Shown piece by piece: positions 1 through 64,000 of a stretch of DNA of 64,000 nucleotides (position 1 is the stretch's first letter; the number at the start of each line of letters is the position of its first letter). The stretch is from Patescibacteria group bacterium (lineage in GTDB: Bacteria; Patescibacteriota; Minisyncoccia; Moranbacterales; UBA1568). The notes under the pieces were generated by a model. It had not been told where the DNA came from. It made no database searches and was given only the letters and a program-made list of their open reading frames with translations. Location: contig JBBTWT010000007.1 of NCBI GenBank assembly GCA_038078615.1, positions 1,060 to 65,059 of the forward strand, in the 5' to 3' direction. The translations under genes and the position numbers were made by a program.

Positions 1-1
1 G

Positions 2-160
2 CCCAAGCTCCGTGAAACCGAGCGCAAGGTGCTCGCTATGAAGTACCAGGAGGGTTTCTCCGTGCATGAGATAGCCACGACCCTCGGCAAGAGCGACAAC
101 GCCGTAAAACTGCATCTGAGTCGCGCTCGGAAGAAGCTGCGCACGCTCCTCGGGGCATAA
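2..160 (+). CDS. RNA polymerase sigma factor, C-terminal region 4 only (5' end lies outside the window)
   Basis: Frame 2 reads PKLRETERKVLAMKYQEGFSVHEIATTLGKSDNAVKLHLSRARKKLRTLLGA, a sigma-70 region 4.2 / ECF-type HTH. Stop TAA at 158-160. Confidence 0.7.
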   Translation, partial: PKLRETERKVLAMKYQEGFSVHEIATTLGKSDNAVKLHLSRARKKLRTLLGA

Positions 161-199
161 GTCTCGGGCAGTGCGATTCTGCTGTCAAAAAGTGAAATT

Positions 200-215
200 A
201 TACCATATATTGTGT
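200..215. promoter_or_regulatory. NrdR-box-like palindrome upstream of nrdD (single copy)
   Basis: ATACCATATATTGTGT matches about 14 of 16 positions of the acaCwAtATaTwGtgt NrdR-box palindrome. It overlaps a possible TATATT -10 (206-211). No convincing second box lies about 31 nt away. Confidence 0.3.
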
Positions 216-220
216 TTTCC

Positions 221-246
221 GGTGTCATTCTGACACCTTTTTTGTT
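221..246 (+). terminator. Intrinsic terminator-like hairpin plus T-run downstream of the sigma gene
   Basis: GGTGTC-attct-GACACC (221-237) is followed by TTTTTTGTTTT. Confidence 0.5.
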
Positions 247-351
247 TTCAGGTGTTTAACATTATGAAAGGTAAAAGACGCTTCGGGGGAAGTTGTTTTT
301 TCTTCTCTCTCAAAACGGCTTTTCAATCCCTAATCAACACAAAAAACGCCT

Positions 352-2469
352 ATGCCGATATACAAGGTACAGAAGCGGAACGGTGGAATCGTGGATTTCG
401 ACCTCTCGAAGATCGAGAACGCCATAGTCAAGGCGGCTCTCGCCGTGGGGAAAGAAGGGGATGTGACGGCGCATATCCTGGCTCAGGATGTCTATGCCAA
501 GCTGGAAGAACAGTTCGAGGACGGGATCCCGTCGGTGGAGCAGACGCAGGATCTGGTCGAAGAGACGCTCATCCAGTACGACTATGCCGATGTCGCCAAG
601 GCGTACATCCTGTATCGCGAGAAGCGGCGCGAGGTGCGCGAGGCGAGGAATGTCGTCGTCCAGGTGGAGAAAGCGGTGACGGACTATCTCCAGAAGCTCG
701 ACTGGCGCGTCAATGCCAATTCCAACCAAGGGTATTCTCTGGGCGGGATGATCCTCAATACGGCCGGCAGCGTGATCGCGAACTACTGGCTCTCGCATAT
801 CTATCCGAAGAATGTCGGCGATGCCCATCGCAATGCCGATATTCACATCCATGATCTGGATATGTTTTCCGGCTACTGCGCGGGGTGGAGTCTGCGCGTA
901 CTCCTCGAAGAGGGATTCAACGGGGTGCCGAACAAGGTGGAATCCGCGCCGCCGAAACATCTGAATTCCGCCGTGTCGCAGATGGTGAACTTTCTCGGGA
1001 CGCTCCAGAACGAGTGGGCGGGAGCGCAGGCGTTCTCGAGTTTCGATACGTATCTCGCGCCGTTCGTGAAGAAATACGAGATGGCACTTATGACCGATAT
1101 CAAGAAATACGGCATGAAGTTCGCTTCGAAAAAATCCCGGGCGAAATATATCGCGGATGAGACCTATGCATACGTCTATCAGAATATCCAATCGTTCGTC
1201 TTCAACCTGAACATCCCTTCGCGCTGGGGGACACAGACGCCGTTCACGAACATCACGCTCGACTGGGACTGCCCGGAGGATATGCGGGACAAGCGGCTGT
1301 TGCTCGGCGGCGAGCCGTTCCAGTACGCATTCGGAGAACTGCAGCGCGAGATGGATGTCATCAATCGCGCGTTCATCGAAGTGATGTCGAAGGGCGATGC
1401 CCGCGGGCGCACGTTCACCTTTCCCATCCCGACGTACAATGTGACGAAGGACTTCGATTGGGAAGATCCGAAAAACCTGCCGCTCTTCGAGATGACCGCC
1501 AAGTACGGAACGCCGTATTTCCAGAACTTCATCAATTCCGATCTCAATCCCGGCGACGTGCGCTCGATGTGCTGTAGGCTCCAGCTCGATCTGCGCGAGC
1601 TGCGCAAGCGCGGCGGGGGACTCTTCGGCTCGGCGGAGATGACCGGTTCCATCGGCGTCGTCACGCTGAGCGCCGCGCGCATCGGCTACCTCTGCCGCGG
1701 CGACAAGGAGAAATTCTTCAAGCGCATCGGGCATCTGATGGAGCTTGCCAAGACATCGCTCGAGATCAAGCGCACAGAGGTGCAGAAGTGGATCGATGCC
1801 GGACTGTTCCCGTATACCAAGCGCTATCTCGGCTATCTGAAGAATCATTTCTCGACGATCGGTGTGAACGGCATCAACGAGGCCATCCGCAATTTCACCG
1901 ATGATGCGGAGAATATCACCACGCCGGTAGGGCACGCGTTCGCCGAAGAGATCCTCGACTTCATGCGCGAGCGTATCAAGGATTATCAGGAAGAGACGGG
2001 GAATTTCTACAACCTCGAAGCCACTCCGGCCGAAGGCACGACGTACCGTTTCGCCAAGGAAGACAGGAAGCGTTTCCCGGAAATCCTCCAGGCCGGTACA
2101 CAGGAGGCGCCGTACTATACGAATTCGTCGCAGATCCCGGTCGGATATACGGATGACGTGTTCGAGGTGCTCGAGCTCCAGGACAGCCTGCAGACGAGAT
2201 ATACCGGCGGGACGGTGCTCCACTGCTATATGAACGAGAAGGTGAGCTCCGGACAATCCTGCCGCAATCTGGTGCGCAACATCCTCTCGAATTTCCGCCT
2301 GCCGTACATCACGATCACGCCGACGTTCTCGATCTGTCCGAAGCACGGGTATCTTGCGGGGGAATATGATTTCTGTCCGAAGTGTGATAAGGAGCTCGGC
2401 ATCGAGAGCGAGGAGCGGTTCGACCACGAGTCGCGCAAGAAATACCAGAGCGCTCACCCCGCGAAGTAA
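352..2469 (+). CDS. nrdD: Anaerobic (class III) ribonucleoside-triphosphate reductase, large piece lacking the glycyl-radical motif
   Basis: 705-aa ORF with NrdD-type sequence: SMCCRLQLDLREL, FTFPIPTYNVTKDFDW, TNSSQIPVGY. C-terminal Zn-ribbon is CPKHG..(11)..CPKCD. The ORF stops (TAA 2467-2469) before any RVxGY glycyl-radical motif. Confidence 0.9.
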   Translation: MPIYKVQKRNGGIVDFDLSKIENAIVKAALAVGKEGDVTAHILAQDVYAKLEEQFEDGIPSVEQTQDLVEETLIQYDYADVAKAYILYREKRREVREARNVVVQVEKAVTDYLQKLDWRVNANSNQGYSLGGMILNTAGSVIANYWLSHIYPKNVGDAHRNADIHIHDLDMFSGYCAGWSLRVLLEEGFNGVPNKVESAPPKHLNSAVSQMVNFLGTLQNEWAGAQAFSSFDTYLAPFVKKYEMALMTDIKKYGMKFASKKSRAKYIADETYAYVYQNIQSFVFNLNIPSRWGTQTPFTNITLDWDCPEDMRDKRLLLGGEPFQYAFGELQREMDVINRAFIEVMSKGDARGRTFTFPIPTYNVTKDFDWEDPKNLPLFEMTAKYGTPYFQNFINSDLNPGDVRSMCCRLQLDLRELRKRGGGLFGSAEMTGSIGVVTLSAARIGYLCRGDKEKFFKRIGHLMELAKTSLEIKRTEVQKWIDAGLFPYTKRYLGYLKNHFSTIGVNGINEAIRNFTDDAENITTPVGHAFAEEILDFMRERIKDYQEETGNFYNLEATPAEGTTYRFAKEDRKRFPEILQAGTQEAPYYTNSSQIPVGYTDDVFEVLELQDSLQTRYTGGTVLHCYMNEKVSSGQSCRNLVRNILSNFRLPYITITPTFSICPKHGYLAGEYDFCPKCDKELGIESEERFDHESRKKYQSAHPAK

Positions 2470-2472
2470 CCG

Positions 2473-2504
2473 ACACATCCGTATGCGGTCGCACACAGAT
2501 GTGT
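2473..2504. repeat. Palindromic repeat, copy 1 of 3 (ACACATC...GATGTGT family)
   Basis: ACACATCCGTATGCGGTCGCACACAGATGTGT is a 32-nt near-perfect palindrome starting 4 nt after the nrdD stop. Related copies lie at 50150-50187 and 50828-50863. Confidence 0.85.
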
Positions 2505-2520
2505 AGGAGGAGTTTTGGCG

Positions 2521-2700
2521 GACGGCACAACAGGAGGGAAGAGTGAAAAACAATCGCTAACAAACTAACTGACAAACATATGTCGGACAAGAAGACGGGG
2601 CAGGGAGAAGAGGGAGCAGCAGAGTCCGTCTGCGACGCTTTGCCAGCCCGCAAAGCTGCGCTTAATGCTGCTGACGGGCGCAGCGATGCGAGTGGACGCA
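2521..2700 (+). repeat. Leader-ATG-two-hairpin cassette, copy A (homologous to 41748-41935)
   Basis: Colinear with copy B. Shared parts are ACGGCA(G)CAAC, an A/C-rich tract containing AAAAACAATCG, an ATG (2580), then a core (2631-2690) with about 55 of 65 identities by hand count. Hairpins are at 2637-2656 and 2656-2683. Confidence 0.75.
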
Positions 2701-2858
2701 CGCGCTGCGAGATCTGGACGCGCGTGATGGGGTATCATCGTCCGGTGTCGCACTTCAATATCGGCAAGAAGTCCGAGCACTACTCGCGCAAGCATTTCCA
2801 GGAGACCGTCGCCGCCAATCACGAGTTCTGCGAGAAGTACCGGCTCGTGACGTGCTGA
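2580..2858 (+). CDS. nrdD: Stand-alone NrdD C-terminal glycyl-radical fragment (92-aa ORF)
   Basis: The C-terminal half reads RCEIWTRVMGYHRPVSHFNIGKKSEHYSRKHF, the class III RNR glycyl-radical signature (RVxGY...NxGKK). Its frame differs from the upstream nrdD ORF. The ATG is preceded by an A/C-rich tract like other starts in this window. Confidence 0.7.
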   Translation: MSDKKTGQGEEGAAESVCDALPARKAALNAADGRSDASGRTRCEIWTRVMGYHRPVSHFNIGKKSEHYSRKHFQETVAANHEFCEKYRLVTC

Positions 2859-2866
2859 TAGCGGGC

Positions 2867-3001
2867 AGCATGGTTTTTGGAGCGCCCGATCAGCAAAAAC
2901 TTTTCAGAGGAGACACTCGTCCGCCCAGCGGCGGACTCACTTCTGAAACTTTTTTGATCCGCCCCGTGAGCACGGGGCGGCACCATGCTCAAAAAATTTT
3001 C
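2867..3001. repeat. Composite hairpin element between the nrdD C-fragment and nrdG (T-run/A-run bracketed GC hairpins)
   Basis: Outer inverted repeat is AGCATGGT (2867-2874) with ACCATGCT (2982-2989). Inner hairpins are GTCCGCC-cagc-GGCGGAC (2919-2936) and CCGCCCCG-tgagca-CGGGGCGG (2959-2980). The right half is colinear with 33749-33830. Confidence 0.7.
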
Positions 3002-3074
3002 AAGCCTCTCTGAAATGTTTTTGCGACAGGCGCTTGCCGGTAGCGGAAGCTTGGAGAAGCTCAACGTCACTCAT

Positions 3075-3782
3075 ATGATCATCAGCGGCATACAAAAATT
3101 CACGCTGCTCGATTTCCCGGGGAAGATCGCGTGCATCCTCTTCACGGGCGGGTGCAATTATCGCTGCGGGTTCTGCCACAATCCGGAATTCGTCCTGCCG
3201 GAGGAGCTCGCCAAGCTTCGCAAGAGTTTCATTCCCGAGGAAGCGGCGCTCAATTTCCTGAAGCAGCGCCGGGGGATGCTCGACGGGGTCGTGATTTCCG
3301 GCGGCGAGCCGACGATCATGCCGGATCTGGAGAGTTTCATCGGGAAGGTGCGGAACCTGGGCTTCGCGGTGAAGCTCGATACCAACGGCAATCGTCCGGA
3401 AGTGTTGCGCTCGCTGATAGACAAAGGGTTGGTGGACTATGTGGCGATGGATTTCAAGACGAGTCTCCCCGGGTATCGTTCACTTGTGGGATCGGGTGCG
3501 GATGAGATAAAATTGCGCGAAAGCATCGAGCTGTTGAAAGAAGGGCAAGTCGATTATGAATTCCGTACCACGCTCATCCGCGAAGTGCATACGTCTGCGG
3601 TTCTCGAGATGATGCGTGACACTCTGGCTGGAGCGAAGCGCCTGTATCTCCAGACATTCCGCAGCGGTATCACGCTTGACTCCGCGTTTAAGGATTTTCA
3701 CAGTTTCGATACCGGTGAGACGCGGGAAATAGCGAAATTGTTTTCAGAAAACGTGGAGGAGGTACATATACGCGAAGGGTAG
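3075..3782 (+). CDS. nrdG: Anaerobic ribonucleotide reductase activating protein (radical SAM)
   Basis: GGCNYRCGFCHNPEF CX3CX2C motif and GVVISGGEPT. Lies directly downstream of nrdD. The start is moved to ATG 3075 (MIISGIQKFTLLDFPGK) because 2985-3074 overlaps the repeat element. Confidence 0.88.
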   Translation: MIISGIQKFTLLDFPGKIACILFTGGCNYRCGFCHNPEFVLPEELAKLRKSFIPEEAALNFLKQRRGMLDGVVISGGEPTIMPDLESFIGKVRNLGFAVKLDTNGNRPEVLRSLIDKGLVDYVAMDFKTSLPGYRSLVGSGADEIKLRESIELLKEGQVDYEFRTTLIREVHTSAVLEMMRDTLAGAKRLYLQTFRSGITLDSAFKDFHSFDTGETREIAKLFSENVEEVHIREG

Positions 3783-3789
3783 ATTTCTT

Positions 3790-3818
3790 TTGACAACCAT
3801 TCCGTTTTTTGGTAGCCT
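3790..3818 (+). promoter_or_regulatory. Sigma-70-type promoter for the pyrE-like gene
   Basis: TTGACA (3790-3795), 17-nt spacer, TGgTAGCCT extended -10 (3810-3818). The palindrome GTGAACAATTCAC follows in the leader. Confidence 0.5.
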
Positions 3819-3885
3819 CCGATGATGGATCTGGAACATCAGGTCTAGGACAAGTTCGTGAACAATTCACATTTTGGAGGTAGCC

Positions 3886-4602
3886 ATGGCGAGCGATGAG
3901 AAGAAGCGGCAAGTGATGCGAGCCATCATTCAGTCCGGAGGTATTGAAATCCGGGATGTGGATGGTGGTGAGGAACCGTTCGTGTACAGTTCCAAAAATC
4001 GTGGTCCCGGGTACGTCGATATCAAGGGACGTGTCGGGTTTAACAAAGTGTTCGATCCGATGGTTGACTTACTGGCCGACACTTTGGTGGCGGACAAAGT
4101 CGATTTCGACATGATCGTCGGCATGATGACTGGCGGTGCATTGCCTGGCTACCGGCTGAAGCAGCTGATACAGGAACATATCGGAAGGCCGATCGTGTAT
4201 GTCTATCAGCGCGGCGCCAGAAAAGTCGGCGGTCACGGCGAGCTCGACACCGGAGACCGCAACAATCCCGATGTCGTGCCAGGCATTCGAACGCTTGTGG
4301 TCGAGGAACTGGTAAACTTCGCGGTCACTACGTGCAATGGCGTAGCCTACGAAAGGGGTCTCGGGCGTACCGTGACAGACGCAGCCTGCATCTTGTGCTA
4401 TGAGAACCCCGTTGCCATACAGCGACTTCGGGAAAACCACATCGAACTGCATTATCCGATATCCTTGCCGGAAATTCTACACTTCGGCGGTCAGGAACAC
4501 CTTTTGCAATCGCAAGCGGTGGATTCGTACATGCAGTTCCTGGAAGATCCGAGGGCGTGGAATGAAAGTCGGGGATTCCAGTTTTACGCGGCAGGAGAAT
4601 AG
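3886..4602 (+). CDS. Type I phosphoribosyltransferase, orotate PRTase-like
   Basis: PRPP-binding loop LVVEELVNFAVTTCNG and RGARKVGGHG flexible-loop-like motif. GGAGG lies 6 nt upstream of ATG 3886. Confidence 0.7.
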   Translation: MASDEKKRQVMRAIIQSGGIEIRDVDGGEEPFVYSSKNRGPGYVDIKGRVGFNKVFDPMVDLLADTLVADKVDFDMIVGMMTGGALPGYRLKQLIQEHIGRPIVYVYQRGARKVGGHGELDTGDRNNPDVVPGIRTLVVEELVNFAVTTCNGVAYERGLGRTVTDAACILCYENPVAIQRLRENHIELHYPISLPEILHFGGQEHLLQSQAVDSYMQFLEDPRAWNESRGFQFYAAGE

Positions 4603-4604
4603 AC

Positions 4605-5315
4605 ATGAAACCTAAAACTGTGTTACCAGCATTCTGGTTGGCCGTCGACGGGTCCAGGCCTGAAAACGTGCGGAAGAAGCTCGAATTGATCGCGGGAGTT
4701 GAAGGTGACTATGGCCTGAAACTCAACCTGGACCTTGTTTTACGATCCTGGTCCATGATCCGCGAAGTGCAGGACTCTACCGGCAGGCCGTTGTTCGTCG
4801 ATACCAAGATGAACAATGGCAGAAGGACGATGACGGAGATCATTCATATGCTGGCCGATGAGGGTGTGGCGATGACAAACGCCTATGCTTTGGCGGATCA
4901 CCTGCTCGAAGAGCCGGCACGTGCGGCGGACAATGCCGGGATGATGTTTCTCGGTCTGACAGTAATGACGCACCACACGGACGCGTACTGCAGGAAATTC
5001 CATGGTCGTACCATGGCCGAAACCGTGCGCCTGTTGGCTGAAGTTGCTCTCAAGCGTGGTTGTGACGGCTATATCCTCCCGGGGACGTGCCTCCATGCCG
5101 TGGCTGATCTGGGAGGGGTGAAGTTCAATCCCGCTGTTCGCCCTCCTTGGGTAGCCGACAAGAAGGCCAACCTGCAGGAACAAGTGGTAACGATACAAGA
5201 GGCTTTCGAAAACGGAGCCCACCTCGTTTCCTGCGGTAGCCCGGTGTTTAATGCGGAAAATCCTCGGGATGCGCTCAAGCAGATCCTGTCCGAAGTTCGT
5301 CAGGCCAAGAGTTGA
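4605..5315 (+). CDS. Orotidine-5'-phosphate decarboxylase superfamily protein (divergent)
   Basis: LAVD, LKLNLDL, FVDTKMNNG (DxKxxD with the last Asp replaced by Asn), GLTVMTH, QEQVVTIQEA. The usual VVGR phosphate-binding Arg is not evident. Confidence 0.6.
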   Translation: MKPKTVLPAFWLAVDGSRPENVRKKLELIAGVEGDYGLKLNLDLVLRSWSMIREVQDSTGRPLFVDTKMNNGRRTMTEIIHMLADEGVAMTNAYALADHLLEEPARAADNAGMMFLGLTVMTHHTDAYCRKFHGRTMAETVRLLAEVALKRGCDGYILPGTCLHAVADLGGVKFNPAVRPPWVADKKANLQEQVVTIQEAFENGAHLVSCGSPVFNAENPRDALKQILSEVRQAKS

Positions 5316-5332
5316 ACACCGAACGGGTGTCT

Positions 5333-5383
5333 CGAAGGTGCTCACTGTCGCGTAACGCGCGACAGCAGAGGCCTTCTTTTTTT
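5333..5383 (+). terminator. Intrinsic terminator after the pyrF-like gene
   Basis: GAAGG...CTGTCGCG-taacg-CGCGACAG...CCTTC long hairpin (core 5345-5365) followed by T7 (5377-5383). Confidence 0.6.
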
Positions 5384-5483
5384 ACCTGATTTTTCTTGCG
5401 TACGCGGAGAAACCTCCCCAGTCCCTCTGTACACATTTTTCCACGACCGTGGAGAAATGTGTACAAATATAAAATGACGCGTG

Positions 5484-5492
5484 TGGTATAGT
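5484..5492 (+). promoter_or_regulatory. Extended -10 promoter, apparently leaderless transcript
   Basis: TGgTATAGT ends 6 nt before ATG 5499. Confidence 0.45.
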
Positions 5493-5498
5493 TGGGGC

Positions 5499-6332
5499 AT
5501 GAGGAAGAAATTTTTATACGGTATCATTTTGATTATCGGTGCGATGGTCGCAGTCGCGTGGGCGAACACTTTTCTGGTTGATGAAAATTTGGATACTGCA
5601 AAAACCGCAGAGCGTTTGATGCAAGAGACAAATATCCAAACAGAAGCTCTATCTGAAGAGAAAAAAGTACCGGAAGAAAGCGAAGGAGCCAAGGAAAATG
5701 AGCCGGTGGTGCCTGTGCCGGAACCGATCGTAGAAGCGCCGAAAGGGAGCCTCATTGAGGATGTTCCGTTTACCGTGCAGGCACCATCCGGACAGTGGGG
5801 GGATCCGGTGTTTCAGAACGGCTGCGAAGAGGCCTCGCTCGTTATGGCGGCTTATTGGATATCCGGCAAACCGCTCACGCCCGCTCTCGCGGAAAAGGAG
5901 ATGCAGGCTCTGGCGCGTTATGAAGAAAACTGGCTGGGGCATTCGGTAGATACGTCGATTGAAGATATGGGAGTGCTGCTCGAAGCGAACTACGGCATCG
6001 CATCAAGCGTGGAGCATACCGATGATGAGACACTCGCTCGCATCCGGGAGGCGCTTAGCGAGGGAGCGATCGTCATCGTGCCGGCGGACGGCAGAAAGCT
6101 CCGCAACCCGCATTTCACCCAGCCAGGACCGCCGCGGCATATGCTCGTCGTCATCGGCTATGATGCGGAAACCAAAGAGTTCATCACCCATGACCCGGGG
6201 ACAAAGCGCGGAGAGCGCCATCGGTACCGAGAACAGGTACTTTTCGAGGCTATCCGCGATTATCCGACCGGCGATCATCTGCCATTTCCCGAAGAAGAGC
6301 ACAAGACGATGGTCATTATCGGAAAATCGTGA
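5499..6332 (+). CDS. Membrane-anchored or secreted papain-like (peptidase C39-like) domain protein
   Basis: N-terminal TM segment LYGIILIIGAMVAVAW. FQNGCEEASLVMAAYW (candidate Cys) and RHMLVVIGYD (candidate His) are typical of the C39_2-like fold. The start is set at ATG 5499 because the -10 element overlaps the longer ORF. Confidence 0.6.
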   Translation: MRKKFLYGIILIIGAMVAVAWANTFLVDENLDTAKTAERLMQETNIQTEALSEEKKVPEESEGAKENEPVVPVPEPIVEAPKGSLIEDVPFTVQAPSGQWGDPVFQNGCEEASLVMAAYWISGKPLTPALAEKEMQALARYEENWLGHSVDTSIEDMGVLLEANYGIASSVEHTDDETLARIREALSEGAIVIVPADGRKLRNPHFTQPGPPRHMLVVIGYDAETKEFITHDPGTKRGERHRYREQVLFEAIRDYPTGDHLPFPEEEHKTMVIIGKS

Positions 6333-6364
6333 TATAATGAGGGTGTAACCAGTAATATAAATGT

Positions 6365-6700
6365 ATGGGGCTTTTTTTTCCATCAAAGAAACCAGCAATG
6401 CCATTCTCGTCAAAACCGGGAGTTTCTTCAGGTTTGAAAGGTTTGAACACAAGAGGAGTTATCACATCGAGTGAATTCAAGCGTAAAATCACGCCGGCTT
6501 TGACAAGGGCATTTGGCAGGACGAAAGGCGCGAATATAGAGAATATGTTGATAGGGGATACGAATCACAGCGGCTACACGCGCAGTATGACTGGGCGAGA
6601 AGCGACTGAAACTTTGAAACATTTGGGGAAAAACAGCAGAGACGACCTCTCGAATAAAGAGATCGAAAAGCTGAAGGGCATAATCAGCTCGCAATTATAA
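6365..6700 (+). CDS. Hypothetical small protein
   Basis: 111-aa ORF in an otherwise empty interval. No recognisable motif. Confidence 0.4.
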   Translation: MGLFFPSKKPAMPFSSKPGVSSGLKGLNTRGVITSSEFKRKITPALTRAFGRTKGANIENMLIGDTNHSGYTRSMTGREATETLKHLGKNSRDDLSNKEIEKLKGIISSQL

Positions 6701-6734
6701 TCTTCTGGAGGAAGTATCGGCAGGCAATCATACG

Positions 6735-7256
6735 ATGCGGGTCGCGATACGGCAGAGCAGGCGGGCGAAGAACATGCGGATCGTCGTGCGGAGAGATGGG
6801 AGCGTTTTGCTGACGCTTCCGTTTTTCGTCTCTTACGAGCGGGGCCGGCGGTTTTTCGAGAGCAAGGCCGGATGGATCCGCGAGAAGATAGCGGACCTCG
6901 CCGAGCGGCCGGATCATATCCTGCGGCGTGGCGGCGTCAGGGAATACCGGGAATCTCGCGAGGCGGCGTGCCGGCTCGTGGAGGAGCGGCTCGCGCATTT
7001 TCAGGAGATCTACCGGGTGAGTTGGAAACGAGTGAGTATCCGTAACCAGAAGACGCGCTGGGGCAGCTGCTCGCATGGCGGCAGCCTGTCATTCAACTAT
7101 CGCCTGATATCGCTTCCGCCGCATCTCGCCGATTATGTCATCGTGCACGAGCTCTGTCATCTGCTGGAGCTCAATCACTCGCCGAAATTCTGGGCACTCG
7201 TCGCACGGACTTTCCCCGACTATCTCTCTTTGCGGCGTGAATTGCGGCTGTTGTAG
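6735..7256 (+). CDS. YgjP-like metal-dependent hydrolase (DUF45 / M48 family)
   Basis: QKTRWGSCS and HELCHLLELNHSPKFW (HExxH...NHS) signature. Confidence 0.8.
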   Translation: MRVAIRQSRRAKNMRIVVRRDGSVLLTLPFFVSYERGRRFFESKAGWIREKIADLAERPDHILRRGGVREYRESREAACRLVEERLAHFQEIYRVSWKRVSIRNQKTRWGSCSHGGSLSFNYRLISLPPHLADYVIVHELCHLLELNHSPKFWALVARTFPDYLSLRRELRLL

Positions 7257-7311
7257 CCGGTCTTTTGTTCATCGGGCTGCCGCGAATACCGCAGGGATAT
7301 CGCGCACGGCA

Positions 7312-7340
7312 TTGACAGGATATCTTTTCTCTGCTTTAAT
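7312..7340 (+). promoter_or_regulatory. Promoter giving a roughly 220-nt leader for the DEAD-box helicase
   Basis: TTGACA (7312-7317), 17-nt spacer, TTTAAT (7335-7340). Confidence 0.5.
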
Positions 7341-7570
7341 TGAATTCTTACTCTAGAGCCTCTTATCCGGCTCTACATCCTTTGGTTGAGTCTTATTCTC
7401 TAATCCGAAGGGAAGAGATAAGATTTAATCCGTAAAAGGCGCCCACTTTTGGTACATTTCTTCGTTGCAAGCTCTGGTACTCGCCGCTGTTATGTGACAT
7501 ACAGCTTGCTCCGTTCCTCCCTTGCGCCTCGAACTGCACTCAAAAGCGAACGCCTTATACAATAACAGAT

Positions 7571-8776
7571 ATGTTCAGCAGAAATCCGAGGGGGAGAGCC
7601 CCTCATCGCGGCGGCTCCGTCAATCGTTTCGGCAGGCCGACATCCCGCAGCAGAAGCAGAAAACCCGCAGGCCGCACCTTCGACTTCACGCAGTTCGTGA
7701 AGAAAGCCATTCAGACGACCGAGACGGAAGTCTTCAATCCGACGCACCGCTTCGCCGATTTCGAGATGCACAGCAAGCTCAAGGCGAATGTCGCCGCCGT
7801 CGGTTACGTGCATCCGACGCCGATCCAGGACGGGACGATCCCGCACATCCTGAACGGCCGCGACGTCATCGGTGTCGCCAACACGGGCACCGGCAAGACC
7901 GCTGCGTTCCTCCTGCCGCTCATCCACAAGACGTTCAAACACCGAACCGAGAAGGTCCTGATCATCGTTCCGACGCGCGAATTGGCGCTGCAGATCGAGG
8001 ACGAGCTGCGCAAGTTCTCAGCGGGATCGGGGCTGAATTCGGCGCTCTGCATCGGCGGCGCGAATATGGGAAACCAGCTCCGGAGCCTCTCGCGCAATCC
8101 GAGCTTCGTCATCGGCACGCCGGGACGCCTGAAGGATCTCATCGAGCGCAAGAAGCTGCATATCGCGGAATTCAACAATATCGTGCTCGACGAGGTGGAT
8201 CGTATGCTCGATATGGGATTCATCAATGATATCAAATATCTCGTAGCGCTCCTGAAGACGCCCCGCCAATCGTTGTTTTTTTCGGCGACGATGCCGCGGG
8301 AGATAGCCGATCTGGCCCGGAAGTTTGCCAATGACCCGGTAACCATCACCATCAAGGCGCGCGCAACAGCCGAGAATGTCGACCAGGACATCGTGCGTGT
8401 CTTGCGGACGGAGGAAAAAATAGAGGTATTGCACAACATCCTGCTCAAGCCGGAAGTAAAGAAGGTCCTCATCTTCGGACGTACCAAGCATGGCGTGGAA
8501 AAACTGTCTCACCGCCTGATCGAACGCGGGTTCAAGGCCGACTCCATCCACGGCGACAAGTCGCAGTCCCAGCGCGCCCGCGCTCTGCGCCGCTTCAAGC
8601 AGGATGAGATATCCATCCTCGTCGCGACCGACGTGGCCGCGCGCGGACTCGATATCCCGGACGTCTCGCATGTCATCAACTACGAATTGCCGGAGAATTA
8701 CGAGGATTATATCCATCGTATCGGCCGTACAGGGCGTGCCTCCAAAAAGGGCAATGCGCTGACGTTCGTGGACTAA
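7571..8776 (+). CDS. DEAD-box ATP-dependent RNA helicase
   Basis: Q-motif region FADFEM..PTPIQ, ANTGTGKTAAF, PTRELA, DEVD (DEAD-box variant), SAT, HRIGRTGRA. Arg-rich N-terminal tail. Confidence 0.9.
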   Translation: MFSRNPRGRAPHRGGSVNRFGRPTSRSRSRKPAGRTFDFTQFVKKAIQTTETEVFNPTHRFADFEMHSKLKANVAAVGYVHPTPIQDGTIPHILNGRDVIGVANTGTGKTAAFLLPLIHKTFKHRTEKVLIIVPTRELALQIEDELRKFSAGSGLNSALCIGGANMGNQLRSLSRNPSFVIGTPGRLKDLIERKKLHIAEFNNIVLDEVDRMLDMGFINDIKYLVALLKTPRQSLFFSATMPREIADLARKFANDPVTITIKARATAENVDQDIVRVLRTEEKIEVLHNILLKPEVKKVLIFGRTKHGVEKLSHRLIERGFKADSIHGDKSQSQRARALRRFKQDEISILVATDVAARGLDIPDVSHVINYELPENYEDYIHRIGRTGRASKKGNALTFVD

Positions 8777-8848
8777 ACAGAGCCTTGATATTTTCGCAGT
8801 ATCACATAACTGACGGTCGTCATTTATGTGATACGTCCGCAGTAGCAG

Positions 8849-8878
8849 CAGTCTCACCGTGGCGGGACTGTTTTTTTT
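8849..8878 (+). terminator. Weak hairpin plus T8, possible terminator after the helicase
   Basis: CAGTC..GACTG is followed by TTTTTTTT (8871-8878). A 10-bp hairpin TATCACATAA..TTATGTGATA lies just upstream. Confidence 0.4.
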
Positions 8879-8913
8879 CAGCTATACTGTGAGAATCGTC
8901 AGTTGTACGTACT

Positions 8914-9624
8914 ATGAATTTTTTCATCGCTATCGAGCAGTTCGTCAGGACGTACGCTACGGAGGTTCCTCTCACGTGGTTCGTGTTCGTCGGCTCTTTT
9001 TTCGAGGAAGTCGTGAGCCCGATCCCATCCGCGCTCATCATGGGGACGGCCGGATCGCTCGCGCTGGTGCAGGGGAGCACGCTCTGGTATCTCGTCTGGC
9101 TGGCGCTCATCGGCAATGTCGGCAAGACGCTCGGCGCCTGGCTGTATTATCTGATCGGCGACAAGCTGGAGGATCTGCTCGTCAGGCCTTTGACAAAATA
9201 TTTCGGCGTGAAGCATGAGGAGATAGAGAACATCGGCAAGCGGTTTACGGGGCATCATCTCAAGGACGGCGGCGTCGTGTTCCTGCTGCGCGTGCTGCCG
9301 TTCGTTCCGGCACTGCCGGTATCCCTCGCCGCCGGCATCATCAAGATGGACGTGCGCGTGTATCTGCTCGCCACGTACGCGGGCAATTTTTTCAAAGACA
9401 TTTTCTATCTCTATGTCGGTTATGTCGGACTCGCCAAGCTGCATACCCTGTGGCGCGCGATAGAACCGGTGAAGTTCGGCGTCGATATACTGGTCGCCAT
9501 CGGCATCGTCATCTTCCTTGTTTTCCTGTATGTGCATCGGGGCACGGGCCAGCGTTTCCTGCGGTATTCCGACGGCCGCCTGCGCGCGGCGCTCGCACGC
9601 CTGTTTCGCAAGCGTGATTCGTAA
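8914..9624 (+). CDS. DedA / SNARE-associated family membrane protein
   Basis: FVGSFFEEVVSPIPSALIMGTAG motif and multiple TM segments. Confidence 0.8.
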   Translation: MNFFIAIEQFVRTYATEVPLTWFVFVGSFFEEVVSPIPSALIMGTAGSLALVQGSTLWYLVWLALIGNVGKTLGAWLYYLIGDKLEDLLVRPLTKYFGVKHEEIENIGKRFTGHHLKDGGVVFLLRVLPFVPALPVSLAAGIIKMDVRVYLLATYAGNFFKDIFYLYVGYVGLAKLHTLWRAIEPVKFGVDILVAIGIVIFLVFLYVHRGTGQRFLRYSDGRLRAALARLFRKRDS

Positions 9625-9642
9625 CGCATATTCTGTATTCTT

Positions 9643-11697
9643 ATGCCGGTATTCCGTCTCCAATCACCCTATCAGCCGGCTGGCGATCAGCCTCAGGCGA
9701 TCGTGTCTCTGGTGCGCGGATTGCGCGAGGGCAAGCGTTCCCAGACATTGCTCGGCGTGACCGGATCCGGCAAGACCTTCACGATGGCCAATGTCATCGC
9801 GCAGATGGATAAGCCGGCGCTCGTCATCGCGCACAACAAGACGCTCGCGGCGCAGCTCGCGCAGGAATATCAGGAATTTTTTCCCGATCACGCCGTGCAT
9901 TATTTCGTCTCGTATTACGACTACTATCAGCCGGAAGCCTATATGCCGACGACGGATACGTATATCGAGAAAGACGCGCAGATCAATGCGGAGATCGATC
10001 GTCTGCGGCACGCCTCCACGCAGTCGCTCCTGACGCGCCGCGACGTGATCATCGTCGCTTCCGTCTCGTGCATCTACGGGTTGGGCAGTCCTGCGGAATA
10101 TGAGAAGGAGAATATGCGTCTCGAGACCGGTATGCCGTGCTCGCGGACGGAGCTCCTCCACCGGCTCGTATCCATCTTCTTCGAGCGTACCAATGCCGAT
10201 CTGTCTCCCGGGCAATTCCGGAGCATCGGCAACCGCATCGAGATCATGCCGATCTCGGAGAAATTCATCTACCTGCTGGAAATTATCGGCGGCCGACTGG
10301 GGAGCATCACGAAGATCGATCCGGTATCGCAGAAGATCCTCGATACTCCGACGACTATCTTTCTTTTTCCGACGAAGCACTTCATCACGGACAAGGATCA
10401 GAAAGATTTCGCGATACAGTCCATCCGTCTCGAGCTCGCAGCACGATTGCAGGAGCTCGAGGCCGAGGGGAAAATTCTCGAGGTGGAGCGGCTCAAGCGG
10501 CGCACGAATTATGACCTGGCGATGATGCAGGAGATCGGCTATTGCAGCGGCATCGAGAACTATTCACGCCATCTGTCCGGCAAGGAGCCTGGCGAGCCGC
10601 CGGAGACGCTGCTCTCATATTTCCCCCGCCGTCGTAAAAGCTCTGGCGGGCAGGCGCACACTGATGTTTGGGAGCCTGATTTTCTAACAATTATAGATGA
10701 GTCGCACGTGACTTTGCCGCAGCTCCGCGGGATGTACGCCGGCGATCAGGCGCGCAAGAAAACGCTCGTCGAGTACGGCTTCCGCCTGCCCTCCGCGCTC
10801 GATAACCGGCCGCTCCGCTCCGAGGAATTCATGGAGCGGGTAGGACAGATGGTGTTCACGTCCGCGACGCCGGCGGACTATGAACGCGAGACAAGCGGGC
10901 AGATCGTGGAACAGGTGATCCGTCCGACCGGTCTCATCGACCCGGAAGTGGCGGTGCTGCCGATTCATGAGACAAAAGAGTATCCTGGACAAATTCAGGA
11001 TTTTATCGCGCAGACTGAAGAAGAGGTGAAAAAAGGCGGGCGCGTGATCGCGACGACCTTGACAAAAAAGATGGCGGAGGACTTGAGTACGTATCTGAAA
11101 GAAAAGAACATCAAGTCCGAATACCTGCACAGCGATATCAAGACCATCGATCGCATCAAGATCCTGACCCGGTTCCGCAAGGGAGAGTTCGATTGTCTGG
11201 TGGGAGTGAATCTGCTCCGTGAGGGACTCGATCTTCCCGAGGTATCGTTCATCGGCATTCTCGATGCGGACAAGGAGGGATTTCTCCGATCGGAGACTTC
11301 TCTCATCCAGATCATCGGCCGGGCAGCGCGCAATGTGTCCGGCCGCGTCGTCTTGTATGCCGAACGCATTACCGGATCAATGGAGTATGCTCTCAGCGAG
11401 ACGAATCGGCGCAGGAAGCTCCAGATGGCGCACAATAAGCTGCACGGCATCACGCCGGCTACGATCAAGAAGACGATCCACGACATCACGGAAGCCTTGG
11501 AAAGCGAGCATGACAAGGCGGTGCGCGCCAACATCGGCCTGGACCGGGAGATATTCGCCAAGAACCCCGAGAAGCTCATCAGGCTGAAGGAAAAAGAGAT
11601 GCGGGAAGCGGTGAAGGCGCTGGACTTTGAAACGGCGGCGATCCTCCGCGACGAACTCGCCATACTGAGGGGAAAAACGGACAAGATGTTGGGATGA
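9643..11697 (+). CDS. uvrB: Excinuclease ABC subunit B
   Basis: GVTGSGKTFTMA, DESHVTLPQ, YGFRLPSALDNRPL, LREGLDLPEVS and the C-terminal UVR motif. Carries a 16-aa insertion at 10627-10674. Confidence 0.95.
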   Translation: MPVFRLQSPYQPAGDQPQAIVSLVRGLREGKRSQTLLGVTGSGKTFTMANVIAQMDKPALVIAHNKTLAAQLAQEYQEFFPDHAVHYFVSYYDYYQPEAYMPTTDTYIEKDAQINAEIDRLRHASTQSLLTRRDVIIVASVSCIYGLGSPAEYEKENMRLETGMPCSRTELLHRLVSIFFERTNADLSPGQFRSIGNRIEIMPISEKFIYLLEIIGGRLGSITKIDPVSQKILDTPTTIFLFPTKHFITDKDQKDFAIQSIRLELAARLQELEAEGKILEVERLKRRTNYDLAMMQEIGYCSGIENYSRHLSGKEPGEPPETLLSYFPRRRKSSGGQAHTDVWEPDFLTIIDESHVTLPQLRGMYAGDQARKKTLVEYGFRLPSALDNRPLRSEEFMERVGQMVFTSATPADYERETSGQIVEQVIRPTGLIDPEVAVLPIHETKEYPGQIQDFIAQTEEEVKKGGRVIATTLTKKMAEDLSTYLKEKNIKSEYLHSDIKTIDRIKILTRFRKGEFDCLVGVNLLREGLDLPEVSFIGILDADKEGFLRSETSLIQIIGRAARNVSGRVVLYAERITGSMEYALSETNRRRKLQMAHNKLHGITPATIKKTIHDITEALESEHDKAVRANIGLDREIFAKNPEKLIRLKEKEMREAVKALDFETAAILRDELAILRGKTDKMLG

Positions 11698-11791
11698 CGT
11701 TGTCAGGGGGGATTGGTATGGACAAAATTATGAGTCTGTGTTAGGGTGTGAGGTCGCAACCGCGACATGTAACTTAACAGAGGAGCTTACA

Positions 11792-13672
11792 ATGATCGAA
11801 ACACTGTTCGGTTTTGGGGCGGCACTTGTGCCGTTCTGGTGGGTTGTGCTCGTTATCACGGCTCTTGTCTACTACAAGTCCGTGCTGCGGTTCTTCGGGA
11901 TCATCCTGATTCCTGAAGACGCGGTGGGTATCGTCAACAAGAAGTTCGCACTGCTGGGTAAAAACAAGACATTGCCCGATGGCCGCATTGTCGCCCTTCT
12001 GGGTGAGGCGGGCTATCAGGCGGACGCGCTTGCTCCGGGGGCACACTTCTGGTACTGGCCGTGGCAGTACGCCATTGAAATCACGAAGTTCGTGACTGTT
12101 CCACAGGGGAAGGTGGGTATTGTCGAAGCCAAAGATGGCGCCCCCATCCCGGTCGGCCGTGTGCTCGGTCAGGCAGTCGGATGTGATTCATTTCAGGATA
12201 CCCGGCAGTTTCTCGAGTCGGGTGGGCAGCGTGGTCCGCAGATGGCCATCGTGCCGCCCGGTGTGTTTCGTATCAACGCGGCGCTATTCAGTATTACTCT
12301 TACTAGCGCTGTGCAGATCAAGCAGGACCAGGTGGGCATCGTGACAACCAACGAAGGTACGCCGCTGGATAGCGGCGAGATCGCCGGTCCGGAAATCGCC
12401 GGGCACAATATGTACCAGAACGGGCAGGTGTTCGTCGACAATGGGGGCCGGAAGGGTCTCCAGGAGCAGGTGATGCTCGCCGGCACCTACTATATCAATC
12501 CGCTGTTCATTTCCGTGGCTACCGTCCCGATGACGGAGGTGTCTATCGGTTATGTCGGTGTTGTCGTGGCCTATGTCGGCAAGAAGGGCACCGACATCAG
12601 CGGCGAGGGGTTCAGGCACGGCAACATGGTGCAGCGCGGTGAGAAGGGCGTGTGGGCCGATGTGCTCGATCCGGGCAAATACCCTATCAACCCGCATACC
12701 CACAAGGTGGAGCTCGTCCCGACAACCAACATCGTGCTCAACTGGGCGACGGCCAAAACCGAATCCCACGCGCTCGATGCCAATCTGTCGACCATCACGG
12801 TGCGATCGTCCGATGGCTTCACGTTCAACCTCGACGTGTCGCAGATCATCCACGTGTCGCGTACCAACGCTCCGAAGGTGATCGCCCGCTTCGGCAATAT
12901 GAGCAACCTGGTCACTCAGGTGCTCGAGCCGCTCATCGGCAACTACTTCCGCAACAGTGCGCAGAAGTCGGACGTCATCGACTTTCTGCTGAAGCGTTCT
13001 GAGCGGCAGGCGGAAGCCAAGGGACACATTGAACACGCGCTCAGCGAATACGATGTGCAAGCGGTGGATTCACTCATCGGCGACATCGTGCCTCCGCTCG
13101 AGCTGATGAAGACGCTGACCGATCGGAAAGTGGCCCAGCAACAGCAGATCACCTACGATACGCAGCGGCAGGCGGAGGCCGGACGTCAGCTGCTCGAAGA
13201 GCAGACGGCGCTGGCTGATACCCGCAAGGAAGTCGTCGCGGCCGAACGTCGTGTGACCGTCGCCGGACAGGACGCAAAAGCAGCGGTCAATAAGGCGACA
13301 GGCGAAGCCGAAGCGAAGACGATCAACGCGAAGGCTGACGCCGAGGTGATCATAACCGTCGGTAACGCCAAGGCAACGCAAACCAACGCGGTTGGCGGAG
13401 CGGAAGCCGACGTGCTCAAGCGGAAAGCCGAGTACGTCGGTCCGGCAGCGTACGCCCTGATGGAAATCGCCAAGGATTTGGCGGCCAGCAAGGTCAAACT
13501 GGTGCCGGAGATCGTGGTTTCCGGAAGCGGCGGAGACAACAAGGGCGGAGGGATCGTTGATGCGCTCCTCGGTGTTTCTTTGCAACGTCTCACCGAGCAG
13601 GCCGTTACCGCGCATCCTCATGAGAAGGCGCCGGTCTCAACTGAGAAGTCCGCCGCAAGCAAGATCGGATAG
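11792..13672 (+). CDS. SPFH / flotillin-like membrane protein
   Basis: N-terminal TM, band-7-like core and a long Ala/Glu/Lys coiled-coil tail. GAGGAG precedes ATG 11792. Confidence 0.75.
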   Translation: MIETLFGFGAALVPFWWVVLVITALVYYKSVLRFFGIILIPEDAVGIVNKKFALLGKNKTLPDGRIVALLGEAGYQADALAPGAHFWYWPWQYAIEITKFVTVPQGKVGIVEAKDGAPIPVGRVLGQAVGCDSFQDTRQFLESGGQRGPQMAIVPPGVFRINAALFSITLTSAVQIKQDQVGIVTTNEGTPLDSGEIAGPEIAGHNMYQNGQVFVDNGGRKGLQEQVMLAGTYYINPLFISVATVPMTEVSIGYVGVVVAYVGKKGTDISGEGFRHGNMVQRGEKGVWADVLDPGKYPINPHTHKVELVPTTNIVLNWATAKTESHALDANLSTITVRSSDGFTFNLDVSQIIHVSRTNAPKVIARFGNMSNLVTQVLEPLIGNYFRNSAQKSDVIDFLLKRSERQAEAKGHIEHALSEYDVQAVDSLIGDIVPPLELMKTLTDRKVAQQQQITYDTQRQAEAGRQLLEEQTALADTRKEVVAAERRVTVAGQDAKAAVNKATGEAEAKTINAKADAEVIITVGNAKATQTNAVGGAEADVLKRKAEYVGPAAYALMEIAKDLAASKVKLVPEIVVSGSGGDNKGGGIVDALLGVSLQRLTEQAVTAHPHEKAPVSTEKSAASKIG

Positions 13673-13721
13673 AGTCAGATCAGCAGTTCCAAGGTCGTTC
13701 TTTGTAGCCAATGCTACACAC

Positions 13722-13755
13722 CCGCCACTTCCGAAAGATTGTGGCGGTTTTTCTT
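13722..13755 (+). terminator. Intrinsic terminator after the SPFH gene
   Basis: CCGCCAC-12 nt-GTGGCGG followed by TTTTTCTTTG. Confidence 0.7.
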
Positions 13756-13840
13756 TGTTTCATTGTATTGGAAACATTTTTTTACAGACACCGCCCCATT
13801 TTGAAGAGAATAGGGATGGGTGCCAATGATGCGTGACATT

Positions 13841-13867
13841 TTGCAACATCTGAAAAAATGGTATACT
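13841..13867 (+). promoter_or_regulatory. Promoter with extended -10
   Basis: TTGCAA (13841-13846) and TGgTATACT (13859-13867). Confidence 0.5.
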
Positions 13868-13929
13868 GAAAAGACAATAGGGAAAAGCTTGGTCGGTTTT
13901 TTGCAGGAATTTTTAATATATAGACACAT

Positions 13930-14241
13930 ATGATGCAGAAACAGATCATAGGGCTTGCCGCCTCCGTGCTCGTGCTCGGCCTCGTGCTCGCGTTCGTGTA
14001 CCGGCAGTTTGCGGTACCGGTTCCGGATGCCAAGGAGCAGATGAAGACAACCGCCTTGCAGCCGGAGAAGAAGGCGCCGGAGCCCGCGACTATCGACGAT
14101 ATCTCGCAGAGTATCCAGGACGAGACGAATCTGGATCTCTCCGCCCTCGACGATGAGGCGAACGGCGAGATTTCGGGCATCGAAGCCGACAGCGACAGCG
14201 TAAATAATTTAGGAACATCTTATGATGAAAACAGCCTGTAA
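13930..14241 (+). CDS. Small membrane-anchored acidic protein (hypothetical)
   Basis: TM segment IIGLAASVLVLGLVLAFVY followed by an acidic low-complexity tail. Confidence 0.5.
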   Translation: MMQKQIIGLAASVLVLGLVLAFVYRQFAVPVPDAKEQMKTTALQPEKKAPEPATIDDISQSIQDETNLDLSALDDEANGEISGIEADSDSVNNLGTSYDENSL

Positions 14242-15073
14242 GAGATATTCTTTCGCCGGATTTTCGATGCTTTCCATCGCGGCCGTGGTGATGCCGCTGT
14301 CCGTGTCGGCCGCCACGTTCGAGGAACGCCAGGCGGAGCGCGAGGAGAATCGCCAGGAACGGGCGGCGGAGATGAAGGCAAATCGCGAGGAGAGGGTCGC
14401 GGAGCGGCAGGAGAATCGCCAGGAGGCGTTCTGCAATCGGTTCACGGAGAATGCGGAAAAGATAGCAAGCAATCTCGCCGAGCGCCGCGGGAAATTCGAA
14501 GACCGCAGGGAAAACCGCGCGAATACGCTCGAGACGCGCCGCGACGGACGCGAGGCGAAACTGGATGGCAACCGGACAGAGGCCGATGAGCGCCGCAGCG
14601 CGATGTACGCCAGACTCGAGGCGCGCGCCACTACCGATGCACAGAAGGCGGCCGTAGCGGAATTCAAGAAAACCGTGGAAGAAGCCGTCGATACGCGCCG
14701 TGACGCGGTCGATGCCGCCATCGCCGAATTCCGCAAGGGCGTGGATGCGGCGATCGCCGGACGCAAGGATGATATGGAAAGCGCGGTGTCGCAATTCCAG
14801 AGCGAGGTCGTTGCGGCTCTCGGCAAGGCGAAATCGGATTGCGCGGATGGTGCCAACCCCGAGACGGTGAAAACCAACTTCAGAAACAGTCTCGCAGCCG
14901 CGCGCACCGCCTTGCAGAACGATCGCAAGGACGCGGACAAAGTCGGAGAACAGGTGAAGAAGCTCGCGGAAACCCGCCGCATTGCCGTGAGGAAAGCGCT
15001 GGATGACTTCAGATCGGCCGTAGAAGCCGCGCGGGTGGAATTGAAAAAAGCCTTCGGCGAAGCCTCGCCATAG
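14222..15073 (+). CDS. Secreted helical-repeat (apolipoprotein-like, Arg/Glu-rich) protein
   Basis: Signal peptide ...PLSVSAATF followed by repeated E/R/A-rich heptad-like segments. Confidence 0.6.
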   Translation: MMKTACKRYSFAGFSMLSIAAVVMPLSVSAATFEERQAEREENRQERAAEMKANREERVAERQENRQEAFCNRFTENAEKIASNLAERRGKFEDRRENRANTLETRRDGREAKLDGNRTEADERRSAMYARLEARATTDAQKAAVAEFKKTVEEAVDTRRDAVDAAIAEFRKGVDAAIAGRKDDMESAVSQFQSEVVAALGKAKSDCADGANPETVKTNFRNSLAAARTALQNDRKDADKVGEQVKKLAETRRIAVRKALDDFRSAVEAARVELKKAFGEASP

Positions 15074-15122
15074 GCGGGTAAGCCGATACGGTGGTGCCGT
15101 AATATTTTCCGAGACAGCGAAA

Positions 15123-15158
15123 GACCCTCGATCCGTGTTGCGGAAAGAGGGCCTTTTG
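15123..15158. terminator. Bidirectional terminator between convergent genes
   Basis: CCCTC..GAGGG hairpin with GAAAG upstream and CCTTTTGG downstream. Lies between 14222-15073 (+) and 15173-15790 (-). Confidence 0.45.
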
Positions 15159-15172
15159 GTTTCGTTCGTAAT

Positions 15173-15790
15173 TTAGTGTACCCGAGCCTCCGCTGCGGGT
15201 GTCCACTTTCCCAGGGAGTATAGTGGTACCCAGGAATTTTTCCAGAGGAACAGCTGCTTCTCTGGAATGGCGACGATCCGTGCTAATCCGCCGACCCAAT
15301 CCGGCTTGGTGAAGAAGTTGCCGTCGAGAGCAACCTCTTTGAAACGGTTGTAGGCATCATACTCGTTGATGCCTGAGAAAGCACCGCTTAGCCCGTAGTG
15401 TCTCAGTAGACCAGATGTGTCATGTTTCAACCCGACGCAGTTGATGGCATAAAAACTGAGCGGGTGGTCACCTGAGGGAGGCATATTTTTGAGGTATGCT
15501 TCCAGGTCATCGGAGATGTTGCTGACCACCACCCTGTGACTGTTCCAGCCGTGACTGCTCGGGCACTGTTTTGCGAGGAGGAACTCGGCTTTTTCGCAGG
15601 CACAGATCTCATCTTTGGCAATGATGACCTGCGGGTCGAACAGCAATTCAGGCTGTAAGACAACATCTGGCATCGCGCGCTGTGTTTGGAAGTCATGGAT
15701 TAATACCCCCCGATGTCTGGGGATTCCGAGATTGTCCAGTGGTTCCTCGCAGTTTGCGGACAACAGAGCAGAGAAGATGATTTCCGACAT
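15173..15790 (-). CDS. Hypothetical protein (orphan, minus strand)
   Basis: 205-aa ORF. GGAGGG lies 6 nt upstream of the ATG on the minus strand. TTGCCT-18 nt-TAGTAT promoter at about 15848-15878 (minus). No recognisable motif. Confidence 0.6.
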   Translation of the reverse strand: MSEIIFSALLSANCEEPLDNLGIPRHRGVLIHDFQTQRAMPDVVLQPELLFDPQVIIAKDEICACEKAEFLLAKQCPSSHGWNSHRVVVSNISDDLEAYLKNMPPSGDHPLSFYAINCVGLKHDTSGLLRHYGLSGAFSGINEYDAYNRFKEVALDGNFFTKPDWVGGLARIVAIPEKQLFLWKNSWVPLYSLGKWTPAAEARVH

Positions 15791-15947
15791 GGCGTTCCCT
15801 CCGTTGTTAACGAGCTGGTTGAGCTTGGTGTCGGCACCATACTATCAGGATTTTCAGACAAAAGGCAAGTCTCATGATGCGCGGTTTGCCTCGGCCGGTT
15901 TTTTTTGAGAGAATGGGCACGCAGCTCATTTCCGATATTCATTCACG

Positions 15948-16646
15948 ATGACAGAGAACATCCGTGAGCGTTTTATAGTTACCGCAGACGATTACGGCAT
16001 CCGCCAGACAGCGGAGCCGATTTTGCGCTTGGCGCACGAGGGGAAGATCGATCGCGTGGCGGTGCTGATCCACTATGTCTCCGCCGAGCAGGCGGAAGCG
16101 CTCAAGGCGACGGGAGTGAAGATCGACCTGCATCTGGAACTGATCGGGCTTCTGAAAAGCGGGGAGAAGATGCATGAGAGCGTTCTCGTGCGGAGCGTCA
16201 ATTTCATATTCCGCCGTATCGCCGGGCTGGCGACCGCGAAGAAAGTCGAGCAGGAATGGAGAGACCAGATCGTGCGCTTCCGCGATATCTTCGGCCGTCT
16301 GCCCGACGGGCTCAATTCCCATGAACATCTGCACTGTTTCCCGCCGTTTTTCAGGGTGTTCACGAAACTGGCGGAAGAATACCGCATATCGTATATCCGT
16401 TTCGGGAAGAAAGGCATGCTCACCGGCCTGCATGGGGCGTTCATCGGCGAGATTCTCGCTTTCTTCTGGAAGCGGACGCATCCCGCCTATGTCAAGACGG
16501 CGCTCGCGACATCCGATTATCTCGTGAGCCTGGATTGGCTCGCGGATTTCAAGTCTTTCAGCGAACGGCTGCCCTCCGGCAGTATCGAGCTGGTCGTGCA
16601 TCTGGAGCGCGAGGAGGATTATCGGATCATACTCGAGTATTTCTGA
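15948..16646 (+). CDS. ChbG/HpnK (YdjC-like) carbohydrate deacetylase family protein
   Basis: [15 protein letters not shown] and LNSHEHLH match the YdjC-family metal-site pattern. Confidence 0.7.
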
Positions 16647-16667
16647 CGGATCTCCCGTTTTTTTGTC

Positions 16668-16696
16668 TTGATATGCCTGCCTTTCGATGGTATACT
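16668..16696 (+). promoter_or_regulatory. Promoter for the first uvrA paralog
   Basis: TTGATA (16668-16673), 17-nt spacer, TGgTATACT (16688-16696). Confidence 0.55.
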
Positions 16697-16717
16697 GCCT
16701 TTCCTATATTTTCGCAT

Positions 16718-19318
<2,601 letters not shown>

Positions 19319-19369
19319 GAGTGGTGGTATACTGCAAGCGAGACATCTCTTACTTTTTAATATGCATAT

Positions 19370-19945
19370 ATGGACACTCCTTCCCCGCAGGTTTCTCCGG
19401 CATCAGGCATGCAGAAGTCGAGCATCATCAAGTGGGCGCTCATCATCGGTATCACGATCGTCGTGAATCTTTTCATCACGTATCTCGTGGATGTGATCTA
19501 TCAGTCGCCGGAGTTCACTGATTTCTGCCCGGAACAGCAGATCAATCGTGCGATAGAGACCGAGGCGGCCTGTCTCGAGATCGGCGGGCAGTGGAACGAG
19601 AATATCGAAGCGAAGAGCATGACGCCGCAGATAACGGTACCCGTGCCGGCCGGCTACTGCAACACGACCTATACGTGCAGCAAGCAGTATGACGATGTGA
19701 TGAAAGTCTACAACCGCAATGTCTTCGTCGTCTTCATCATCGCCGGTATCCTGCTTCTGATCGGCAGCGTATTTCTCAAGGGTGTCGAGGCGGTATCGCT
19801 CGGACTTTCGTTCGGCGGCGTGCTCGCGCTCATCATCGGTTCGGTACGGTACTGGTCGGATATGAACGATATCCTGCGGGTCATCCTGCTCGGCATCGCG
19901 CTTGCGGGACTCATCTACGTCGCGTGGAAAAAGTTTAAGGACTGA
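19370..19945 (+). CDS. Hypothetical multi-pass membrane protein
   Basis: Three hydrophobic segments with a Cys-containing extracytoplasmic loop. Confidence 0.6.
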   Translation: MDTPSPQVSPASGMQKSSIIKWALIIGITIVVNLFITYLVDVIYQSPEFTDFCPEQQINRAIETEAACLEIGGQWNENIEAKSMTPQITVPVPAGYCNTTYTCSKQYDDVMKVYNRNVFVVFIIAGILLLIGSVFLKGVEAVSLGLSFGGVLALIIGSVRYWSDMNDILRVILLGIALAGLIYVAWKKFKD

Positions 19946-19978
19946 TCCTTGAACAGTTCAAAAAATATCTTGAGGTAA

Positions 19979-20203
19979 ACCCCGTTAGAAGCTCACACGG
20001 GGAATTACACTCTGTGTGATCTGAAATTAACGGGCATTTATTCCCGTTAGAGAGAGGGTACAATTGTGATCGCTTCCATTCCGAGAATATCTGTTCATGG
20101 TCGGTATCTATCATATCGTATGTATGGTATCCCATTGCAACTGTGATCTCTAACGGGACTTGTCCCCGCGACAAGCCACAAGGCGTTCTGCTTCTAACGG
20201 GGT
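19979..20203. repeat. Nested inverted-repeat structure with five TAACGGG/CCCGTTA heptamers
   Basis: Outer 14-bp perfect IR: ACCCCGTTAGAAGC (19979-19992) with GCTTCTAACGGGGT (20190-20203). Inner 12-bp IR: 20042-20053 with 20047-20058. Local hairpin: 20028-20034 with 20043-20049. TGTGATC occurs three times (20015, 20065, 20142). Confidence 0.8.
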
Positions 20204-20341
20204 AAAAAAAGATGCCGCGGCACAGGGAACAAGGGGAGTTGTACCGTGTGCGTTGGCATCGAAGTCTGGCCGGTTTTCGGGAGGGGAGCTTCCCGGAGGA
20301 GACAGGCCAGACATGCAGAAGTCATAAGTCATGGGTCCTGG

Positions 20342-20584
20342 TTACAGGGGCAGCTGTTGCTGCTCTGTGATCGGCGCCTGTGGCACCGTCACTTGAATCT
20401 TTCGGCGAACTATCCGCCGCAGGACTACCCGGTAGAGGTAGCCATATCTTGTCCTGTCCCGTCCATGGAAACAGTTGTGTTGATGGGCCACTCGCATGAA
20501 TGCGAGGGAGAAACTTAGCCCATCCTCCATCAGTGCGACGACTTCATTAGTTATCACACCAACCTGGTCTTTTTTCTTGGGCAT
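20342..20584 (-). CDS. Hypothetical small basic protein
   Basis: 80-aa ORF. AGAGGTGGG lies 5 nt upstream of the ATG on the minus strand. No recognisable family. Confidence 0.35.
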   Translation of the reverse strand: MPKKKDQVGVITNEVVALMEDGLSFSLAFMRVAHQHNCFHGRDRTRYGYLYRVVLRRIVRRKIQVTVPQAPITEQQQLPL

Positions 20585-20711
20585 GGCCCACCTCTTGTTT
20601 GTTAATGAAACTATGCGTATATTATACCCCTTTGTCTGAAAAAGTCAAGGGTGTAGCCCGGTTGCTTTTGGCGTGTGAACCTGCTTGAATATTTAGGACG
20701 AAGGAAACTTT

Positions 20712-22157
20712 ATGGAGAAACTGTGGGAGAAAATATACACGCTTGAAGCGTTTCAGAAGAAAAACGCGTTGCCGGAAGCGCCGGGAGCGTATTTTTTCCT
20801 GGACGCGGGGAAAGAGTTGCTCTATATCGGCAAGGCGACCTCGCTTCGCGATCGGGTGAAGAGCTATTTTTCGCGCGACATCGCCCTCTCTCGCGGTCCG
20901 AAAATAATGCGGATGCTCGAACAGGCGCGTTTCATCGCGTATCGGCAGACGGACTCCGTTCTCGAGGCGCTGATCCTGGAATCCAGACTGATAAAAGAAC
21001 ATCAGCCTCCATACAACACTGATGCCAAAGACGACAAGAGCTACAACCATATCGCCATCACGCAAGAAAAATTTCCGCGCGTGCTCATCGTGCGCGGCCG
21101 CGACCTCGTAAACCGACAACCGACAATTTACCCTGTGAAATCCAGCATAGCTGGTCCGCCGAAGGCGGAATTTCATAGGGCAAGCAACCGACAACAAAAA
21201 ACAAGATACAAATACATATTCGGACCGTTTCCGCACGGTATGCAGCTGCGCGAGGCGCTCAAGATCATCCGCAAGCTGTTCCCCTTCCGGGACAAATGTT
21301 TACCCGCCGAAGTCTTGACGAAGGAGGGCATGCCATCAAAAAAAAGAACAGAGCTGAAGCCGTGTTTCAACAGGCAGATCGGCTTGTGTCCCGGAGTATG
21401 CACCGGCGAGATTTCCGCACGAGAGTACGGACGCATTATCAATCACATCCGCCTGTTCTTCGAAGGGCGCAAGAGCGTGCTTGTCAGAAAGCTGGAACGC
21501 GAGATGAAGACGGCGGCGAAACAGCTGGCATTCGAGCGGGCGAGCGAGATCAAGAAGACATTGTTCGGGCTGCGGCATATCCAGGATATGGCGCTGGTGA
21601 AGGACGACCAGCAGTTAACAGTGAACAGTCAACAAAAAACAATAAGGATCGAAGCTTATGATGTCGCGCATCTGGGGGGAGACGCGAGCGTGGGAGTGAT
21701 GGTCGTTTTGAGCAATGGCCAAGCAGACAAAGAATCTTATAGAAAATTCATTCTGCGCGGCGGACACAACGGCAATGACCTGACTGCGCTCCAAGAGATC
21801 CTGGCGCGCCGTCTGAAACATACCCCGCCCGCAACGTTTCGCAAGCGAAGCGCAGCGATTCGGGCAGGCGAGTGGCCGCTGCCGGATATCATCGTGGTGG
21901 ATGGCGGAGAGCTTCAAGTGAGGATGGCCCAGCAAGCCATCCTCAACTTAGCGGTTTCACCGCTAAGTAAACTGCGTGGTGGAATTTCGGTCGTGGGCGT
22001 GGTGAAGAATGCCAAGCATCAGCCCGAGCGCCTCATCGGACCAGAGACGCTGACGAAGCGTTTCAAAAAAGAAATCCTGCTCGCCAATAGCGAAGCGCAT
22101 CGTTTCGCCATCACCTTCCACCGCAAGCGCCGAGGAAAGGAGTTTCTGAAGATGTAG
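20712..22157 (+). CDS. uvrC: Excinuclease ABC subunit C, short form
   Basis: GIY-YIG (GAYFFLDAGKELLYIGKATSLRDRVKSYF ... LESRLIKEHQPPYN), UVR domain (LEREMKTAAKQLAFERASEIKK) and RNase-H-like nuclease (IEAYDVAHLGG). It ends at FHRKRRGKEFLKM with no (HhH)2 domain. In-frame insertion at 21108-21212. Confidence 0.9.
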   Translation: MEKLWEKIYTLEAFQKKNALPEAPGAYFFLDAGKELLYIGKATSLRDRVKSYFSRDIALSRGPKIMRMLEQARFIAYRQTDSVLEALILESRLIKEHQPPYNTDAKDDKSYNHIAITQEKFPRVLIVRGRDLVNRQPTIYPVKSSIAGPPKAEFHRASNRQQKTRYKYIFGPFPHGMQLREALKIIRKLFPFRDKCLPAEVLTKEGMPSKKRTELKPCFNRQIGLCPGVCTGEISAREYGRIINHIRLFFEGRKSVLVRKLEREMKTAAKQLAFERASEIKKTLFGLRHIQDMALVKDDQQLTVNSQQKTIRIEAYDVAHLGGDASVGVMVVLSNGQADKESYRKFILRGGHNGNDLTALQEILARRLKHTPPATFRKRSAAIRAGEWPLPDIIVVDGGELQVRMAQQAILNLAVSPLSKLRGGISVVGVVKNAKHQPERLIGPETLTKRFKKEILLANSEAHRFAITFHRKRRGKEFLKM

Positions 22158-22245
22158 CGGCGGTCTTTACAGTATCTCGAAAAGGGAGTATGCTGGGAAA
22201 CAATCGTATCTTTTTCAGACATACTTTACAGATAGCAGGCGTCTT

Positions 22246-25044
22246 ATGCCAGAGAAAAAGCCGATGATCGAGATTCGCGGCGCGCGGGTCAACAACCTGA
22301 AGAACGTGGACGTCGATATCCCTCGTGATGCTTTGGTGGTGGTGACCGGCTTGTCCGGTTCGGGCAAATCCTCATTAGCTTTCGATACTCTTTTCGCGGA
22401 AGCGAATCGGCGCTATGTCGAGTCGCTTTCTTCGTATGCGCGCAATTTTCTCGACGGATTCGACAAGCCGGACGTCGACGCGATCCACAACCTTTCGCCC
22501 GCCATCTCCATCGACCAGAAGAGCGTGTCGAGGAGCCCGCGTTCGACGGTCGGGACGATGACGGAGATCTATGATTACCTGCGTATCCTGTTCGCCAAGC
22601 TCGGGATTCCGCATTGTCCATCGTGCGGCAAGCGTCTCACAAGAAAGAGCGTGCGCGAGATACTCGAAGAGCTCCTCCTCCTGCCCGACAAGACGCCGCT
22701 CGCATTCATCGCGTATGGCAAGGCGCTCGCCGACAAGACCGAACGCGAGGCGCTCTCACTCATCAATGCCTGGGGATACGTACGGGTCCTGTTTCACGGG
22801 GAGCTCTCGCCGATCGCCGAAGCGATAGGACGCGCGTCCGCGACGGAAATCTCGGATATCGGCGTGGTCGTCGACCGTCTCGAGATCGACCTGTCCCGTC
22901 CCGACAAGGAGCGTATCCTCGATTCGCTCCAGACCGCGTTCCGCGTCGGCCAGGGGACGCTCACGCTCCGCATCAATGGTACCGGTGAAGAACGTATCTA
23001 CAACGAGGAATACCGCTGTGAAGAATGCCATATCGGGCTGCCGGAGTTCACGCCGAGCTGCTTTTCCTTCAACAGTCCCGAGGGCGCGTGCGAGAAGTGC
23101 GCGGGCCTTGGCGTGACGCTCGAATTCGATCCGGAACTCGTCATCCCCAACAAGAACCTGTCGCTCGCCGAAGGGGCGATCCGTCCGTGGAGCAAGATGA
23201 ACAGCGACCGCCACAGCGGCAACGGGCCGATGCAGTGGCTGCGCGACGCGAGCCGGCGGCACAAATTCTCGCTCGATATTCCGGTGAAGAAGCTCGCCGG
23301 TAAGCATTTCTCCCTCATACTGCACGGGGAAGGCGGCACGGAGCAGGATGCCTTTCCCGGCATCATCGCGCTTCTGGAGAAGAAATACCGCGAGACGAAA
23401 TCGGATCATCTGCGTACGGACATCGAGGCGTATATGCTGACCAAGCTCTGCCCTCTCTGCGAGGGGAAGCGCCTGAAGGCGGCATCGCTCGCCGTGAAGA
23501 TAGAGGGACTTTCTATCGATGATCTCGTGAAGCAGAGCGTCGATATGTTCCTGGAGAGGATGAAGCCGCTGCGGGAAAAATGCCTGAAGACGGGCGAGAA
23601 GAAGATGATCGATCCCTTGTTCCGCGAGATGGAGATGCGGCTCTCCGCCGTGGAAAAAGTGGGACTCGGATATCTCGAGCTCTCGCGCGGCGCCGATACG
23701 CTGTCCGGAGGAGAGGCGCAGCGTATCCGCCTGTCAGTGCAGATGAAATCTGGGCTTTCCGGCATCATCTATGTCCTCGACGAGCCGTCGATCGGGCTGC
23801 ACAGCCGCGATACGGAACGCCTGATCAACGCGCTCGAGGATCTGCGGAAAGCGAACAATTCTCTCGTGATCGTCGAGCATGACGTGGCGATCATGCGCCG
23901 GGCGGACTATATCATCGATCTGGGTCCGGGCGCCGGCAGCGAGGGCGGCGAGATCATCTTCGCGGGCACGCCGGACAAGCTGATGCGCTCGAAGCTCCTG
24001 ACCGGCGAATACCTCTCCGGCAAACGCAGCATATCCGAGAAGAAGAAGGCGCGTCGTCTGAGCGAAGAGGCGATCACTGTTTTCGGCGCGACGGAACACA
24101 ATCTGAAGAATGTCGACGTGAAGATCCCGCTCGGGATGCTCGTGGCGGTTTCCGGCGTCTCGGGATCGGGCAAATCGAGCCTGGTGCATGACATCCTGTC
24201 CCGGGCGCTGTCGAAATATTTCTATCATGCCAAGGCCGAGCCGGGCGCGCACAGGAAGATCGAGGGGATCTCGAATATAGACAAGGTGATCGCCGTGACG
24301 CAGGATCCGATCGGACGGACGCCGCGTTCGAACGCGGCGACGTATACCGGCATCTTCAGCCTGATCCGCGACCTGTTCGCGGCGACGACGGAAGCCGAGC
24401 GCGAGAAATATTCCGCCAGTCATTTCAGCTTCAATATGCGCGGCGGCCGCTGCGAGGCATGCCAGGGCGGCGGATTGAAGAAGATCGAGATGTATCTCCT
24501 GCCGGATGTCTACGTACCGTGCGAAGTCTGTCAGGGGACGAGATACAACGCGAAGACGCTCTCGATCGAATATCGCGGAATGAATATCGCGGCCGTGCTC
24601 CGCATGACGGTCACGGAAGCGCGCCGCTTCTTCCTGGATCAGCCGATGATCGAAGAGAAGCTGCGCGTGCTCGAGGAAGTCGGTCTCGGATATCTGGTAC
24701 TCGGACAGAGCGCGACCAACCTCTCCGGAGGAGAGGCGCAGCGTATCAAGCTCGCGACAGAACTGGCACGAAAATCGACCGGCAAGACGCTCTATATCCT
24801 CGACGAGCCGACGATCGGCCTGCATTTCGAGGATGTGCGGCGCCTGCTCGAGGTGCTCGAAGCGCTGACGGACAAAGGCAACAGCGTGCTCGTCGTGGAG
24901 CACAATCTCGATGTCATCCGCTCGGCGGATTGGGTGCTGGAGCTCGGTCCGGACGGCGGCGCCAAGGGCGGGGAGCTCATCTTCTCCGGACCGCCGGACA
25001 AATTGAAAAACTGCAAGCGTTCATTCACGGCGAAATATCTATAA
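22246..25044 (+). CDS. uvrA: Excinuclease ABC subunit A (full-length type)
   Basis: [20 protein letters not shown] twice, [11 protein letters not shown], Zn modules, and an insertion-domain-length segment between CAGLG and CPLCEGKRL. Confidence 0.95.
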
Positions 25045-25084
25045 TTTTTAAAAGAGGGTTTTTTGTCTTAGAATCGAAAGCATC

Positions 25085-25149
25085 CCGGAAGTTTTCAGAT
25101 GAACCGTGCCGAAGAGGTTTCGCCACATGGTTCCCTAAAAAACTTCCGG
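25085..25149. repeat. Rod-like hairpin element, short copy (core shared with 47539-47655)
   Basis: CCGGAAGTTTT ... AAAACTTCCGG 11-bp outer stem. The inner 39-40 nt AGATGAACCGTGCCGAAGAGGTTTCGCCACATGGTTCCCT differs at 2 positions from 47561-47600. Confidence 0.85.
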
Positions 25150-25182
25150 AATCCTTTTGACACTGCGCTACTATCACAACAT

Positions 25183-26103
25183 ATGTCCTATCTTCTGGGA
25201 AAAAATATAGTGGTGACGGTGACGTATTATGACGTGTTCGATATGCCGCTCACGGTTCTCGAGATATGGAAGCATCTGATGGCGCAGGACTCCGGAGACG
25301 GGCATGGGGAGCCGTGTACGCTCGGCGATGTCGCCAGGTTCCTGGCAGCGGGGACTCTTGACGCGAAAATCGGGGGGAAAAACGGATTCTATTTCCTGCG
25401 CGGACGGGAGGATCTCGTGGCGCAGCGTATCCGGGCGGAGAAGCTTTCCGTCGCGAAGCTCAAACGGATGCGGCGTCTGGCGCGGCTCCTCGCGTATGTC
25501 CCGTATCTGCGGATGCTCGGCGCCACGGGAAGCCTCGCCATGAAGCATGGCGAACGGGAAAGCGACTGGGATATGTTCGTCGTCCTGCGCTCGGGCAAGA
25601 TCTGGACCGGACGGACGCTTCTGACCGGGTTCCTCCATCTCATAGGCAAGCGGCGGCATGGCGACCGGGTGCGGGATCGCGCCTGTCTCAATTATTTCGT
25701 CACGGACGACAATCTGGAAATCGGGACCAAGGACATGTTTTCCGCGCATGAGTACCGTTTCTTCATCCCGCTGCTCAACTTCAGGCTGTTCCAGGTATTC
25801 GAGCTGAAGAATCGCTGGATACGGGACTATCGCTCCAATTTCGCACTGACGACGCTGCCGAGCCTGTGGACCGTACCGGAGAGCCTGTGGGCGCGGCGTA
25901 TGCAGGGCGCGCTGGAAAGGGTTCTCGGGTTTCTCGATATCGAACGGTGGCTCGCGTCCTGGCAGAAGGAGAAGATCCGCCGTAACCCGAAAACGGCCCT
26001 GGAGGGAAGCCTGATCGAAGCGCATGATCGCGCACTGATTTTCCTGCCGCATCCGCAGGGACCGCGCGTCTTTGAGAAATTCAAGGAGCGCCTGAGCGCC
26101 TGA
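25183..26103 (+). CDS. Nucleotidyltransferase-fold (Pol-beta-like) domain protein, hypothetical
   Basis: GATGSLAMKHGERESDWDMFVV resembles the GS..(n)..D.D NTase motif. Start moved to ATG 25183 because 25099-25149 is the repeat element. Confidence 0.55.
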   Translation: MSYLLGKNIVVTVTYYDVFDMPLTVLEIWKHLMAQDSGDGHGEPCTLGDVARFLAAGTLDAKIGGKNGFYFLRGREDLVAQRIRAEKLSVAKLKRMRRLARLLAYVPYLRMLGATGSLAMKHGERESDWDMFVVLRSGKIWTGRTLLTGFLHLIGKRRHGDRVRDRACLNYFVTDDNLEIGTKDMFSAHEYRFFIPLLNFRLFQVFELKNRWIRDYRSNFALTTLPSLWTVPESLWARRMQGALERVLGFLDIERWLASWQKEKIRRNPKTALEGSLIEAHDRALIFLPHPQGPRVFEKFKERLSA

Positions 26104-26127
26104 TACCCTCGGTGACAGCCGAAAGTG

Positions 26128-26136
26128 TGGTATAAT
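26128..26136 (+). promoter_or_regulatory. Extended -10 promoter for pilC
   Basis: TGgTATAAT. Confidence 0.5.
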
Positions 26137-26173
26137 GCGGATACAAAATACATACAAAAAAAGCATCCGAAAT

Positions 26174-27394
26174 ATGCCGAAATTCCTCTATACCGCAAAA
26201 AATATCACGACCGGAGAGAGTTCCGGCGGCGAAGCGGAGGCCAAAGATGAGAAGACGCTGGCTCAGGAGCTCCGGGCGCGGGGGATTTTGCTGACTTCGC
26301 ACAAGGAGTTGGAGGCGAAGAAAACCATCAGTATCAGATTTTTCGACCGTTTCATATCGGTGCCGCTCAAAGAAAAAATGGTGTTTACGCGGAATCTCGC
26401 CGTTATGGTTTCATCCGGATTGACGGTTTCTCGGGCGGTGCATAACCTGAGCGTGCAGACGAAGAATAAGAAGTTCAAAAAAATTCTCTTGAGCGTCTAT
26501 GACGAGGTGCAGGGCGGCAAGATGCTTTCGGAAGGCATGGCACAGCATCCAGGAGTGTTCAACGAGCTGTTTGTCAATATGGTCGGCGTCGGAGAGGTTT
26601 CCGGCAATCTCGAGGAAGTGCTCGATATTCTCGCGCTCCAGCTGGAAAAAGAGAACGATCTCCTCTCCAAGGTGCGCGGGGCGCTCATCTATCCAGCGGT
26701 CATCGTCGTCGCGATGATCGGCATCGCCATCCTGATGCTGACATATATCCTGCCGAAGATCACCAGCGTGTTCCAGGATATGGACGTGACCTTGCCGGCA
26801 ACGACGCTATTCATCATCGGGGTGAGCGATTTCCTGCGCAATCATGCCATACTCAGCATCCTGTTCGCGGCGGCAGTCATCGTAGGTGTCAAATTATTTT
26901 CCGGTACGAAAGCCGGGAAGCGTTTTTTCGGGCTGCTGTTCGTCTATATGCCGATCGTCGGCAATATCATCATCAAGGTGAACTGCGCCCGCTTCGCGCG
27001 CATCTACAGCTCTCTCCTGAAAAGCGGCATCTCGGTGGTCAGCGGGCTTACCATCGTGTCCAAAACGCTCGGTAACGTCTATTACAAGGACGCGTTGGCC
27101 GAAGCCATCGGAGAGATACAGAAAGGCGTCGAGCTCTCCAAGGTGATCGCGAAATATCCGCGCATATTTCCGGTTCTCGTGACGCAGATTCTCGAAGTCG
27201 GCGAAGAGACCGGAAAAACGGAGACTGTGCTCCGGCGTCTGGCGGAATTCTACGAAGAGGAAGTCTCGCAGATCACCAAGAATATGTCGTCGATCATCGA
27301 ACCGATCCTGATGCTCCTTATCGGAGGATCGGTCGGGTTTTTCGCGGTGGCGATGCTGCAGCCGCTGTATTCCGTTCTCGAGAATATAAAATAG
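26174..27394 (+). CDS. pilC: Type IV pilus / T2SS platform protein (GspF/PilC family)
   Basis: Two T2SSF-type repeats, three TM regions, and typical MPKFLYTAKN..G N-terminus. Confidence 0.85.
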   Translation: MPKFLYTAKNITTGESSGGEAEAKDEKTLAQELRARGILLTSHKELEAKKTISIRFFDRFISVPLKEKMVFTRNLAVMVSSGLTVSRAVHNLSVQTKNKKFKKILLSVYDEVQGGKMLSEGMAQHPGVFNELFVNMVGVGEVSGNLEEVLDILALQLEKENDLLSKVRGALIYPAVIVVAMIGIAILMLTYILPKITSVFQDMDVTLPATTLFIIGVSDFLRNHAILSILFAAAVIVGVKLFSGTKAGKRFFGLLFVYMPIVGNIIIKVNCARFARIYSSLLKSGISVVSGLTIVSKTLGNVYYKDALAEAIGEIQKGVELSKVIAKYPRIFPVLVTQILEVGEETGKTETVLRRLAEFYEEEVSQITKNMSSIIEPILMLLIGGSVGFFAVAMLQPLYSVLENIK

Positions 27395-27401
27395 TTTTTT
27401 T

Positions 27402-28772
27402 GTGTTCGCTACAAGCTACAGGCTACAAGCTACAGGCTACAGGGGATTCACGCTGATCGAAGCGCTGGTTTTGCTGTTTATTTTCGCCGTGGTGTCCATG
27501 ACTTTCCTCGAGACGTACGCGACCGGAACGCGCCTCATCATAGAGTCGAAAAACCGGCTCGGAGCGACAGCGCTTGCCAATCAGAAGATGGAGATCATCC
27601 GCAGCATCGACTACGATATTATCGGTACGACGACCGGTATCCCGGCAGGAGATATTCTCGAGTATGAAACAATCAGCGTCAACACGGTGAAGTATCGGGT
27701 GCATACGTTCGTTCAGTATGCCGATGATATTTTTGACGGACAGCTGGGGGGCAATCCGACCGATACGATTCCCAACGATTACAAACGCGTCAAAATTTCC
27801 GTTTCGTGGGGTGCTCTGGGAACGGATCAGACGGTTTCTTTGTTTACGAATATCGCTCCCGATGGCGTGGAAACTTCGGCAGGCGGCGGCGTGCTCTCGA
27901 TCAATATCCTGGATTCCGCCGGTATGGGAATGTCGGGCGCCTCGGTGCATATCGTGAATAGCGCTGCCGGTGTCGACGTAACGACGCAAACCGACGCGAC
28001 CGGCAATATCACTTTGCCGGGTACGCCGGCAGGAACGCAGAATTATGCATTGACCGTTTCGAAGGGCGGTCATTACGGAGTTATGACGTATCCGCCGTAT
28101 CCGACGTCTCCGTACAATCCGATCGATGAACACGCGTCGGTAGCGGCAGGGGTTTTGAATCAGAAGTCGATGGTTATGGATCAGTATGCCGATATCACGG
28201 TGCGGTCGAAAGACCCGTTCGGAACGGATGTACCGAACATCGCTTTCAATATGACGGGTGGGAAAATTCTTGGCACGGATCCGGTAACACTGGCGTCGAT
28301 CTATGAATACAATCAGAATCTGAGCACGAGTGCTTCCGGCGTCAAGGACATCGCGGATCAGAGTTACGGCCAGTATACGCTTGCGGAATCCGATGCGCGT
28401 TATCAGTTGCACAAGCTGAGTCCGGAAGGCGCGACGAAAGATATATTCGACGCTCTGGCGGGGCAGGCGACAGCGGTGGATATGGTACTCCTGGATACTC
28501 AGATCGGTTCGGTGAAGGTTGTGGTCATCAATGATGCCGATGGCAGTCCTATCGCGGGGGCGACTGTGCGCCTTACGAACACATCGCTCGGGTACGACGC
28601 GACCCAGTTGTCCGATCAGTACGGGTTCGCGTATTTTCCGACCGCGCTTCCGGGACTCGTGGCCGGAACGTATAATCTCGCGGTGAGCGCGACTGGTTTT
28701 CAAAGTGATACTGATACGGCGAATGTGAACAATGCTCTGATCACGGAAACCATTGATTTGATTCCAAACTGA
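27402..28772 (+). CDS. Large prepilin-type protein with CarboxypepD_reg-like beta-sandwich repeats
   Basis: Class III signal ...GYRG/FTLIEALVLLFIFAVV (G-F-T-L-I-E). Two segments resemble G.V.V....G.P..GA.V.L......TD..G...F. GTG start directly after the pilC stop. Confidence 0.75.
   Translation: MFATSYRLQATGYRGFTLIEALVLLFIFAVVSMTFLETYATGTRLIIESKNRLGATALANQKMEIIRSIDYDIIGTTTGIPAGDILEYETISVNTVKYRVHTFVQYADDIFDGQLGGNPTDTIPNDYKRVKISVSWGALGTDQTVSLFTNIAPDGVETSAGGGVLSINILDSAGMGMSGASVHIVNSAAGVDVTTQTDATGNITLPGTPAGTQNYALTVSKGGHYGVMTYPPYPTSPYNPIDEHASVAAGVLNQKSMVMDQYADITVRSKDPFGTDVPNIAFNMTGGKILGTDPVTLASIYEYNQNLSTSASGVKDIADQSYGQYTLAESDARYQLHKLSPEGATKDIFDALAGQATAVDMVLLDTQIGSVKVVVINDADGSPIAGATVRLTNTSLGYDATQLSDQYGFAYFPTALPGLVAGTYNLAVSATGFQSDTDTANVNNALITETIDLIPN
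27408..27442 (+). repeat. Heptanucleotide tandem repeat (GCTACAR)x5 inside the prepilin leader coding region
   Basis: GCTACAA GCTACAG GCTACAA GCTACAG GCTACAG, read directly. Confidence 0.95.
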
Positions 28773-28777
28773 AGTCT

Positions 28778-29401
28778 ATGCGGAAACAGATGCTCAAAGC
28801 GATGACACTAATGGAAGTGCTGGTGGCTATCGCCGTTATGCTGATCGCTATGGAAGGATTCACGCTTTTGTTCGTGAAAAGCTGGGATACGAACAAATTC
28901 ATTTTGGAAGAGGGTCTGGCGTCGGCGGCGGCTTCACGCGCCACCAACAAGATCATCGGCGAGTTGCGTCATGTGCGCCAGGCGGACAATGGCGATTATC
29001 CCGTCGAATCAGGATCGGATTTTGATCTGAAGGTGTATCTGGATGTGGATAAGGACGGCGTTACCGAGCGCGTGCATTATTTCCTGGATCAGGACACGGA
29101 TGAACTGAAAAAAGGCGTTACGAATCCGCTCACGACTCAGCCGATCAGTTATCCGGCGGGTGATGACAGCGTGTCGGTGCTCACGAATTATGTCGTGAAT
29201 GAAAGCACGGATCCGGTCTTTTATTACTACAATGAAAATTATCCGGGTGATACGGCGAATAATCCGATCGCGACACCGGCAGCGGTCGATCAGGTGCGTC
29301 TGATCCGAGTGCACCTGTTCGTGAATATCAATCCGGTCCATGCGCCGGACAATATCAATATCGAATCTTTCGCCGATCTCCGTAATCTGAATTCCCTATG
29401 A
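28778..29401 (+). CDS. Prepilin-type N-terminal domain protein (pseudopilin)
   Basis: KAMTLMEVLVAIAVMLIAMEG hydrophobic N-terminus with Glu at +5. Confidence 0.7.
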   Translation: MRKQMLKAMTLMEVLVAIAVMLIAMEGFTLLFVKSWDTNKFILEEGLASAAASRATNKIIGELRHVRQADNGDYPVESGSDFDLKVYLDVDKDGVTERVHYFLDQDTDELKKGVTNPLTTQPISYPAGDDSVSVLTNYVVNESTDPVFYYYNENYPGDTANNPIATPAAVDQVRLIRVHLFVNINPVHAPDNINIESFADLRNLNSL

Positions 29402-30810
29402 TGAATCAACAGGGATACGGCCTCAAAGGATCAGCGCTGGCTTATGGCCTGGTCATTATGACGACGGTAGCGATCATACTGACTTCCATCATCGGTTTTG
29501 TGGCATCGCAGACCAAGTATTCTTTGCAGACGCATGCGCGCGAGGAAGCGCTCCAGATCGCGGAGGCCGGCATCCATTTTTATCAGTGGTATCTCGCGCA
29601 TACTACGGACGGACGGACAACGCAGCAGATACAGGCGTTCTGGGCTTCCGGTACCGCTTATGGAGTCGATACCGCCTATGAAGCGGAATATACCGATCCT
29701 TCCGGAGGCGCGGTCGGGAAGTATCGGATCACGGTAACGCCGCCGACCCAAGGGTCGACGATCGTCACTGTCCGTTCAGTCGGCTGGACATACAAATATC
29801 CGAATGCCACTCGCACGATAGATGTCCGTTTTCGTCGGCCTTCCTGGAGTGAACATGTCGTCTTGGCCAATGCTTTCACCCGTTTCGGAGCCGGGACGGA
29901 GACATTCGGAAAGATCCATTCGAATTATGGTATCCGTTTCGACGGTATCGCGCACAATATCGTCACGAGCGCTGTCTCGAGCTACAACGACCCTGATCAT
30001 ACGGGCGGCAATGAATTCGGCGTGCATACGCACGACAGTCCGATTGATCCTCTGCCACCGGCGGCAGTGCCGAGCCGGACAGATATCTTTGAGGGCGGAC
30101 GCCAATTTCCGGTAGCGGCAGTGGATTTCAACGGGGTGTTGGGGGACTTGAGTTATATCAAAAGTGTCGCGCAGGCCGGAACGGACGGGAGCCTGTATTT
30201 CGATAATGCCAATCAGGGACGGCATATCATCTTGAAAACGAATGATACGTTCGACATCCGTACCGTGCAGAGTTTCAACGCATCCACGAATGGGATTATC
30301 AACTATCAAGGAGGGTGGTCTACATACGCTCTTCCCGATGAAGGAGTGATTTTTGTCGAGGGTCATGTGTGGCTGGAAGGGGCGATCACCGGCAAGCGCC
30401 TCACGATTGTTGCGGCCAATCTCTTGTCCGCGTCCGTGAAAAATGTGTATATCGGCAAAGATATACGGTACACGAATTATGACTGTACGGACATTTTAGG
30501 CATTATCGGTCAAAAAGACGTGGAGATTATCAGAGGGAGCGAGGATGACCTGTGGATTGACGGGGCGCTCCTCGCACAGAGCGGGCGTGTCGGACGCTCA
30601 AATTATGGGACTTCCGATCATAAGAGCGTCATTACCGTGTATGGTGCGCTGGCGACGAATCAGCGGTATGGTTTTGCATGGACAAACGGGACTCTGAACT
30701 GGGGATATACCACTCGGAATCTGTATTATGACAACAATCTCCTGTATTGTCCGCCGCCGTATTTCCCGGTCGGTACGCAGTATGAGATGGATTTGTGGGA
30801 GGAGAAATAA
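29398..30810 (+). CDS. Large minor-pilin / PilX-like protein (hypothetical)
   Basis: N-terminal TM segment LAYGLVIMTTVAIILTSIIGFV. Lies inside the pilin operon, with its start overlapping the previous stop (ATGA). Confidence 0.55.
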   Translation: MMNQQGYGLKGSALAYGLVIMTTVAIILTSIIGFVASQTKYSLQTHAREEALQIAEAGIHFYQWYLAHTTDGRTTQQIQAFWASGTAYGVDTAYEAEYTDPSGGAVGKYRITVTPPTQGSTIVTVRSVGWTYKYPNATRTIDVRFRRPSWSEHVVLANAFTRFGAGTETFGKIHSNYGIRFDGIAHNIVTSAVSSYNDPDHTGGNEFGVHTHDSPIDPLPPAAVPSRTDIFEGGRQFPVAAVDFNGVLGDLSYIKSVAQAGTDGSLYFDNANQGRHIILKTNDTFDIRTVQSFNASTNGIINYQGGWSTYALPDEGVIFVEGHVWLEGAITGKRLTIVAANLLSASVKNVYIGKDIRYTNYDCTDILGIIGQKDVEIIRGSEDDLWIDGALLAQSGRVGRSNYGTSDHKSVITVYGALATNQRYGFAWTNGTLNWGYTTRNLYYDNNLLYCPPPYFPVGTQYEMDLWEEK

Positions 30811-30900
30811 TCCAGCCAAGGCGGGATTATCCTGAGCCAGCCTCGCCGGTTGGCGGGCGTAGTCGAAGCCTGCCTGCCGGTAGGCAGGGATCTCCCATGT
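30811..30900. repeat. GC-rich hairpin cluster between minor pilin and pilM
   Basis: Hairpins TAATCC..GGATTA, CCTCGCC-ggtt-GGCGGG and CCTGCC..GGCAGG. Shares the 12-mer TGGCGGGCGTAG with cassette copy B (41909-41920). Confidence 0.6.
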
Positions 30901-30907
30901 CATAATG

Positions 30908-30916
30908 TGTTACAAT
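30908..30916 (+). promoter_or_regulatory. Extended -10 promoter for pilM
   Basis: TGtTACAAT, followed by an A-rich leader GAGAAAAACAAAACAGAAAG before ATG 30942. Confidence 0.5.
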
Positions 30917-30941
30917 GATACGAGAAAAACAAAACAGAAAG

Positions 30942-32039
30942 ATGATGAACATATTGCAGAAAAAAATATTCGATATTTTTCCGGGGTCGTTCGGGCTCGA
31001 TCTTTCCGATCTCTCGATGAAGGCCGTGTGGCTCGATCGGGTGGGGCATCACGACTCCATCATGAGTTTTGGTTCCGTACCTCTGCCTATCGGGAGCGTG
31101 GTTGACGGAGAAATTATGCATCCCGAGGCGGTGGAAGATGCTGTCAAGAACCTACTGGAAAAGTCCGGTCCGAAAAAGCTGAAAACGCGGAAAGTGATGT
31201 GCTCGCTTCCGGAAACCAAGGCGTTTCTCCGCATCATCTCGCTTCCCGTGATGGAAGAAGACGAGGTGCGGGAGGCGATCAAATGGGAGATCGAGGCGAA
31301 TATCCCTCTCACGCTCGATCAGGTGTATTATGACTGGCAGACGCTTGATCTGAACCTGGCTCGGGAAAAAGGGAAAATGAGCGTGCTCGTGGTCGCGGTG
31401 GCGCGCAGCGTCGTGGATCAGTTTCAGACCGTACTCGCGGCCGCCGGTCTCGAGGTCGTGGGACTCGAGACGGAATCCATCGCCCAGGCGCGCAGTCTGC
31501 TTCCTGAAAAAAACGAGGAGCGCACCACGCTCATCGTCGATATCGGTGACCGTCGGACGAGTTTCCTCATCGCGATCGGCAGTACGCCGTGTTTCACTTC
31601 AAGCGTACCTCTTTCTTCGCAGATGATAACGGATGCCATTGCCAAATCGCTCCATCTCTCGTTCGAAGAAGCGGAATCGATCAAAATCAAGCAGGGCTTG
31701 GGATCGCTCGCACTCAAGAGCCCCGTTTTGAAAGCAGCGCTTCCGGTGCTTGAGAATATCGCCGTGGAAATCGAAAAATCCACTGACTTCTACTTGAATA
31801 ATCTCCGCTATTCCGACAATATCGATGCTATCGTGCTCTGCGGAGGAGGATCGAATATGCAGGGACTGCTGCCATATATGGCGCGCCGCCTGGGACGGCC
31901 GATCGAGTTCGGCAACCCTTGGGTGAATATGCAACTTGGAAAACAGTTGCCGATCATCGACCGCAATCACTCCGTACAGTACTCAACCGCTATCGGACTC
32001 GCGTTGCGAGGCCTCGACGAATATGAAGATTTTGCTTAA
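30942..32039 (+). CDS. pilM: Type IV pilus assembly protein PilM (actin-like ATPase fold)
   Basis: FGLDLSDLSMKAV, LIVDIGDRRTSFLI and VLCGGGSNMQGL match the PilM/FtsA-like pattern. Confidence 0.85.
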   Translation: MMNILQKKIFDIFPGSFGLDLSDLSMKAVWLDRVGHHDSIMSFGSVPLPIGSVVDGEIMHPEAVEDAVKNLLEKSGPKKLKTRKVMCSLPETKAFLRIISLPVMEEDEVREAIKWEIEANIPLTLDQVYYDWQTLDLNLAREKGKMSVLVVAVARSVVDQFQTVLAAAGLEVVGLETESIAQARSLLPEKNEERTTLIVDIGDRRTSFLIAIGSTPCFTSSVPLSSQMITDAIAKSLHLSFEEAESIKIKQGLGSLALKSPVLKAALPVLENIAVEIEKSTDFYLNNLRYSDNIDAIVLCGGGSNMQGLLPYMARRLGRPIEFGNPWVNMQLGKQLPIIDRNHSVQYSTAIGLALRGLDEYEDFA

Positions 32040-32586
32040 CCTCCTGCCGGAGGAAAATAAGAAAAATATCCAAGCCGCATTCCACTTTCGTTTTTTTCTG
32101 TGGCAGCTGTTCCTGGTATTCGTGCTCGAGGTATTCTATCTGAGTATGCTCGCGAGCACCTACTTCGTCCTGGATGCCCAGCTGCAGAGTCTGCAGATGC
32201 TGGGTCGGCAGTATGATACGGCGCACGCGGAACAGAAGACGCTGGACACGTATCAGACGAAGTTCAAGGATACGAACTCTGCCGTCGACGTCATCGGCGC
32301 CATCGAGCGCAACCATTTCTCCTTCACGCAGATATTCGTCCTGCTCGATGCCGTGGTGCCGGAGGGTGTCATGGTTGATCGCCTGACGACCAAGAATTAT
32401 ACGGTGATGCTGACCGGTCAGGCGGCGACCCGCGACGACCTGCTGGCGTTCGATGCCCGGCTGAAGGAATCGGCATGCGCGGAGAACGTCAATGTGCCGC
32501 TTTCGAACCTGTTTTCCCAGGAGAATGTGGATTTTCAGATCGATTTCGGGATAAAGAAGGAATGCCTGAAGAACAACAGCTTATGA
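32023..32586 (+). CDS. pilN: PilN-like bitopic protein
   Basis: MKILLNLLPEE start, a single TM, and position after pilM with a 17-nt overlap. Confidence 0.6.
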   Translation: MKILLNLLPEENKKNIQAAFHFRFFLWQLFLVFVLEVFYLSMLASTYFVLDAQLQSLQMLGRQYDTAHAEQKTLDTYQTKFKDTNSAVDVIGAIERNHFSFTQIFVLLDAVVPEGVMVDRLTTKNYTVMLTGQAATRDDLLAFDARLKESACAENVNVPLSNLFSQENVDFQIDFGIKKECLKNNSL

Positions 32587-33338
32587 TACTCTCTCCGTAC
32601 AGGAAATATACGCCGCTCGCCGCGCTCTCCATGCTGCTCATAGCCATGGGAGGCATCGTCTGGTTCGGCATGAAGCCGCTGCAGCGATCGCTCGAGGAGA
32701 AGATGAGGGGCATCCAGGAATTCTATGCCGGACGGGAAAATCGCGAGAGGCAGGTGGGCAGGCTTCCGGAACTGCGGGGGCAATACGATGCTATTTTGGA
32801 AAATGAAGAGACGCTTGATATTCTCATTACGGAAGACAGAGTGGTGGATTTTGTGAAAACCTTGGAAGCGCTCGCGGACGGGATGAATGTGAAACTGAGT
32901 ATCGTCTCGAAGGACAACGGAAAAATCACCGAGAAAAAGCCGGCTGTCGCGCCGGTTCAGCCGCAGGGCGCCTCTGCCGATCCGACCGCTCCTCCGGTGC
33001 CATCCGTCAAACCGAAACCCGCGGATATCCTGGAGGATGCGCCTTTCGATCGCTCTCTGCATCTGAGCGTCACGGTAGAGGGACGGTACGGCGATATCGT
33101 CGCGTTTTTGCGCAAGATGGAGACGCTGCCGATCGGACTGGATGTGATAGGCGTCGAGATGAAGAAGATAGACGAGCAATCGGCCGAGCGGCCGAGCGCA
33201 CGGGGTGCCGGCGCCAATCCGTTCGCCATTCTCGGCGACAGCCGAAGCGTGACGGCCGAACCGGAGGCGGCAGTCAGGGGCGATCTGGAAGCTACGTTCG
33301 ACATACTCGTCTATGTGGATAAGAAAACCGCCCTATGA
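32583..33338 (+). CDS. PilO-like bitopic protein (hypothetical)
   Basis: ATGA overlap with pilN. Single TM followed by coiled-coil and a C-terminal alpha/beta region. Confidence 0.5.
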   Translation: MILSPYRKYTPLAALSMLLIAMGGIVWFGMKPLQRSLEEKMRGIQEFYAGRENRERQVGRLPELRGQYDAILENEETLDILITEDRVVDFVKTLEALADGMNVKLSIVSKDNGKITEKKPAVAPVQPQGASADPTAPPVPSVKPKPADILEDAPFDRSLHLSVTVEGRYGDIVAFLRKMETLPIGLDVIGVEMKKIDEQSAERPSARGAGANPFAILGDSRSVTAEPEAAVRGDLEATFDILVYVDKKTAL

Positions 33339-33661
33339 AGATACCATTCCTCTCCTTTTTCAAGAAGATAGCTGACAGGTTCTCCTCGAAGAACATGCTG
33401 TTTTTCTGGTACCGCCGTTACAAGGCCATGTTTTTTCTGCTGTTCCTCGCCGTGCTTGCTATCGGCGGATGGAACTGGTATTACAGCCTGTACCGCTACC
33501 GTTTCAGCGACGAGGAGAAGAAGCAGTATGTCGAGCAGTATTTCAAGGAGACGACGTTCAAGGAGGCGAAGTTCCGCGAGGTCGTGGATCGCCTGATGGA
33601 ACGCGCGCGCATGCACGGGGAAACCCTTGAACTCAAGCGGGATATATTCAAAGGGCGATAG
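33335..33661 (+). CDS. Small membrane protein, last gene of the pilus block (hypothetical)
   Basis: ATGA overlap with the previous gene. One TM segment FFLLFLAVLAIGGW. Confidence 0.5.
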   Translation: MKIPFLSFFKKIADRFSSKNMLFFWYRRYKAMFFLLFLAVLAIGGWNWYYSLYRYRFSDEEKKQYVEQYFKETTFKEAKFREVVDRLMERARMHGETLELKRDIFKGR

Positions 33662-33750
33662 CGTTGCCAACTTTGTTTCGTAGCAAGTTTCCCGACCGCA
33701 AGCAACCTTCCCGAGAGTCGCTCCTTCGCCCCGGCGGCGAATCCGCTTAT

Positions 33751-33827
33751 GAACTTTTTTCGATCCGTCCTGCTCAGGGCAGGCCGGCACCCCTCCGAAG
33801 GCGGGCAGGCATGCTCGAAAAAACTTC
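33751..33827. repeat. T-run/A-run bracketed GC hairpin element (family of 2944-3001)
   Basis: GAACTTTTTTCGA (33751-33763) pairs with TCGAAAAAACTTC (33815-33827) around GC hairpins. Colinear with GAAACTTTTTTGATCCGCCCC...CATGCTCAAAAAATTTTC at 2944-3001. Confidence 0.75.
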
Positions 33828-33914
33828 AACTCTCCCGGGAAGATTCTTGCGGCGGGAAACTCTCTCTGTGAGAAATTGCTAAAAAATATGAAGGACTATT
33901 TTCGTGGGTTGAGA

Positions 33915-33943
33915 TTGACCCTGCGGGGTTTTCGGGGTATGCT
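33915..33943 (+). promoter_or_regulatory. Promoter for rlmN, near-leaderless
   Basis: TTGACC, 17-nt spacer, TATGCT. ATG 33953 lies 9 nt after the -10. Confidence 0.55.
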
Positions 33944-33952
33944 GTCCTGACT

Positions 33953-35017
33953 ATGATGACAATTCTCTCCCGCACAGGACAATTCAGGGCGCTCTATCCG
34001 GATGCTCCCGCGTTCCGCCTCCGGCAGTTCGAGGCGGCGCTCTATGATCCGGCGCTCCGGAGTTTTTCCGATATCTCGAATATGCCGCTGGCGATGCGTG
34101 AAGCGCTCGCTGCGAGAGTCAGCTGGCTCGCGCTCAAGCCCGTGCAGGTACTCGAAAGCGCGAAAAAGGATACGCACAAGGCTATCGTGGAGCTCGGCGA
34201 TGGCACGCGCGTCGAGACGGTGCTGATGCGAAACGCCCGCGGGCAATGGACGGTCTGCGTCTCCTCGCAGGTCGGGTGCGCCATGGCCTGCACGTTCTGC
34301 GCGACCGGGGCCATGGGATTCGCGCGCAACCTGATCGCCGACGAGATCGCGGACCAGGTGCGGTTCTGGCTCGCTTTTTTGAAAAAGCAGACCACCCTGA
34401 GCTCTGCCGAGGGGTCTGGGCGTATCAGCAACGTGGTGTTCATGGGGATGGGAGAGCCGCTCGCCAATTATGACAATGTCAAGGAGGCCGTCAGTCAGCT
34501 GCTCGCGCATACGGATATCGGTCCGACACACATCACGGTATCGACGGTCGGCCTACTTCCGATGCTCAGGAAGTTATTGAAAGATCCTGACTGGCCGCCC
34601 GTGCGGCTCGCGGTGTCGCTCCATAGCGCCGTAAGCGAGACGAGGAAGGCGATGATGCCGACTTCTTTCGATACATTCCTGGAAGACCTTATCGCCTGGA
34701 CGGAAGAGTATTTCGAGAGACATGAGAGCCGCCGCCGGCACCTTACCTTCGAGTATGTGATGCTCTCGAAAGTAAACGATACGGAGCAGCACGCGGAAGC
34801 GCTCATCCGGTTCGCCAGACGCGTCGGGAAAGTGCGCATCAATCTGATCCCGTACAATTTCACCGGGAGCGTCTATCGCGACAGTCTGCCGGCAGATTTC
34901 GCGCGTTTCGAAAAGAGCCTCAAGGATGCCGGCGTGACGGTGACGCGCCGCCGCACGATGGGCGACGATATCGCCGCCGCCTGCGGCCAGCTGATCGTCG
35001 CAAAGAACAAGCAGTAA
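33953..35017 (+). CDS. rlmN: 23S rRNA/tRNA adenine-C2 methyltransferase (radical SAM)
   Basis: CVSSQVGCAMACTFCATG, VVFMGMGEPLAN, and the RlmN-typical C-terminal Cys in AACGQL. Confidence 0.9.
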   Translation: MMTILSRTGQFRALYPDAPAFRLRQFEAALYDPALRSFSDISNMPLAMREALAARVSWLALKPVQVLESAKKDTHKAIVELGDGTRVETVLMRNARGQWTVCVSSQVGCAMACTFCATGAMGFARNLIADEIADQVRFWLAFLKKQTTLSSAEGSGRISNVVFMGMGEPLANYDNVKEAVSQLLAHTDIGPTHITVSTVGLLPMLRKLLKDPDWPPVRLAVSLHSAVSETRKAMMPTSFDTFLEDLIAWTEEYFERHESRRRHLTFEYVMLSKVNDTEQHAEALIRFARRVGKVRINLIPYNFTGSVYRDSLPADFARFEKSLKDAGVTVTRRRTMGDDIAAACGQLIVAKNKQ

Positions 35018-35030
35018 CTACGGATACGGT

Positions 35031-36227
35031 ATGCCGGAGAAATATTTCATCAAGACATTCGGGTGCCAGCAGAATGTGGCTGATTCCGAGCGGCTCGGGA
35101 GCTTTTATCAGTCGCGCGGCCTTGTGCCGGCAGAGACGCCGGAAGAGGCGGACGTGCTGGTGCTCAATACCTGCGTGATACGCGATCGCGCCGAAGAAAA
35201 AGTCTACGGGATGGTCAGGAGCCTGCGCGCGCGGCTCGGGGAAAAAACGCCGCGCCTCGTCGTGACCGGCTGCCTCGTGGGAGCGGCGGCGCGCGTGCCG
35301 GGAGGCAAGATGATGAAGCGGCTGACATCCCGTTTGCTTGCCTCGCCGGCAGGCGGGCCGGACGTGGAGTTCTTGCCCATCGAGGATGTGGGTTTCGAGT
35401 ATGCGCCCAAGCGTGCCAAGGCATCCGCCAGCCGGCGGATGGCTTCGATCGTCATCTCGAACGGCTGCAACAATTTCTGCGCGTTCTGCATCGTGCCGTT
35501 TTCGCGGGGGCCGGAGCGCTCGCGGCCGTTTGCGGACATACTCGCTGAGTCGCAACAAGCGGCCGCGGAAGGCTATAGCGAGGTGATGCTTCTCGGACAG
35601 AATGTGAATTCCTACGGCGCGGATTTCTTGGTGGACAAAATAAAGACACACGAGCGGTATGTGCTGCCTGATGGGACAGCGGTGGAGCCCGTGATGGTGA
35701 AACATCTCAACCGTCACCGCATCCCGACGCTCTTTCCTCATCTTCTGGAACGCGTGGCACGGATCCCGGGACTGCAAAAAATCTCTTTCATGTCATCCAA
35801 TCCCTGGGATTTCTCCGACGAGCTGATCGACGTGATCGCTCGGAATGGGAACATCGATCGGACGCTCCACCTGCCGGTACAGGCGGGGAGCGATGAAGTG
35901 CTGAAACGCATGAATCGCTGGTACACGCGCGACGAGTATCTCGCGCTGATCGATAAGATCCGATCAAAAATACCGAATGTGCAGTTTACGACCGATATCA
36001 TCGTCGGTTTCCCCGGAGAGACGCTTGAACAATTCGGAGAGACGCTCGATCTGGCGAAGCGGGTGGATTTCGCCAAAGCGTTCATCGCGTGGTATTCGCC
36101 GCGTCCCGGCACCGCCGCGACCAAGGGCATGGAGGACGACGTGCCGATCGAGGAAAAACAGCGGCGCTTCCATGCACTCGATGCCGTGACGTTCAAAGAG
36201 AAAAAGAAAGGCCAGCCAAGTTCTTAA
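35031..36227 (+). CDS. miaB: MiaB-family tRNA methylthiotransferase (radical SAM)
   Basis: TFGCQQNVADSE N-terminal domain, GCNNFCAFCIVP radical SAM motif, and a TRAM-like C-terminus. Confidence 0.8.
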   Translation: MPEKYFIKTFGCQQNVADSERLGSFYQSRGLVPAETPEEADVLVLNTCVIRDRAEEKVYGMVRSLRARLGEKTPRLVVTGCLVGAAARVPGGKMMKRLTSRLLASPAGGPDVEFLPIEDVGFEYAPKRAKASASRRMASIVISNGCNNFCAFCIVPFSRGPERSRPFADILAESQQAAAEGYSEVMLLGQNVNSYGADFLVDKIKTHERYVLPDGTAVEPVMVKHLNRHRIPTLFPHLLERVARIPGLQKISFMSSNPWDFSDELIDVIARNGNIDRTLHLPVQAGSDEVLKRMNRWYTRDEYLALIDKIRSKIPNVQFTTDIIVGFPGETLEQFGETLDLAKRVDFAKAFIAWYSPRPGTAATKGMEDDVPIEEKQRRFHALDAVTFKEKKKGQPSS

Positions 36228-36247
36228 GGGCGGTGCTTTTTTGGCAC

Positions 36248-36283
36248 ACCTTACTTTTTATGCAATTGCATAAAAAGTAAGGT
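36248..36283. repeat. Perfect AT-rich palindrome, copy 1 of 2
   Basis: ac-CTTACTTTTTATGCAATTGCATAAAAAGTAAG-gt. The identical 32-nt core recurs at 61482-61513. Confidence 0.95.
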
Positions 36284-36375
36284 TTTGGGAAGAGCAATGT
36301 TTGATAGCTTTTCGGGATTTCATGCCCTTGCCGTTTTTTCTTGCGAGGGAAGTATTTTTGGTTTATGCTTTGGAT

Positions 36376-37188
36376 ATGAAAAAGAAATCTTTGACTATTG
36401 TTTCGTGGAACGTGAACGGTATCCGGGCCGTGCACCGCAAAGGCGTGTTCGAGCCATTCGTGGCGAAATATCGACCGGATATCCTGTGTCTCCAGGAAAC
36501 CAAGGCGCTCCAAGGCCAGGCGGAAATCGATCTGTCGGACTACGAGGAGTACTGGAACTCCGCGGACAAGAAAGGCTATTCCGGCACGGCGATATTCACG
36601 AAACACAAGCCGCTTGCCGTTTTCAACGGATTGCCGGCGGATATCGTGAAAAAATTCCGTCTGACGGGTGACGGCTACGGTGATCCGAATGCCGAAGGTC
36701 GGGTGATCGCGGCGGAATATGAGAATTTTTTCGTCGTGACGGTGTACACGCCCAATGCCAAACCGGATCTCTCCCGTCTCGCGCTCCGTCACAAGCACTG
36801 GGATCCAGCCTTTCTCGCGTACTGCACACGATTGGAAAAAAAGAAACCGGTGATTTTTTGCGGCGATCTCAATGTCGCTCACATGCCAGACGATCTCGCC
36901 CATCCGAAGCAGAACGAGGGCGAGCACGGATACACCCGCGAAGAACGCGAGGGATTTCAGAACTTCATCGATGCGGGATTCGTCGATACGTTCCGTCAGT
37001 TCCATCAGGGAAGCGGTCATTATAGCTGGTGGTCGCACTTCGCGAACGCCCGGGCGCGCAACGTCGGCTGGCGCATCGACTATTTCCTCGTGAGCGGCAA
37101 GCTGAAATCCAAGGTCGAAGATGCGTTCATTCTCCCGGAAGTACTCGGCTCCGATCATTGTCCCGTGGGAATCAAGCTCTCATTGTAA
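36376..37188 (+). CDS. xth: Exodeoxyribonuclease III
   Basis: SWNVNGIRA, LCLQETK, GDLNVAH and GSDHCPV motifs. Confidence 0.9.
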   Translation: MKKKSLTIVSWNVNGIRAVHRKGVFEPFVAKYRPDILCLQETKALQGQAEIDLSDYEEYWNSADKKGYSGTAIFTKHKPLAVFNGLPADIVKKFRLTGDGYGDPNAEGRVIAAEYENFFVVTVYTPNAKPDLSRLALRHKHWDPAFLAYCTRLEKKKPVIFCGDLNVAHMPDDLAHPKQNEGEHGYTREEREGFQNFIDAGFVDTFRQFHQGSGHYSWWSHFANARARNVGWRIDYFLVSGKLKSKVEDAFILPEVLGSDHCPVGIKLSL

Positions 37189-37192
37189 GAAA

Positions 37193-38488
37193 ATGGAAAA
37201 TATGAAGAATACACCGCTGGCGGAGAGGATGCGGCCGAAGATGATTGCGGATTTTCTCGGTCAGGAGAAGGTGTTCGGCGAGGGGGCATTTCTCCGTGAG
37301 GCGGTAAAGCGAGGCGATGTTCCGTCGCTCATCTTCTGGGGGCCGCCGGGCAGCGGCAAGACGACGCTCGCACGGCTGCTTTCGAACGAATTGTCGGCAC
37401 AGTTCATCTCGCTCTCGGCGGTGACGAGCGGCAAGCGCGACCTGCAGGAAGTGATCGAAATCGCGAAAACGAACCGCGAAAACAACAAGCAGACCATTCT
37501 CTTCCTCGATGAGATCCATCGCTGGAACAAGGCGCAGCAGGACGCACTTTTGCCGTTCGTGGAGTCCGGCGTCCTGACACTCATCGGGGCGACGACGGAG
37601 AATCCGAGCTTCGAGGTGAATGCCGCTCTCCTCTCGCGGACGCGGGTGCTCGTGCTCGACAAGCACAGTGAGGAAACATTGATACGGCTGCTCACGCAGG
37701 CGCTCGCGACGGATGAGACGCTGCAGCGGCAGAAAATACGGGCGACGGATGCGGCGCTCGCGTTCATCGCGGCCGTGTCCGGAGGAGATGCGCGCCAAGC
37801 ATTCAATATTGTGGAAGCGTGTGCGTCTCAGGTGAAGAACATCACGCCGGAAATAGTGGAAACAATCGTCGCGCGATCGCACATCCTCTACGACAAGGGC
37901 GGCGAACAGCATTACAATATCATCTCCGCGCTCCATAAATCGATGCGCGGCGGGGATGCGGACGCGGCGCTTTACTGGCTGGGGCGGATGCTCGAGGCAG
38001 GGGAAGACCCGCTCTATGTGGCGCGGCGATTGGTTCGGTTCGCATCGGAGGACGTGGGACTGGCGAATTCATTCGCATTGCCGCAAGCGGTCGCGGCGTT
38101 CCAAGCGTGCCAGATGCTCGGGATGCCGGAGTGCGAGGTGCATCTGGCGCAGGCGGTCGTCTATCTTGCCAAGTCCAAGAAATCCAACGCGCTCTACGTC
38201 GCTTATGGCAAAGTGAAGGAAGACGTGAAGAACTTTCCCAACGAACCGGTGCCGCTTTATCTGCGCAACCTGCCTCGACTGCCAGGAGGCAAGGCGGGCG
38301 CCCCGACCAAATTGATGAAGGAGCTTGAGTACGGCAAGGGCTATAAATACACGCTTGCCCGAAACACTTCGCGAAGCGATGTGGGCGGGCCTGATTTTAA
38401 GACGAAAGAAGAAGCGGAACAAGACTATCTGCCCGCGAAGCTCAAGGGGAGGAAATATATCGAGATCAAGTCGTCCTTGGAGAAATGA
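37193..38488 (+). CDS. rarA: Replication-associated recombination protein A (AAA+)
   Basis: LAERMRP, GPPGSGKTTLA, LFLDEIHRWNKAQQD and APTKLMKELEYGKGYKY. 10-aa insertion at 38270-38299. Confidence 0.9.
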   Translation: MENMKNTPLAERMRPKMIADFLGQEKVFGEGAFLREAVKRGDVPSLIFWGPPGSGKTTLARLLSNELSAQFISLSAVTSGKRDLQEVIEIAKTNRENNKQTILFLDEIHRWNKAQQDALLPFVESGVLTLIGATTENPSFEVNAALLSRTRVLVLDKHSEETLIRLLTQALATDETLQRQKIRATDAALAFIAAVSGGDARQAFNIVEACASQVKNITPEIVETIVARSHILYDKGGEQHYNIISALHKSMRGGDADAALYWLGRMLEAGEDPLYVARRLVRFASEDVGLANSFALPQAVAAFQACQMLGMPECEVHLAQAVVYLAKSKKSNALYVAYGKVKEDVKNFPNEPVPLYLRNLPRLPGGKAGAPTKLMKELEYGKGYKYTLARNTSRSDVGGPDFKTKEEAEQDYLPAKLKGRKYIEIKSSLEK

Positions 38489-38492
38489 CAGC

Positions 38493-38521
38493 TTGCTTTT
38501 TCGGAAAAAATCGGTTAGGAT
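38493..38521 (+). promoter_or_regulatory. Promoter for pepA
   Basis: TTGCTT, 17-nt spacer, TAGGAT. Confidence 0.4.
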
Positions 38522-38553
38522 GATGCTTCATCAGTCATGATAACTGTACGTTT

Positions 38554-39954
38554 ATGAAAATACTGATCTCTCGGGAAAATGCGGGGTATTGGCAGAAAAA
38601 AGGTGCGCTTGCGTTCCGTTTTGACGTGAATGGCAAGGACGGTATCATCGTCTCGCAGGGCGGCAGGCATACCTGTTTGTTTTCCATGGGTGACAAAGAA
38701 ATGACGCGGCGCAAGCTGATGCTCCTCGTGCGGCGCATGGTCTCCGAGGCGGTCGCCAAGAAATACAAGATGATCGTCGTGGATTTCAAACAACTCCGTT
38801 TTCCGGGCATAACGATATCTGACAGCGAACTCGCCGAACTGATCACAGTCAATCTTCTGATGGCGGATTTCGTATTCCGTGATTTCCTTTCCAAACCGAA
38901 AGAGGGATTCTCGGACGTAGAAACCGTCGCCGTGGTACATGCTTCGGGCCAAGACATCAAGCGTGGTATCGAGCGCGGGACAATCATCGGCGAAGAAGCG
39001 AACCGTTCGCGGCACATCGCGACGATGCCGGGCGGGGAGATGACGCCGGAAATTCTGGCACGACACGCGAAACAATCCGTGAAGGGGCTCCCGGTGAAAT
39101 ACTCTGTACTCGATGAGAGAGCGATGAAACGTCTCAAGATGGGCGGCGTGCTCGGTGTAGGTAAGGGATCGGAGGCAAAACCGTGTTTCATCATTCTCGA
39201 GTATTTCGGTGCATCCGATAAAAAAGAAAAACCAGTCGTGCTCATAGGCAAAGGCGTGACATTCGATACGGGTGGCATCAACCTGAAGCCGAGCGATTCC
39301 ACTCTCGGAATGAATATGGATATGTCTGGTGGCGCGGCGGTGATTCACGCGCTCGCGGCAGCCGCACGATTGAAACTCAAGAAAAATATCATCGTGCTGG
39401 TTCCGGCGGTGGAGAATATGATGTCGGGATCGAGCTACCGTCCCGGAGACGTACTGCGTTCGATGTCCGGCAAGACGATCGAGGTGCAGAATACCGATGC
39501 CGAAGGACGGATCATCCTCGCCGACGCGCTCACCTATGCCAAGCGCTACCAGCCGTCGCTCGTCGTGGATGTCGCGACGCTCACGGGCGCGGCGCTCGTC
39601 GCACTCGGGGAACGTGCGACCGCACTCTTCACGCAGGATGAAAAACTGGAGCAGATATTCCGCCATCTCGGCGAAGAGAGCGGAGACTATGTCTGGCCGC
39701 TGCCGCTGTGGGACGAATATGACACGGAGATCAAGGGCACGTTCGGCGATGTGGCGAATGTCGGCAAGACACGTTGGGGCGGAGCGATCACTGCGGCCGC
39801 ATTTCTCAAGCAGTTCGTCGACGACGCATATCCGTGGGTGCATCTCGACATCGCGCCGCGGATGACGACGCTGCCGGACGAATTCCTGTCCAAAGGCTCC
39901 GCCGGCGCCCCGGTTCGTCTCTTGGTGAAGCTGCTGGAGAAGTTCCCATCGTAA
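38554..39954 (+). CDS. pepA: Leucyl aminopeptidase (M17)
   Basis: VGKGVTFDTGGINLKP and NTDAEGRIILADAL signatures. Confidence 0.9.
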   Translation: MKILISRENAGYWQKKGALAFRFDVNGKDGIIVSQGGRHTCLFSMGDKEMTRRKLMLLVRRMVSEAVAKKYKMIVVDFKQLRFPGITISDSELAELITVNLLMADFVFRDFLSKPKEGFSDVETVAVVHASGQDIKRGIERGTIIGEEANRSRHIATMPGGEMTPEILARHAKQSVKGLPVKYSVLDERAMKRLKMGGVLGVGKGSEAKPCFIILEYFGASDKKEKPVVLIGKGVTFDTGGINLKPSDSTLGMNMDMSGGAAVIHALAAAARLKLKKNIIVLVPAVENMMSGSSYRPGDVLRSMSGKTIEVQNTDAEGRIILADALTYAKRYQPSLVVDVATLTGAALVALGERATALFTQDEKLEQIFRHLGEESGDYVWPLPLWDEYDTEIKGTFGDVANVGKTRWGGAITAAAFLKQFVDDAYPWVHLDIAPRMTTLPDEFLSKGSAGAPVRLLVKLLEKFPS

Positions 39955-39994
39955 GTAGAAGAAAGAACACTTCAGGATTTTTTGAGGACTATTC

Positions 39995-40022
39995 AAAATG
40001 GCTTTAAGAGGCCATTTTTTTG
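39995..40022 (+). terminator. Intrinsic terminator after pepA
   Basis: AAAATGGC-tttaagag-GCCATTTT running into T7. Confidence 0.65.
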
Positions 40023-40049
40023 GTGTACAAAAAGTGTATAACTTTCGGG

Positions 40050-40112
40050 TTGACGGCTTGGTGGTGAGTGGCGTAAAATGGGGACTAGTTAACCAAAGTG
40101 GGTGAAAGTGGG
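40050..40112 (+). promoter_or_regulatory. dcw-cluster promoter with MraZ-box-like direct repeats
   Basis: TTGACG (40050-40055), 18-nt spacer, TAAAAT (40074-40079). Direct repeats AAAATGGG (40075), AAAGTGGG (40095) and AAAGTGGG (40105) are spaced 20 and 10 nt apart. Confidence 0.55.
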
Positions 40113-40201
40113 GAATACGACGAAGTCGTCCCAAACTTGATTTGGGATCTGCAAAGTAATCCATAGATACTGAATCAAGTTCAGTATGACATCGGAATGT
40201 C

Positions 40202-40636
40202 ATGTTCATCGGAGAATATTCGCACACGATCGATCCCAAGAAGCGCCTGGCGCTTCCTTCGAAGTTCCGCGGCGAACTGGGGAGCAAAGTCGTCGTGACG
40301 CGAGGACTCGACCACTGCCTGTTCGTGTACCCGATGAAAGTCTGGGGCGACCTTGCGACGAAACTGGGCACGCTGCCCGTCGGCGAATCGGGCACGCGCA
40401 GCTTCATCCGCATCATGCTCGCGGGTGCGACGGACGTGGAACTCGACAGCCAGGGACGCGTGCTTCTGCCGGAATATCTGAAGAGCGACGGCGGCCTGAA
40501 GAAAGACGTGACGATCGTGGGACTTTTCAACCGCTTGGAAATCTGGGACACGGCGAAGTGGAAGCGGTACAAAGCGCAGGCGGAGAAGCAGACCGGCAAG
40601 ATCGCGGAGGAATTGGGGAAACTGGGAGTGTACTAA
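40202..40636 (+). CDS. mraZ: Transcriptional regulator MraZ
   Basis: MFIGEY..IDPKKRLALPSKFR and a second SpoVT/AbrB-like half with DSQGRVLLP. First gene of the dcw cluster. Confidence 0.9.
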   Translation: MFIGEYSHTIDPKKRLALPSKFRGELGSKVVVTRGLDHCLFVYPMKVWGDLATKLGTLPVGESGTRSFIRIMLAGATDVELDSQGRVLLPEYLKSDGGLKKDVTIVGLFNRLEIWDTAKWKRYKAQAEKQTGKIAEELGKLGVY

Positions 40637-40637
40637 G

Positions 40638-40780
40638 GAATTTTCAATTTTTAGTTTTCAATTTTCAAACAATGATACGATGATCCAATTTTCGAAAGCT
40701 TTCCGGTTCCGCAAGGCACATTTGAAAATTAGGTCATTGGAAATTCATTAGAAATTGAAAATTGAAAATTGGAAATTGAC
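40638..40780. repeat. Inverted arrays of heptanucleotide repeats, (TTTTCAA)n and (GAAAATT)n, between mraZ and rsmH
   Basis: Left arm 40641-40668: TTTTCAA TTTTTAG TTTTCAA TTTTCAA. Right arm 40750-40780: GAAATT GAAAATT GAAAATT GGAAATT GAC. The arms are mutually complementary. Confidence 0.9.
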
Positions 40781-40787
40781 GAATGTT

Positions 40788-41747
40788 ATGACTAAGCATA
40801 TTCCGGTACTGCTCGAAGAGACGATGGAAGGTTTGTACCTTAAGAAAGGAGACGTCGTCATTGATGCGACGCTCGGCGGAGGCGGACATACGCGGGAGAT
40901 TCTGCGGCGTATCTTGCCTGGAGGCAGAGAGATCGCGATCGATGCGGATGCTGAGGCGCTCGGACGGATGCGTGAATCCGCACAGTCGGACGAGCCGCTC
41001 GCGCAGGCGCTCGCTGACCGATCCCTGACGCTCGTGCAAGGCAACTATTCTTCATTGGGAAGAATACTCGAGCAAGAGGATGTCGGCCCCTGCGATGCGA
41101 TCCTCGCGGATCTGGGGTTCTCATCGGATCAGATCGAGGCGGCCGAGAGAGGGTTCAGTTTTCTCCGGAGCGGTCCGCTCGATATGCGACTGGACCGTTC
41201 GACGCCGCTCACGGCCGAGAAAATCGTGAACACGTTCTCTCCCGAAGAGATCAGCCGGATACTTCGAGACTACGGAGACGAACGCGAAAGCTGGCGTATC
41301 GCCCAGGCGATCACGGCGTCTCGCGCGATACGGCCGATCACGACGACCGATGAGCTCCGTGACATCATCGAGAAAGCATATCCGAAGGGGAGGCGTCATC
41401 GGATGAAGATCCATCCGGCCACCAGGACATTTCAGGCGCTCCGCATCGCGGTCAATCAGGAGTTTGAGCATCTGGCAGCGTTCCTTGCGGCTGCGATGGA
41501 GCGTCTGAAACCCGGCGGCCGCCTCGCGGTCATCGCGTTCCACTCCGGCGAAGACGCGTTGGTCAAGCGATTTTTCAAAGAAAAAACTCGAGGATGTATT
41601 TGCCCGCCAGCATTTCCGATATGTCGCTGCGGGAGGAAACCCGCCGTGAACATACTCACCAAAAAACCGATTATTCCGACTGAGAGGGAAAGACTGGCAA
41701 ACCCGCGTGCGCGCAGCGCCAAGCTGCGCATCATAGGGAAGCTCTGA
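40788..41747 (+). CDS. rsmH: 16S rRNA (cytosine1402-N4)-methyltransferase
   Basis: HIPVLLEE, DATLGGGGHT, DLGFSSDQ and FHSGEDALVK. Start moved to ATG 40788, after the repeat array. Confidence 0.9.
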   Translation: MTKHIPVLLEETMEGLYLKKGDVVIDATLGGGGHTREILRRILPGGREIAIDADAEALGRMRESAQSDEPLAQALADRSLTLVQGNYSSLGRILEQEDVGPCDAILADLGFSSDQIEAAERGFSFLRSGPLDMRLDRSTPLTAEKIVNTFSPEEISRILRDYGDERESWRIAQAITASRAIRPITTTDELRDIIEKAYPKGRRHRMKIHPATRTFQALRIAVNQEFEHLAAFLAAAMERLKPGGRLAVIAFHSGEDALVKRFFKEKTRGCICPPAFPICRCGRKPAVNILTKKPIIPTERERLANPRARSAKLRIIGKL

Positions 41748-41935
41748 ACGGCAGCAACCGCCGCCAGATCGACAAAAACAAAAACAAAAAACAATCGTAT
41801 GCAGGAACGACGCCATCACGTCAGAATGATGTCTCCCGGGGGACACAGGCACGGTCTCGAGCCCGTTCGCAACGCTTTGCCAGCCCGAAAAGCTACGCTT
41901 AACGTTGCTGGCGGGCGTAGCAATGCGGGCAGGCT
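41748..41935 (+). repeat. Leader-ATG-two-hairpin cassette, copy B (homologous to 2521-2700)
   Basis: ACGGCAGCAAC, (ACAAAA)n...AAAAACAATCG, ATG 41799, then hairpins 41874-41893 and 41893-41920. Compensatory differences relative to copy A. Confidence 0.75.
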
Positions 41936-42218
41936 CGCGGGCTCGGTGCACGTGTTCGTGCTGATTGTTTTTCTGATCGCGTTCGTGGCGGGCGGAGGTT
42001 ATCTGTATTCCGTCAATCGTAGCGCGGTGCAGGGATATCATATGCGGACGCTGGAGAAGGAGATCGACAAACTCAAGCAGAATAACGCGGAGCTCAGGAT
42101 CGCCGAGGCGGATCTGCGGTCGCTCTATCGCATCGAGACCGCGGAAGAAGAGCTCGGCATGCAGAAGCTCGACACTATCATCTATCTCGAGGAACATGGA
42201 CCGATAGCTCTGCGGTAG
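41799..42218 (+). CDS. ftsL: Cell division protein FtsL-like (N-terminus encoded by the cassette)
   Basis: TM segment VFVLIVFLIAFVAGGGYLY followed by coiled-coil LEKEIDKLKQNNAELRIAEADL. Lies between rsmH and ftsI. The true start could be later (ATG 41826/41829 or GTG 41947). Confidence 0.6.
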   Translation: MQERRHHVRMMSPGGHRHGLEPVRNALPARKATLNVAGGRSNAGRLAGSVHVFVLIVFLIAFVAGGGYLYSVNRSAVQGYHMRTLEKEIDKLKQNNAELRIAEADLRSLYRIETAEEELGMQKLDTIIYLEEHGPIALR

Positions 42219-42225
42219 GAAGAGG

Positions 42226-44028
42226 ATGATTCGTCTGTGTCAGGATACGCGTATGAGGAACGGAAGCCATGTCCGGCCGAGAAAACACAAGATGGAGGGT
42301 TTGTTGTCGGACGGAGAAGGACGTATCCGAGGGATCATCCTGATCGTTTTTTGTGTCGGTGCGCTTCTGGCGTTGCGGCTGTATTTCATCCAGGTGATGA
42401 GCCACGACAAATGGGTGGCGATCGCCGAAGATCAGCACAATGCGTTTCAGGAACTTGCCGCCGACCGGGGGGAGATATATATGCGCGACGGCGACGGCAG
42501 ATACCCTCTTGCTGTCAACCGCGAATACAGCCTGGCCTATGTCGTGCCGAGGGATGTCGTTGAAAAGGATCGTGTCACCCTGGAACTCTCGCGTATCCTC
42601 GGGATGGACGCCGTCGTGATCCGGACGAAGCTCGACATACCGGATGATCCGTTCGAAATCATCAAGAAACGTCTGACGGACGATGAAGTGAGGCAGATCA
42701 AAGAGATGGATTTGAAAGGTGTTGCACTGTTTCCCGAAAAATATCGTTACTATCCGGCGGGTGAACTCGCTTCGCAGGTCGTCGGTTTCGCGAGTCTTGG
42801 CGAGATAGGCGGGGCTGGCGGATACGGCATAGAGGCGTTCCAGAATGGCCGTCTGCGTGGCGAGGGCGGCACTGTCTCGCAGGAGAAAGACGCCGGCGGC
42901 CGCTGGATACCGCTGTCCGATCGCGCGTTGGTGTCGCCGAAGAACGGTGATAGCATGGTGCTGACGCTCGATCGCGTGATCCAGTATGAGACGGAAAAAA
43001 TATTGCGGGAAGCGATGGAACGTCATAGCGCCGATCGGGCGACGGCGATCGTGATGGATCCGCAGACGGGAGCGATCCTCGCGATGGCGTCGCAGCCGCA
43101 ATTCGATCCGAACAGGTATTCCGAAATAGAGGATTATTCCGTGTTTCTCAATCCCGCGGTCAGTCTCACCTACGAACCCGGATCGATCATGAAGCCGATC
43201 ACGATGGCGATCGGGATCGAGAATGGCAAAGTCTCCCCGGACACGGAATACGTGGATACCGGCGTGGTGCGGGAATCCGGCTACGCCATCCGCAATTCCG
43301 AGGACAAGGTCTATGGCAGGAGCACGATGACCAGGGTGCTCGATGAGTCGATCAATACCGGAGTGATTTTCGTCGAGAAGCAAGTCGGCAACCAGACGTT
43401 CAGGGACTATTTCACGCGTTTCGGTTTCGGTAAAAAAACGGACGTGGCCTTGCCTGCCGAACTTGCGGGCAACGTGCGCAATTTGGACAATCCCCGCACG
43501 AATCTCGAATTTTTCACCGCGGCATTCGGTCAGGGTGTCGCCGTGACGCCGCTCCAGATGATCACGGCGTACGCGGTACTCGCGAACGGCGGAGTGCTTT
43601 ACAAGCCGCAGATCATCGAGCGTATCATCCATAGCGACGGCAGCGAGGAGAAAACGGCGCCGCAGGAAGTGCGGCGCATCCTGAGCGAGGAAACCAGCCG
43701 CACGATAAGCGGGATGCTCCGGAGCGTCGTGGTGAACGGGCATGGCAAGCGCGCGGACGTCCCGGGATATCTGGTCGGCGGCAAGACCGGAACGGCGCAG
43801 GTGGCGAAAAGCGATGGCAGAGGATACGAGGAGGGACAGAGCATCGGTTCCTTCGTCGGATACGCTCCCATCGATGACCCGCGGTTCGTTGTCCTGGTGA
43901 AAATCGACAATCCGAAGGATGTGCAGTGGGCGGAATCGAGCGCCGCCCCGACCTTTGGCCAGATCATGAGGTTTCTGCTAGAGTACGCCAGGATAAGACC
44001 GACCGAGCAGGCGACCGCGAACAAATGA
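42226..44028 (+). CDS. ftsI: Penicillin-binding protein, class B transpeptidase of the dcw cluster
   Basis: N-terminal TM, SxxK (GSIMKP) and KTGT (GGKTGTAQV). Lies downstream of ftsL. Confidence 0.85.
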   Translation: MIRLCQDTRMRNGSHVRPRKHKMEGLLSDGEGRIRGIILIVFCVGALLALRLYFIQVMSHDKWVAIAEDQHNAFQELAADRGEIYMRDGDGRYPLAVNREYSLAYVVPRDVVEKDRVTLELSRILGMDAVVIRTKLDIPDDPFEIIKKRLTDDEVRQIKEMDLKGVALFPEKYRYYPAGELASQVVGFASLGEIGGAGGYGIEAFQNGRLRGEGGTVSQEKDAGGRWIPLSDRALVSPKNGDSMVLTLDRVIQYETEKILREAMERHSADRATAIVMDPQTGAILAMASQPQFDPNRYSEIEDYSVFLNPAVSLTYEPGSIMKPITMAIGIENGKVSPDTEYVDTGVVRESGYAIRNSEDKVYGRSTMTRVLDESINTGVIFVEKQVGNQTFRDYFTRFGFGKKTDVALPAELAGNVRNLDNPRTNLEFFTAAFGQGVAVTPLQMITAYAVLANGGVLYKPQIIERIIHSDGSEEKTAPQEVRRILSEETSRTISGMLRSVVVNGHGKRADVPGYLVGGKTGTAQVAKSDGRGYEEGQSIGSFVGYAPIDDPRFVVLVKIDNPKDVQWAESSAAPTFGQIMRFLLEYARIRPTEQATANK

Positions 44029-45347
44029 TTATGAATAAGAAAAAAATACTCGAAAAAATCCTGCGTTTTATGGCGCGCGCGGTACTGAAAAAATACCAGC
44101 CGCTCATCGTCGGTATCACCGGATCAGTCGGGAAGAGCTTGACGAAGGAGGCGGTAGCGCTCGTCCTGTCCCAGGCGTATGCGGTGCGCAAAGCGGAGGG
44201 GAATTACAACAATGAGATCGGCATCCCGCTCACGATTATCGGCGCTGCGAGCGGAGGAACGTCACTACTGCGCTGGATCGGGGTATTTTTCAGATGGCTC
44301 TGGCTGCTGCTCGTTCCCGTGCGCTATCCGGAGATACTCGTGCTCGAGATGGGTATCGATCGTCCGGGAGATATGGATTATCTGCTCGATTTCGTGCCTC
44401 TCCGGATCGGCGTGGCGACGCAGGTCTCATCGAGTCACATCGCGTTTTTCGGATCGATCGGGAACATCGCCAAAGAGAAAGGCCGGCTGATAGCGGCGCT
44501 TCCGGAAGACGGATTCGCGATCCTGAACGCCGATGATGCGCGCGTGCTCAAGATGAGGGAGAAGACGAAAGCGAAGATTATTACGTACGGCTTCGGCGAA
44601 GAAGCCGTACTGCGAGCTGATAACCTCGTGTCTCATCGCGAAGCAAAGCGCGTCGAGGGATTCAGTTTCAAATTGAATTATGACGGCAAGTCGATTCCGG
44701 TGCATCTGCCGAACATTGTCGCGGCATATCATATTTCCGCGGCGCTCGCGGCGGCGGCGGTCGGCGTGGCGTTTCGGATGAATCTCGTGGAAATAGCGTC
44801 AGCGCTGGAGAATTTCTCGCCGCTTCCCGGACGCATGCGTCTCTTGCCGGGCAGGGACGGGATGACACTGCTCGATGACACGTACAACGCATCGCCGGTT
44901 TCCGCGGAAGCCGCGCTCTCCGTCGTGAGGGAGCTCGTGGCGCCGCGCACAGTCGTCATCCTCGGCGATATGCTGGAGCTCGGCGCGGATGCGAAGCAGG
45001 AACATGCGGCGCTCGCGGATACGGTCATCGCTTCCGGCGCGCATATCGTCATGGCTGTCGGACAGCATATGAGGTCTCTCCACGCGGCGCTGCTCGCGGC
45101 AGGCTTCTCGCGCAAGCAGGCATTCTGGATGCCTGATCCGCTGGCTGCGGCCGATGCTCTGCGAGATATCGTCCGCACGGAGGATCTCATTCTCATCAAG
45201 GGATCACAGGGTATGCGTATGGAGAAAGTAACTGAAGCGCTGCTGGCAGATCCGAGCGAAGCAAAGACACTGTTATGTCGTCAGTCTGTCGAATGGCGGA
45301 ATCGTCTGTTTGTTCCGCCGGCTGAATGGACCAATGAAAAAGAATAA
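44025..45347 (+). CDS. murF: UDP-N-acetylmuramoyl-tripeptide--D-alanyl-D-alanine ligase
   Basis: GITGSVGKSLTKEA P-loop and the DDTYNASP motif. ATGA overlap with the ftsI stop. Confidence 0.85.
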   Translation: MIMNKKKILEKILRFMARAVLKKYQPLIVGITGSVGKSLTKEAVALVLSQAYAVRKAEGNYNNEIGIPLTIIGAASGGTSLLRWIGVFFRWLWLLLVPVRYPEILVLEMGIDRPGDMDYLLDFVPLRIGVATQVSSSHIAFFGSIGNIAKEKGRLIAALPEDGFAILNADDARVLKMREKTKAKIITYGFGEEAVLRADNLVSHREAKRVEGFSFKLNYDGKSIPVHLPNIVAAYHISAALAAAAVGVAFRMNLVEIASALENFSPLPGRMRLLPGRDGMTLLDDTYNASPVSAEAALSVVRELVAPRTVVILGDMLELGADAKQEHAALADTVIASGAHIVMAVGQHMRSLHAALLAAGFSRKQAFWMPDPLAAADALRDIVRTEDLILIKGSQGMRMEKVTEALLADPSEAKTLLCRQSVEWRNRLFVPPAEWTNEKE

Positions 45348-45463
45348 TGAATCGAGAATGAGGAATCGAGAATAAACAATAAGGCGAATGGCGAGCATTG
45401 CGATTTTCTTGCTTTTGATTTATTCTTGATGTATGATGCGCAATTCCTGATTCCTTTTCAGAT

Positions 45464-46399
45464 ATGGATTTTTTTTCGATGTTTCTTATCGTCGCCGGTC
45501 TCATGCTTTTTGAGACGGTGTCGAGTATCGACAACGCGGTTATCAATGCCGAAGTGCTGTCGACGATGGGACGGAAGGCGCGGCGATTTTTCCTGACATG
45601 GGGCATCTTTTTCGCCGTTTTCCTGGTGCGGGGGCTCCTGCCGTGGGGCATCGTGTTCGCGACCGTTCCGAGCCTCGGATTTCTCGGGTCATTCACTGCC
45701 ACGTTTTCCAATGATCCGAGCGTCGCGCAGGCGATCCAGTCATCGGCGCCGATTCTGCTTATGGGCGGCGGCATTTTCCTTTTGTTCCTGTTTCTGCACT
45801 GGCTCTTTCTCGAACCGAAACAGTTTGGTTTGCGCGGAGAATCATTTTTCTTGAGACAGGGCGCTTGGTTCTATGCCTCTGTTTCGATACTCCTCTCGGC
45901 TATCGTCTGGTTCGCGATGGAGATAAATCCGATGCTCGCGTTCGGAGCCGTGGTCGGGTCGACGGCGTTTTTCATCACGCACGGGTTCCGCCAGCATGCC
46001 GAAGAGACCGAGCGCAGGATGATGGGCAGTACCGCTATGTCGGATGTGAGCAAGATTCTCTTTCTCGAAGTGATCGATATGAGCTTCTCGATCGACGGCG
46101 TGCTCGGGGCGTTCGCCTTCACGCTGTCGGTGCCGCTCATCCTCCTTGGCAACGGCATCGGGGCCGTGATGGTGCGGCAGCTGACGATGGCGAACGTGGA
46201 ACGGGTGAAGAAATATGTGTTTCTCAAGAACGGCGCCATGTACTCGATCTTTTTTCTCGGTCTCGTGATGGTGACGGAAGCTTTTGGCGTGCATGTGCCG
46301 GAGTGGTTCGCTCCCGCCATGACATTCTTCATCATCGGCTATTTTTTCCGCCTGTCGCGGCAGAAACTGACGCTTGACAACGGCTTGCGGACTGTGTGA
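45464..46399 (+). CDS. DUF475 / TerC-like integral membrane protein
   Basis: FETVSSIDNAVINAEVL and FSIDGVLGAFAFT repeated motif, plus multiple TM segments. Confidence 0.7.
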   Translation: MDFFSMFLIVAGLMLFETVSSIDNAVINAEVLSTMGRKARRFFLTWGIFFAVFLVRGLLPWGIVFATVPSLGFLGSFTATFSNDPSVAQAIQSSAPILLMGGGIFLLFLFLHWLFLEPKQFGLRGESFFLRQGAWFYASVSILLSAIVWFAMEINPMLAFGAVVGSTAFFITHGFRQHAEETERRMMGSTAMSDVSKILFLEVIDMSFSIDGVLGAFAFTLSVPLILLGNGIGAVMVRQLTMANVERVKKYVFLKNGAMYSIFFLGLVMVTEAFGVHVPEWFAPAMTFFIIGYFFRLSRQKLTLDNGLRTV

Positions 46400-46445
46400 A
46401 AAAAAGGTACTATATCGATGGAAAGAATTGGCGCGGTTTTTTCCA

Positions 46446-46847
46446 ATGAACCGGTTAATCCGTACTATTGCAAGCCTTATGACAGACAATGTGAAGGACA
46501 GGGATTTTATTGAATATGCGGTCAAGATGATCGTAGACAATCCGGATGATGTGAAGGTGGAGAGGAAGATAGACGAGATGGGCGTGCTGATCACACTCGA
46601 TGTGAATCCCAAGGATATGGGGATGGTCATCGGCCGCGAGGGCATGACGGCCAAGGCGCTCCGTACGCTGCTCCGCGTCATCGGCGCGCGCAACAGCGCC
46701 CGTGTCAACTTGAAAATCAACGAACCAGAAGGATCCGACCGTCCGCCGCGCGAACCGAGAGAGTTTCGCACGGAACGCACAGAACGACCCGCCGCTCCGG
46801 AGGAGAAGAAAACGTTGGATGACGTTATGAACGATATCCAGATTTAA
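46446..46847 (+). CDS. KH-domain RNA-binding protein (UPF0109 / YlqC-like) with a basic/acidic tail
   Basis: IEYAVKMIVDNPDDVKVE...VNPKDMGMVIGREGMTAKALRTLL (GxxG KH loop). Start is uncertain; ATG 46479 is equally plausible. Confidence 0.7.
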   Translation: MNRLIRTIASLMTDNVKDRDFIEYAVKMIVDNPDDVKVERKIDEMGVLITLDVNPKDMGMVIGREGMTAKALRTLLRVIGARNSARVNLKINEPEGSDRPPREPREFRTERTERPAAPEEKKTLDDVMNDIQI

Positions 46848-46893
46848 GCAGTGTTGAGCGATGAAGCAATAGCGTATACCCGAATATTTGACA

Positions 46894-46929
46894 GCCGCCC
46901 ATGGTGATTTGATGGGCGGCTTTGATTTT
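46894..46929 (+). terminator. Intrinsic terminator
   Basis: GCCGCCCAT-9 nt-ATGGGCGGC followed by TTTGATTTT. Confidence 0.7.
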
Positions 46930-46979
46930 CTCAAGGAAATATCTTACACTGGAGGAATGATTCTTGATTACCGCAGCGT

Positions 46980-47534
46980 ATGAATGTCATCAAAACAGCC
47001 TTAGATGGAGTGATGATCATCGAGCCGGACGTATTCGCGGACGAGCGCGGGTTTTTTATGGAGGCGTTCGAGGAAAAACGGTATCAACGGGCATTGGGTC
47101 TGTCAGAACACTTCGTACAGGATAATCTATCACTGTCGAAAAAGGGTGTGCTGCGCGGCCTGCACTATCAAGCGCCGCCCTATGGACAGGGGAAACTCAT
47201 CTCCGTGCTCTCGGGTAGCGTGCTCGACGTGGCGGTGGATATCCGCCATGGTTCGCCGACGTTCGGCCAGCATACCACAATAGAACTTTCCGGCGAGAAT
47301 CATCGACAGTTGTTCGTGTCGGCGGGATTCGCGCACGGGTTCGTCGTGCTCTCCGACTCGGCGCTGTTCGCGTACAAATGCACCAACGTGTATTCGCAGG
47401 AGCATGATCGCAGCATCCTCTGGAACGATCCGGCACTCGGCATCGACTGGGGCATAGCCGATCCGATCGTCTCGGAGAAGGATCAGCGGCATCCGCTGCT
47501 TGCGGACATCCCGCAGGAATATCACTTTTCATGA
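46980..47534 (+). CDS. rfbC: dTDP-4-dehydrorhamnose 3,5-epimerase
   Basis: DERGFF.E, RGLHYQ, and the GFAHGF cupin pattern. Confidence 0.9.
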   Translation: MNVIKTALDGVMIIEPDVFADERGFFMEAFEEKRYQRALGLSEHFVQDNLSLSKKGVLRGLHYQAPPYGQGKLISVLSGSVLDVAVDIRHGSPTFGQHTTIELSGENHRQLFVSAGFAHGFVVLSDSALFAYKCTNVYSQEHDRSILWNDPALGIDWGIADPIVSEKDQRHPLLADIPQEYHFS

Positions 47535-47538
47535 TTAT

Positions 47539-47655
47539 AGAAAAGATTTCAAAAGTTTTTAGATGAACCGCGCCGAAGCGGTTTCGCCACATGGTTCCCT
47601 GCCCGAAGTGCTACATCGTGGCAGGCGGGCCTAAAAAACTTTTGAAATCTTTTCT
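47539..47655. repeat. Rod-like hairpin (MITE-like) element, long copy
   Basis: 23/24-bp terminal inverted repeats: AGAAAAGATTTCAAAAGTTTTTAG with CTAAAAAACTTTTGAAATCTTTTCT. The inner core is shared with 25098-25136. Carries an extra hairpin CTGCC..GGCAG. Confidence 0.9.
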
Positions 47656-47690
47656 GGAAGCTGTCTTTATCTTTAGTGACCTATCTCTTT

Positions 47691-48668
47691 ATGAAACTAT
47701 TAGTTACAGGCGGAGCCGGTTTCATCGGTTCCAACTTCATACATCATATCCTTACGGCATATCCGGAATATCAGGTGACCAATCTGGACGCCTTGACGTA
47801 CGCGGGGAATCTGGAAAATCTGAAAATATGGGAACATGATGCGCGCCACCGTTTCGTGAAGGGCGGCGTGACAGACAAGGAGCTCGTGGATGGTCTCGTC
47901 GCGGCGTGCGATATCGTGGTGCATTTCGCGGCGGAGTCCCACGTAGATCGCTCGATTATGGATCCGAGCGCTTTCGTGGATACCAATATCAGAGGAACGT
48001 ACGTGTTGCTTGAAGCGGCGCGCAAACACGGCAGGCGTTTCCATCATATCTCGACGGACGAGGTATTCGGTGCGCTCGGTCCGGATGATGCACCGTTTGA
48101 CGAGGAGACAGCGTATGACCCGCGTAGTCCCTACAGCGCGTCGAAAGCGGCGTCGGACCATCTGGCGCGCGCGTATTTCCATACCTATGGTCTGCCGGTC
48201 ACGATTTCCAACTGCTCCAACAATTATGGGCCATACCATCTGCCGGAGAAACTGATTCCGCTTGCAATCACGAATCTTATCGAAGGAAAGAAAGTGCCGG
48301 TCTATGGCGATGGTCTGCAGGTGCGTGACTGGCTCTACGTTGAGGATCATTGTAGGGCGATCGATCTCATCATCCATCAGGGGCAACTCGGCGAGACCTA
48401 CTGCGTCGGCGGGAACGGTGAGCGGGAGAATACCTGGATCGTGAAAAAACTGCTGGCAATGCTCGGCAAAGATGAGAGAATGATCGAATATGTGAAGGAT
48501 CGCCCCGGCCACGACCGTCGCTATGCCATCAATTTTTCAAAAATTCAGCAGGAGCTCGGCTGGCAGCCAACCGTGACTTTGGAAGAGGGTTTGCAAAAAA
48601 CGGTGAAGTGGTTCCAAGACAACAAATCCTGGTGGAAGAATGCCCGCCAGAAACGCTATCACGCCTAG
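47691..48668 (+). CDS. rfbB: dTDP-glucose 4,6-dehydratase
   Basis: VTGGAGFIGSNF, YSASKAASDHL, and the NYGPYHLPEKLIP motif. Confidence 0.95.
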   Translation: MKLLVTGGAGFIGSNFIHHILTAYPEYQVTNLDALTYAGNLENLKIWEHDARHRFVKGGVTDKELVDGLVAACDIVVHFAAESHVDRSIMDPSAFVDTNIRGTYVLLEAARKHGRRFHHISTDEVFGALGPDDAPFDEETAYDPRSPYSASKAASDHLARAYFHTYGLPVTISNCSNNYGPYHLPEKLIPLAITNLIEGKKVPVYGDGLQVRDWLYVEDHCRAIDLIIHQGQLGETYCVGGNGERENTWIVKKLLAMLGKDERMIEYVKDRPGHDRRYAINFSKIQQELGWQPTVTLEEGLQKTVKWFQDNKSWWKNARQKRYHA

Positions 48669-48711
48669 CGGGATTGCGGGCTGGTGAAATCCGGAGCGTA
48701 CCAGCAGTATT

Positions 48712-49421
48712 ATGAGGAACAGTATAAAAAACGCTAGAGAATCTATGAAATCAGGAAAACACATTGTTATATTTTCTCACGGATTTGGGGTACGCAAAGA
48801 AGCTCGTGGTCTTTTTTCTGATATCTCGTCCGTTCTTGATGATACGGAATTAGTTTTGTTTGATTACAACATTGTAGACGAAACGGAGAACACGACCACC
48901 CTTCGCCCGTTGAGTGAACAAGCCCGAATATTTTCAGAAAAAGTCAAGGAGGCGAGAGAACGCTATCCTGATGCAGTGGTGGACGCGGTTTGTCATTCGC
49001 AGGGAGCCATATCTCGGTGGCACTTGCTGATTTGCATCATGTGCCCATTCGGAAAATCATTCTGATCGCTCCGCCGGTTACCATGAATCTCGAACGCATG
49101 ATGAATGCTTTCAAATCCCGGCCCGGTACGAAGATAGACATGAATAGCACATCCAGAATTGTGCGCAGTGACGGGAGTATCACGCTTGTACCGAGTAAAT
49201 ATTTCATTGAGCGCACAATGATACAACCGATGCGGTTGTATAATGAGCTCGCAAAGGTTACAGAGCTTGTTATTATCAGGGCGAAACAGGACAATGTCCT
49301 GGGTGAAACGGAATTTTCCGTATTGAAAAACGTACGGCTCATAGAACTTGACGGGGATCATGAGTTTTCTGGAGACTCCAGGAAAGGGTTATTGGAAACA
49401 GTAGCGAAAGCAATACTATGA
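48712..49421 (+). pseudogene. Alpha/beta hydrolase with a 1-nt frameshift at the nucleophile elbow
   Basis: ORF A ends ...VVDAVCHSQGAISRW. ORF B in the -1 phase continues ISVALADLHHVPIRKIILIAPP. The join is at about 49006-49012, and together they give HGFG...CHSQGA-ISVALA...GDH. Confidence 0.6.
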
Positions 49422-50080
49422 AAATAACGAAATTCGGGCACTGTTGTCTGCTTATTGAAGTGAAGGAGCTTCGCATCCTGACCGATCCGGGAAATTATAA
49501 CGTGACACCAGATGTCGGGGATATCGATATTATTCTGATCACGCACGAGCACCCGGATCATCTGCACATCGATTCTTTGAAAGTGGTACTAGCAAAAAAT
49601 CCGGAGGCGAAAGTCATCTCGCATAGGGGAGTTGGCAGGATCCTCGATGAAGCCGGTATCACATATACGCTCATTTCCGATGGTGAAGAAAAGCAGATCA
49701 AAGATGTCAGTATCGAAAGCTGTGGGACCGAACACGCCTGTATTCATCATGATCTCCCGGCTCTTATGGTACAAAACACGGGATTCTACATCGACAAAAC
49801 GTTTTTCTATCCCGGCGATTCTTTCCATAATCCGCACAAAGACATTACTATCCTCGCTCTTCCCGTTTCCGGCCCTTGGATGAAAATTTCAGAGGCGGTC
49901 GAATATGCCAAAGCGATCAAACCAAAAGCGGTGTTCCCCGTACACGACGGCATGCTCCGCCAAGATCATCGCCTCGGCCCTACTCGCCGCGTCCCCACGG
50001 CCATTCTCGAGCCCCTCGGCATCAAATACATCGACATGACCGAAGGATCAGTACAGGACTTTTCCAGTTTTCTGGCGTGA
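49418..50080 (+). CDS. MBL-fold metallo-hydrolase
   Basis: ILITHEHPDHL (HxHxDH) motif and the later H and D ligand pattern. Confidence 0.8.
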   Translation: MKITKFGHCCLLIEVKELRILTDPGNYNVTPDVGDIDIILITHEHPDHLHIDSLKVVLAKNPEAKVISHRGVGRILDEAGITYTLISDGEEKQIKDVSIESCGTEHACIHHDLPALMVQNTGFYIDKTFFYPGDSFHNPHKDITILALPVSGPWMKISEAVEYAKAIKPKAVFPVHDGMLRQDHRLGPTRRVPTAILEPLGIKYIDMTEGSVQDFSSFLA

Positions 50081-50149
50081 CATTCAGCGCGATGTTCTTC
50101 AGGAGGACGTTTGTGGGATGATCATCGTGTATATTGCTACATATCTACA

Positions 50150-50187
50150 CCTACACATCTATGTGCGACCGCACAGAGATGTGTAGG
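50150..50187. repeat. Palindromic repeat, copy 2 of 3
   Basis: CCTACACATCT-at-GTGCG-ac-CGCAC-ag-AGATGTGTAGG, ending 10 nt upstream of ATG 50198. Confidence 0.9.
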
Positions 50188-50197
50188 TCACAAAGGC

Positions 50198-50806
50198 ATG
50201 GAAGAAAAAACAAAAGCAACCAAACAAAATGGAATAACAAGGAAAATTCCCTATGGCCTTATTGGCAGGGTATTTCTAGGCTCCATAGCGGCAGTGGGGA
50301 TGGTGAGTCTCGCGGTGGCTGCACCGAACGCGATCCAGATAGCGAAGTTGTTTCAGGGACGCAGGCAGAGCTACTTTCGTCGCTATCAGGCTCCGTCGTA
50401 TGTGCGAAAAACCTTGAAAAGCCTGCATCGTCGTGGAATGGTGAGAATTTCAGAGCGGCAGGGCGAAGCGAAAGTGTATCTGACGGACAAGGGCAGGCGT
50501 GAGTTACTCAAATATAAACTCCTGGAAAAACGTTTGGAGAAGCGTCATTGGGATAAGAAATGGCACATCATCATATTTGACATTGAGGAGAAGCGTCGCT
50601 CGGCGCGCAATTGTATTCGGAAAGATATGCAATCATTTGGTTTCGCGAAACTTCAAGAAAGTGTCTGGGTGTATCCGTACGAATGTGAGGAAGCTATCAC
50701 GCTGCTGAAGACGCAGTACAAGATGGGGAAGGAACTCGTCTATATCGTTGCGGGAGACATCGAGAATGACGGATGGCTGCGGAAAAAATTCAAGCTGGAA
50801 AACTGA
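50198..50806 (+). CDS. PaaX-C / Cas2-like fold wHTH protein with N-terminal TM (putative regulator)
   Basis: TM segment, then LKSLHRRGMVRISERQGEAKVYLTDKGR (winged helix), then WDKKWHIIIFDIEEKRRSARNCIRKDMQSFGFAKLQESVWVYPY (PaaX C-domain / Cas2-like pattern). Confidence 0.6.
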   Translation: MEEKTKATKQNGITRKIPYGLIGRVFLGSIAAVGMVSLAVAAPNAIQIAKLFQGRRQSYFRRYQAPSYVRKTLKSLHRRGMVRISERQGEAKVYLTDKGRRELLKYKLLEKRLEKRHWDKKWHIIIFDIEEKRRSARNCIRKDMQSFGFAKLQESVWVYPYECEEAITLLKTQYKMGKELVYIVAGDIENDGWLRKKFKLEN

Positions 50807-50827
50807 AAATATATGTTATTCTTGTGC

Positions 50828-50863
50828 CTACACATCTATGTGCGGTCGCATATAGATGTGTAG
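50828..50863. repeat. Palindromic repeat, copy 3 of 3
   Basis: CTACACATCTATGTGCGGTCGCATATAGATGTGTAG, starting 22 nt after the stop of the PaaX-like gene. Confidence 0.9.
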
Positions 50864-50967
50864 ATGCTGATACCGATGAGTGAGAAGATCGGCAGAATGT
50901 TCGGAGCAAGTGGGAGAGAAGTATGATATCTTGATATTGCGAAATATTTCCCAGCAGCTTCTTGTTT

Positions 50968-50976
50968 TGGTACACT
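50968..50976 (+). promoter_or_regulatory. Extended -10 promoter for rfbD
   Basis: TGgTACACT about 30 nt upstream of ATG 51006. Confidence 0.4.
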
Positions 50977-51005
50977 AGGGAGACGAACAGTAAAGGTATA
51001 TCACT

Positions 51006-51932
51006 ATGGAACAAAAGAAAGTATTGATACTGGGGGGCAGGGGGATGCTCGGGCAGGAGCTCGTGCGGGTTTATGGCGAGGATGTCGGATATGCGGTTGC
51101 CGGATGGGATCGCGATGATATCGATGTGACGGATTTTGCGGTGGCGGAGAAAAAGATCAGGGAATATGCCCCGGACATCATCATCAACGCCGTCGCGTAC
51201 AATGCCGTGGACACGTGCGAAGAAAGTGATGAGGAGTATGCGAAAGCGCTGCTGCTCAACGCCGATGTGCCGAAATTTCTCGCGACGCTTGCCAAGGATA
51301 TGGACGCGATATTCGTCCACTATTCGTCGGACCACGTGTTCGACGGAGCCTTGGAAGAAAACAAAATGAAAACGGGCTGCTGTGGCGGGGGGTGTTGCGG
51401 GGCCAAGGCCTCTGCCGTAGGGTATGACGAGACATCGGTACCCAATCCCATTACGCGCTATGGCGAGAGCAAGCTGGCAGGGGAAAGAGCGGTGCAGGCA
51501 TCCGGCGGAAAATTCTATCTCATCCGACTCTCGAAACTCTTCGGCAAGCCAGCGGTGTCGGAAGCGGGGAAGAGAAGTTTTTTTGAAGTGATGCTGGAGA
51601 AAGGAAAGGCGGGGGGCGCGGTGAACGTCGTAGATGGTGAGACGAGCTGTTTCACGTATGCGCCGGATCTGGTGCAGGCGACGAAGGCGCTGATACAGGA
51701 TGGCGCTTCGTATGGCATCTATCATCTGGCCAATGAGGGAGCCGTGACATGGTACGAGGCGGCCGTAGAACTCTTCAAGATAGCCAAAATGGAGGTGTCC
51801 GTGAAGCCGGTTGATGCGGATGCATTCCAGCGCTCTGCCAAGAGACCGAAAAACTCTACTTTGCTCAACACGAAACGTCCCGCTTTGCGTCTTTACACGG
51901 AAGCGTTGAAAGAATTTTTGAAGAATGTTTGA
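51006..51932 (+). CDS. rfbD: dTDP-4-dehydrorhamnose reductase
   Basis: ILGGRGMLG, YSSDHVFDG...YGESKLAGE and RPKNSTLL. About 20-aa Cys/Gly-rich insertion at 51348-51409. Confidence 0.85.
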   Translation: MEQKKVLILGGRGMLGQELVRVYGEDVGYAVAGWDRDDIDVTDFAVAEKKIREYAPDIIINAVAYNAVDTCEESDEEYAKALLLNADVPKFLATLAKDMDAIFVHYSSDHVFDGALEENKMKTGCCGGGCCGAKASAVGYDETSVPNPITRYGESKLAGERAVQASGGKFYLIRLSKLFGKPAVSEAGKRSFFEVMLEKGKAGGAVNVVDGETSCFTYAPDLVQATKALIQDGASYGIYHLANEGAVTWYEAAVELFKIAKMEVSVKPVDADAFQRSAKRPKNSTLLNTKRPALRLYTEALKEFLKNV

Positions 51933-51948
51933 GAAAAAATTGAGGAAT

Positions 51949-52005
51949 AAAAAAACCGCTCCGGATCATTCACAATGATTCTTGTGAACAATCCGAGAAC
52001 GGCGG
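51949..52005 (-). terminator. Terminator for the minus-strand gene 52031-52429
   Basis: On the minus strand, an imperfect long hairpin (CCGCCGTTCTCGGAT...ATCCGGAGCGG) is followed by T7. Confidence 0.5.
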
Positions 52006-52030
52006 TGTCGGTCTGGCCCGTTTATTGGAA

Positions 52031-52429
52031 TCACGGGCTGCCGAGAATGATATCCCCGACGATAAGGGAATAGGAAGCCTCCTTGCTTTTCAGGACACGG
52101 ACATGACAGTCCTGAAAGGTGTTATAGGAGATCCCGTTTCCAAATACTACGGAAAATTTTTCGAAGTGGCGTCCGGACAGCGTCTCCCCTGTGTTTCGTT
52201 GGACGAGGACGGCCATCTTGTCCCCATCCTTAAAATCACTGCCACAAACAACGAGGTCGCCTTCCTTGGCCTTTTTGAGAACTTCCAAGTTTTTTTCCTG
52301 GCGGGATGCCGCTTCTTTGTCGGGGGTGGAGTTTTGTTGGTTCTCATTGATGATAATGACCAGGAATATTATCATTATGCCCACCACGACTCCAAGTACA
52401 AACACTATAAACCGTTCACTTTTACTCAT
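52031..52429 (-). CDS. Hypothetical membrane-anchored protein
   Basis: 132-aa ORF with GAGGAAA 7 nt upstream and N-terminal TM FIVFVLGVVVGIMIIFLVIII. AT-richer than its neighbours by eye. Confidence 0.55.
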   Translation of the reverse strand: MSKSERFIVFVLGVVVGIMIIFLVIIINENQQNSTPDKEAASRQEKNLEVLKKAKEGDLVVCGSDFKDGDKMAVLVQRNTGETLSGRHFEKFSVVFGNGISYNTFQDCHVRVLKSKEASYSLIVGDIILGSP

Positions 52430-52510
52430 GTTAATTTCCTCATCAGTGGATGGATGGTAGGTAGAAACAAATTTTTAAACAACAATGTAGTATACATCCT
52501 TTTTGTATTT

Positions 52511-52548
52511 TTGTCAATAGTGCGGAAAGAGAGTATATTTGGTACGAT
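52511..52548 (+). promoter_or_regulatory. Promoter region for glyA (two overlapping candidates)
   Basis: TTGTCA-17 nt-TATATT (52511-52539) and TGgTACGAT (52540-52548). Confidence 0.4.
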
Positions 52549-52581
52549 GAAGATGTTTTAAGGTTGCTTTGACTCTATATT

Positions 52582-53823
52582 ATGAAACACGATCTGCTGA
52601 AAAAGTCGGATAAGCATGTATGTGCGGCGGTGCAGGGCGAGGAGAAGCGCCAAGAAGAAGGGCTCGAGATGATCGCTTCGGAGAACTATGTTTCCAGGGC
52701 GGTACTGGAGACGCTCGGGACGGTGTTCACGAACAAATACTCCGAAGGCTATCCCGGACACCGCTATTATGGCGGGCAGGAATGGACGGACGCCGTGGAG
52801 ACGCTTGCGATCGAGCGGGCGAAGAAACTCTTCGGCGCACAGCATGTGAACGTGCAACCGCTTTCCGGTGCACCGGCCAATCTGGCTGCGTATGCGGCGA
52901 TACTCGCGCCGGGCGATACGGTGCTCGGCATGGACCTGTCGCACGGCGGACATCTGACACACGGTCATCCGATGACGTTTCCGGCGAAGATATACCGCTT
53001 CGTGGGCTATAAGACGGAACCGGACGGGACGATCGATTATAAAAAATTAGAGACGCTCGCGAAAAAAGAAAAACCGAAATTGCTGCTCGCGGGGTTTTCT
53101 TCGTACACGCGGCAGCTGGATTATGCGAAAATTTCCGCCATCGCCAAGAAAGTTGGCGCATACTCGATGATGGATATGGCGCACATCGCCGGACTCGTAG
53201 CGGGCAAAGTCGTACCCAATCCGGTGCCGTACTTCGATATCGTGACGACGACGACACACAAGACGCTCCGCGGACCGCGCGGCGGGATGATCCTCTGCAA
53301 ACAGACACTGGCCCAAGCGGTGGACAAAGCGGTGTTTCCGGGACTGCAGGGCGGGCCGCATATGAATATCATCGCAGCCAAAGCGGTGGCGTTCGGCGAA
53401 GCGCTCAAGCCGGATTTCAAGCAATACGCCAGACAGGTGCTCAAGAATGCCAAGGTGCTCGAGCGTGAGATGATGAAGCGCGGATACAGGATCCTCTTCG
53501 GCGGAACGGAGAATCATATGATTATGGTGGATGTTTTCTCTTCGCTCGGTATCTCTGGCAAAGTCGCGGAGCATGTTCTTGACGAAGTCGGTATCACGGT
53601 GAACAAGAATATGATTCCCGACGATCCGCGCTCGCCGTTTGATCCGTCGGGTATTCGTATCGGCGTGCCAGCCATCACGACGCGCGGGATGAAGGAGCAA
53701 GAAGTGAAGGAACTCGCACACATCATGGATGAGGCGATGCGCAACCTGGCTGACAGAAAGACGCTGAAACGGCTGCGTGAAGAAGTGAAAAAAATGTGCA
53801 GGAAATTTCCATTGTATAAATAA
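52582..53823 (+). CDS. glyA: Serine hydroxymethyltransferase
   Basis: SENYVSRAV, NKYSEGYPGHRYYGG, and TTTTHKTLRGPRGG (PLP lysine). Confidence 0.95.
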   Translation: MKHDLLKKSDKHVCAAVQGEEKRQEEGLEMIASENYVSRAVLETLGTVFTNKYSEGYPGHRYYGGQEWTDAVETLAIERAKKLFGAQHVNVQPLSGAPANLAAYAAILAPGDTVLGMDLSHGGHLTHGHPMTFPAKIYRFVGYKTEPDGTIDYKKLETLAKKEKPKLLLAGFSSYTRQLDYAKISAIAKKVGAYSMMDMAHIAGLVAGKVVPNPVPYFDIVTTTTHKTLRGPRGGMILCKQTLAQAVDKAVFPGLQGGPHMNIIAAKAVAFGEALKPDFKQYARQVLKNAKVLEREMMKRGYRILFGGTENHMIMVDVFSSLGISGKVAEHVLDEVGITVNKNMIPDDPRSPFDPSGIRIGVPAITTRGMKEQEVKELAHIMDEAMRNLADRKTLKRLREEVKKMCRKFPLYK

Positions 53824-53826
53824 ACT

Positions 53827-54621
53827 ATGAAGGGCATTATTCTCGCCGGAGGGACCGGTACGCGGCTTCTGCCGCTCACCGCGACGACATCGAAGCAGCT
53901 GCTTCCGGTCTATGATCGGCAGATGATTTTCTATCCGCTCAATACGCTGATCAAAGGCGGGATTCGCGACATCCTGGTCATCGTGGCGCCGGATCATTCG
54001 GGACATTTCCTCAACTTGCTCGGCTCGATGTTCTCCAAACTGGGTGTCAATATCTCGTTCGTAGTACAGAAATCCCCGCACGGACTGGCGGAGGCGTTCA
54101 TTCTGGGCGAGGATTTCCTCGATAACGATTCAGTGACGATGGTGCTCGGTGACAATGTCTTCGAAGATGATTTCACCGAGGCGATCACAACGTTCAAAAG
54201 TGGGGGGAGGATATTCGCCAAGGAAGTGACGGATCCGGAACGGTTCGGCGTGGTGGAGTTCGATGCGAATCATAAGGTCGTGTCTATCGAGGAAAAACCG
54301 ACGCAACCGAAGAGCCGGTTCGCTATCCCGGGAGTATATATTTTCGACAATCAGGTGTCCCGTATCGCGCGCGAAGCCAAGCCGTCGGAACGCGGAGAGT
54401 TCGAAATCACCTCGATCCATAACGCATATCTCGCGCAGGGCGCTCTGGATGTGCGTATCATTGAGGGAGGATGGTTCGACGCGGGGACATTCGACTCACT
54501 TCTGGAGGTGAGCAACTTTGTCAAAGAAAAAAAATTAACAGAGACATTCGATCCGATCGTCAACGAAGCTATTCTGGCCTTTAATGATGAATTCAAAAAG
54601 ATTGTTTCTTTGATAAGATAA
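53827..54621 (+). CDS. rfbA: Glucose-1-phosphate thymidylyltransferase (short form)
   Basis: GIILAGGTGTRLLPLTATTSKQLLPVYD. Confidence 0.88.
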   Translation: MKGIILAGGTGTRLLPLTATTSKQLLPVYDRQMIFYPLNTLIKGGIRDILVIVAPDHSGHFLNLLGSMFSKLGVNISFVVQKSPHGLAEAFILGEDFLDNDSVTMVLGDNVFEDDFTEAITTFKSGGRIFAKEVTDPERFGVVEFDANHKVVSIEEKPTQPKSRFAIPGVYIFDNQVSRIAREAKPSERGEFEITSIHNAYLAQGALDVRIIEGGWFDAGTFDSLLEVSNFVKEKKLTETFDPIVNEAILAFNDEFKKIVSLIR

Positions 54622-54641
54622 TTTTTCAAAATTTCAGATAT

Positions 54642-55529
54642 ATGCATACCGATCAGCCGAGAAAGATAAAAAAAGCCATCCTGCCGGTCGCGGGATTCGG
54701 GACGCGGTTTCTGCCGGCGACCAAGGCGCAGCCCAAGGAGATGCTCCCCGTCGTCGACAAGCCGGTGGTGCAGTATCTCGTGGAGGAAGCGGTCGCGTCC
54801 GGCATCGAGGAGATCATTTTCGTCACGGGGCGCGGCAAGCGGGCGATCGAGGATCACTTCGACGTCTCGTACGAGCTCGAGGATACGCTCGTGGAGAAGA
54901 ACCGGCATGATCTGCTCGAGACGGTGCAGAAGATCTCCAGCCTCGCGCGATTCTCCTATGTGCGCCAGCCGGTGCCGCTCGGCGACGGGCACGCGCTCCT
55001 GCAGGCCGCGCATCTCGTCGACGATGACGAATCGGTGCTCGTGATCTTCGGCGACTGCATCTATGACAGCGCCGTACCGGCATCGCGGCAGATGATCGAG
55101 GCGTACGAGAAGTATCAGGCGCCGATCATCGGACTTTCGGAAGTGGCGCTGGAAGACGTGTCGAAATTCGGCGTGATCGCCGGGGAACAGATCGGGGACA
55201 AGGATTGGAAAGTATCGCGTATCGTGGAGAAACCAGAGCCGGCAGCGGCGCCGAGCCGAGCGGTAGCGGTGGGGAAGTACATCATCACGCGCGACGTGTT
55301 CGATACGCTCGCCACGATGAATCACGGCAAGTCCGGCGAGATCCGCTTGGCGGATGCGTTCGAACTTATGCTGGAGCAGGGCAGGCCGATCTACGGGCGC
55401 ATGCTCGAAGGGGAGTGGCTCGATACCGGCGACAAGTTCAATTTCCTGCGCGCCACGATCTCTCTCGGGCTGAAGCATCCGGAAATAGGGGAGAAACTGC
55501 GAGGCTATCTGAAAGGGCTGTCGCTGTAG
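54642..55529 (+). CDS. galU: UTP--glucose-1-phosphate uridylyltransferase
   Basis: KAILPVAGFGTRFLPATKAQPKEMLPVVDKP and VEKP motifs. Confidence 0.9.
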   Translation: MHTDQPRKIKKAILPVAGFGTRFLPATKAQPKEMLPVVDKPVVQYLVEEAVASGIEEIIFVTGRGKRAIEDHFDVSYELEDTLVEKNRHDLLETVQKISSLARFSYVRQPVPLGDGHALLQAAHLVDDDESVLVIFGDCIYDSAVPASRQMIEAYEKYQAPIIGLSEVALEDVSKFGVIAGEQIGDKDWKVSRIVEKPEPAAAPSRAVAVGKYIITRDVFDTLATMNHGKSGEIRLADAFELMLEQGRPIYGRMLEGEWLDTGDKFNFLRATISLGLKHPEIGEKLRGYLKGLSL

Positions 55530-55575
55530 CGGCGCACCTGTCCGGTTCTTTTTCAAGAAATTTCAGCGATACGCT

Positions 55576-56286
55576 ATGTACTGGGTATACCTCGCCATAT
55601 TCATTCTCGTCATTTTCACGCCGAAAGTCATTCGGGACGGGTTTTTTTTCCTTCGCGAAGAGGATGTGGAAGCGCTGATCATCTTCGGTTTCGGCATCTT
55701 CGGTTTTATGCTCTATCTGGTCAAAGAGAAAGCTCTTTTGCGCGTTTTCCAGGAGAAACTCCGTCTGCAGAAAAAAACCAATACCATCACGAGAGACTTA
55801 TCCGATTCTTATTCGTATATCGGGGAAATGAATCGGAAATTCGATATCGTGAAAGAGCTCATTTTTTTTCTTCCGAAAAATACGGCGGAGGCGCTCGCGA
55901 ACGGACAAAAAGAAACATACCGATCGATCATCCAAGCAGTGAAACTCCTTTCCAAAACAGAGCCGGTATCGCTCCGTTTCGTAAATATGAAAACGAAGAA
56001 GATCGAGAAAACAGTGGAAAACGGCTCCGGCGGATTGTTCGCTCATTTCGATGGGGAAATACTGCTGGCATCGAAGAAGACGTTTTGGGAAGAGCGCGAC
56101 TGCGCTATCGCGCGCTCTCCGTATCAGGCGAAGAATATGCTGGCCTATATCATTTTCCCCAAAGTGACGAACCGCGTAGAAGATGTGGAGGTTCTCAAAA
56201 TTCTCGCGTCGCAGGCGCTGTTCCTGTTTTCCGTCAATCTGTACGGAGGAACGGGAGAAAAGCCCGGCGTCTCCGCAACGAAATAA
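55576..56286 (+). CDS. Hypothetical membrane protein
   Basis: Two N-terminal TM segments followed by a soluble domain. No recognisable motif. Confidence 0.5.
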   Translation: MYWVYLAIFILVIFTPKVIRDGFFFLREEDVEALIIFGFGIFGFMLYLVKEKALLRVFQEKLRLQKKTNTITRDLSDSYSYIGEMNRKFDIVKELIFFLPKNTAEALANGQKETYRSIIQAVKLLSKTEPVSLRFVNMKTKKIEKTVENGSGGLFAHFDGEILLASKKTFWEERDCAIARSPYQAKNMLAYIIFPKVTNRVEDVEVLKILASQALFLFSVNLYGGTGEKPGVSATK

Positions 56287-56291
56287 CACGT

Positions 56292-57476
56292 ATGCGCATA
56301 GGGATTGACGCCCGTTTTTACGGCTCGGTCGGCAAAGGACTTGGCCGGTACACCGAAAAACTCATCGAACGCCTGGAGGCGCTTGATACGGATAATGACT
56401 ATGTCGTCTTTTTGCGGCGAGAGAATTTCGACGAGTATGCGCCGAAAAACGCGCGTTTCAAAAAAATTCTCGTTGCTTATCCGTGGTACAGCTTTTCCGA
56501 GCAATTTTTGTTTCCGCTGAGACTGCTTTCTTTTCGTCTGGATATCATGCATTTTCCTCATTTCAATGTCCCGTTTTTGTACCCGAAGAGATTCGTGGTG
56601 ACCATCCATGACTTGATCCTTTTGCATTACCCGACGTTCCAAAGCACGACGCATACGGCGCTTTTTTATCGGATCAAATTTGCGGCGTATCGTCTGACCA
56701 TAGCCTCCGCTATTCGCCGAGCGAGGCATATCATCACCGTCTCGCATTTTACCGAGCAAGACATACTGACTCGGTATCCGGCGGCGCGTGGGAAAATATC
56801 CGTGACCTATGAAGCCGCCGATCTGTTGTGTCAGTTTCTTTCCCAGGATCAGGAACGGATGCTGCTCGATCGACTCGGACTACTGAGAGAGGCGCCGGCA
56901 GAGATTCGCGGGGGAAACATACGTGATATACTGCATCCATACCTCCTGTATGTGGGGAACGCGTATCCGCACAAGAATCTCGAAGCTATTGTGCGGATCG
57001 CTCCTCTTTTTCCGGCGTATATGTTTGTGTTGGTCGGCAAGGAAGACTATTTCTATGCGCGCCTCAAAAAAATAGCACAGGAGCAAAGAGCGCAGAATGT
57101 CATTTTTGCGGGCTTCGTCAATGATCGCGGACTGGGCACTCTCTACCGCTACGCCCTCTGTTATATTTTTCCGTCGTTTTATGAGGGTTTCGGATTGCCG
57201 CCGCTTGAGGCGATGGCGCGCGGATTGCCGGTACTTGCTTCCCGCACCGGGTCGCTTCCGGAAATTCTCGGCGAGGCCGCCCGGTACTTCGATCCCCATA
57301 CGGCAGGGTCGTTCGGGAAAGAGCTCGCAGAAATTCTCAGTTCGGAAGCGGTACGTATGGAGCTATCCGTCCGCGGGCATCGCCAGATAGCTCGGTATAG
57401 TTGGGAACGGATGGCGGTCGAAACGCTCGATCTCTACATCTCGAGTATCAAAAACAAGCGTCGTGACAGCGCTTGA
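56292..57476 (+). CDS. Glycosyltransferase family 4 (GT-B, GT1 clan)
   Basis: MRIGIDARF start and the C-terminal EGFGLPPLEAMA motif. Start moved from 56085 to ATG 56292. Confidence 0.85.
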   Translation: MRIGIDARFYGSVGKGLGRYTEKLIERLEALDTDNDYVVFLRRENFDEYAPKNARFKKILVAYPWYSFSEQFLFPLRLLSFRLDIMHFPHFNVPFLYPKRFVVTIHDLILLHYPTFQSTTHTALFYRIKFAAYRLTIASAIRRARHIITVSHFTEQDILTRYPAARGKISVTYEAADLLCQFLSQDQERMLLDRLGLLREAPAEIRGGNIRDILHPYLLYVGNAYPHKNLEAIVRIAPLFPAYMFVLVGKEDYFYARLKKIAQEQRAQNVIFAGFVNDRGLGTLYRYALCYIFPSFYEGFGLPPLEAMARGLPVLASRTGSLPEILGEAARYFDPHTAGSFGKELAEILSSEAVRMELSVRGHRQIARYSWERMAVETLDLYISSIKNKRRDSA

Positions 57477-57554
57477 AATTCTATCGTTTGTCCCAAGGGA
57501 AAACTCATTTTCACCTGAGGACTCGCTAGGAATTATAAAAAATAAACAGATATC

Positions 57555-59813
57555 ATGCCTTTTTTTCATCCAGAGCGATCTCCCCATCTTTCCGATATCC
57601 GCCCGCCTAGACTCGGATTCGGCGAGGCTGGACCGGTTTCTCGGCCGCAAGTTTCTGCGTGGCCGGAAGCGGAACTCGGGAAAATAGAGGAATGGTATGT
57701 TCCCGACCCGCCCAGACTTCCGCCTCGATTCGGCGAAGCGGACGGCGAAGCTGACCAGCCGCAAGCTCCCCTGTATGATTTTCAGCCGACACACTTCCCT
57801 CAGAACGGACATCCTTTCGAGAGAATACTATTTCTGTTCAAACACACCCGACACTCCGCTATCATTGTTCTTTCTGTCTTTCTGGTGCTGGGGGGAGTTT
57901 TTTTTGCGGTTCGAAAAATCATAGAAATGAAGCAATCCGTGATCCACAATGGCGCGAGCGGTTATGAGAATCTCACTCTCGCCGTGGAAAGTATGCAGGC
58001 TGAGCGTTTTGGCGGGTCACTCAGTCATTTCAATGAGGCCTATCAGGCATTTTCTCGCGGCGCGGATGATCTCTCTGTATGGGGGAGCTCGCTTTTTGAT
58101 CTTCTGCGTTTCGTACCGGGGCTTTCCAAGATATCTTCGGGGCAATACGCGCTGGAAGCGGGGAGGCATTTCGCTTTGGCCGGCATTCCGCTTGCCAGAA
58201 TAGCGGAAGAACTCTCTTTTTCCAAAGAGGCCTATGCGCAAGGGGAAAAAATTTCGTTGCTCAATTTCCTCAAGCGAATCAGAATGCCGCTGGAAGAAGC
58301 ACTCGTCGAACTCGAGGCCGGAAATCAGGCGCTCGAGCGGGTGGATATCAGGGATATTCCCGAGGAGAAACAGGATCAATTCTTATCGATGAAGCGGAAC
58401 CTGCCGACATTTATCGGGCTTGTCAGAAGTTTCAATCAGCAGGAAGCGCTTCTGGAAGAGCTTTTGGGTGGCAACGGACCGCGCAAATATCTTTTTCTTC
58501 TCCAAAATAATCACGAGATGCGCGCGACCGGAGGGTTCATCGGGAGCTACGCGCTGATGGACGTGAATGACGGAGTGGTGCGGCGTTTTTTCGTCGATGG
58601 CATATTCAATCCGGATGGCCAATTGAAAGAAAAAATCGTCCCGCCGAAAGCGATACAGAAAGTAAGCACGAACTGGAGCCTGCATGACAGCAACTGGTTT
58701 CCGGATTTTCCCGTATCGGCGGAGAAAGCCATATTCTTCTATGAAAAGACCGGCGGTCCGACGGCGGACGGGGTCATCACGCTTACGCCGACGGTGATGC
58801 AGAAACTGCTTGCCGTGATCGGGCCGATGACGCTGCCCCAGTATGGACTTACGGTGGACGCGGATAACTTTATCCCGGTTATCCAGGAGCAGGTAGAAGT
58901 GGGCTACGACAAAGAAGAGAACCAGCCAAAAAAGGTACTCGCGGATCTTACGGCGCTTTTGATTGAAAAAGTGTTTTCGCTGCAGGATGAAACGACACTC
59001 TACAAGATCGCGGAAGCGTTCGTCGAGGGGTTGGATGAAAAACAAGTGCTGCTCTATATGCGCCACGATGAAACGCAGGCGCTCATCGATGAGGCGGGCT
59101 GGTCGGGACGGATACTGCCGGCATCGAAGGATTATCTCTCCGTCATCCATACCAATATCAACGGATACAAGACGGATGGTGTCATCGACGAGACCATCAG
59201 GCACAGAGCCGAGATCGGTACGGATGGTTCCATCATCGATATCGTGACCATCACCCGTACGCATCGCGGCGGACATACGCCGTACGAGTGGTGGAACAAG
59301 GTGAATGCGGATTATCTGCGCGTGTATGTTCCGGAAGGCTCGGAGCTTCTGTCAGCCAAGGGGGGGACGTGGGAATTTCCGGAGGCTCCGCTCGATTATA
59401 CGGCGCTCGGTTTCCGTCGCGATGCCGATGTGGAACTCGAGGAGAGTGGCATCCTCATCGATGAAAAAAGCGGAACGCGCGTGTATCGGGATGCCGGCAA
59501 GACCGTCTTCGGCGCGTGGGTGTATGTCAGCCCGCAGGAATCCGTGACGGTGGAATACCGTTATCGGTTGCCGTTTACGATCGATATGGGTGCCATACGG
59601 CAGGGAGGAGCCGATTCGTACGCCGCCCTCTATCAGAAACAGTCCGGATCGATCGGCAGCAGACTGTTCGCGTCCGTGATCGTGCCGGACAGCATCGAGC
59701 CGATTTGGCAGACCGGAGAGAATCTGATACCGTACGGACGTGAATGGAAACTTGAAACAAAGCTCTCAACCGACGCGTTCGCCGGTATGGTTTTCAGCGC
59801 TGTAAAAAAATAG
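57555..59813 (+). CDS. DUF4012 domain membrane protein
   Basis: Pro-rich N-terminus, a single TM, then LLLQNNHEMRATGGFIGSYA, typical of DUF4012. Confidence 0.7.
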   Translation: MPFFHPERSPHLSDIRPPRLGFGEAGPVSRPQVSAWPEAELGKIEEWYVPDPPRLPPRFGEADGEADQPQAPLYDFQPTHFPQNGHPFERILFLFKHTRHSAIIVLSVFLVLGGVFFAVRKIIEMKQSVIHNGASGYENLTLAVESMQAERFGGSLSHFNEAYQAFSRGADDLSVWGSSLFDLLRFVPGLSKISSGQYALEAGRHFALAGIPLARIAEELSFSKEAYAQGEKISLLNFLKRIRMPLEEALVELEAGNQALERVDIRDIPEEKQDQFLSMKRNLPTFIGLVRSFNQQEALLEELLGGNGPRKYLFLLQNNHEMRATGGFIGSYALMDVNDGVVRRFFVDGIFNPDGQLKEKIVPPKAIQKVSTNWSLHDSNWFPDFPVSAEKAIFFYEKTGGPTADGVITLTPTVMQKLLAVIGPMTLPQYGLTVDADNFIPVIQEQVEVGYDKEENQPKKVLADLTALLIEKVFSLQDETTLYKIAEAFVEGLDEKQVLLYMRHDETQALIDEAGWSGRILPASKDYLSVIHTNINGYKTDGVIDETIRHRAEIGTDGSIIDIVTITRTHRGGHTPYEWWNKVNADYLRVYVPEGSELLSAKGGTWEFPEAPLDYTALGFRRDADVELEESGILIDEKSGTRVYRDAGKTVFGAWVYVSPQESVTVEYRYRLPFTIDMGAIRQGGADSYAALYQKQSGSIGSRLFASVIVPDSIEPIWQTGENLIPYGREWKLETKLSTDAFAGMVFSAVKK

Positions 59814-59814
59814 T

Positions 59815-61470
59815 ATGGTCAGACGATGGGTAGACAATTTCACTTTTTGGAGCCATGCTCCCAGCAAGACGATCGGGGGAGCCGCTTTGCTTATAGCGAT
59901 AGCCGGCATAGTGAGCCGCGTGCTCGGATTCCTGCGTGACCGCATTTTGGCGTCGCAATTCGGCGCCGGCGATGTTCTGGACGCTTACTATGCCGCTTTC
60001 CGTATCCCGGACTTGATGTACAGTCTCCTGGTTCTGGGCGCGCTCTCCGCGGCGTTCATTCCTGTATTTACCGGACTCCTGAGTGAGAAAAAAGAAGACG
60101 AGGCGTGGAAACTGACTTCGGGGATGTTGCATCTGCTTCTGTTTTCGATCGGGGGGCTGTCGCTGTTCGGCATCGTTTTCGCGCCATGGCTGACGGGGTT
60201 CATCGCGCCAGGATTCGCTCCGGAGAAGAAAGAGCTTGTTATTCTGTTGACGCGCGTCATGCTGCTTTCTCCGATCTTTCTTGCGATGAGCGCGGTGTTC
60301 GGGGGAGTGCTCATCTCTTTCAAGCGATTTGCCGCGTATTCCTTCGCGCCGGTTTTCTATAATATCGGCATTATCTGCGGGATACTTTTTATCGTCCCGT
60401 TTCTGGGGCCGGTCGGTTTGGCGTGGGGAGTCGTGCTCGGGTCGTTTTTCCATATGCTGGTGCAGTACCCGGCGCTCCGGCGTTCGGGATTCCATTATCA
60501 GCTGTATTTCCTCCATGCGTGGAGGGACAAAGCCGTGCGTCGTGTCACGAAGCTGATGATCCCGCGTTCGCTCGGCATGGCGGTCAATCAGGTGAGCCTG
60601 CTCGTGATGACGATCTTCGCCTCGACGCTCGCTTCCGGCAGTCTGGCAGTCTTCACGCTCGCGAACAACATCCAGAGCGTACCTCTCGGACTGTTCGGCA
60701 TCGCATTCTCGCTCGCCGTGTTTCCATCGCTCTCCCTGTTCATCGCGGAGAAGAAAGAAGCAGCGTTTTTTACGACTTTGTCGCGGACGGCGCGGCGCAT
60801 CCTCTTTTTTGTCCTGCCGCTCAGCATCTTCATGATCATCTTCCGTGCTCAGTTCGTGCGCGTCATTCTCGGCGCCGGACAGTTCGACTGGGAGGACACC
60901 ATCCTCACGTTTGAGGTGTTGAAATTCCTCTCCATCAGCCTGTTCGCGCAGAGCCTGATACCGCTGTTCGCGCGCGCGTTTTTCGCCCTGCAGGACACCA
61001 GGACGCCGCTCTACATCGCGCTCGCGAGCGAAGCGCTCCATATCGCGCTCATTCCGATCCTCTTGCCGCAGTATGCCGTGGAGGGTTTGGCCATCGCTTT
61101 TTCGGCGAGCAGCATCCTGAACTGCGCGCTGCTTTATTTCGCCTTGCGTAGGAAAATAGCCGCATGGAACGACCGTGTATTCCTGTCGCCGATGCTGAAG
61201 ATCCTGATTGCGGCACTGATCGCCGGCGCCATCGCGCAGGCTTCCAAATCAGTCTTCGCGCTCACGACCAATGAGCTCGATACGTTCGTCGAGGTGTTCT
61301 TGCAGCTCATCACGGGACTCGCGATCGGCGGAGTATCGTTCGTCGCGGTGTGCCACTGGTTCCGGATAGATGAACTGCGGATGGTCAGGCGCTTCATCGT
61401 CTGCAAAGTTCTGCGCCAGCCGGAAACCGCCGCTCTTGCCGAAGACCACCCGGAACGCGGCGACTGGTAA
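59815..61470 (+). CDS. murJ: Lipid II flippase MurJ (MviN)
   Basis: RVLGFLRDRILASQFGAG...DAYYAAFRIPDL N-terminal signature and about 14 TM segments. Confidence 0.9.
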   Translation: MVRRWVDNFTFWSHAPSKTIGGAALLIAIAGIVSRVLGFLRDRILASQFGAGDVLDAYYAAFRIPDLMYSLLVLGALSAAFIPVFTGLLSEKKEDEAWKLTSGMLHLLLFSIGGLSLFGIVFAPWLTGFIAPGFAPEKKELVILLTRVMLLSPIFLAMSAVFGGVLISFKRFAAYSFAPVFYNIGIICGILFIVPFLGPVGLAWGVVLGSFFHMLVQYPALRRSGFHYQLYFLHAWRDKAVRRVTKLMIPRSLGMAVNQVSLLVMTIFASTLASGSLAVFTLANNIQSVPLGLFGIAFSLAVFPSLSLFIAEKKEAAFFTTLSRTARRILFFVLPLSIFMIIFRAQFVRVILGAGQFDWEDTILTFEVLKFLSISLFAQSLIPLFARAFFALQDTRTPLYIALASEALHIALIPILLPQYAVEGLAIAFSASSILNCALLYFALRRKIAAWNDRVFLSPMLKILIAALIAGAIAQASKSVFALTTNELDTFVEVFLQLITGLAIGGVSFVAVCHWFRIDELRMVRRFIVCKVLRQPETAALAEDHPERGDW

Positions 61471-61478
61471 TATTTCAG

Positions 61479-61516
61479 AGTCTTACTTTTTATGCAATTG
61501 CATAAAAAGTAAGACT
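61479..61516. repeat. Perfect AT-rich palindrome, copy 2 of 2
   Basis: agt-CTTACTTTTTATGCAATTGCATAAAAAGTAAG-act. The flanks differ from copy 1 but are still self-complementary. Confidence 0.95.
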
Positions 61517-61536
61517 TCTCTCGGAGGCTGATTTTT

Positions 61537-63390
61537 ATGAGACAACAGAACATCCGCAATTTCTGCATCATAGCCCATATCGATCACGGGAAGTCCACGC
61601 TGGCCGACCGCCTGCTTGAGCTGACGAAAACCGTGGAGATGCGCAAGATGAAGGAACAGCTTCTGGATCAGATGGATCTCGAGCGCGAGCGCGGCATCAC
61701 GATCAAGCTGCAGCCGGTGCAGATGCATTACAAAGTCAAAAGTCAAAAGTCAAAAGTCAAAAGTGACAAGAGCGGGGGCGAAGAGGAAGAAGTTGAATAT
61801 ACTTTGAATCTGATCGATACGCCGGGACACGTGGACTTCCATTACGAGGTGTCCAGGTCGCTGGCGGCCGTCGAAGGCGCGGTGCTGCTCGTCGACGCGA
61901 CCAAGGGCGTGCAGGCGCAGACGCTCGCCAACCTGTACCTGGCGATCGGCCAGGGGCTGACGATCATTCCGGTCGTGAACAAGATAGACTTGCCCAACGC
62001 GGAGACGGAAAAGGTGAAAAAAGAGATCGTGCATATTCTGGGCTGCAAGGAGGAAGACATACTGCTCGCGTCCGGGAAAACCGGTATGGGCGTGCAGGCA
62101 TTGCTCGAGCGCGTGATCGAGCGTGTGCCCGCACCGGAGGGAGACGAAGCCAAGCCGCTTCGCGCGCTCATTTTCGACTCCATCTACAATACGTACAAAG
62201 GAGTGGTGGCGTACGTGAAAGTGGTGGACGGAACCGTGAAACGCGATGATGCTCTCCATATGCTCGGGACGGAAAAAGAAGGCGTGACGGTGGAAGTCGG
62301 CCTGTTTAAGCCGGGTCTGGTACCGACGGATATCCTGCGCGCCGGTGACATCGGCTATATTGCGACCGGATTGAAAGCGGTCGGGGATTGCCGCGTCGGC
62401 GATACGGTGACGTGGAAACCGCGGGAACGCGCGCCTATCGTCGTCGAACGATTGCCCGGCTACAAGGAAATCCGACCGGCGGTCTATGCGAGTTTCTATC
62501 CCGTGGACGGCGATGACTATACGCTGATGCGCGACGCGCTCGAAAAGCTGAAACTCAACGATGCGGCATTCACCTTCGAGCCGGAAAGCAATCAGGCGCT
62601 GGGTCGCGGTTTCCGCTGCGGTTTCCTGGGACTCCTGCACCTCGAGATCATCCAGGCGCGGCTCGAGCGCGAGTTCGGTCTCACTCCGACGATCACGACG
62701 CCGTCGGTCGTGTATGAACTCGCACTCCGCGGAGACGACAGGCGCATCCCGCTGTATTCGCCGGCCGCACTGCCGGATCCGGCCAGTATCGAGAAGATAT
62801 ATGAGCCGTATGTCGCCCTCTCGATCGTGGCACCGAGCGGGTATCTGGGAAACGTGATGGCGCTCGCTCAATCCATCCGCGCGGACTACAAGAATACGGA
62901 ATACATCGATGCCGAGCGTGTGTTGCTCACTTTCGAAGCGCCGCTGATGGATGTCATCATCAATTTTCACGATGATCTGAAAAGCGCCTCATCCGGCTAT
63001 GCCTCGATGAACTATGAGCCGATCGGCTACCGCGAGAGCGACGTCGTGAAGCTCGACATCCTGGTCGCCGATGAGCGTATCGATGCGTTCGCGCGCATGA
63101 TACCGAGGCGCGACGCCTATGCCGAGGGCAAACGCGTCGTCGAGAAGCTGAAAGAGGAGATCCCGCGCCAGAACTTCGCCGTGGCCATCCAGGCGGCTAT
63201 CGGCGGCAAGGTCATCGCCCGCGAGACGCTCTCCGCCTACCGCAAGGACGTCACCGGCAAGCTGTACGGGGGGGATTTTTCCCGCAAGAAGAAGCTGCTC
63301 GAGAAACAAAAGAAAGGCAAAAAAAAGATGCGCGATATCGGCAAAGTCTCCATTCCGAGTCATGCTTTTCTGGCAGTCTTGAGAAAGTAA
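61537..63390 (+). CDS. lepA: Elongation factor 4
   Basis: IRNFCIIAHIDHGKSTLADR, DTPGHVDF, NKIDL and the LepA C-terminal domain. 15-aa insertion encoded by heptamer repeats. Confidence 0.95.
   Translation: MRQQNIRNFCIIAHIDHGKSTLADRLLELTKTVEMRKMKEQLLDQMDLERERGITIKLQPVQMHYKVKSQKSKVKSDKSGGEEEEVEYTLNLIDTPGHVDFHYEVSRSLAAVEGAVLLVDATKGVQAQTLANLYLAIGQGLTIIPVVNKIDLPNAETEKVKKEIVHILGCKEEDILLASGKTGMGVQALLERVIERVPAPEGDEAKPLRALIFDSIYNTYKGVVAYVKVVDGTVKRDDALHMLGTEKEGVTVEVGLFKPGLVPTDILRAGDIGYIATGLKAVGDCRVGDTVTWKPRERAPIVVERLPGYKEIRPAVYASFYPVDGDDYTLMRDALEKLKLNDAAFTFEPESNQALGRGFRCGFLGLLHLEIIQARLEREFGLTPTITTPSVVYELALRGDDRRIPLYSPAALPDPASIEKIYEPYVALSIVAPSGYLGNVMALAQSIRADYKNTEYIDAERVLLTFEAPLMDVIINFHDDLKSASSGYASMNYEPIGYRESDVVKLDILVADERIDAFARMIPRRDAYAEGKRVVEKLKEEIPRQNFAVAIQAAIGGKVIARETLSAYRKDVTGKLYGGDFSRKKKLLEKQKKGKKKMRDIGKVSIPSHAFLAVLRK
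61734..61768 (+). repeat. Heptanucleotide tandem repeat (AGTCAAA)x4 plus one degenerate unit inside lepA
   Basis: AGTCAAA four times (61734-61761), then AGTGACA. Encodes KSQKSKVKSD. Confidence 0.95.
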
Positions 63391-63430
63391 TCAGGAGTTA
63401 TGAGCACTGATGGTGTTCTCTCTGAAAATG

Positions 63431-63439
63431 TGCTACAAT
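63431..63439 (+). promoter_or_regulatory. Extended -10 promoter
   Basis: TGcTACAAT 27 nt upstream of ATG 63466. Confidence 0.45.
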
Positions 63440-63465
63440 TCACATAGTATTCTGGTAAGAATATC

Positions 63466-64000
63466 ATGCCATTGTATGTAAGAAATAAAAATCGAAAAAC
63501 AGTCTTCACATCCCTCATAACTGCTCTTGCAGTAGGGATGCTCATATCAGGGTGGTTCAGCATACGACCCGTGTTTGCGCAGTCCACGGACACTTCCATC
63601 AATCAGATCAGCCTCTCCGCGTCGCTCTTTGGCAGTGACAACCGCATCATCCCCAATGGCACCTACGCAGTCCGTTTCGCTCTCTACGCCACTGACCAAT
63701 CTACGGCCGATCCGTATCCATCCAATAGTGATGCGGGAACTCGTCTCTGGGAAGAGACACAGACCGTCACGGTGCAAAACGGCATCTTCCGCGCCTTCCT
63801 CGGTTCCGTTACCCCGCTGCCCGCTAGCCTCACCTTCGCAGACGGCGACTATTTCATCGGCATACGCATCGGCACCGATTCCGAGATGATACCCAGGAAG
63901 CAACTCGGTTCCGTCCCCAGCGCCATCAACTCCCAGTTCCTCCAAGGAAAAACTATCGGAACAAAATCAGGAAATATCCCTTTCCTCGGCAAGAGCGGCA
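63466..64000 (+). CDS. Secreted surface protein, N-terminal part (3' end outside the window)
   Basis: Open frame to the window edge, so absent from the ORF track. Sequence: MPLYVRNKNRKTVFTSLITALAVGMLISGWFSIRPVFAQS signal peptide, then ...LWEETQTVTVQNGIFRAFLG...YFIGIRIG...IPRKQLGSVPSA. Confidence 0.6.
   Translation, partial: MPLYVRNKNRKTVFTSLITALAVGMLISGWFSIRPVFAQSTDTSINQISLSASLFGSDNRIIPNGTYAVRFALYATDQSTADPYPSNSDAGTRLWEETQTVTVQNGIFRAFLGSVTPLPASLTFADGDYFIGIRIGTDSEMIPRKQLGSVPSAINSQFLQGKTIGTKSGNIPFLGKSG

Follow-up and report, generated by a model that had tools for sequence, protein, structure and literature searches.

A long hairpin occupies the spacer between rfbC (46980-47534) and rfbB (47691-48668) in the 64-kb window, the whole stretch of DNA analysed here. 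The products of the two genes are assigned by Pfam as a dTDP-4-dehydrorhamnose 3,5-epimerase and a protein of the dTDP-glucose 4,6-dehydratase type, respectively. CPR/Patescibacteria genomes are about 1 Mb in size and tightly packed, and they are considered to contain few repeats and little mobile DNA. The question raised by this locus is what kind of element such a hairpin represents: a dispersed repeat, a structured RNA motif, a site recognised at the level of DNA, a short coding sequence, or a transcription signal.

Two copies of one hairpin in the window

The hairpin between rfbC and rfbB, here called W2, spans 117 nt (window 47539-47655). Its Pfam-assigned neighbours and its RNA fold (-57.2 kcal/mol, z = -7.1, with 0 of 200 shuffled sequences equally stable) bear out a sequence-only reading of this DNA that had placed a hairpin element of this length in the spacer. 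The terminal inverted repeats proposed in that reading are also present: the outermost 22 nt on each side (47539-47560 and 47634-47655) are 100% complementary and are followed by one bulged A and two more pairs. The parts of W2 are:

47539..47562 (+): left arm, AGAAAAGATTTCAAAAGTTTTTAG, forming a perfect inverted repeat with 47634-47655
47561..47600 (+): conserved 40-nt apical core, AGATGAACCGCGCCGAAGCGGTTTCGCCACATGGTTCCCT, which recurs at 25097-25136 with 2 mismatches
47601..47632 (+): W2-specific, GC-rich nested insert of 32 nt, GCCCGAAGTGCTACATCGTGGCAGGCGGGCCT, missing in the orthologous L002 as well as in every other copy
47631..47655 (+): right arm, CTAAAAAACTTTTGAAATCTTTTCT, with one conserved bulged A, delimited by inverted-repeat, fold and pair-count evidence

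The left arm is the same in the orthologous copy L002 and almost the same in a further copy, L003. The basic unit of the family to which these copies belong, designated F1, is 85-86 nt long, and W2 consists of an 85-nt unit plus the 32-nt insert. Placement of the insert is ambiguous by a repeated CCT. Folding predicts that the insert pairs with the 3' portion of the core, and a search for its source found no second occurrence within the window.

The second match to the 40-nt core, for which the chance expectation is 0, belongs to a hairpin of 85 nt with two mismatches (W1, 25075-25159). W1 lies between the gene for a UvrA paralogue (22246-25044) and a gene (25183-26103) for a 306-aa protein that is conserved but of unknown function; a type IV pilus cluster follows the latter gene. 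Its parts are:

25075..25098 (+): left arm, CGAAAGCATCCCGGAAGTTTTCAG, homologous to the W2 arm with compensated changes
25097..25136 (+): core, with 2 mismatches to the W2 core
25135..25159 (+): right arm, CTAAAAAACTTCCGGAATCCTTTTG, delimited by the hairpin fold and pair count

The recurrence of the core with two differences had been recognised from the letters, although its start was placed at 25098 instead of 25097. Two other statements about this copy need correction. The second hairpin had been given as 65 nt long (25085-25149), short of its full 85 nt, and its closing stems had been called non-homologous to those of W2. In fact, the similarity between W1 and W2 spans 64 nt (25073-25136 versus 47537-47600) at 84%, and the arms derive from one sequence, their differences being compensated (CCCGGAAG/CTTCCGG versus TTCAAAAG/CTTTTGA). 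The accompanying remark that the stems keep their complementarity despite sequence change was sound, as compensatory substitutions are seen throughout the alignment of seven copies described below.

The neighbourhood of W1 contains two UvrA paralogues encoded 3 kb apart (16535-19318 and 22246-25044), separated by uvrC, and uvrB (9643-11697) lies upstream. Two relatives, L014 and L019, have kept the same arrangement.

Copies, filled sites and empty sites

F1 comprises seven distinct copies at four intergenic loci in three to four related Moranbacteria MAGs: W1 and W2 in the window, L001-L004 in the Candidatus Moraniibacteriota MAG JBAQCV01, and L014 in GCA_040960315.1. When a 19-mer of the core was matched exactly against 185,579 species-representative genomes, four true copies were returned, every one in JBAQCV01, along with two chance matches within coding sequence. 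L002 is the orthologue of the rfbC-rfbB copy and L004 the orthologue of the copy between uvrA and the 306-aa gene; L001 and L003 occupy two further loci. L014, which was reached via the 306-aa protein (81% protein identity), is the uvrA-site orthologue in GCA_040960315.1. A fourth population is represented by a Logan contig (L018, 86% protein identity) that starts inside the right arm at the uvrA site. The window itself comes from a Patescibacteria/Moranbacteria MAG, and its sequence is also present in GCA_964365145.1. A search beyond the window with a core sequence, of the sort suggested at the outset, returns more than two copies, the others lying at further loci in a related MAG. The initial proposal of a MITE family with variable ends stands insofar as F1 is a family, whereas a target-site duplication and an autonomous partner were both sought at these loci and not found.

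A covariance model built from the seven copies (R1) scores each of them at 95-110 bits and finds no additional copy in the 64-kb window, with filters off too, or in about 250 kb of related loci. Copy number seems low, with two copies in 64 kb, at least four in JBAQCV01 and none in about 90 kb of related loci. JGI metagenome contigs yielded no F1 copy and chance matches only, two scans of IMG/VR viral contigs likewise yielded no copy and only chance or coding matches, and distant BLAST searches of phage and plasmid records returned just A/T-rich chance matches of 25-30 nt. No F1 match reaches gathering thresholds in Rfam, where only chance-level hairpin or miRNA-like matches appear up to E 10, and a search of the literature on such repeats in Patescibacteria found nothing. 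F1 is a previously undescribed family, confined to a narrow clade of uncultivated Candidatus Moranbacteria (CPR). Two further, independent Logan contigs, L012 (end 10598) and L013 (end 7891), stop at the same base within the F1 core (…GATGAACCGCGCCGAA), which fits a repeat or a polymorphism at that position. F1 is of practical concern as a cause of contig breaks, accounting for short-read assemblies that break at particular spacers.

All four loci are spacers between co-directional genes, and no gene recurs beside the copies. The core is in sense orientation between uvrA and the 306-aa gene and between rfbC and rfbB, and in antisense orientation between dprA and topA (L003) and between an ORF and a glycosyltransferase gene (L001). 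Since F1 occurs in both orientations relative to its flanking genes, a strand-specific cis-regulatory RNA or leader is unlikely.

Some of these sites are empty in relatives. The rfbC-rfbB spacer is just 10-14 nt long and devoid of F1 in the related genomes L065, L066 and L068/L069, and the dprA-topA spacer holds F1 only in JBAQCV01 (L003); L070, from the window's own genome, and L072 are both empty there. F1 is dispersed in intergenic spacers, in either orientation, and is present at filled sites and missing from empty ones among close relatives. The sequence-only reading had named empty sites in relatives and target-site duplications as points to look at. Empty sites exist, and structure is conserved in the filled copies; no target-site duplication or common target motif is recognisable at the four loci, where divergence of the flanks prevents an alignment of filled with empty sites. 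The empty sites could be deletions instead of pre-insertion states. Judged by neighbouring genes and proteins, the window is no more distant from the empty L065 than from the filled L002, so that separating gain from loss takes a proper tree. The young-looking copies W2, L002 and L003 have one master arm in common, GAAAAGATTTCAAAAGTTTTTAG, and L002 and L003 are 95% identical; the uvrA-site copy is widely shared, and its arms have drifted. F1 can serve as a marker for the history of strains and species in an uncultivated lineage.

A second repeat family, F2, is about 150 nt long and has a multi-stem fold with 14 covarying pairs and no match in Rfam. Its copies are:

2884-3032 (window): F2 copy in the nrdD-nrdG spacer
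33690-33858 (window): F2 copy
6117-6247 (+) (L014): F2 copy
6290-6437 (-) (L014): F2 copy
152-301 (L019): F2 copy
9290-9428 (L019): F2 copy

In L019, a relative at 75% identity, F2 occupies the exact site that is held by F1 in the window. The inner domains of F1 and F2 have a common layout of a T run, a GC-rich centre and an A run, and reciprocal covariance-model matches between the families are weak (E 0.03-0.5). The inner sequences do not exceed shuffled ones in similarity (z 0.2-2.2), so homology between the two families is not established and is not claimed here.

Several spacers are filled by long A/T-rich inverted repeats made of TTGAAAAT-like or GAATC-like units (window 40639-40779 and 45335-45460; L021 3087-3224), including the spacer between mraZ and mraW and that upstream of a TerC gene. 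In L021, another relative at 75%, such a repeat fills the site between uvrA and the 306-aa gene.

Fold and constraint

In the seven-copy alignment, the outer helix of F1 has 24 pairs, with 94.5% of cells paired and eight pairs changed on both sides. These values were reached by 0 of 500 shuffles, and slid registers fall to 38-62% paired. F1 folds as one long imperfect rod, and the earlier wording of a rod-like hairpin was apt, as the RNAalifold consensus is a single continuous rod. The rod begins with a basal helix of about 24 A/T-rich pairs that contains a conserved bulged A, and is capped by an apical part in which roughly 12 pairs close a 5-nt loop, G(C/A)G(G/A)U. According to RNAalifold, the apical pairing joins GAACCG with UGGUUC, then a single G-C, then CGAA with UUCG. 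Only four core positions vary among the seven copies, and all of them lie in the loop, lie in a bulge, or stay G-U in the RNAalifold structure. The bulged A and the T5/A6 blocks beside the core are invariant in all copies. The two strands fold with similar ease, as DNA and as RNA alike. A different inner hairpin, GAACCGC/GCGGTTT, with an apparent compensatory pair in L014 (C to T, G to A), proved to be a register error that gives U-G and C-A; as it is disrupted in four of the seven copies, it was dropped in favour of the continuous rod.

Conservation differs between the two parts of the rod. Without its insert, W2 is identical to L002 at 85 of 86 positions. Around it, identity falls to 76-81% in the adjoining DNA of rfbC and rfbB and to 61% in the downstream spacer. 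At the uvrA site, the window and L004 share 96% identity in the arms and 97% in the core, compared with 67-82% in the spacer flanks and 83-89% in coding DNA. Between W1 and L014, identity is 89% in the core, 62-68% in the arms, 27-50% in the flanks and 79-87% in coding DNA, and the L014 arms are fully paired despite their low identity to W1. As read from these alignments, the identities show that resident F1 copies are under constraint, which acts on sequence in the apical 40-45 nt and on pairing in the basal helix.

Constraint of this type could reflect a host-encoded structured RNA motif, either an mRNA processing or stability signal or a small RNA, that would not be mobile. An RNA-binding protein would then read the apical sequence, or that sequence would base-pair with a target, and the copies would have arisen via duplication and loss. 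Conservation of the core at or above the level of coding DNA, compensatory changes in the stem, and variable core positions that are structure-neutral are all consistent with this explanation. F1 is also probably transcribed, because all its sites lie between co-directional genes, and F2, with its covarying pairs, occupies comparable sites, among them the L019 site orthologous to that of W1. The occurrence of F1 in both orientations would, however, require that each strand functions or that half of the copies are inert. Among non-Watson-Crick pairs, G-U is not in excess over A-C, and so there is no strand-specific RNA signature; the core by itself is not unusually stable (z -1.3 to -2.0). Further points against an RNA motif are that presence and absence differ among close relatives, that no promoter-like or terminator-like signal belonging to F1 was found, and that Rfam gives no match even with lax filters. 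We regard a host RNA motif as an unlikely identity for F1.

A DNA-level site would not face the problem of orientation. In this alternative, a sequence-specific DNA protein, such as a recombinase, a replication/repair factor or a nucleoid protein, would bind F1 as a cruciform-prone sequence or as a single-strand hairpin. Extrusion would be helped by the A/T-rich arms, and orientation independence, the equal folding of both DNA strands, the equal tolerance of G-T and A-C mismatches, and the invariant bulged A and T5/A6 blocks next to the core all agree with recognition as DNA. On the other hand, neither a candidate partner protein nor a recurrent neighbour gene was found at the loci, the copy number and positions give no testable chromosomal pattern in 64 kb, and neither an origin nor a terminus is apparent from GC skew across the window. 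A site of this kind is, in our assessment, rather improbable.

Both cores in the window start with an ATG and can be read as MNRAE(A/E)VSPHGSL, a reading that had been noted and set aside as incidental. A small ORF, leader peptide or N-terminal extension of the downstream gene (MNRAEAVSPHGSL...) would be in keeping with the core ATG being in frame, and open into the downstream gene, in W1, L004 and L002. However, the frame meets an early stop in W2, L001 and L014, in L003 it runs only antisense through dprA, and two copies are antisense to their operon. The core substitutions are three non-synonymous to one synonymous, and element-free homologues start at the same MKLL.../MSYL... residues. A leader peptide or N-terminal extension was rejected on account of the variable stops, the antisense copies and the unchanged homologue starts; a coding role is extremely improbable, and the incidental status of the reading frame is upheld.

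Transcription signals were considered as well. The base of the stem, GAAAAG...CTTTTC, resembles the A-tract/U-tract flanks of an intrinsic (bidirectional) terminator, and TTGAAA, which occurs in most arms, would suit a promoter placed there. Consensus scans nevertheless found no terminator-like site at either window locus and no promoter-like site inside F1, and a G+C-rich stem followed by a T run, the pattern of an intrinsic terminator, is absent from both window loci. L014 has CTTGCCG where the U-rich end would be expected, and no copy has a -10-like hexamer at the right spacing. F1 also sits within the rfbC-rfbB pair, whose genes are separated by so few nucleotides (10-14) in relatives. A promoter or terminator identity was rejected, since the consensus scans found neither within F1, and is very improbable.

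F1 beside known repeat families

We favour, with moderate confidence, the reading of F1 as a non-autonomous, non-coding palindromic repeat family of the REPIN/CREE/MITE kind that is kept as a long rod hairpin. REPINs are REP doublets that form hairpins, are mobilised by RAYT tyrosine transposases (Y1), and number tens to hundreds of copies per genome; the RAYT gene is single-copy and flanked by the same REPs. F1 resembles them in being a single near-perfect, extragenic hairpin of similar size, its 85-86 nt comparing with the 89-bp hairpin of the described REPIN unit (PMC3337134). Like them, it also stays in place at orthologous sites within a lineage, while relatives differ at some of the sites. 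In contrast, REPINs conserve the terminal REPs and vary in the spacer, whereas F1 conserves the apical middle and varies in mid-arm. The F1 arms are not recognisable as short REP palindromes, copy number seems much lower, and there is no sequence similarity between the two.

CREE is an inverted repeat with a conserved directional core, length variants and RNase III binding, and in Neisseria its hairpin, when part of an mRNA, serves as a substrate of RNase III (PMC2649163). The inverted repeat enclosing a conserved directional core, typical of CREE (CREE/NEMIS), is likewise found in F1. The two also have in common discrete length variants produced by internal insertion or deletion, represented in F1 by the 32-nt insert of W2, and placement in either orientation in spacers between genes. 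CREE is, however, known only from Neisseria, with more than 100 copies per genome, 26-bp Correia repeats and a duplicated target; its long forms contain an IHF site, and its ends can create promoters (PMC2649163). The host of F1 is Moranbacteria, the CREE core ends CCGGTACGG/TCAGGACAA and the 26-bp Correia repeats are absent from all seven F1 copies, and neither CREE sequences nor the IHF site nor promoter-making ends are seen in F1.

Bacterial MITEs include RUP, BOX and ERIC (PMC2229807, PMC10969869). F1 shares with MITEs a small size, a lack of coding capacity, terminal inverted repeats, several dispersed intergenic copies, and structure. It differs from them in showing no target-site duplication at the four loci and in having ends that, in older copies, have drifted with compensation. 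In the window and the fetched loci, the arm sequence is confined to F1 itself, and no related insertion sequence with F1 ends was found there. F1 does not fit integron attC sites, which have R''(RYYYAAC)/R'(GTTRRRY) ends, a variable centre and cassette arrays beside an integrase: F1 ends in (C/A)GAAAAG and CTTTTC(G/T), its centre is conserved, and the window ORFs tested and the related loci show neither arrays nor an integrase. From these likenesses and differences, F1 works like REPIN and CREE but is a member of neither family.

If F1 is a palindromic repeat of this kind, new copies would arise rarely, via a trans-acting enzyme encoded elsewhere. Such an enzyme would recognise the folded element through the near-invariant apical module together with the conserved master arm. 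No transposase, integrase or HUH/Y1 protein is encoded among the approximately 35 window ORFs tested by Pfam or in the gene tables of the fetched loci, about 250 kb in all. Because copies sit inside apparent operons, F1 would be co-transcribed with its neighbours, and its 22-24 bp helix would be the kind of substrate that RNase III cuts or at which exonucleases stall. By analogy with CREE and REP, F1 could then punctuate mRNA processing and stability.

Several observations count against this reading. Besides the lack of a recognisable target-site duplication, of a transposase in the ORFs and loci covered and of a G-U excess, the low copy number, and empty sites that could be deletions, the best-conserved part of F1 is its middle, in contrast to the conserved ends of REPINs and MITEs, and resident copies are more conserved than a purely selfish relic would be. 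It is conceivable, though we hold it to be doubtful, that F1, perhaps with F2, represents a new class of functional folded nucleic-acid module whose apical sequence of about 45 nt is read by a dedicated protein. Such a module would be either a hairpin-transposon system without TIR/TSD logic or a domesticated RNA-level or DNA-level signal under selection. As a palindromic repeat, F1 is otherwise an ordinary kind of bacterial element, and its interest lies in its small-genome CPR host and in its clear constraint signature. It also offers a handle on finding whichever enzyme moves or reads the repeat.

The window and its relatives contain several other features. The nrdD gene seems split (352-2858), in that an ORF at 352-2469 corresponds to positions 2-530 of the Pfam NRDD model and an ORF at 2580-2858 to positions 531-562. 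The roughly 300 nt between these matches (about 2395-2700) have no Rfam intron match; the gap could be an intron-like insertion, or the gene could be frameshifted or assembly-affected. An 85-nt GC-rich direct repeat, 79% identical, is found in this gap region (2622-2706) and at 41859-41943, in a small ORF between mraW and ftsI, and may be a common peptide-coding segment or a repeat. A gene for bAvd, the accessory protein of diversity-generating retroelements, adjoins a 942-aa ORF in L072 (10775-11029, GCA_040960315.1) and is unrelated to F1.

Hairpins of 37 nt, CCTACACATCTATGTGCGACCGCACAGAGATGTGTAGG, occur at 2470-2506, 5428-5464, 50150-50186 and 50827-50863, and possibly at 8799-8834. Each consists of two CACAT...ATGTG palindromes, and two of the copies bracket a PaaX-like gene (50111-50806); these hairpins look like operator sites or short terminator-like hairpins. 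Finally, a perfect loop-less palindrome of 36-38 bp (…CTTACTTTTTATGCAA followed by TTGCATAAAAAGTAAG…) occurs twice, at 36248-36283 and 61479-61516, and is more likely a protein-binding site than an RNA hairpin.

Follow-up and report, generated by a model that had tools for sequence, protein, structure and literature searches.

Several described systems offer a comparison for the locus reported here. Lambda CI (OL/OR around cI-rexAB), LacI (O1/O2/O3) and GalR (OE/OI) are looping repressors. REP elements reportedly occur together with RAYT genes as REPtrons, the description of which is attributed to Nunvar in 2010, Bertels and Rainey in 2011, and Ton-Hoang in 2012. In the Cas1-Cas2 structures, about 23 bp of duplex is laid across the surface of the Cas2 dimer. 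For the Patescibacteria (CPR), which have tiny genomes with few recognisable regulators, we know of no genetic systems. The closest described regulator is PaaX, known from E. coli and Pseudomonas, which autorepresses and whose operator, TGATTC(N27)GAATCA, is a long, widely spaced inverted repeat (PMC9493321).

In the window analysed here, a 64-kb stretch of DNA from a Patescibacteria group bacterium, a sequence-only reading had claimed three copies of a palindrome, two of them around a winged-helix gene. The pattern ACACATCyrTrTGCGnnCGCAyAyAGATGTGT indeed matched at 2473–2504, 50153–50184 and 50830–50861, while 0.00 matches were expected from dinucleotide shuffles; the sites being palindromic, both strands matched. 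With their flanks, the two sites around the gene extend to 38 nt (CCTACACAT...ATGTGTAGG, at 50150–50187 and 50827–50863), as does the nrdD-side site (CCGACACAT...GTGTAGG, 2470–2507). The claimed spacings were also confirmed, as 10 nt lie between the end of the upstream copy (50187) and the ATG (50198), the stop codon ends at 50806 and the next palindrome starts at 50827/50828, and the nrdD-side copy starts 3–4 nt past the TAA at 2467–2469. A generalised pattern had four matches in the window vs. 0.01 expected. The additional copy (core 5431–5462) has outer arms ACACAT/ATGTGT and a centre identical to those of the other copies, and differs in the middle; its ortholog was found at position 7091 in L092/L093, upstream of the same C39-peptidase-like gene, identified by Pfam. 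In a 36-nt variant, the arms are shifted by 1 nt, and therefore it may belong to another paralogue. This amounts to 4–5 palindrome copies per 64 kb, all of which sit just past + strand stop codons. Unrelated palindromes also follow stop codons in the window, e.g., CTTACTTTTTATGCAATTGCATAAAAAGTAAG at 36250 and 61482. The features are listed in Table 1.

Table 1. Positions of the regulator gene, the palindromic sites and the small nrdD ORF in the 64-kb window.
Feature	Position	Strand	Sequence	Remarks
Mini-PaaX-like regulator gene, 202-aa product	50198..50806	+		Pfam, AF2, Foldseek
Upstream putative operator	50150..50187	.	CCTACACATCTATGTGCGACCGCACAGAGATGTGTAGG	36/38 kept in orthologous locus L005 (74% identical)
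Downstream putative operator	50827..50863	.	CCTACACATCTATGTGCGGTCGCATATAGATGTGTAG	Starts 21 nt past regulator stop
Orphan site	2470..2507	.	CCGACACATCCGTATGCGGTCGCACACAGATGTGTAGG	Between nrdD large ORF and small glycyl-radical ORF
Fourth full copy	5428..5465 (core 5431-5462)	.	TGTACACATTTTTCCACGACCGTGGAGAAATGTGTACA	Between intrinsic terminator and C39-peptidase-like gene
36-nt variant palindrome	8799..8834	.	GTATCACATAACTGACGGTCGTCATTTATGTGATAC	After DEAD-box helicase gene, before canonical terminator
Small NrdD C-terminal (glycyl-radical) ORF	2580..2858	+		NRDD positions 531-562; loop RVMGYHRPV

The gene enclosed by the two sites encodes a protein with an N-terminal hydrophobic helix, a winged HTH (helix 66–78, wing 82–95) and a Cas2-like domain (122–185), with which the protein ends. 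Pfam assigned PaaX_M (4.7e-20), an F-93 WHD winged-helix match and CRISPR_Cas2 (2e-4) to it, and neither PaaX_C nor Y1_Tnp. The AF2 model (pLDDT 73.8) retrieved E. coli PaaX (8a39, E 3e-5, 188 columns) as the top Foldseek match in the PDB, which is also the best PDB match by sequence; ranks 2 to 4 were Cas2 structures, and more Cas2 structures appeared throughout the match list. Of the two TIGRFAM models, TIGR02277 scored 43.6 bits vs. its equivalog cut-off of 264.55, and TIGR01573 (Cas2) 24.8 bits vs. its cut-off of 24.5, on the N-terminal half only. The regulator has at least 110 close homologues, and the family comprises 941 cluster representatives (50% identity) at E≤1e-30. The Cas2 signature FDI...LQxSVWVYP, including Asp128, is invariant. 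No family matches were obtained in the phage search, and those in the plasmid search were true PaaX only. In the window, the gene is surrounded by an MBL-fold hydrolase gene and the dTDP-rhamnose genes rmlC, rmlB and rmlD, without a paa cluster. Literature searches on PaaX plus Cas2, PaaX in Patescibacteria and Cas2-like HTH regulators returned nothing relevant.

The C-terminal domain shares with Cas2 the ferredoxin-like beta-alpha-beta-beta-alpha-beta fold and the signature, and the outer arms of the sites are separated by 20 bp, a length comparable with the approximately 23 bp on the Cas2 dimer. However, the domain is fused to a wHTH; no Cas1 was present among the called genes of the closely examined loci L001–L011, no CRISPR repeat array occurred in the window, and the PADLOC defence-system scan produced Cas2-like domain matches alone. 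The 36–38-nt palindromes are likewise two isolated copies ~650 bp apart and not a repeat array. Similar to PaaX, the regulator carries an N-terminal winged HTH followed by a Cas2-like (dimerisation) domain, and the putative operator, with 7-bp arms 20 bp apart, resembles the TGATTC-N27-GAATCA design in its layout (PMC9493321). In contrast to PaaX, the regulator has only ~200 aa and lacks the PaaX_C effector (aryl-CoA) domain, possesses the extra N-terminal hydrophobic helix, keeps the Cas2 Asp that is absent from E. coli PaaX in the alignment, and lies outside any paa (phenylacetate catabolic) context. In addition, its sites have an invariant centre, CGRYCG, and a second putative operator lies directly past the stop in most sampled family members.

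Inspection of related loci confirmed that the palindromes go with this gene family. In every close homologue locus fetched (L005, L006, L008 and L010, 52–74% protein identity), the gene was bracketed by two near-identical quasi-palindromes, including L010, where it resides in a different, unrelated genomic context. When 73 homologous loci with ≥140 nt on both flanks were counted, a cognate ~36-nt quasi-palindrome was found on both sides of the gene in 55 and on at least one side in 67, vs. a motif-type site in 1.2% of random 205-nt intervals. Site density was 89-fold higher beside family genes (102 in 54 kb) than elsewhere (13 in 607 kb), and orphan sites in related loci amounted to ~1 per 47 kb. 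The bracketing arrangement is common to most sampled Patescibacteria relatives of the regulator gene. By contrast, a scan of 185,579 GTDB representative genomes with the exact window-type pattern hit one locus only, L004, so the palindrome family is not a widespread fixed sequence.

The positions of the sites followed those of the gene. Family-wide medians were ~30 nt from the upstream site to the ATG and ~34 nt from the regulator stop to the centre of the downstream site; in the window, L005, L006, L008 and L010, the downstream centre was 39–58 nt from the regulator stop vs. 42–161 nt from the next gene start. The two copies of a locus are usually direct, with the same centre in 35/48. In the window, the centre reads AC in the upstream site and is flipped to GT in the downstream one, and the downstream site of L005 agrees with it in both placement and flipped centre. 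The sites of the window and L005 are conserved at 36/38 positions, whereas the surrounding intergenic DNA is not alignable. The order MBL/regulator/rmlD is kept across proteins 61–74% identical. Among four sampled syntenic loci that have no regulator gene, two (L095 and L100) each retain a single solo site at the corresponding position, and L099 and L098 have none.

The sites combine a centre that is common family-wide, C[G/T]RY[C/A]G, with arms specific to each genome and each paralogue; for instance, the L004 paralogue at 469–1071 carries its own ATCATAATTCCACGGCCGTGGAATTATGAT sites. Mirror complementarity across the family was 0.89–0.99 at positions ±2–4, 0.59–0.74 at ±5–10 and 0.85–0.95 at ±11–17, giving a bipartite symmetry in which a centre is accompanied by 7-bp outer arms with 20 bp between them, ~36–38 bp in total. 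The poor complementarity at ±5–10 therefore indicated a centre with spaced half-sites and not a continuous stem. Mismatches (273 in total) were G.T in 56, A.C in 44 and other in 173 cases, without wobble bias. Outer-arm distance was correlated with the distance of the wHTH region when the Cas2-like domain was controlled for (partial r 0.20, Mantel p about 0.001), while the reverse partial correlation, with the Cas2-like domain, was 0.07. In the window clade (window, L004 and L005), the symmetry of the palindromes is almost complete and extends over all 17 positions, and the middle positions vary between sites yet remain complementary (e.g., 5431–5462 vs. 50153–50184). Within loci, the outer arms of the paired copies differed by 15 compensated double changes, vs. 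4.4 double changes of any kind expected. These could reflect a hairpin or cruciform constraint, or two-fold binding plus quasi-palindrome template-switch correction.

The family-wide flanking pair, the co-variation of arms and protein, and the PaaX-type duplex symmetry best support one interpretation offered by the sequence-only reading, that is, a putative operator pair. The palindromes are probably cognate duplex-DNA operators of the protein encoded between them, which would autoregulate its gene and act on a few orphan targets. The regulator would be a ~200-aa mini-PaaX that joins a winged HTH to a Cas2-like dimerisation domain and binds as one dimer per ~36–38-bp site. Its two wHTH domains would read the 7-bp outer arms at ±11 to 17, here TACACAT/ATGTGTA, and the invariant C[G/T]RY[C/A]G centre would lie on the dyad beneath the Cas2-like dimer. 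The upstream site, ending about 10 nt before the ATG, would overlap the -10/TSS zone, and its occupancy would therefore repress the regulator's own transcription. Consistent with such a placement, -10-like hexamers were enriched ~4-fold from the centre to +35 of the upstream sites family-wide; a consensus scan of 49900–51100 recognised no terminator-like or sigma-70-type promoter sequence, so the overlap of operator and promoter is only a statistical, family-wide one. The second site, about 20 nt past the stop, could cooperate with the first via a ~650-bp loop enclosing the gene, or could serve as a roadblock insulating the regulator gene within the co-directional gene array. A small regulon would be formed by a few orphan sites with the same arms, such as the one between nrdD-L and nrdD-S and the one preceding the C39-peptidase gene. 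The association of sites with gene and how specific it is were observed, as were the symmetry profile and the fold of the protein; binding, repression, and looping or roadblock are what we infer in addition. Similar to the looping repressors, at least two cognate palindromic sites are hundreds of bp apart and could be bridged by an oligomerised repressor, but here the two sites lie on either side of precisely the ORF of the regulator itself (579–796 bp centre to centre), and a large family has kept this arrangement.

Simple autorepression does not account for the purpose of the downstream site, and a plain repressor would need neither the hydrophobic helix conserved at the N-terminus nor the Cas2 signature with Asp128. 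It is conceivable, but unlikely, that site-gene-site is a self-contained mobile cassette like a minimal IS or a REPtron, in which the wHTH would recognise the terminal palindromes, the Cas2-like domain would nick or recombine them, and solo or orphan palindromes would be footprints or MITE-like derivatives. The close fit of the sites to both ORF ends, the downstream site following the regulator stop and not the next gene's start, the separate site pair of each paralogue, the unrelated context in L010, the compensated double changes preserving the self-complementarity of each site, and the invariant Cas2 motif with its Asp would agree with this, as would the solo sites at 2/4 sampled loci without the regulator gene, the other two being clean and empty. 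However, the synteny across proteins 61–74% identical indicates long vertical residence, the 64-kb window holds one family member and no identical extra copies, no target-site duplications were seen, the phage and plasmid searches provided no carriers of the family, the two copies are usually direct and not inverted, and the solo sites could equally well have been left by a deletion between 38-bp direct repeats or be operators of regulators encoded elsewhere. Like a REPtron, the gene has imperfect palindromes of its own class on either side, which differ by paralogue, and extra copies are intergenic, just past genes; unlike one, it encodes wHTH plus Cas2-like domains and no Y1/HUH transposase, a handful of copies occur per 64 kb and not hundreds, and the mostly direct copies have a bipartite rather than stem symmetry without sign of dissemination. 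We consider it equally doubtful that the arrangement is an autonomous element and not a host regulator, with palindromes at its own ends that its protein would recognise and, via the conserved catalytic signature of Cas2, nick or recombine, which would make it a non-HUH analogue of RAYT/REP and a free-living relative of the Cas2 adaptation module; if so, the solo and orphan palindromes (nrdD spacer, L095, L100) would be its footprints. In a weaker variant, the Cas2-like dimer may be a DNA 'ruler' that reads the fixed 20-bp spacer and the invariant CGRYCG centre, which would connect sequence-specific regulators with the handling of prespacers by Cas2.

A somewhat more improbable explanation is that the palindromes work at the RNA level: as stem-loops at either end (5′ and 3′) of the regulator mRNA, they would stabilise it, be processed, or serve as factor-dependent terminators/insulators, perhaps bound by the RRM-like Cas2 domain. 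Folded as hairpins, the two window copies are very stable, at -15.8 kcal/mol (z -8) and -13.2 kcal/mol (z -7), all copies lie just past + strand stops, and both the window clade and the paired copies within loci show compensated changes. Nevertheless, hairpin stability is not conserved: it collapses in L010 (-5.8), L008 (-4.5) and the nrdD-side copy (-7.8 kcal/mol, z -1.9). The mismatches showed neither G.U wobble enrichment nor strand bias, and the middle six arm positions (±5–10) are poorly complementary family-wide. The palindrome tails (CACAAAGG, ATGCTGAT) are not followed by the T-run of an intrinsic terminator, and canonical terminators of GC stem plus T-run lie separately in the window (~5343–5385 and 8855–8880). 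No meaningful RNA family was found in Rfam, by a gathering-threshold scan of the whole window or by E-value scans of 2400–2760 and 47480–47700. Pairing between the 5′ and 3′ copies, for mRNA circularisation or as an RNase III substrate, was rejected because the two copies have their asymmetries in common in direct orientation (L010, 38/40 vs. 28/40 inverted). That the palindromes are generic REP-like or terminator-like intergenic hairpins, bracketing the gene by coincidence, as the sequence-only reading had also offered, was refuted and has hardly any probability left. Other palindromes do follow stop codons in the window (36250, 61482), but the 89-fold enrichment beside family genes, the 55/73 bracketed loci against the 1.2% background, the paralogue-specific arms, the single locus hit by the window-type pattern among the GTDB representatives, the low copy number in the 64 kb, the unconserved stability and the separate terminators all oppose it.

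With the operator-pair reading, the locus becomes an example, open to testing, of putative operators that surround the gene of their own regulator, in a large family that is uncharacterised. Because each family gene carries two copies at its ends, putative cognate sites can be read straight from the genome, which yields a protein–DNA recognition data set of hundreds of protein/site pairs, and searches for orphan sites could lead to regulon prediction in uncultured bacteria. For annotation, Cas2-like matches in CPR genomes need not mean CRISPR.

The nrdD stop before the orphan site had been regarded as premature, with the palindrome linked to a disruption of the gene; neither claim held. ORF 352–2469 spans Pfam NRDD positions 2–530, and together with the small ORF the gene covers positions 2–562. 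The 120 homologues that best match the small ORF all come from Patescibacteria and are stand-alone proteins of 55–83 aa. The palindrome was rejected as the cause of the split, which is present without a palindrome at the same junction in L092, L093 and L094. The nrdD split is ancient and widespread in Patescibacteria and independent of the palindrome, and nrdD in these organisms is a normal, conserved gene in two ORFs and not a pseudogene; a literature search on split NrdD in CPR found nothing relevant. The palindrome was added to the spacer later: apart from the window, it was seen only in L004, a Moraniibacteriota MAG, at the same place and with compensated middle positions. The small ORF begins 76 nt downstream of it and is a possible regulatory target of the orphan site.

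Hidden paralogues beside the orphan palindromes centred at 5446 and 8816 were rejected, as an HMM search of six-frame ORFs recovered one family member in the window. The genes adjoining these two palindromes encode OMP decarboxylase, C39 peptidase, DEAD helicase and a VTT protein.

Three palindrome copies had been described by the sequence-only reading, and all three were recovered with the degenerate pattern (see table), compared with 0.00 matches expected from dinucleotide shuffles; the distances it gave to the regulator ATG (50198), the regulator stop (50806) and the nrdD stop (2469) were also correct. Including their flanks, the two copies beside the regulator gene each span 38 nt and are palindromic almost throughout (CCTACACATCTATGTGCGACCGCACAGAGATGTGTAGG and CCTACACATCTATGTGCGGTCGCATATAGATGTGTAG). 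When the search was widened by a hairpin survey and the generalized pattern ACACAT-N7-CGRYCG-N7-ATGTGT, the latter gave four matches in the window vs. 0.01 expected.

Coordinates and composition of the features (window positions unless a locus is named; ± positions are relative to the site centre)
Feature	Position	Detail
Palindromes matching the degenerate pattern	2473-2504; 50153-50184; 50830-50861
Fourth palindrome copy	5431-5462	Outer arms and centre identical; middle different, still complementary
36-nt palindrome variant	8799-8834	From hairpin survey
Regulator ORF	50198-50806	202 aa
Conserved N-terminal helix of regulator	50255-50340	Residues ~20-47
nrdD body ORF	352-2469	705 aa
Glycyl-radical ORF	2580-2858	92 aa
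uvrA-like paralogues	16535-19318; 22246-25044	927 and 932 aa
64-nt intergenic repeat	25073-25160; 47537-47655	84% identical
Second palindrome family	36250-36281; 61482-61513	CTTACTTTTTATGCAATTGCATAAAAAGTAAG, perfect, 32 nt, identical copies
85-nt segment	2622-2706; 41859-41943	79% identical
Paralogue gene and its palindrome pair	L004 469-1071 (gene); 378-1111 (with pair)	TCATATCATAATTCCACGGCCGTGGAATTATGATATGA and TCCTATCATAATTCCACGGCCGTGGAATTATGATAGGA
Orphan site	L010 12226	Similar (cf. preceding row)
Solo sites	L095 centre 5723; L100 ~4715-4750
Flanking site	L005	CCTACACATCTGTGTGCGACCGCACACAGATGTGTAGG
Flanking site	L006	AACACATCTCAGTGCGGTCGCACTCACTCGTGTT
Flanking site	L008	TAACTCATCTCTTAACGGTCGTGGATAGATGAGTTA
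Flanking site	L010	GCACTCGATTTCTCGCGGCCGTGGTAAAATGAGTGC
Site profile	-3	C invariant (96 sites)
Site profile	+3	G in 95/96 sites
Site profile	centre	C[G/T][A/G][C/T][C/A]G (96 sites)
Site profile	±2-4	Mirror complementarity 0.89-0.99
Site profile	±5-10	Mirror complementarity 0.59-0.74
Site profile	±11-17	Mirror complementarity 0.85-0.95
Site profile	beyond ±18	Complementarity falls off

Whether the palindromes specifically flank the regulator family had been posed as a question, and they do: the 54 kb adjoining family genes contained 102 motif-type palindromes and the other 607 kb only 13, so that they were 89-fold denser beside the family. Three further contigs encode the identical protein, and their palindromes are unchanged too. 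Every fetched homologue locus (L005, 74% identical to the regulator; L006/7, 63%; L008/9, 64%; L010/11, 52%) carried two near-identical quasi-palindromes; the upstream one stops between a few and ~35 nt short of the ATG, and the downstream one starts ~20–40 nt past the stop. The genomic context of L010/L011 was unrelated. A metagenome scan with the family alignment detected at least 589 relatives, and 80 loci of 34–46% identity were obtained from it. In 73 loci each flank reached 140 nt or more; 67 of them had a motif-type palindrome on one side or both, and 55 were fully bracketed, as against 1.2% of random 205-nt intervals from the same loci that contained one. Further, the related Moraniibacteriota genome L004 carries, just upstream of its sigma-factor/nrdD region, a second wHTH/Cas2-like gene with its own palindrome pair, whose arms differ (...ATCATAATTCCACGGCCGTGGAATTATGAT...), and in L017 a partial family member is followed by a site downstream.

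The regulator matched Pfam PaaX_M ('PaaX central Cas2-like domain', 4.7e-20) and a winged-helix domain, and its AlphaFold2 model (pLDDT 73.8) comprised a hydrophobic helix at the N-terminus, a wHTH (helix 66–78, wing 82–95), a long helix and a ferredoxin-like Cas2-type domain (confident). The best PDB match was the E. coli PaaX repressor, whether profiles (8a39, E 0.002) or folds (E 3e-5, TMq 0.50) were compared, and in the fold comparison Cas2 structures ranked next. PaaX proper was rejected, since the protein is without a PaaX_C domain, scored 43.6 bits vs. the equivalog cut-off of 264.6 bits, and has no paa gene context around it. The family numbers 941, 3,546 and 6,384 cluster representatives at E ≤ 1e-30, 1e-10 and 1e-3, respectively, the named sources of homologues being Moranbacteria, Magasanikbacteria or Patescibacteria; a literature search found no description of the family or its flanking sites. 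The Gly/Ala-rich N-terminal helix, conserved in the family as ILGxxxxAGxxxxAxxAP, is transmembrane-like, with a weak profile match to a Kv-channel transmembrane-like segment, and may possibly tether the regulator to the membrane.

As profiled on 96 centre-aligned sites from 48 non-redundant loci, the site consists of a dyad centre and two 7-bp half-sites 20 bp apart, with no continuous stem. We consider it probable that the palindromes are the cognate duplex-DNA operator pair of the mini-PaaX regulator, which would have a few orphan targets besides. In E. coli, PaaX is an autorepressor that binds TGATTC(N27)GAATCA, likewise an extended site whose inverted repeats lie far apart (PMC9493321). 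Outer-arm divergence followed that of the wHTH region when the Cas2-like domain was controlled for (partial r 0.20, Mantel p ~0.001), vs. a partial correlation of 0.07 the other way round, and −10-like hexamers were ~4-fold enriched from the centre to +35 of upstream sites. The window and L005 sites are identical at 36/38 positions, and the intergenic DNA around them is not alignable. On this reading the system is of the repressor-operator kind and has three new features: its regulators form a CPR family with a Cas2-like domain, the invariant centre is combined with arms whose code is specific to each paralogue, and the gene lies between two sites of its own.

Generic REP or terminator hairpins, as the sequence-only reading had also entertained, are contradicted by the analysis and appear extremely improbable. 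A function as RNA or single-strand hairpin is quite unlikely: hairpin free energies were high for the window flanking copies (−15.8 and −13.2 kcal/mol) and marginal for the nrdD copy (−7.8 kcal/mol, z −1.9) and the L010 and L008 sites (−5.8 and −4.5 kcal/mol), and stem mismatches (G·T 56, A·C 44, other 173) showed neither wobble excess nor strand bias. Asymmetric palindromes show the same asymmetry at both ends of a locus when read in direct orientation (L010, 38/40 direct vs. 28/40 inverted), which rules out pairing between the two copies. The lack of a wobble excess, the varying energies and the direct-orientation asymmetry point the same way as the centre and half-site anatomy, as do the arm-wHTH correlation, the −10-like hexamers, the conserved window and L005 sites and the PaaX operator design. 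Some observations, however, are at odds with a plain operator. In the window clade (window, L004 and L005), palindromic symmetry extends nearly unbroken across the middle, and sites differing there stay self-complementary; within loci, 15 compensated double changes separated the outer arms of upstream and downstream copies, vs. 4.4 double changes of any kind expected. The compensated changes could result from two-fold binding plus quasi-palindrome template-switch correction, or from a cruciform or hairpin requirement.

An autonomous cassette, recognized or processed by its own protein, is unlikely as well. Two further observations fit a plain operator poorly. At five loci the downstream site lay 39–58 nt from the regulator stop vs. 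42–161 nt from the next gene start, so it is positioned by the former and therefore belongs to the regulator gene; we infer a role as loop or roadblock. Homologues of the adjoining MBL gene led to four sampled loci without the regulator, three of which kept the MBL...rmlD order. Just past the MBL-fold gene, one solo motif-type site each was present in the related genomes L095 (complete genome CP064975.1) and L100, and L099 and L098 had none, L099 showing a clean 38-nt MBL-rmlD junction. Such loci fit a deletion between direct repeats, an excised cassette, or operators of regulators encoded elsewhere.

The proposed link between the palindrome and nrdD disruption did not hold. The nrdD body ORF ends ahead of the glycyl-radical segment, which is a separate ORF containing RVMGYHRPV; this arrangement, a 705-aa body and a separate 55–92-aa glycyl-radical peptide followed by nrdG, is shared by the window, L004 and the syntenic loci L092–L094. 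Since L092, L093 and L094 have the same split with no palindrome, and a cognate-type palindrome occupies the nrdD spacer only in the window and L004, the palindrome is an orphan site confined to this lineage and precedes the small ORF and nrdG by 76 nt. The best 120 of 1,137 small-ORF homologues were all free-standing (55–83 aa), those named coming from Moranbacteria, Magasanikbacteria, Gracilibacteria and other Patescibacteria; no paper on such a split was found in a literature search. Two unrelated small genes contain the 85-nt segment in frame, close to the N-terminus: nrdD-S (ESVCDALPARKAALNAADGRSDASGRTR) and a 139-aa gene between mraW and a PBP gene (EPVRNALPARKATLNVAGGRSNAGRLAG). The segment is absent from L004 nrdD-S, and is therefore a recent in-frame insertion or a shared module.

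Other repeats were also observed in the window. Of the second, unrelated palindrome family, one copy follows a radical-SAM (MiaB-like) gene and the other follows murJ, with no regulator gene seen adjoining either. The 64-nt intergenic repeat sits inside larger inverted repeats (AGAAAAGATTTCAAAAGTTTTT ... AAAAACTTTTGAAATCTTTTCT); its copies precede ORF 25099-26103 and an rmlB-like gene, and Rfam gave no credible match to it. Most long direct repeats stem from the two uvrA-like paralogues, which lie 3 kb apart.

Follow-up and report, generated by a model that had tools for sequence, protein, structure and literature searches.

A heptanucleotide array in frame within lepA

The gene for LepA, or elongation factor 4 (EF4), occupies positions 61537–63390 (+) of the 64-kb stretch of DNA analyzed here (the window), where the list of open reading frames (ORFs) gives an intact frame of 617 amino acids. 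The product matched the full EF4 domain set above the curated Pfam cutoffs (GTP_EFTU, 1.5e-54; LepA_C, 2.1e-43; EFG_C; GTP_EFTU_D2), and its membership of the EF4 family was confirmed by alignment of the G domain with the solved EF4 structures 2YWE, 5IMQ, and 3CB4, with E-values of 1e-57 to 1e-65. The exact protein is labelled 'translation elongation factor 4 [Patescibacteria group bacterium]' and its relatives are labelled Candidatus Moranbacteria; the host of the array is a groundwater member of Candidatus Moranbacteria (Patescibacteria).

Tandem Repeats Finder (TRF) identified a heptanucleotide array in this gene, (AAAGTCA) × 4.7, at positions 61732–61764 (+), with period 7, 100% matches and a score of 66. 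Direct reading of the sequence showed that the array continues as degenerate fifth and sixth units at positions 61760–61773 (+): the fifth, AAAGTGA (61760–61766), has one mismatch to AAAGTCA and recurs in the relative L003, and the sixth, CAAGAGC (61767–61773), retains 3 of 7 bases. The initial annotation had described four copies of AGTCAAA from position 61734 and a degenerate fifth unit, AGTGACA, ending at 61768, which is the same array with the register rotated by two bases. Its placement in frame was likewise correct, the array lying inside the 617-residue ORF and being translated as K66 VKSQKSKVKS. No longer perfect tandem repeat with a unit of 2–12 nucleotides is present in the window. 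A pattern of three AAAGTCA units, allowing up to 3 mismatches, was found at this single site in the window and in 0 of 100 dinucleotide shuffles, and by our own arithmetic the 26 consecutive lag-7 matches have a chance expectation of ~ 4e-11 per 64 kb. With 4.7 perfect copies, the array belongs to the heptanucleotide long SSRs, which are defined by at least three head-to-tail 7-nt copies.

The array is located within the N-terminal 12% of the ORF. When variants were modelled, a gain or loss of one or two units left ORFs of 71–94 amino acids, while a gain or loss of three units kept the frame and gave products of 610 or 624 residues. The earlier statement that a change of one unit would frameshift lepA was thus upheld, with EF4 truncated at 71–94 residues.

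The insert at the tip of the EF4 hairpin

Between YK and YTLNLIDTPGH lie 21 codons, V67–E87 (positions 61735–61797, +; VKSQKSKVKSDKSGGEEEEVE). In the alignment to 2YWE and 5IMQ, 15 gap columns fell exactly at the V67–E87 region, giving a net insertion of 15–16 residues at the tip of the β2–β3 hairpin in the G domain, part of which is encoded by the array. Most Moranbacteria LepA proteins have a short hairpin of 6 residues, of the form Y.YQGTEY, which agrees with the previously noted count of 21 residues against the usual ~ 6, and the mapping to a G-domain loop that had been expected was also obtained. The motifs on either side of the insert, GITIK (switch I side) and DTPGH (G3), are both unaltered, and the acidic run E..EEVEY that follows the array is retained across the window's sub-clade.

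An AlphaFold2 model of the whole LepA protein was prepared from 44 close relatives and, with a mean pLDDT of 53.6, was used for the positions of the strands around the insert only. In this poor model, strands were placed at residues 61–68 and 85–94 and the pLDDT of residues 71–82 was below 50, so that the insert is predicted to be probably disordered. A protein search with the 53-residue hairpin segment yielded nothing beyond short LepA fragments whose hairpins are ordinary, and the query's own protein was not recovered either.

Seven-nucleotide arrays in the window and in related DNA

Among periods 4–15, only period 7 gave arrays of at least about 4 copies at ≥ 85% lag identity in the window. 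A survey of 1.33 Mb from the lepA surroundings of related genomes gave 39 such arrays at period 7 against at most 8 for any other period, and the contigs carrying (AAAGTCA)n held 54 further perfect 7-nt arrays, with some 50 different units, compared with no more than 4 for periods 5, 6, and 8–12. Period 7 is therefore over-represented in this genome, as judged from 64 kb of it and from related loci. About half of the 7-nt arrays in 80 genome representatives lie in frame inside genes.

The 7-nt arrays that had been reported near positions 27408, 40641, and 40750 were all recovered by TRF, none of them built from the lepA unit. At 27408–27443 (+), GCTACAA/GCTACAG × 5.1 encodes residues 2–13 in the leader peptide of a prepilin-like protein, V-FATSYRLQATGYR-G|FTLIE, whose gene lies directly downstream of a pilC-like (T2SSF) gene identified by Pfam; the N_methyl motif at residues 14–33 is weak, scoring 19.2 bits where the cutoff is 21.2. 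Two intergenic arrays lie between ORFs identified by Pfam as MraZ and MraW/RsmH. One, AATTTTC × 4.3 (40639–40668, +; TRF), is located just after mraZ and the other, GAAAATT/AAATTGA × 4 (40747–40780, +; lag scan, with AAATTGA × 4.0 at 40752–40779 by TRF), just before rsmH; the second is the reverse complement of the first, and the pair gives a stem of ~ 29 bp (−51.7 kcal/mol, z = −6.8). A decayed array in uvrC, CAGTTAA CAGTGAA CAGTCAA CAAAAAA CAATAAG (21612–21646, +; TRF, 3.3 copies, 87%), encodes QQLTVNSQQK in the linker near residue 300 between the UVR motif (residues 257–285) and the RNase H domain (residues 305–467).

The lepA unit itself is found in other genes. In metagenome contigs, 51 of 129 (AAAGTCA)n arrays were located within open frames of at least 600 nt. 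Ten arrayed genes were assigned by Pfam, namely those for AlaRS, LeuRS, TopA, LigA, a GatA-type amidase, a 5′–3′ exonuclease, RecG, Tgt, AdoHcy hydrolase, and MurB, and in all ten the domain matches flank or span the array. Ten contigs that have a conserved element in common around (AAAGTCA)n matched no Rfam family.

Turnover of inserts among relatives

The lepA hairpin was surveyed in 80 genome representatives, mostly Patescibacteria with a few from other phyla, of which 78 had a readable lepA gene. A hairpin insert was borne by 12 of the 78 and was absent from the other 66. The insert-bearing genes are spread over several classes (Moranbacteria, Azambacteria, and other Parcubacteria) and their inserts have no conserved motif in common. 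A lag of 7 gave the top autocorrelation, with p ≤ 0.011, in 8 of the 12 inserts of the representatives, and it was the top lag in 14 of the 19 inserts examined. Moreover, 6 of the 38 period-7 arrays in the 80 representatives fell in the hairpin site of ~ 100 nt, which makes up ~ 0.6% of the DNA, an enrichment of 20- to 30-fold.

The initial annotation had suggested that the array might be frozen, and comparison with relatives spoke against this, since decayed or different inserts with 7-nt periodicity are present at the same site, not one copy number throughout. L004, at a 4-fold-site divergence of 0.26 the closest relative found, carries a different insert of an ACAG type, and units of this type are seen in L004–L007. 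The more distant L003 (divergence 0.60) carries a decayed AAAGTNA × 5 array with the units AAAGTTA AAAGTAA AAAGTTA AAAGTTG AAAGTGA. These two relatives indicate that the lepA array has turned over during evolution. The type of insert is incongruent with the lepA gene tree.

A lepA gene of a Candidatus Azambacteria from the same aquifer (L156) has the AAAGTCA unit at the same site in nearly equal copy number, with the reservation that L156 was found by searching for AAAGTCA itself and is subject to ascertainment bias. Its lepA is 56% identical to that of the window in protein and 61% in DNA, and alignment positions 121–240 show the highest window-by-window identity of the gene, 0.78–0.85. Three hairpin alleles occur side by side in one Azambacteria cluster (≥ 90% identity), and also in single samples: a short one, an AAAGTCA type, and a 28-residue ACTGATA type. 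These alleles are found on mosaic, recombining backgrounds, and mosaic blocks of 100% identity between Azambacteria lineages that are ~ 10% diverged point to active recombination around lepA.

Copy number of the lepA array

Three assemblies were 100% identical in DNA at lepA, including the copy number, so that the suggested comparison of sibling assemblies gave the same repeat number in each. Six predicted variants, with 1, 2, or 3 units more or fewer, gave 0 matches as called proteins in a collection of 15 billion proteins. All 19 insert-bearing lepA alleles examined, which include the window's own allele and one lepA found by scanning for AAAGTCA, were in frame, and no out-of-frame insert allele was present among the 78 readable lepA alleles of the genome representatives. 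Short LepA proteins in the Azambacteria cluster, considered as frameshift markers, were internal or C-terminal fragments at contig ends and included no N-terminal stubs. Strains of the window's own species showed no direct difference in copy number in the lepA array. A flank-anchored scan of metagenome contigs with CAGATGCATTACAAAGTCA N{0,30} AAAGTGACAAGAGCGG gave 0 matches and was uninformative, the collection evidently being without the known ENA contig that bears the gene.

Slipped-strand switching of lepA, which had been offered as the other possible reading, therefore left no sign in the assemblies, the called proteins or the insert-bearing alleles. In lepA the repeat units are homogenized within lineages. 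At a conserved non-coding element, the number of (AAAGTCA)n copies was 3, 4, or 5 depending on the contig.

Discussion

The lepA array is likely to be a heptanucleotide repeat born by slippage, kept in frame by selection and residing at a hot spot that tolerates insertions. The repeat would have been born and homogenized by replication slippage, in a lineage where 7-nt tandem arrays clearly outnumber those of any other period. Since a 7-nt unit runs through all three reading frames in each 21 nt, survival inside a gene is open only to units that are free of stops in three frames of one strand, and AAAGTCA is such a unit, specifying the hydrophilic heptapeptide KVKSQKS. The array lengthens the EF4 hairpin tip by 15–16 residues with the flanking motifs unaffected, and the repeated acceptance of arrays at this hairpin across Patescibacteria suggests an insertion-tolerant hot spot. 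Changes of one or two units would truncate EF4 and are presumably purged by selection or only briefly tolerated, and only in-frame states would then appear in the assembly consensus. The array turns over and decays on an evolutionary time scale and would not represent a dedicated on/off switch.

Some observations sit less easily with slippage and tolerance. The four identical units indicate recent homogenization, as they would in a hypermutable tract too; the 20- to 30-fold enrichment may require selection for a longer or variable hairpin; the match to L156 in unit, site and near copy number is not predicted by random local slippage; and OFF variants of lepA might be non-lethal, given that model bacteria can do without the gene in the laboratory.

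That dispensability is among the points in favor of lepA being a contingency locus, in which slipped-strand mispairing in the 7-nt tract would toggle EF4 synthesis across the population. A 7-nt unit breaks the triplet frame, the tract falls within the first 12% of the ORF, where a change of one or two units inactivates the gene by leaving 71–94 residues, four units are perfect, and there is a precedent in Haemophilus influenzae, where intragenic heptanucleotide tracts have been proposed to mediate phase variation (PMC2651432). In addition, a run of 100 N falls exactly at the hairpin site in the representative genome L025, and length heterogeneity could have broken the assembly there. Against these points, the tract is short, since intragenic heptanucleotide phase-variable tracts have 8–14 units and promoter tracts 13–38 (PMC2651432) and the lepA tract has 4.7. 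Neither length polymorphism nor OFF alleles were found in the three identical assemblies, among the 15 billion proteins searched for the predicted variants or in the 19 insert-bearing alleles (0 of 19 out of frame), and a translation factor is an atypical gene for such a locus, being neither a surface nor a restriction–modification function under fluctuating selection. Furthermore, the AAAGTCA repeat is also in frame in the essential genes alaS, leuS, ligA, and topA, where OFF states would be lethal, so switching cannot be the general role of this repeat class. A contingency locus is accordingly regarded as very improbable. An assembly or sequencing artefact, or an element acting at the RNA level (a structured regulatory RNA or a programmed frameshift site), is effectively refuted: three assemblies agree base for base with the reading frame intact, an array of 33 nt is expected to be shorter than typical Illumina reads, the RNA of positions 61700–61830 folds no better than shuffles (z = 0.20), and positions 61000–64000 gave no credible Rfam match. 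No promoter or terminator was found in a scan of positions 61300–61900. Programmed ribosomal or transcriptional slippage was rejected, as the A runs reach just 4 nucleotides, and both known transcriptional slippage and a slippery site of the A-AAA-AAG type need longer ones.

Slippage could instead be merely the source of a hairpin extension that is selected for its effect on the protein, either because a Lys/Ser-rich arm followed by the acidic run contacts the reduced Patescibacterial ribosome, or because the hairpin tip is under diversifying selection. The strong enrichment of arrays specifically at the hairpin site, their recurrence in Moranbacteria, Azambacteria, and other Parcubacteria, the coexistence of three alleles in one Azambacteria cluster and in single samples, and the retention of E..EEVEY in the window's sub-clade are consistent with such selection. 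Most Moranbacteria and 66 of the 78 representatives have no insert, though, the insert sequences lack a common motif and the insert is predicted to be disordered (in a poor model), and selection at the protein level seems unlikely. Movement of the hairpin segment between lineages, by short-patch homologous recombination through the near-invariant flanks ERERGITIK and LIDTPGH, would account for the AAAGTCA-type inserts that the window shares with L003 and an Azambacterium, and the window and L156 arrays could be one horizontally transferred cassette. The incongruence between insert type and lepA tree fits exchange of this kind, as do the agreement in unit, site and near-equal copy number between lepA genes of 61% DNA identity in the same aquifer, the peak of identity over the array stretch (alignment 121–240) and the 100%-identity mosaic blocks around lepA in Azambacteria. 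Note, however, that the flanks are functionally conserved and high local identity is expected there, that the sequence beyond the array aligns only loosely between the window and L156, that L156 was ascertained through its repeat, and that lineages could plausibly converge on a hydrophilic heptamer without stops; exchange by recombination is judged to be quite improbable. A broader and rather doubtful proposal is that the β2–β3 hairpin tip of Patescibacterial EF4 is a hypervariable module, in which arrays are reborn, exchanged by short-patch recombination among co-resident lineages and maintained as polymorphisms of their populations because of an effect of hairpin length or charge. If so, the hairpin could matter for docking on reduced ribosomes or for escape from something that targets EF4, transient out-of-frame states could give a low-level population switch, and in-frame 7-nt arrays could be a main route by which peptide segments are added to essential proteins in minimal genomes.

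Under the favored reading of slippage and tolerance, the lepA array is a new instance of a heptanucleotide SSR class that is already known, and on present evidence it does not reveal a new regulatory mechanism. Alone it would be a curiosity, a non-triplet microsatellite that is read in frame as part of a highly conserved translation GTPase. Patescibacteria appear, though, to generate 7-nt arrays preferentially and to tolerate them in essential genes as loop insertions of 7-residue periodicity, and one EF4 loop collects such arrays repeatedly, which bears on the origin of new coding sequence in very small genomes and on what determines the 7-nt step of replication slippage. In the annotation of CPR MAGs, a one-unit assembly or sequencing error at such an array would produce a false pseudogene of a core gene.

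Comparison with known systems

A literature search found no paper that joins Patescibacteria or CPR with SSR or heptanucleotide repeats. Heptanucleotide repeats are described as the most abundant class of long SSR in most genomes surveyed, with polymerase slippage proposed as their origin (Mrazek, Guo and Shah 2007, as summarized in PMC4679880 and PMC4692102). To the extent of those summaries, the arrays of the window and its relatives resemble the bacterial long 7-nt SSRs in their head-to-tail diverse units, the excess of period 7 over neighboring periods and a presumed slippage origin; about half of the arrays described here are in frame inside genes. Tandem heptanucleotides are also cited for Calothrix PCC 7601 (in PMC4692102) and TAACTGA repeats for Beggiatoaceae, Cyanobacteria, and Bacteroidetes (PMC4679880). 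As far as these accounts extend, both families are similar to the present arrays in being short (2–6 copies) and scattered through the genome, in having inverted pairs and in being translatable as a 7-residue repeat in one orientation. In the same accounts, one or a few favored units predominate and most copies lie between genes, ahead of start codons, whereas the Patescibacterial arrays have many unrelated units of which none is dominant. The ACAGTCA unit in L004 and L007 is a rotation of CAACAGT, one of the Calothrix units.

With the phase-variable tracts of H. influenzae (PMC2651432), the lepA array has in common a non-triplet unit in an ORF near the 5′ end, where a one-unit change abolishes the protein, but it differs in its 4.7 copies, in the lack of length polymorphism or OFF alleles among those found, in its housekeeping host gene and in belonging to a class that occurs in essential genes. 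At the protein level, the insert is similar to the EF-G G′ insertion in adding a segment to the G domain with the G1–G5 motifs undisturbed. That insertion is a lineage-specific surface-loop insertion in translational GTPases; unlike it, the EF4 insert is short, of low complexity, probably disordered, hypervariable among close relatives and derived from a DNA microsatellite.

The lepA array and its position in EF4

Analysis with Tandem Repeats Finder placed the array in lepA, the gene for elongation factor 4 (EF4), at 61732-61764, with a period of 7, 4.7 copies of the unit AAAGTCA and 100% matches; the (AGTCAAA)x4 tract from 61734 in the initial annotation is the same array in a different register. 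Among units of 2-12 nt it is the longest perfect tandem repeat in the 64-kb window, and a search with a three-unit AAAGTCA pattern, allowing up to three mismatches, matched nowhere else in the window and in none of 100 shuffled sequences. The perfect units are followed by a fifth unit, AAAGTGA, and then by a weak sixth, CAAGAGC. The array is contained in frame in an open reading frame of 617 amino acids (61537-63390, forward strand) with all EF4/LepA domains present. The exact protein is recorded as EF4 of 'Patescibacteria group bacterium', its nearest relatives being named Candidatus Moranbacteria. An identical protein was found on two more contigs, one from NCBI assembly GCA_964365145.1 and one assembled from Hainich groundwater of well H32 (ENA); for over 5 kb, array included, the DNA of both matches the window at 100% identity.

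Alignment to the EF4 structures of Aquifex (2YWE) and Thermus (5IMQ) placed 15 gap columns precisely where '..YKAKD' gives way to 'G..Y.L.LIDTPGH'. This is the turn of a hairpin, one strand of which follows switch I (GITIK) and the other runs into G3 (DTPGH). The 21 residues originally counted here were recovered, and they stand in place of the short hairpin Y.YQGTEY of most relatives. The AlphaFold2 model, for which 44 close relatives were used, was poor overall (pLDDT 53.6); in it, strands span residues 61-68 and 85-94, and pLDDT stays under 50 for residues 71-82. The gap position and these low-scoring residues indicate that the insert is an extension of a G-domain loop, as had been expected, and that it is probably disordered.

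Turnover of the insert in related genomes

A short hairpin is found in most Moranbacteria LepA proteins, and inserts of variable length occur at exactly this site in one sub-clade. DNA was fetched for five insert-bearing Moranbacteria relatives (L003-L007), and the comparison, which had been proposed from the sequence, revealed inserts that vary in type and length at the same site. The L003 insert (AAAGTTA AAAGTAA AAAGTTA AAAGTTG AAAGTGA) represents the five units of the window in decayed form, while L004-L007 carry ACAG-type units, for example ACAGACA ACAGATA ACAGCAA ACAGTCA ACAAGGG in L007. The leading autocorrelation lag of these inserts was 7, with a shuffle p of 0.0002 for the window and L003, 0.004-0.03 for L004, L005 and L007, and 0.09 for L006. 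The closest gene overall is that of L004 (4-fold-site difference 0.26), yet it carries the other insert type, and L003 is near saturation (0.60), yet its insert is of the window's type. Units are more similar within a lineage than between lineages. The array is therefore not frozen, one of the two options first offered for it, and has been homogenised or replaced after the split of these lineages. The four perfect units of the window must be recent relative to a divergence of ~0.3 substitutions per synonymous site.

A recurrent site and a dominant period

The survey was extended to 80 lepA loci, taken with flanks of 10 kb from species-representative genomes that are mainly Patescibacteria and include a few other phyla. 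The hairpin was readable in 78, all of them in frame, and 12 of the 78 carried inserts. A lag of 7 was the top lag (p ≤ 0.011) in 8 of these 12, and the units are unrelated to one another, including (CAAGATA)4 in L019, (TTTCAAA)4 in L022 and (AATTTTC) plus (AAATCCG)4 in L028. Six of the 38 period-7 arrays of these loci lie at the ~100-nt lepA site, which makes up ~0.6% of the DNA and for which arithmetic gives ~0.23 expected. The lepA hairpin thus accumulates period-7 arrays.

Period-7 arrays are also the dominant tandem class here. In the window, 7 is the sole period of 4-15 with arrays of ~4 or more copies at ≥85% lag identity, and the lepA-centred loci (1.33 Mb) hold 39 such arrays at period 7 versus at most 8 at every other period; about half lie inside open frames of at least 450 nt. 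Three or more AAAGTCA units were found in at least 120 metagenome contigs. Among the matches listed, GC content ranged from 0.27 to 0.68, the contigs carried 54 more perfect 7-nt arrays, built from ~50 distinct units, and hardly any arrays of another period, and 51 of 129 (AAAGTCA)n arrays lay in open frames of at least 600 nt, read as KVKSQKS-type peptides. A 7-nt array runs through all three frames in 21 nt and, to be translated, must have a unit that is stop-free in every frame of the coding strand; AAAGTCA has no stop in any frame on its strand, and its complement TGACTTT contains one.

Ten (AAAGTCA)n genes were checked against Pfam, namely alanyl- and leucyl-tRNA synthetase, topoisomerase I, NAD-ligase, GatA-type amidase, 5'-3' exonuclease, RecG, Tgt, AdoHcy hydrolase and MurB, and in all ten the domain matches flank or span the array. 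A number of them are known as essential genes from model bacteria, and because arrays of AAAGTCA sit in such genes, on/off switching cannot be the role of this repeat class as a whole.

Hairpin alleles in Azambacteria

A search for the AAAGTCA unit itself identified L156, a locus from Hainich well H41 whose relatives are named Candidatus Azambacteria. Its lepA is 56% identical to that of the window in protein and 61% in DNA, and AAGTCA(AAAGTCA)3AAAG is present at the same hairpin position. The protein cluster of L156 (≥90% identity) contains three hairpin alleles: a short LWNVEGVPH, an AAAGTCA type and a 28-residue insert, the DNA of which is 7-periodic and contains inverted AACTGAT / TCAGTT segments. 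The short and AAAGTCA-type alleles were found together in the same samples, and the hairpin is polymorphic among co-resident lineages ~10% diverged; no out-of-frame allele was seen in Azambacteria lepA. The lepA backgrounds are mosaic: stretches at 100% identity alternate with others at ~90%, and two linked polymorphisms are found in each of their four possible combinations. Recombination is therefore demonstrated, and the pattern points to frequent homologous recombination between co-resident Azambacteria lineages. The carriers are L156, L208, L209, L212 and L213, from Hainich wells H41 and H52.

Origin of the array

The array is, and works like, a heptanucleotide long simple sequence repeat. 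In modelled variants, gain or loss of one or two units truncated the open reading frame to 71-94 amino acids (P-loop and switch I only), in agreement with the original frameshift argument, and a change of three units (21 nt, 7 amino acids) kept the frame. It was on this basis that slipped-strand switching had been suggested, and no allele was found in its support. The data covered 64 kb of this genome, together with consensus assemblies. At that consensus level, no copy-number difference was present among the three window assemblies, and none of 19 insert-bearing lepA alleles, from few samples, was out of frame; only in-frame alleles were seen. A collection of 15 billion sequences contained none of the six variant proteins predicted for the gain or loss of one, two or three units. 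In addition, the heptanucleotide tracts within genes of H. influenzae for which phase variation has been proposed have 8-14 units (PMC2651432), against 4.7 in lepA. The array resembles a contingency locus in structure but differs in tract length, polymorphism and gene class, and true phase variation of lepA appears very improbable.

The arrays differ between relatives, and we consider replication slippage the probable source of heptamer arrays and of their homogenisation. Such slippage would proceed by a preferred 7-nt step, as Mrazek and colleagues proposed according to the summaries in PMC4679880 and PMC4692102; out-of-frame intermediates would be purged; and the lepA site would be mainly permissive, not specifically selected. 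A selective role of the extension at the protein level is compatible with slippage, although we regard it as unlikely. Exchange of the hairpin segment between lineages could be envisaged from the shared insert type of the window and L003 and from the Azambacteria mosaics; it seems quite improbable. That the array, recovered in three assemblies, is an artefact or an RNA element can be practically discounted. The heptamer families of cyanobacteria and Beggiatoa are like the lepA array in period and copy number, but the lepA-type arrays have no favoured unit and are in frame. No link between Patescibacteria and heptanucleotide repeats was found in the incomplete literature searched, and the hot-spot behaviour of the hairpin might be the new part.

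Other arrays and flanking elements

The other 7-nt arrays of the initial annotation were confirmed, with units unrelated to that of lepA. At 27402-27443, GCTACAA/GCTACAG x5 encodes the leader peptide MFATSYRLQATGYR-G/FTLIE of a prepilin-like protein with a C-terminal CarboxypepD_reg domain, encoded directly after a pilC-like gene; phase variation is more classically placed at the 5' end of a gene for a surface structure than in lepA. Between mraZ and rsmH (40639-40780), (AATTTTC)x4 and (GAAAATT)x4 are inverted and form a ~29-bp stem with a second hairpin inside it, the whole folding at -51.7 kcal/mol (z = -6.8). Inverted heptamer-array pairs also occur inside the lepA inserts of L209 and apparently L014. 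In the uvrC linker, decayed heptamers at 21612-21646 encode QQLTVNSQQK, which nearly matches the L007 lepA insert peptide RQQITANSQQG (ACAG/CAGT-type units), indicating one unit family in two different genes of related genomes.

In L025, one of the species representatives, a run of exactly 100 N (10165-10264) replaces the lepA hairpin region with the reading frame kept across it; other gaps in assemblies of that pipeline are 10 N, and the run could be a masked stretch or a scaffold gap or assembly break at a repeat. Further in-frame 7-nt arrays, (ACCAATT)x5 in L043 (10802-10847) and an AAATTTC type in L025 (10864-10893), lie ~800-860 nt into lepA within the stretch matching domain II of the window's protein, and may mark a second, weaker insertion site.

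A conserved element of ~120-130 nt with (AAAGTCA)n was observed in metagenome contigs L094, L109, L119, L120, L128, L134, L179, L195, L206 and others. Its ends match (ACTAGTACCGC.CGCGG ... CGCCG..CTGTACTAGT), and n is 3, 4 or 5 in different contigs, giving single-unit copy variation at a non-coding site. It had no Rfam match, and may represent a small mobile element or an RNA.

In the window, the interval that separates the stop of murJ from the start of lepA contains a perfect 38-bp palindrome (61479-61516; 19+19 nt, no spacer; AGTCTTACTTTTTATGCAA/TTGCATAAAAAGTAAGACT), at which a scan found no T-run terminator. L004, the nearest relative, carries a palindrome of 14+14 nt at this place, in which one change is compensatory (ATGCAATTGCAT to ACGCAATTGCGT), and more distant relatives have none. 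The palindrome could be an operator or an RNA hairpin.
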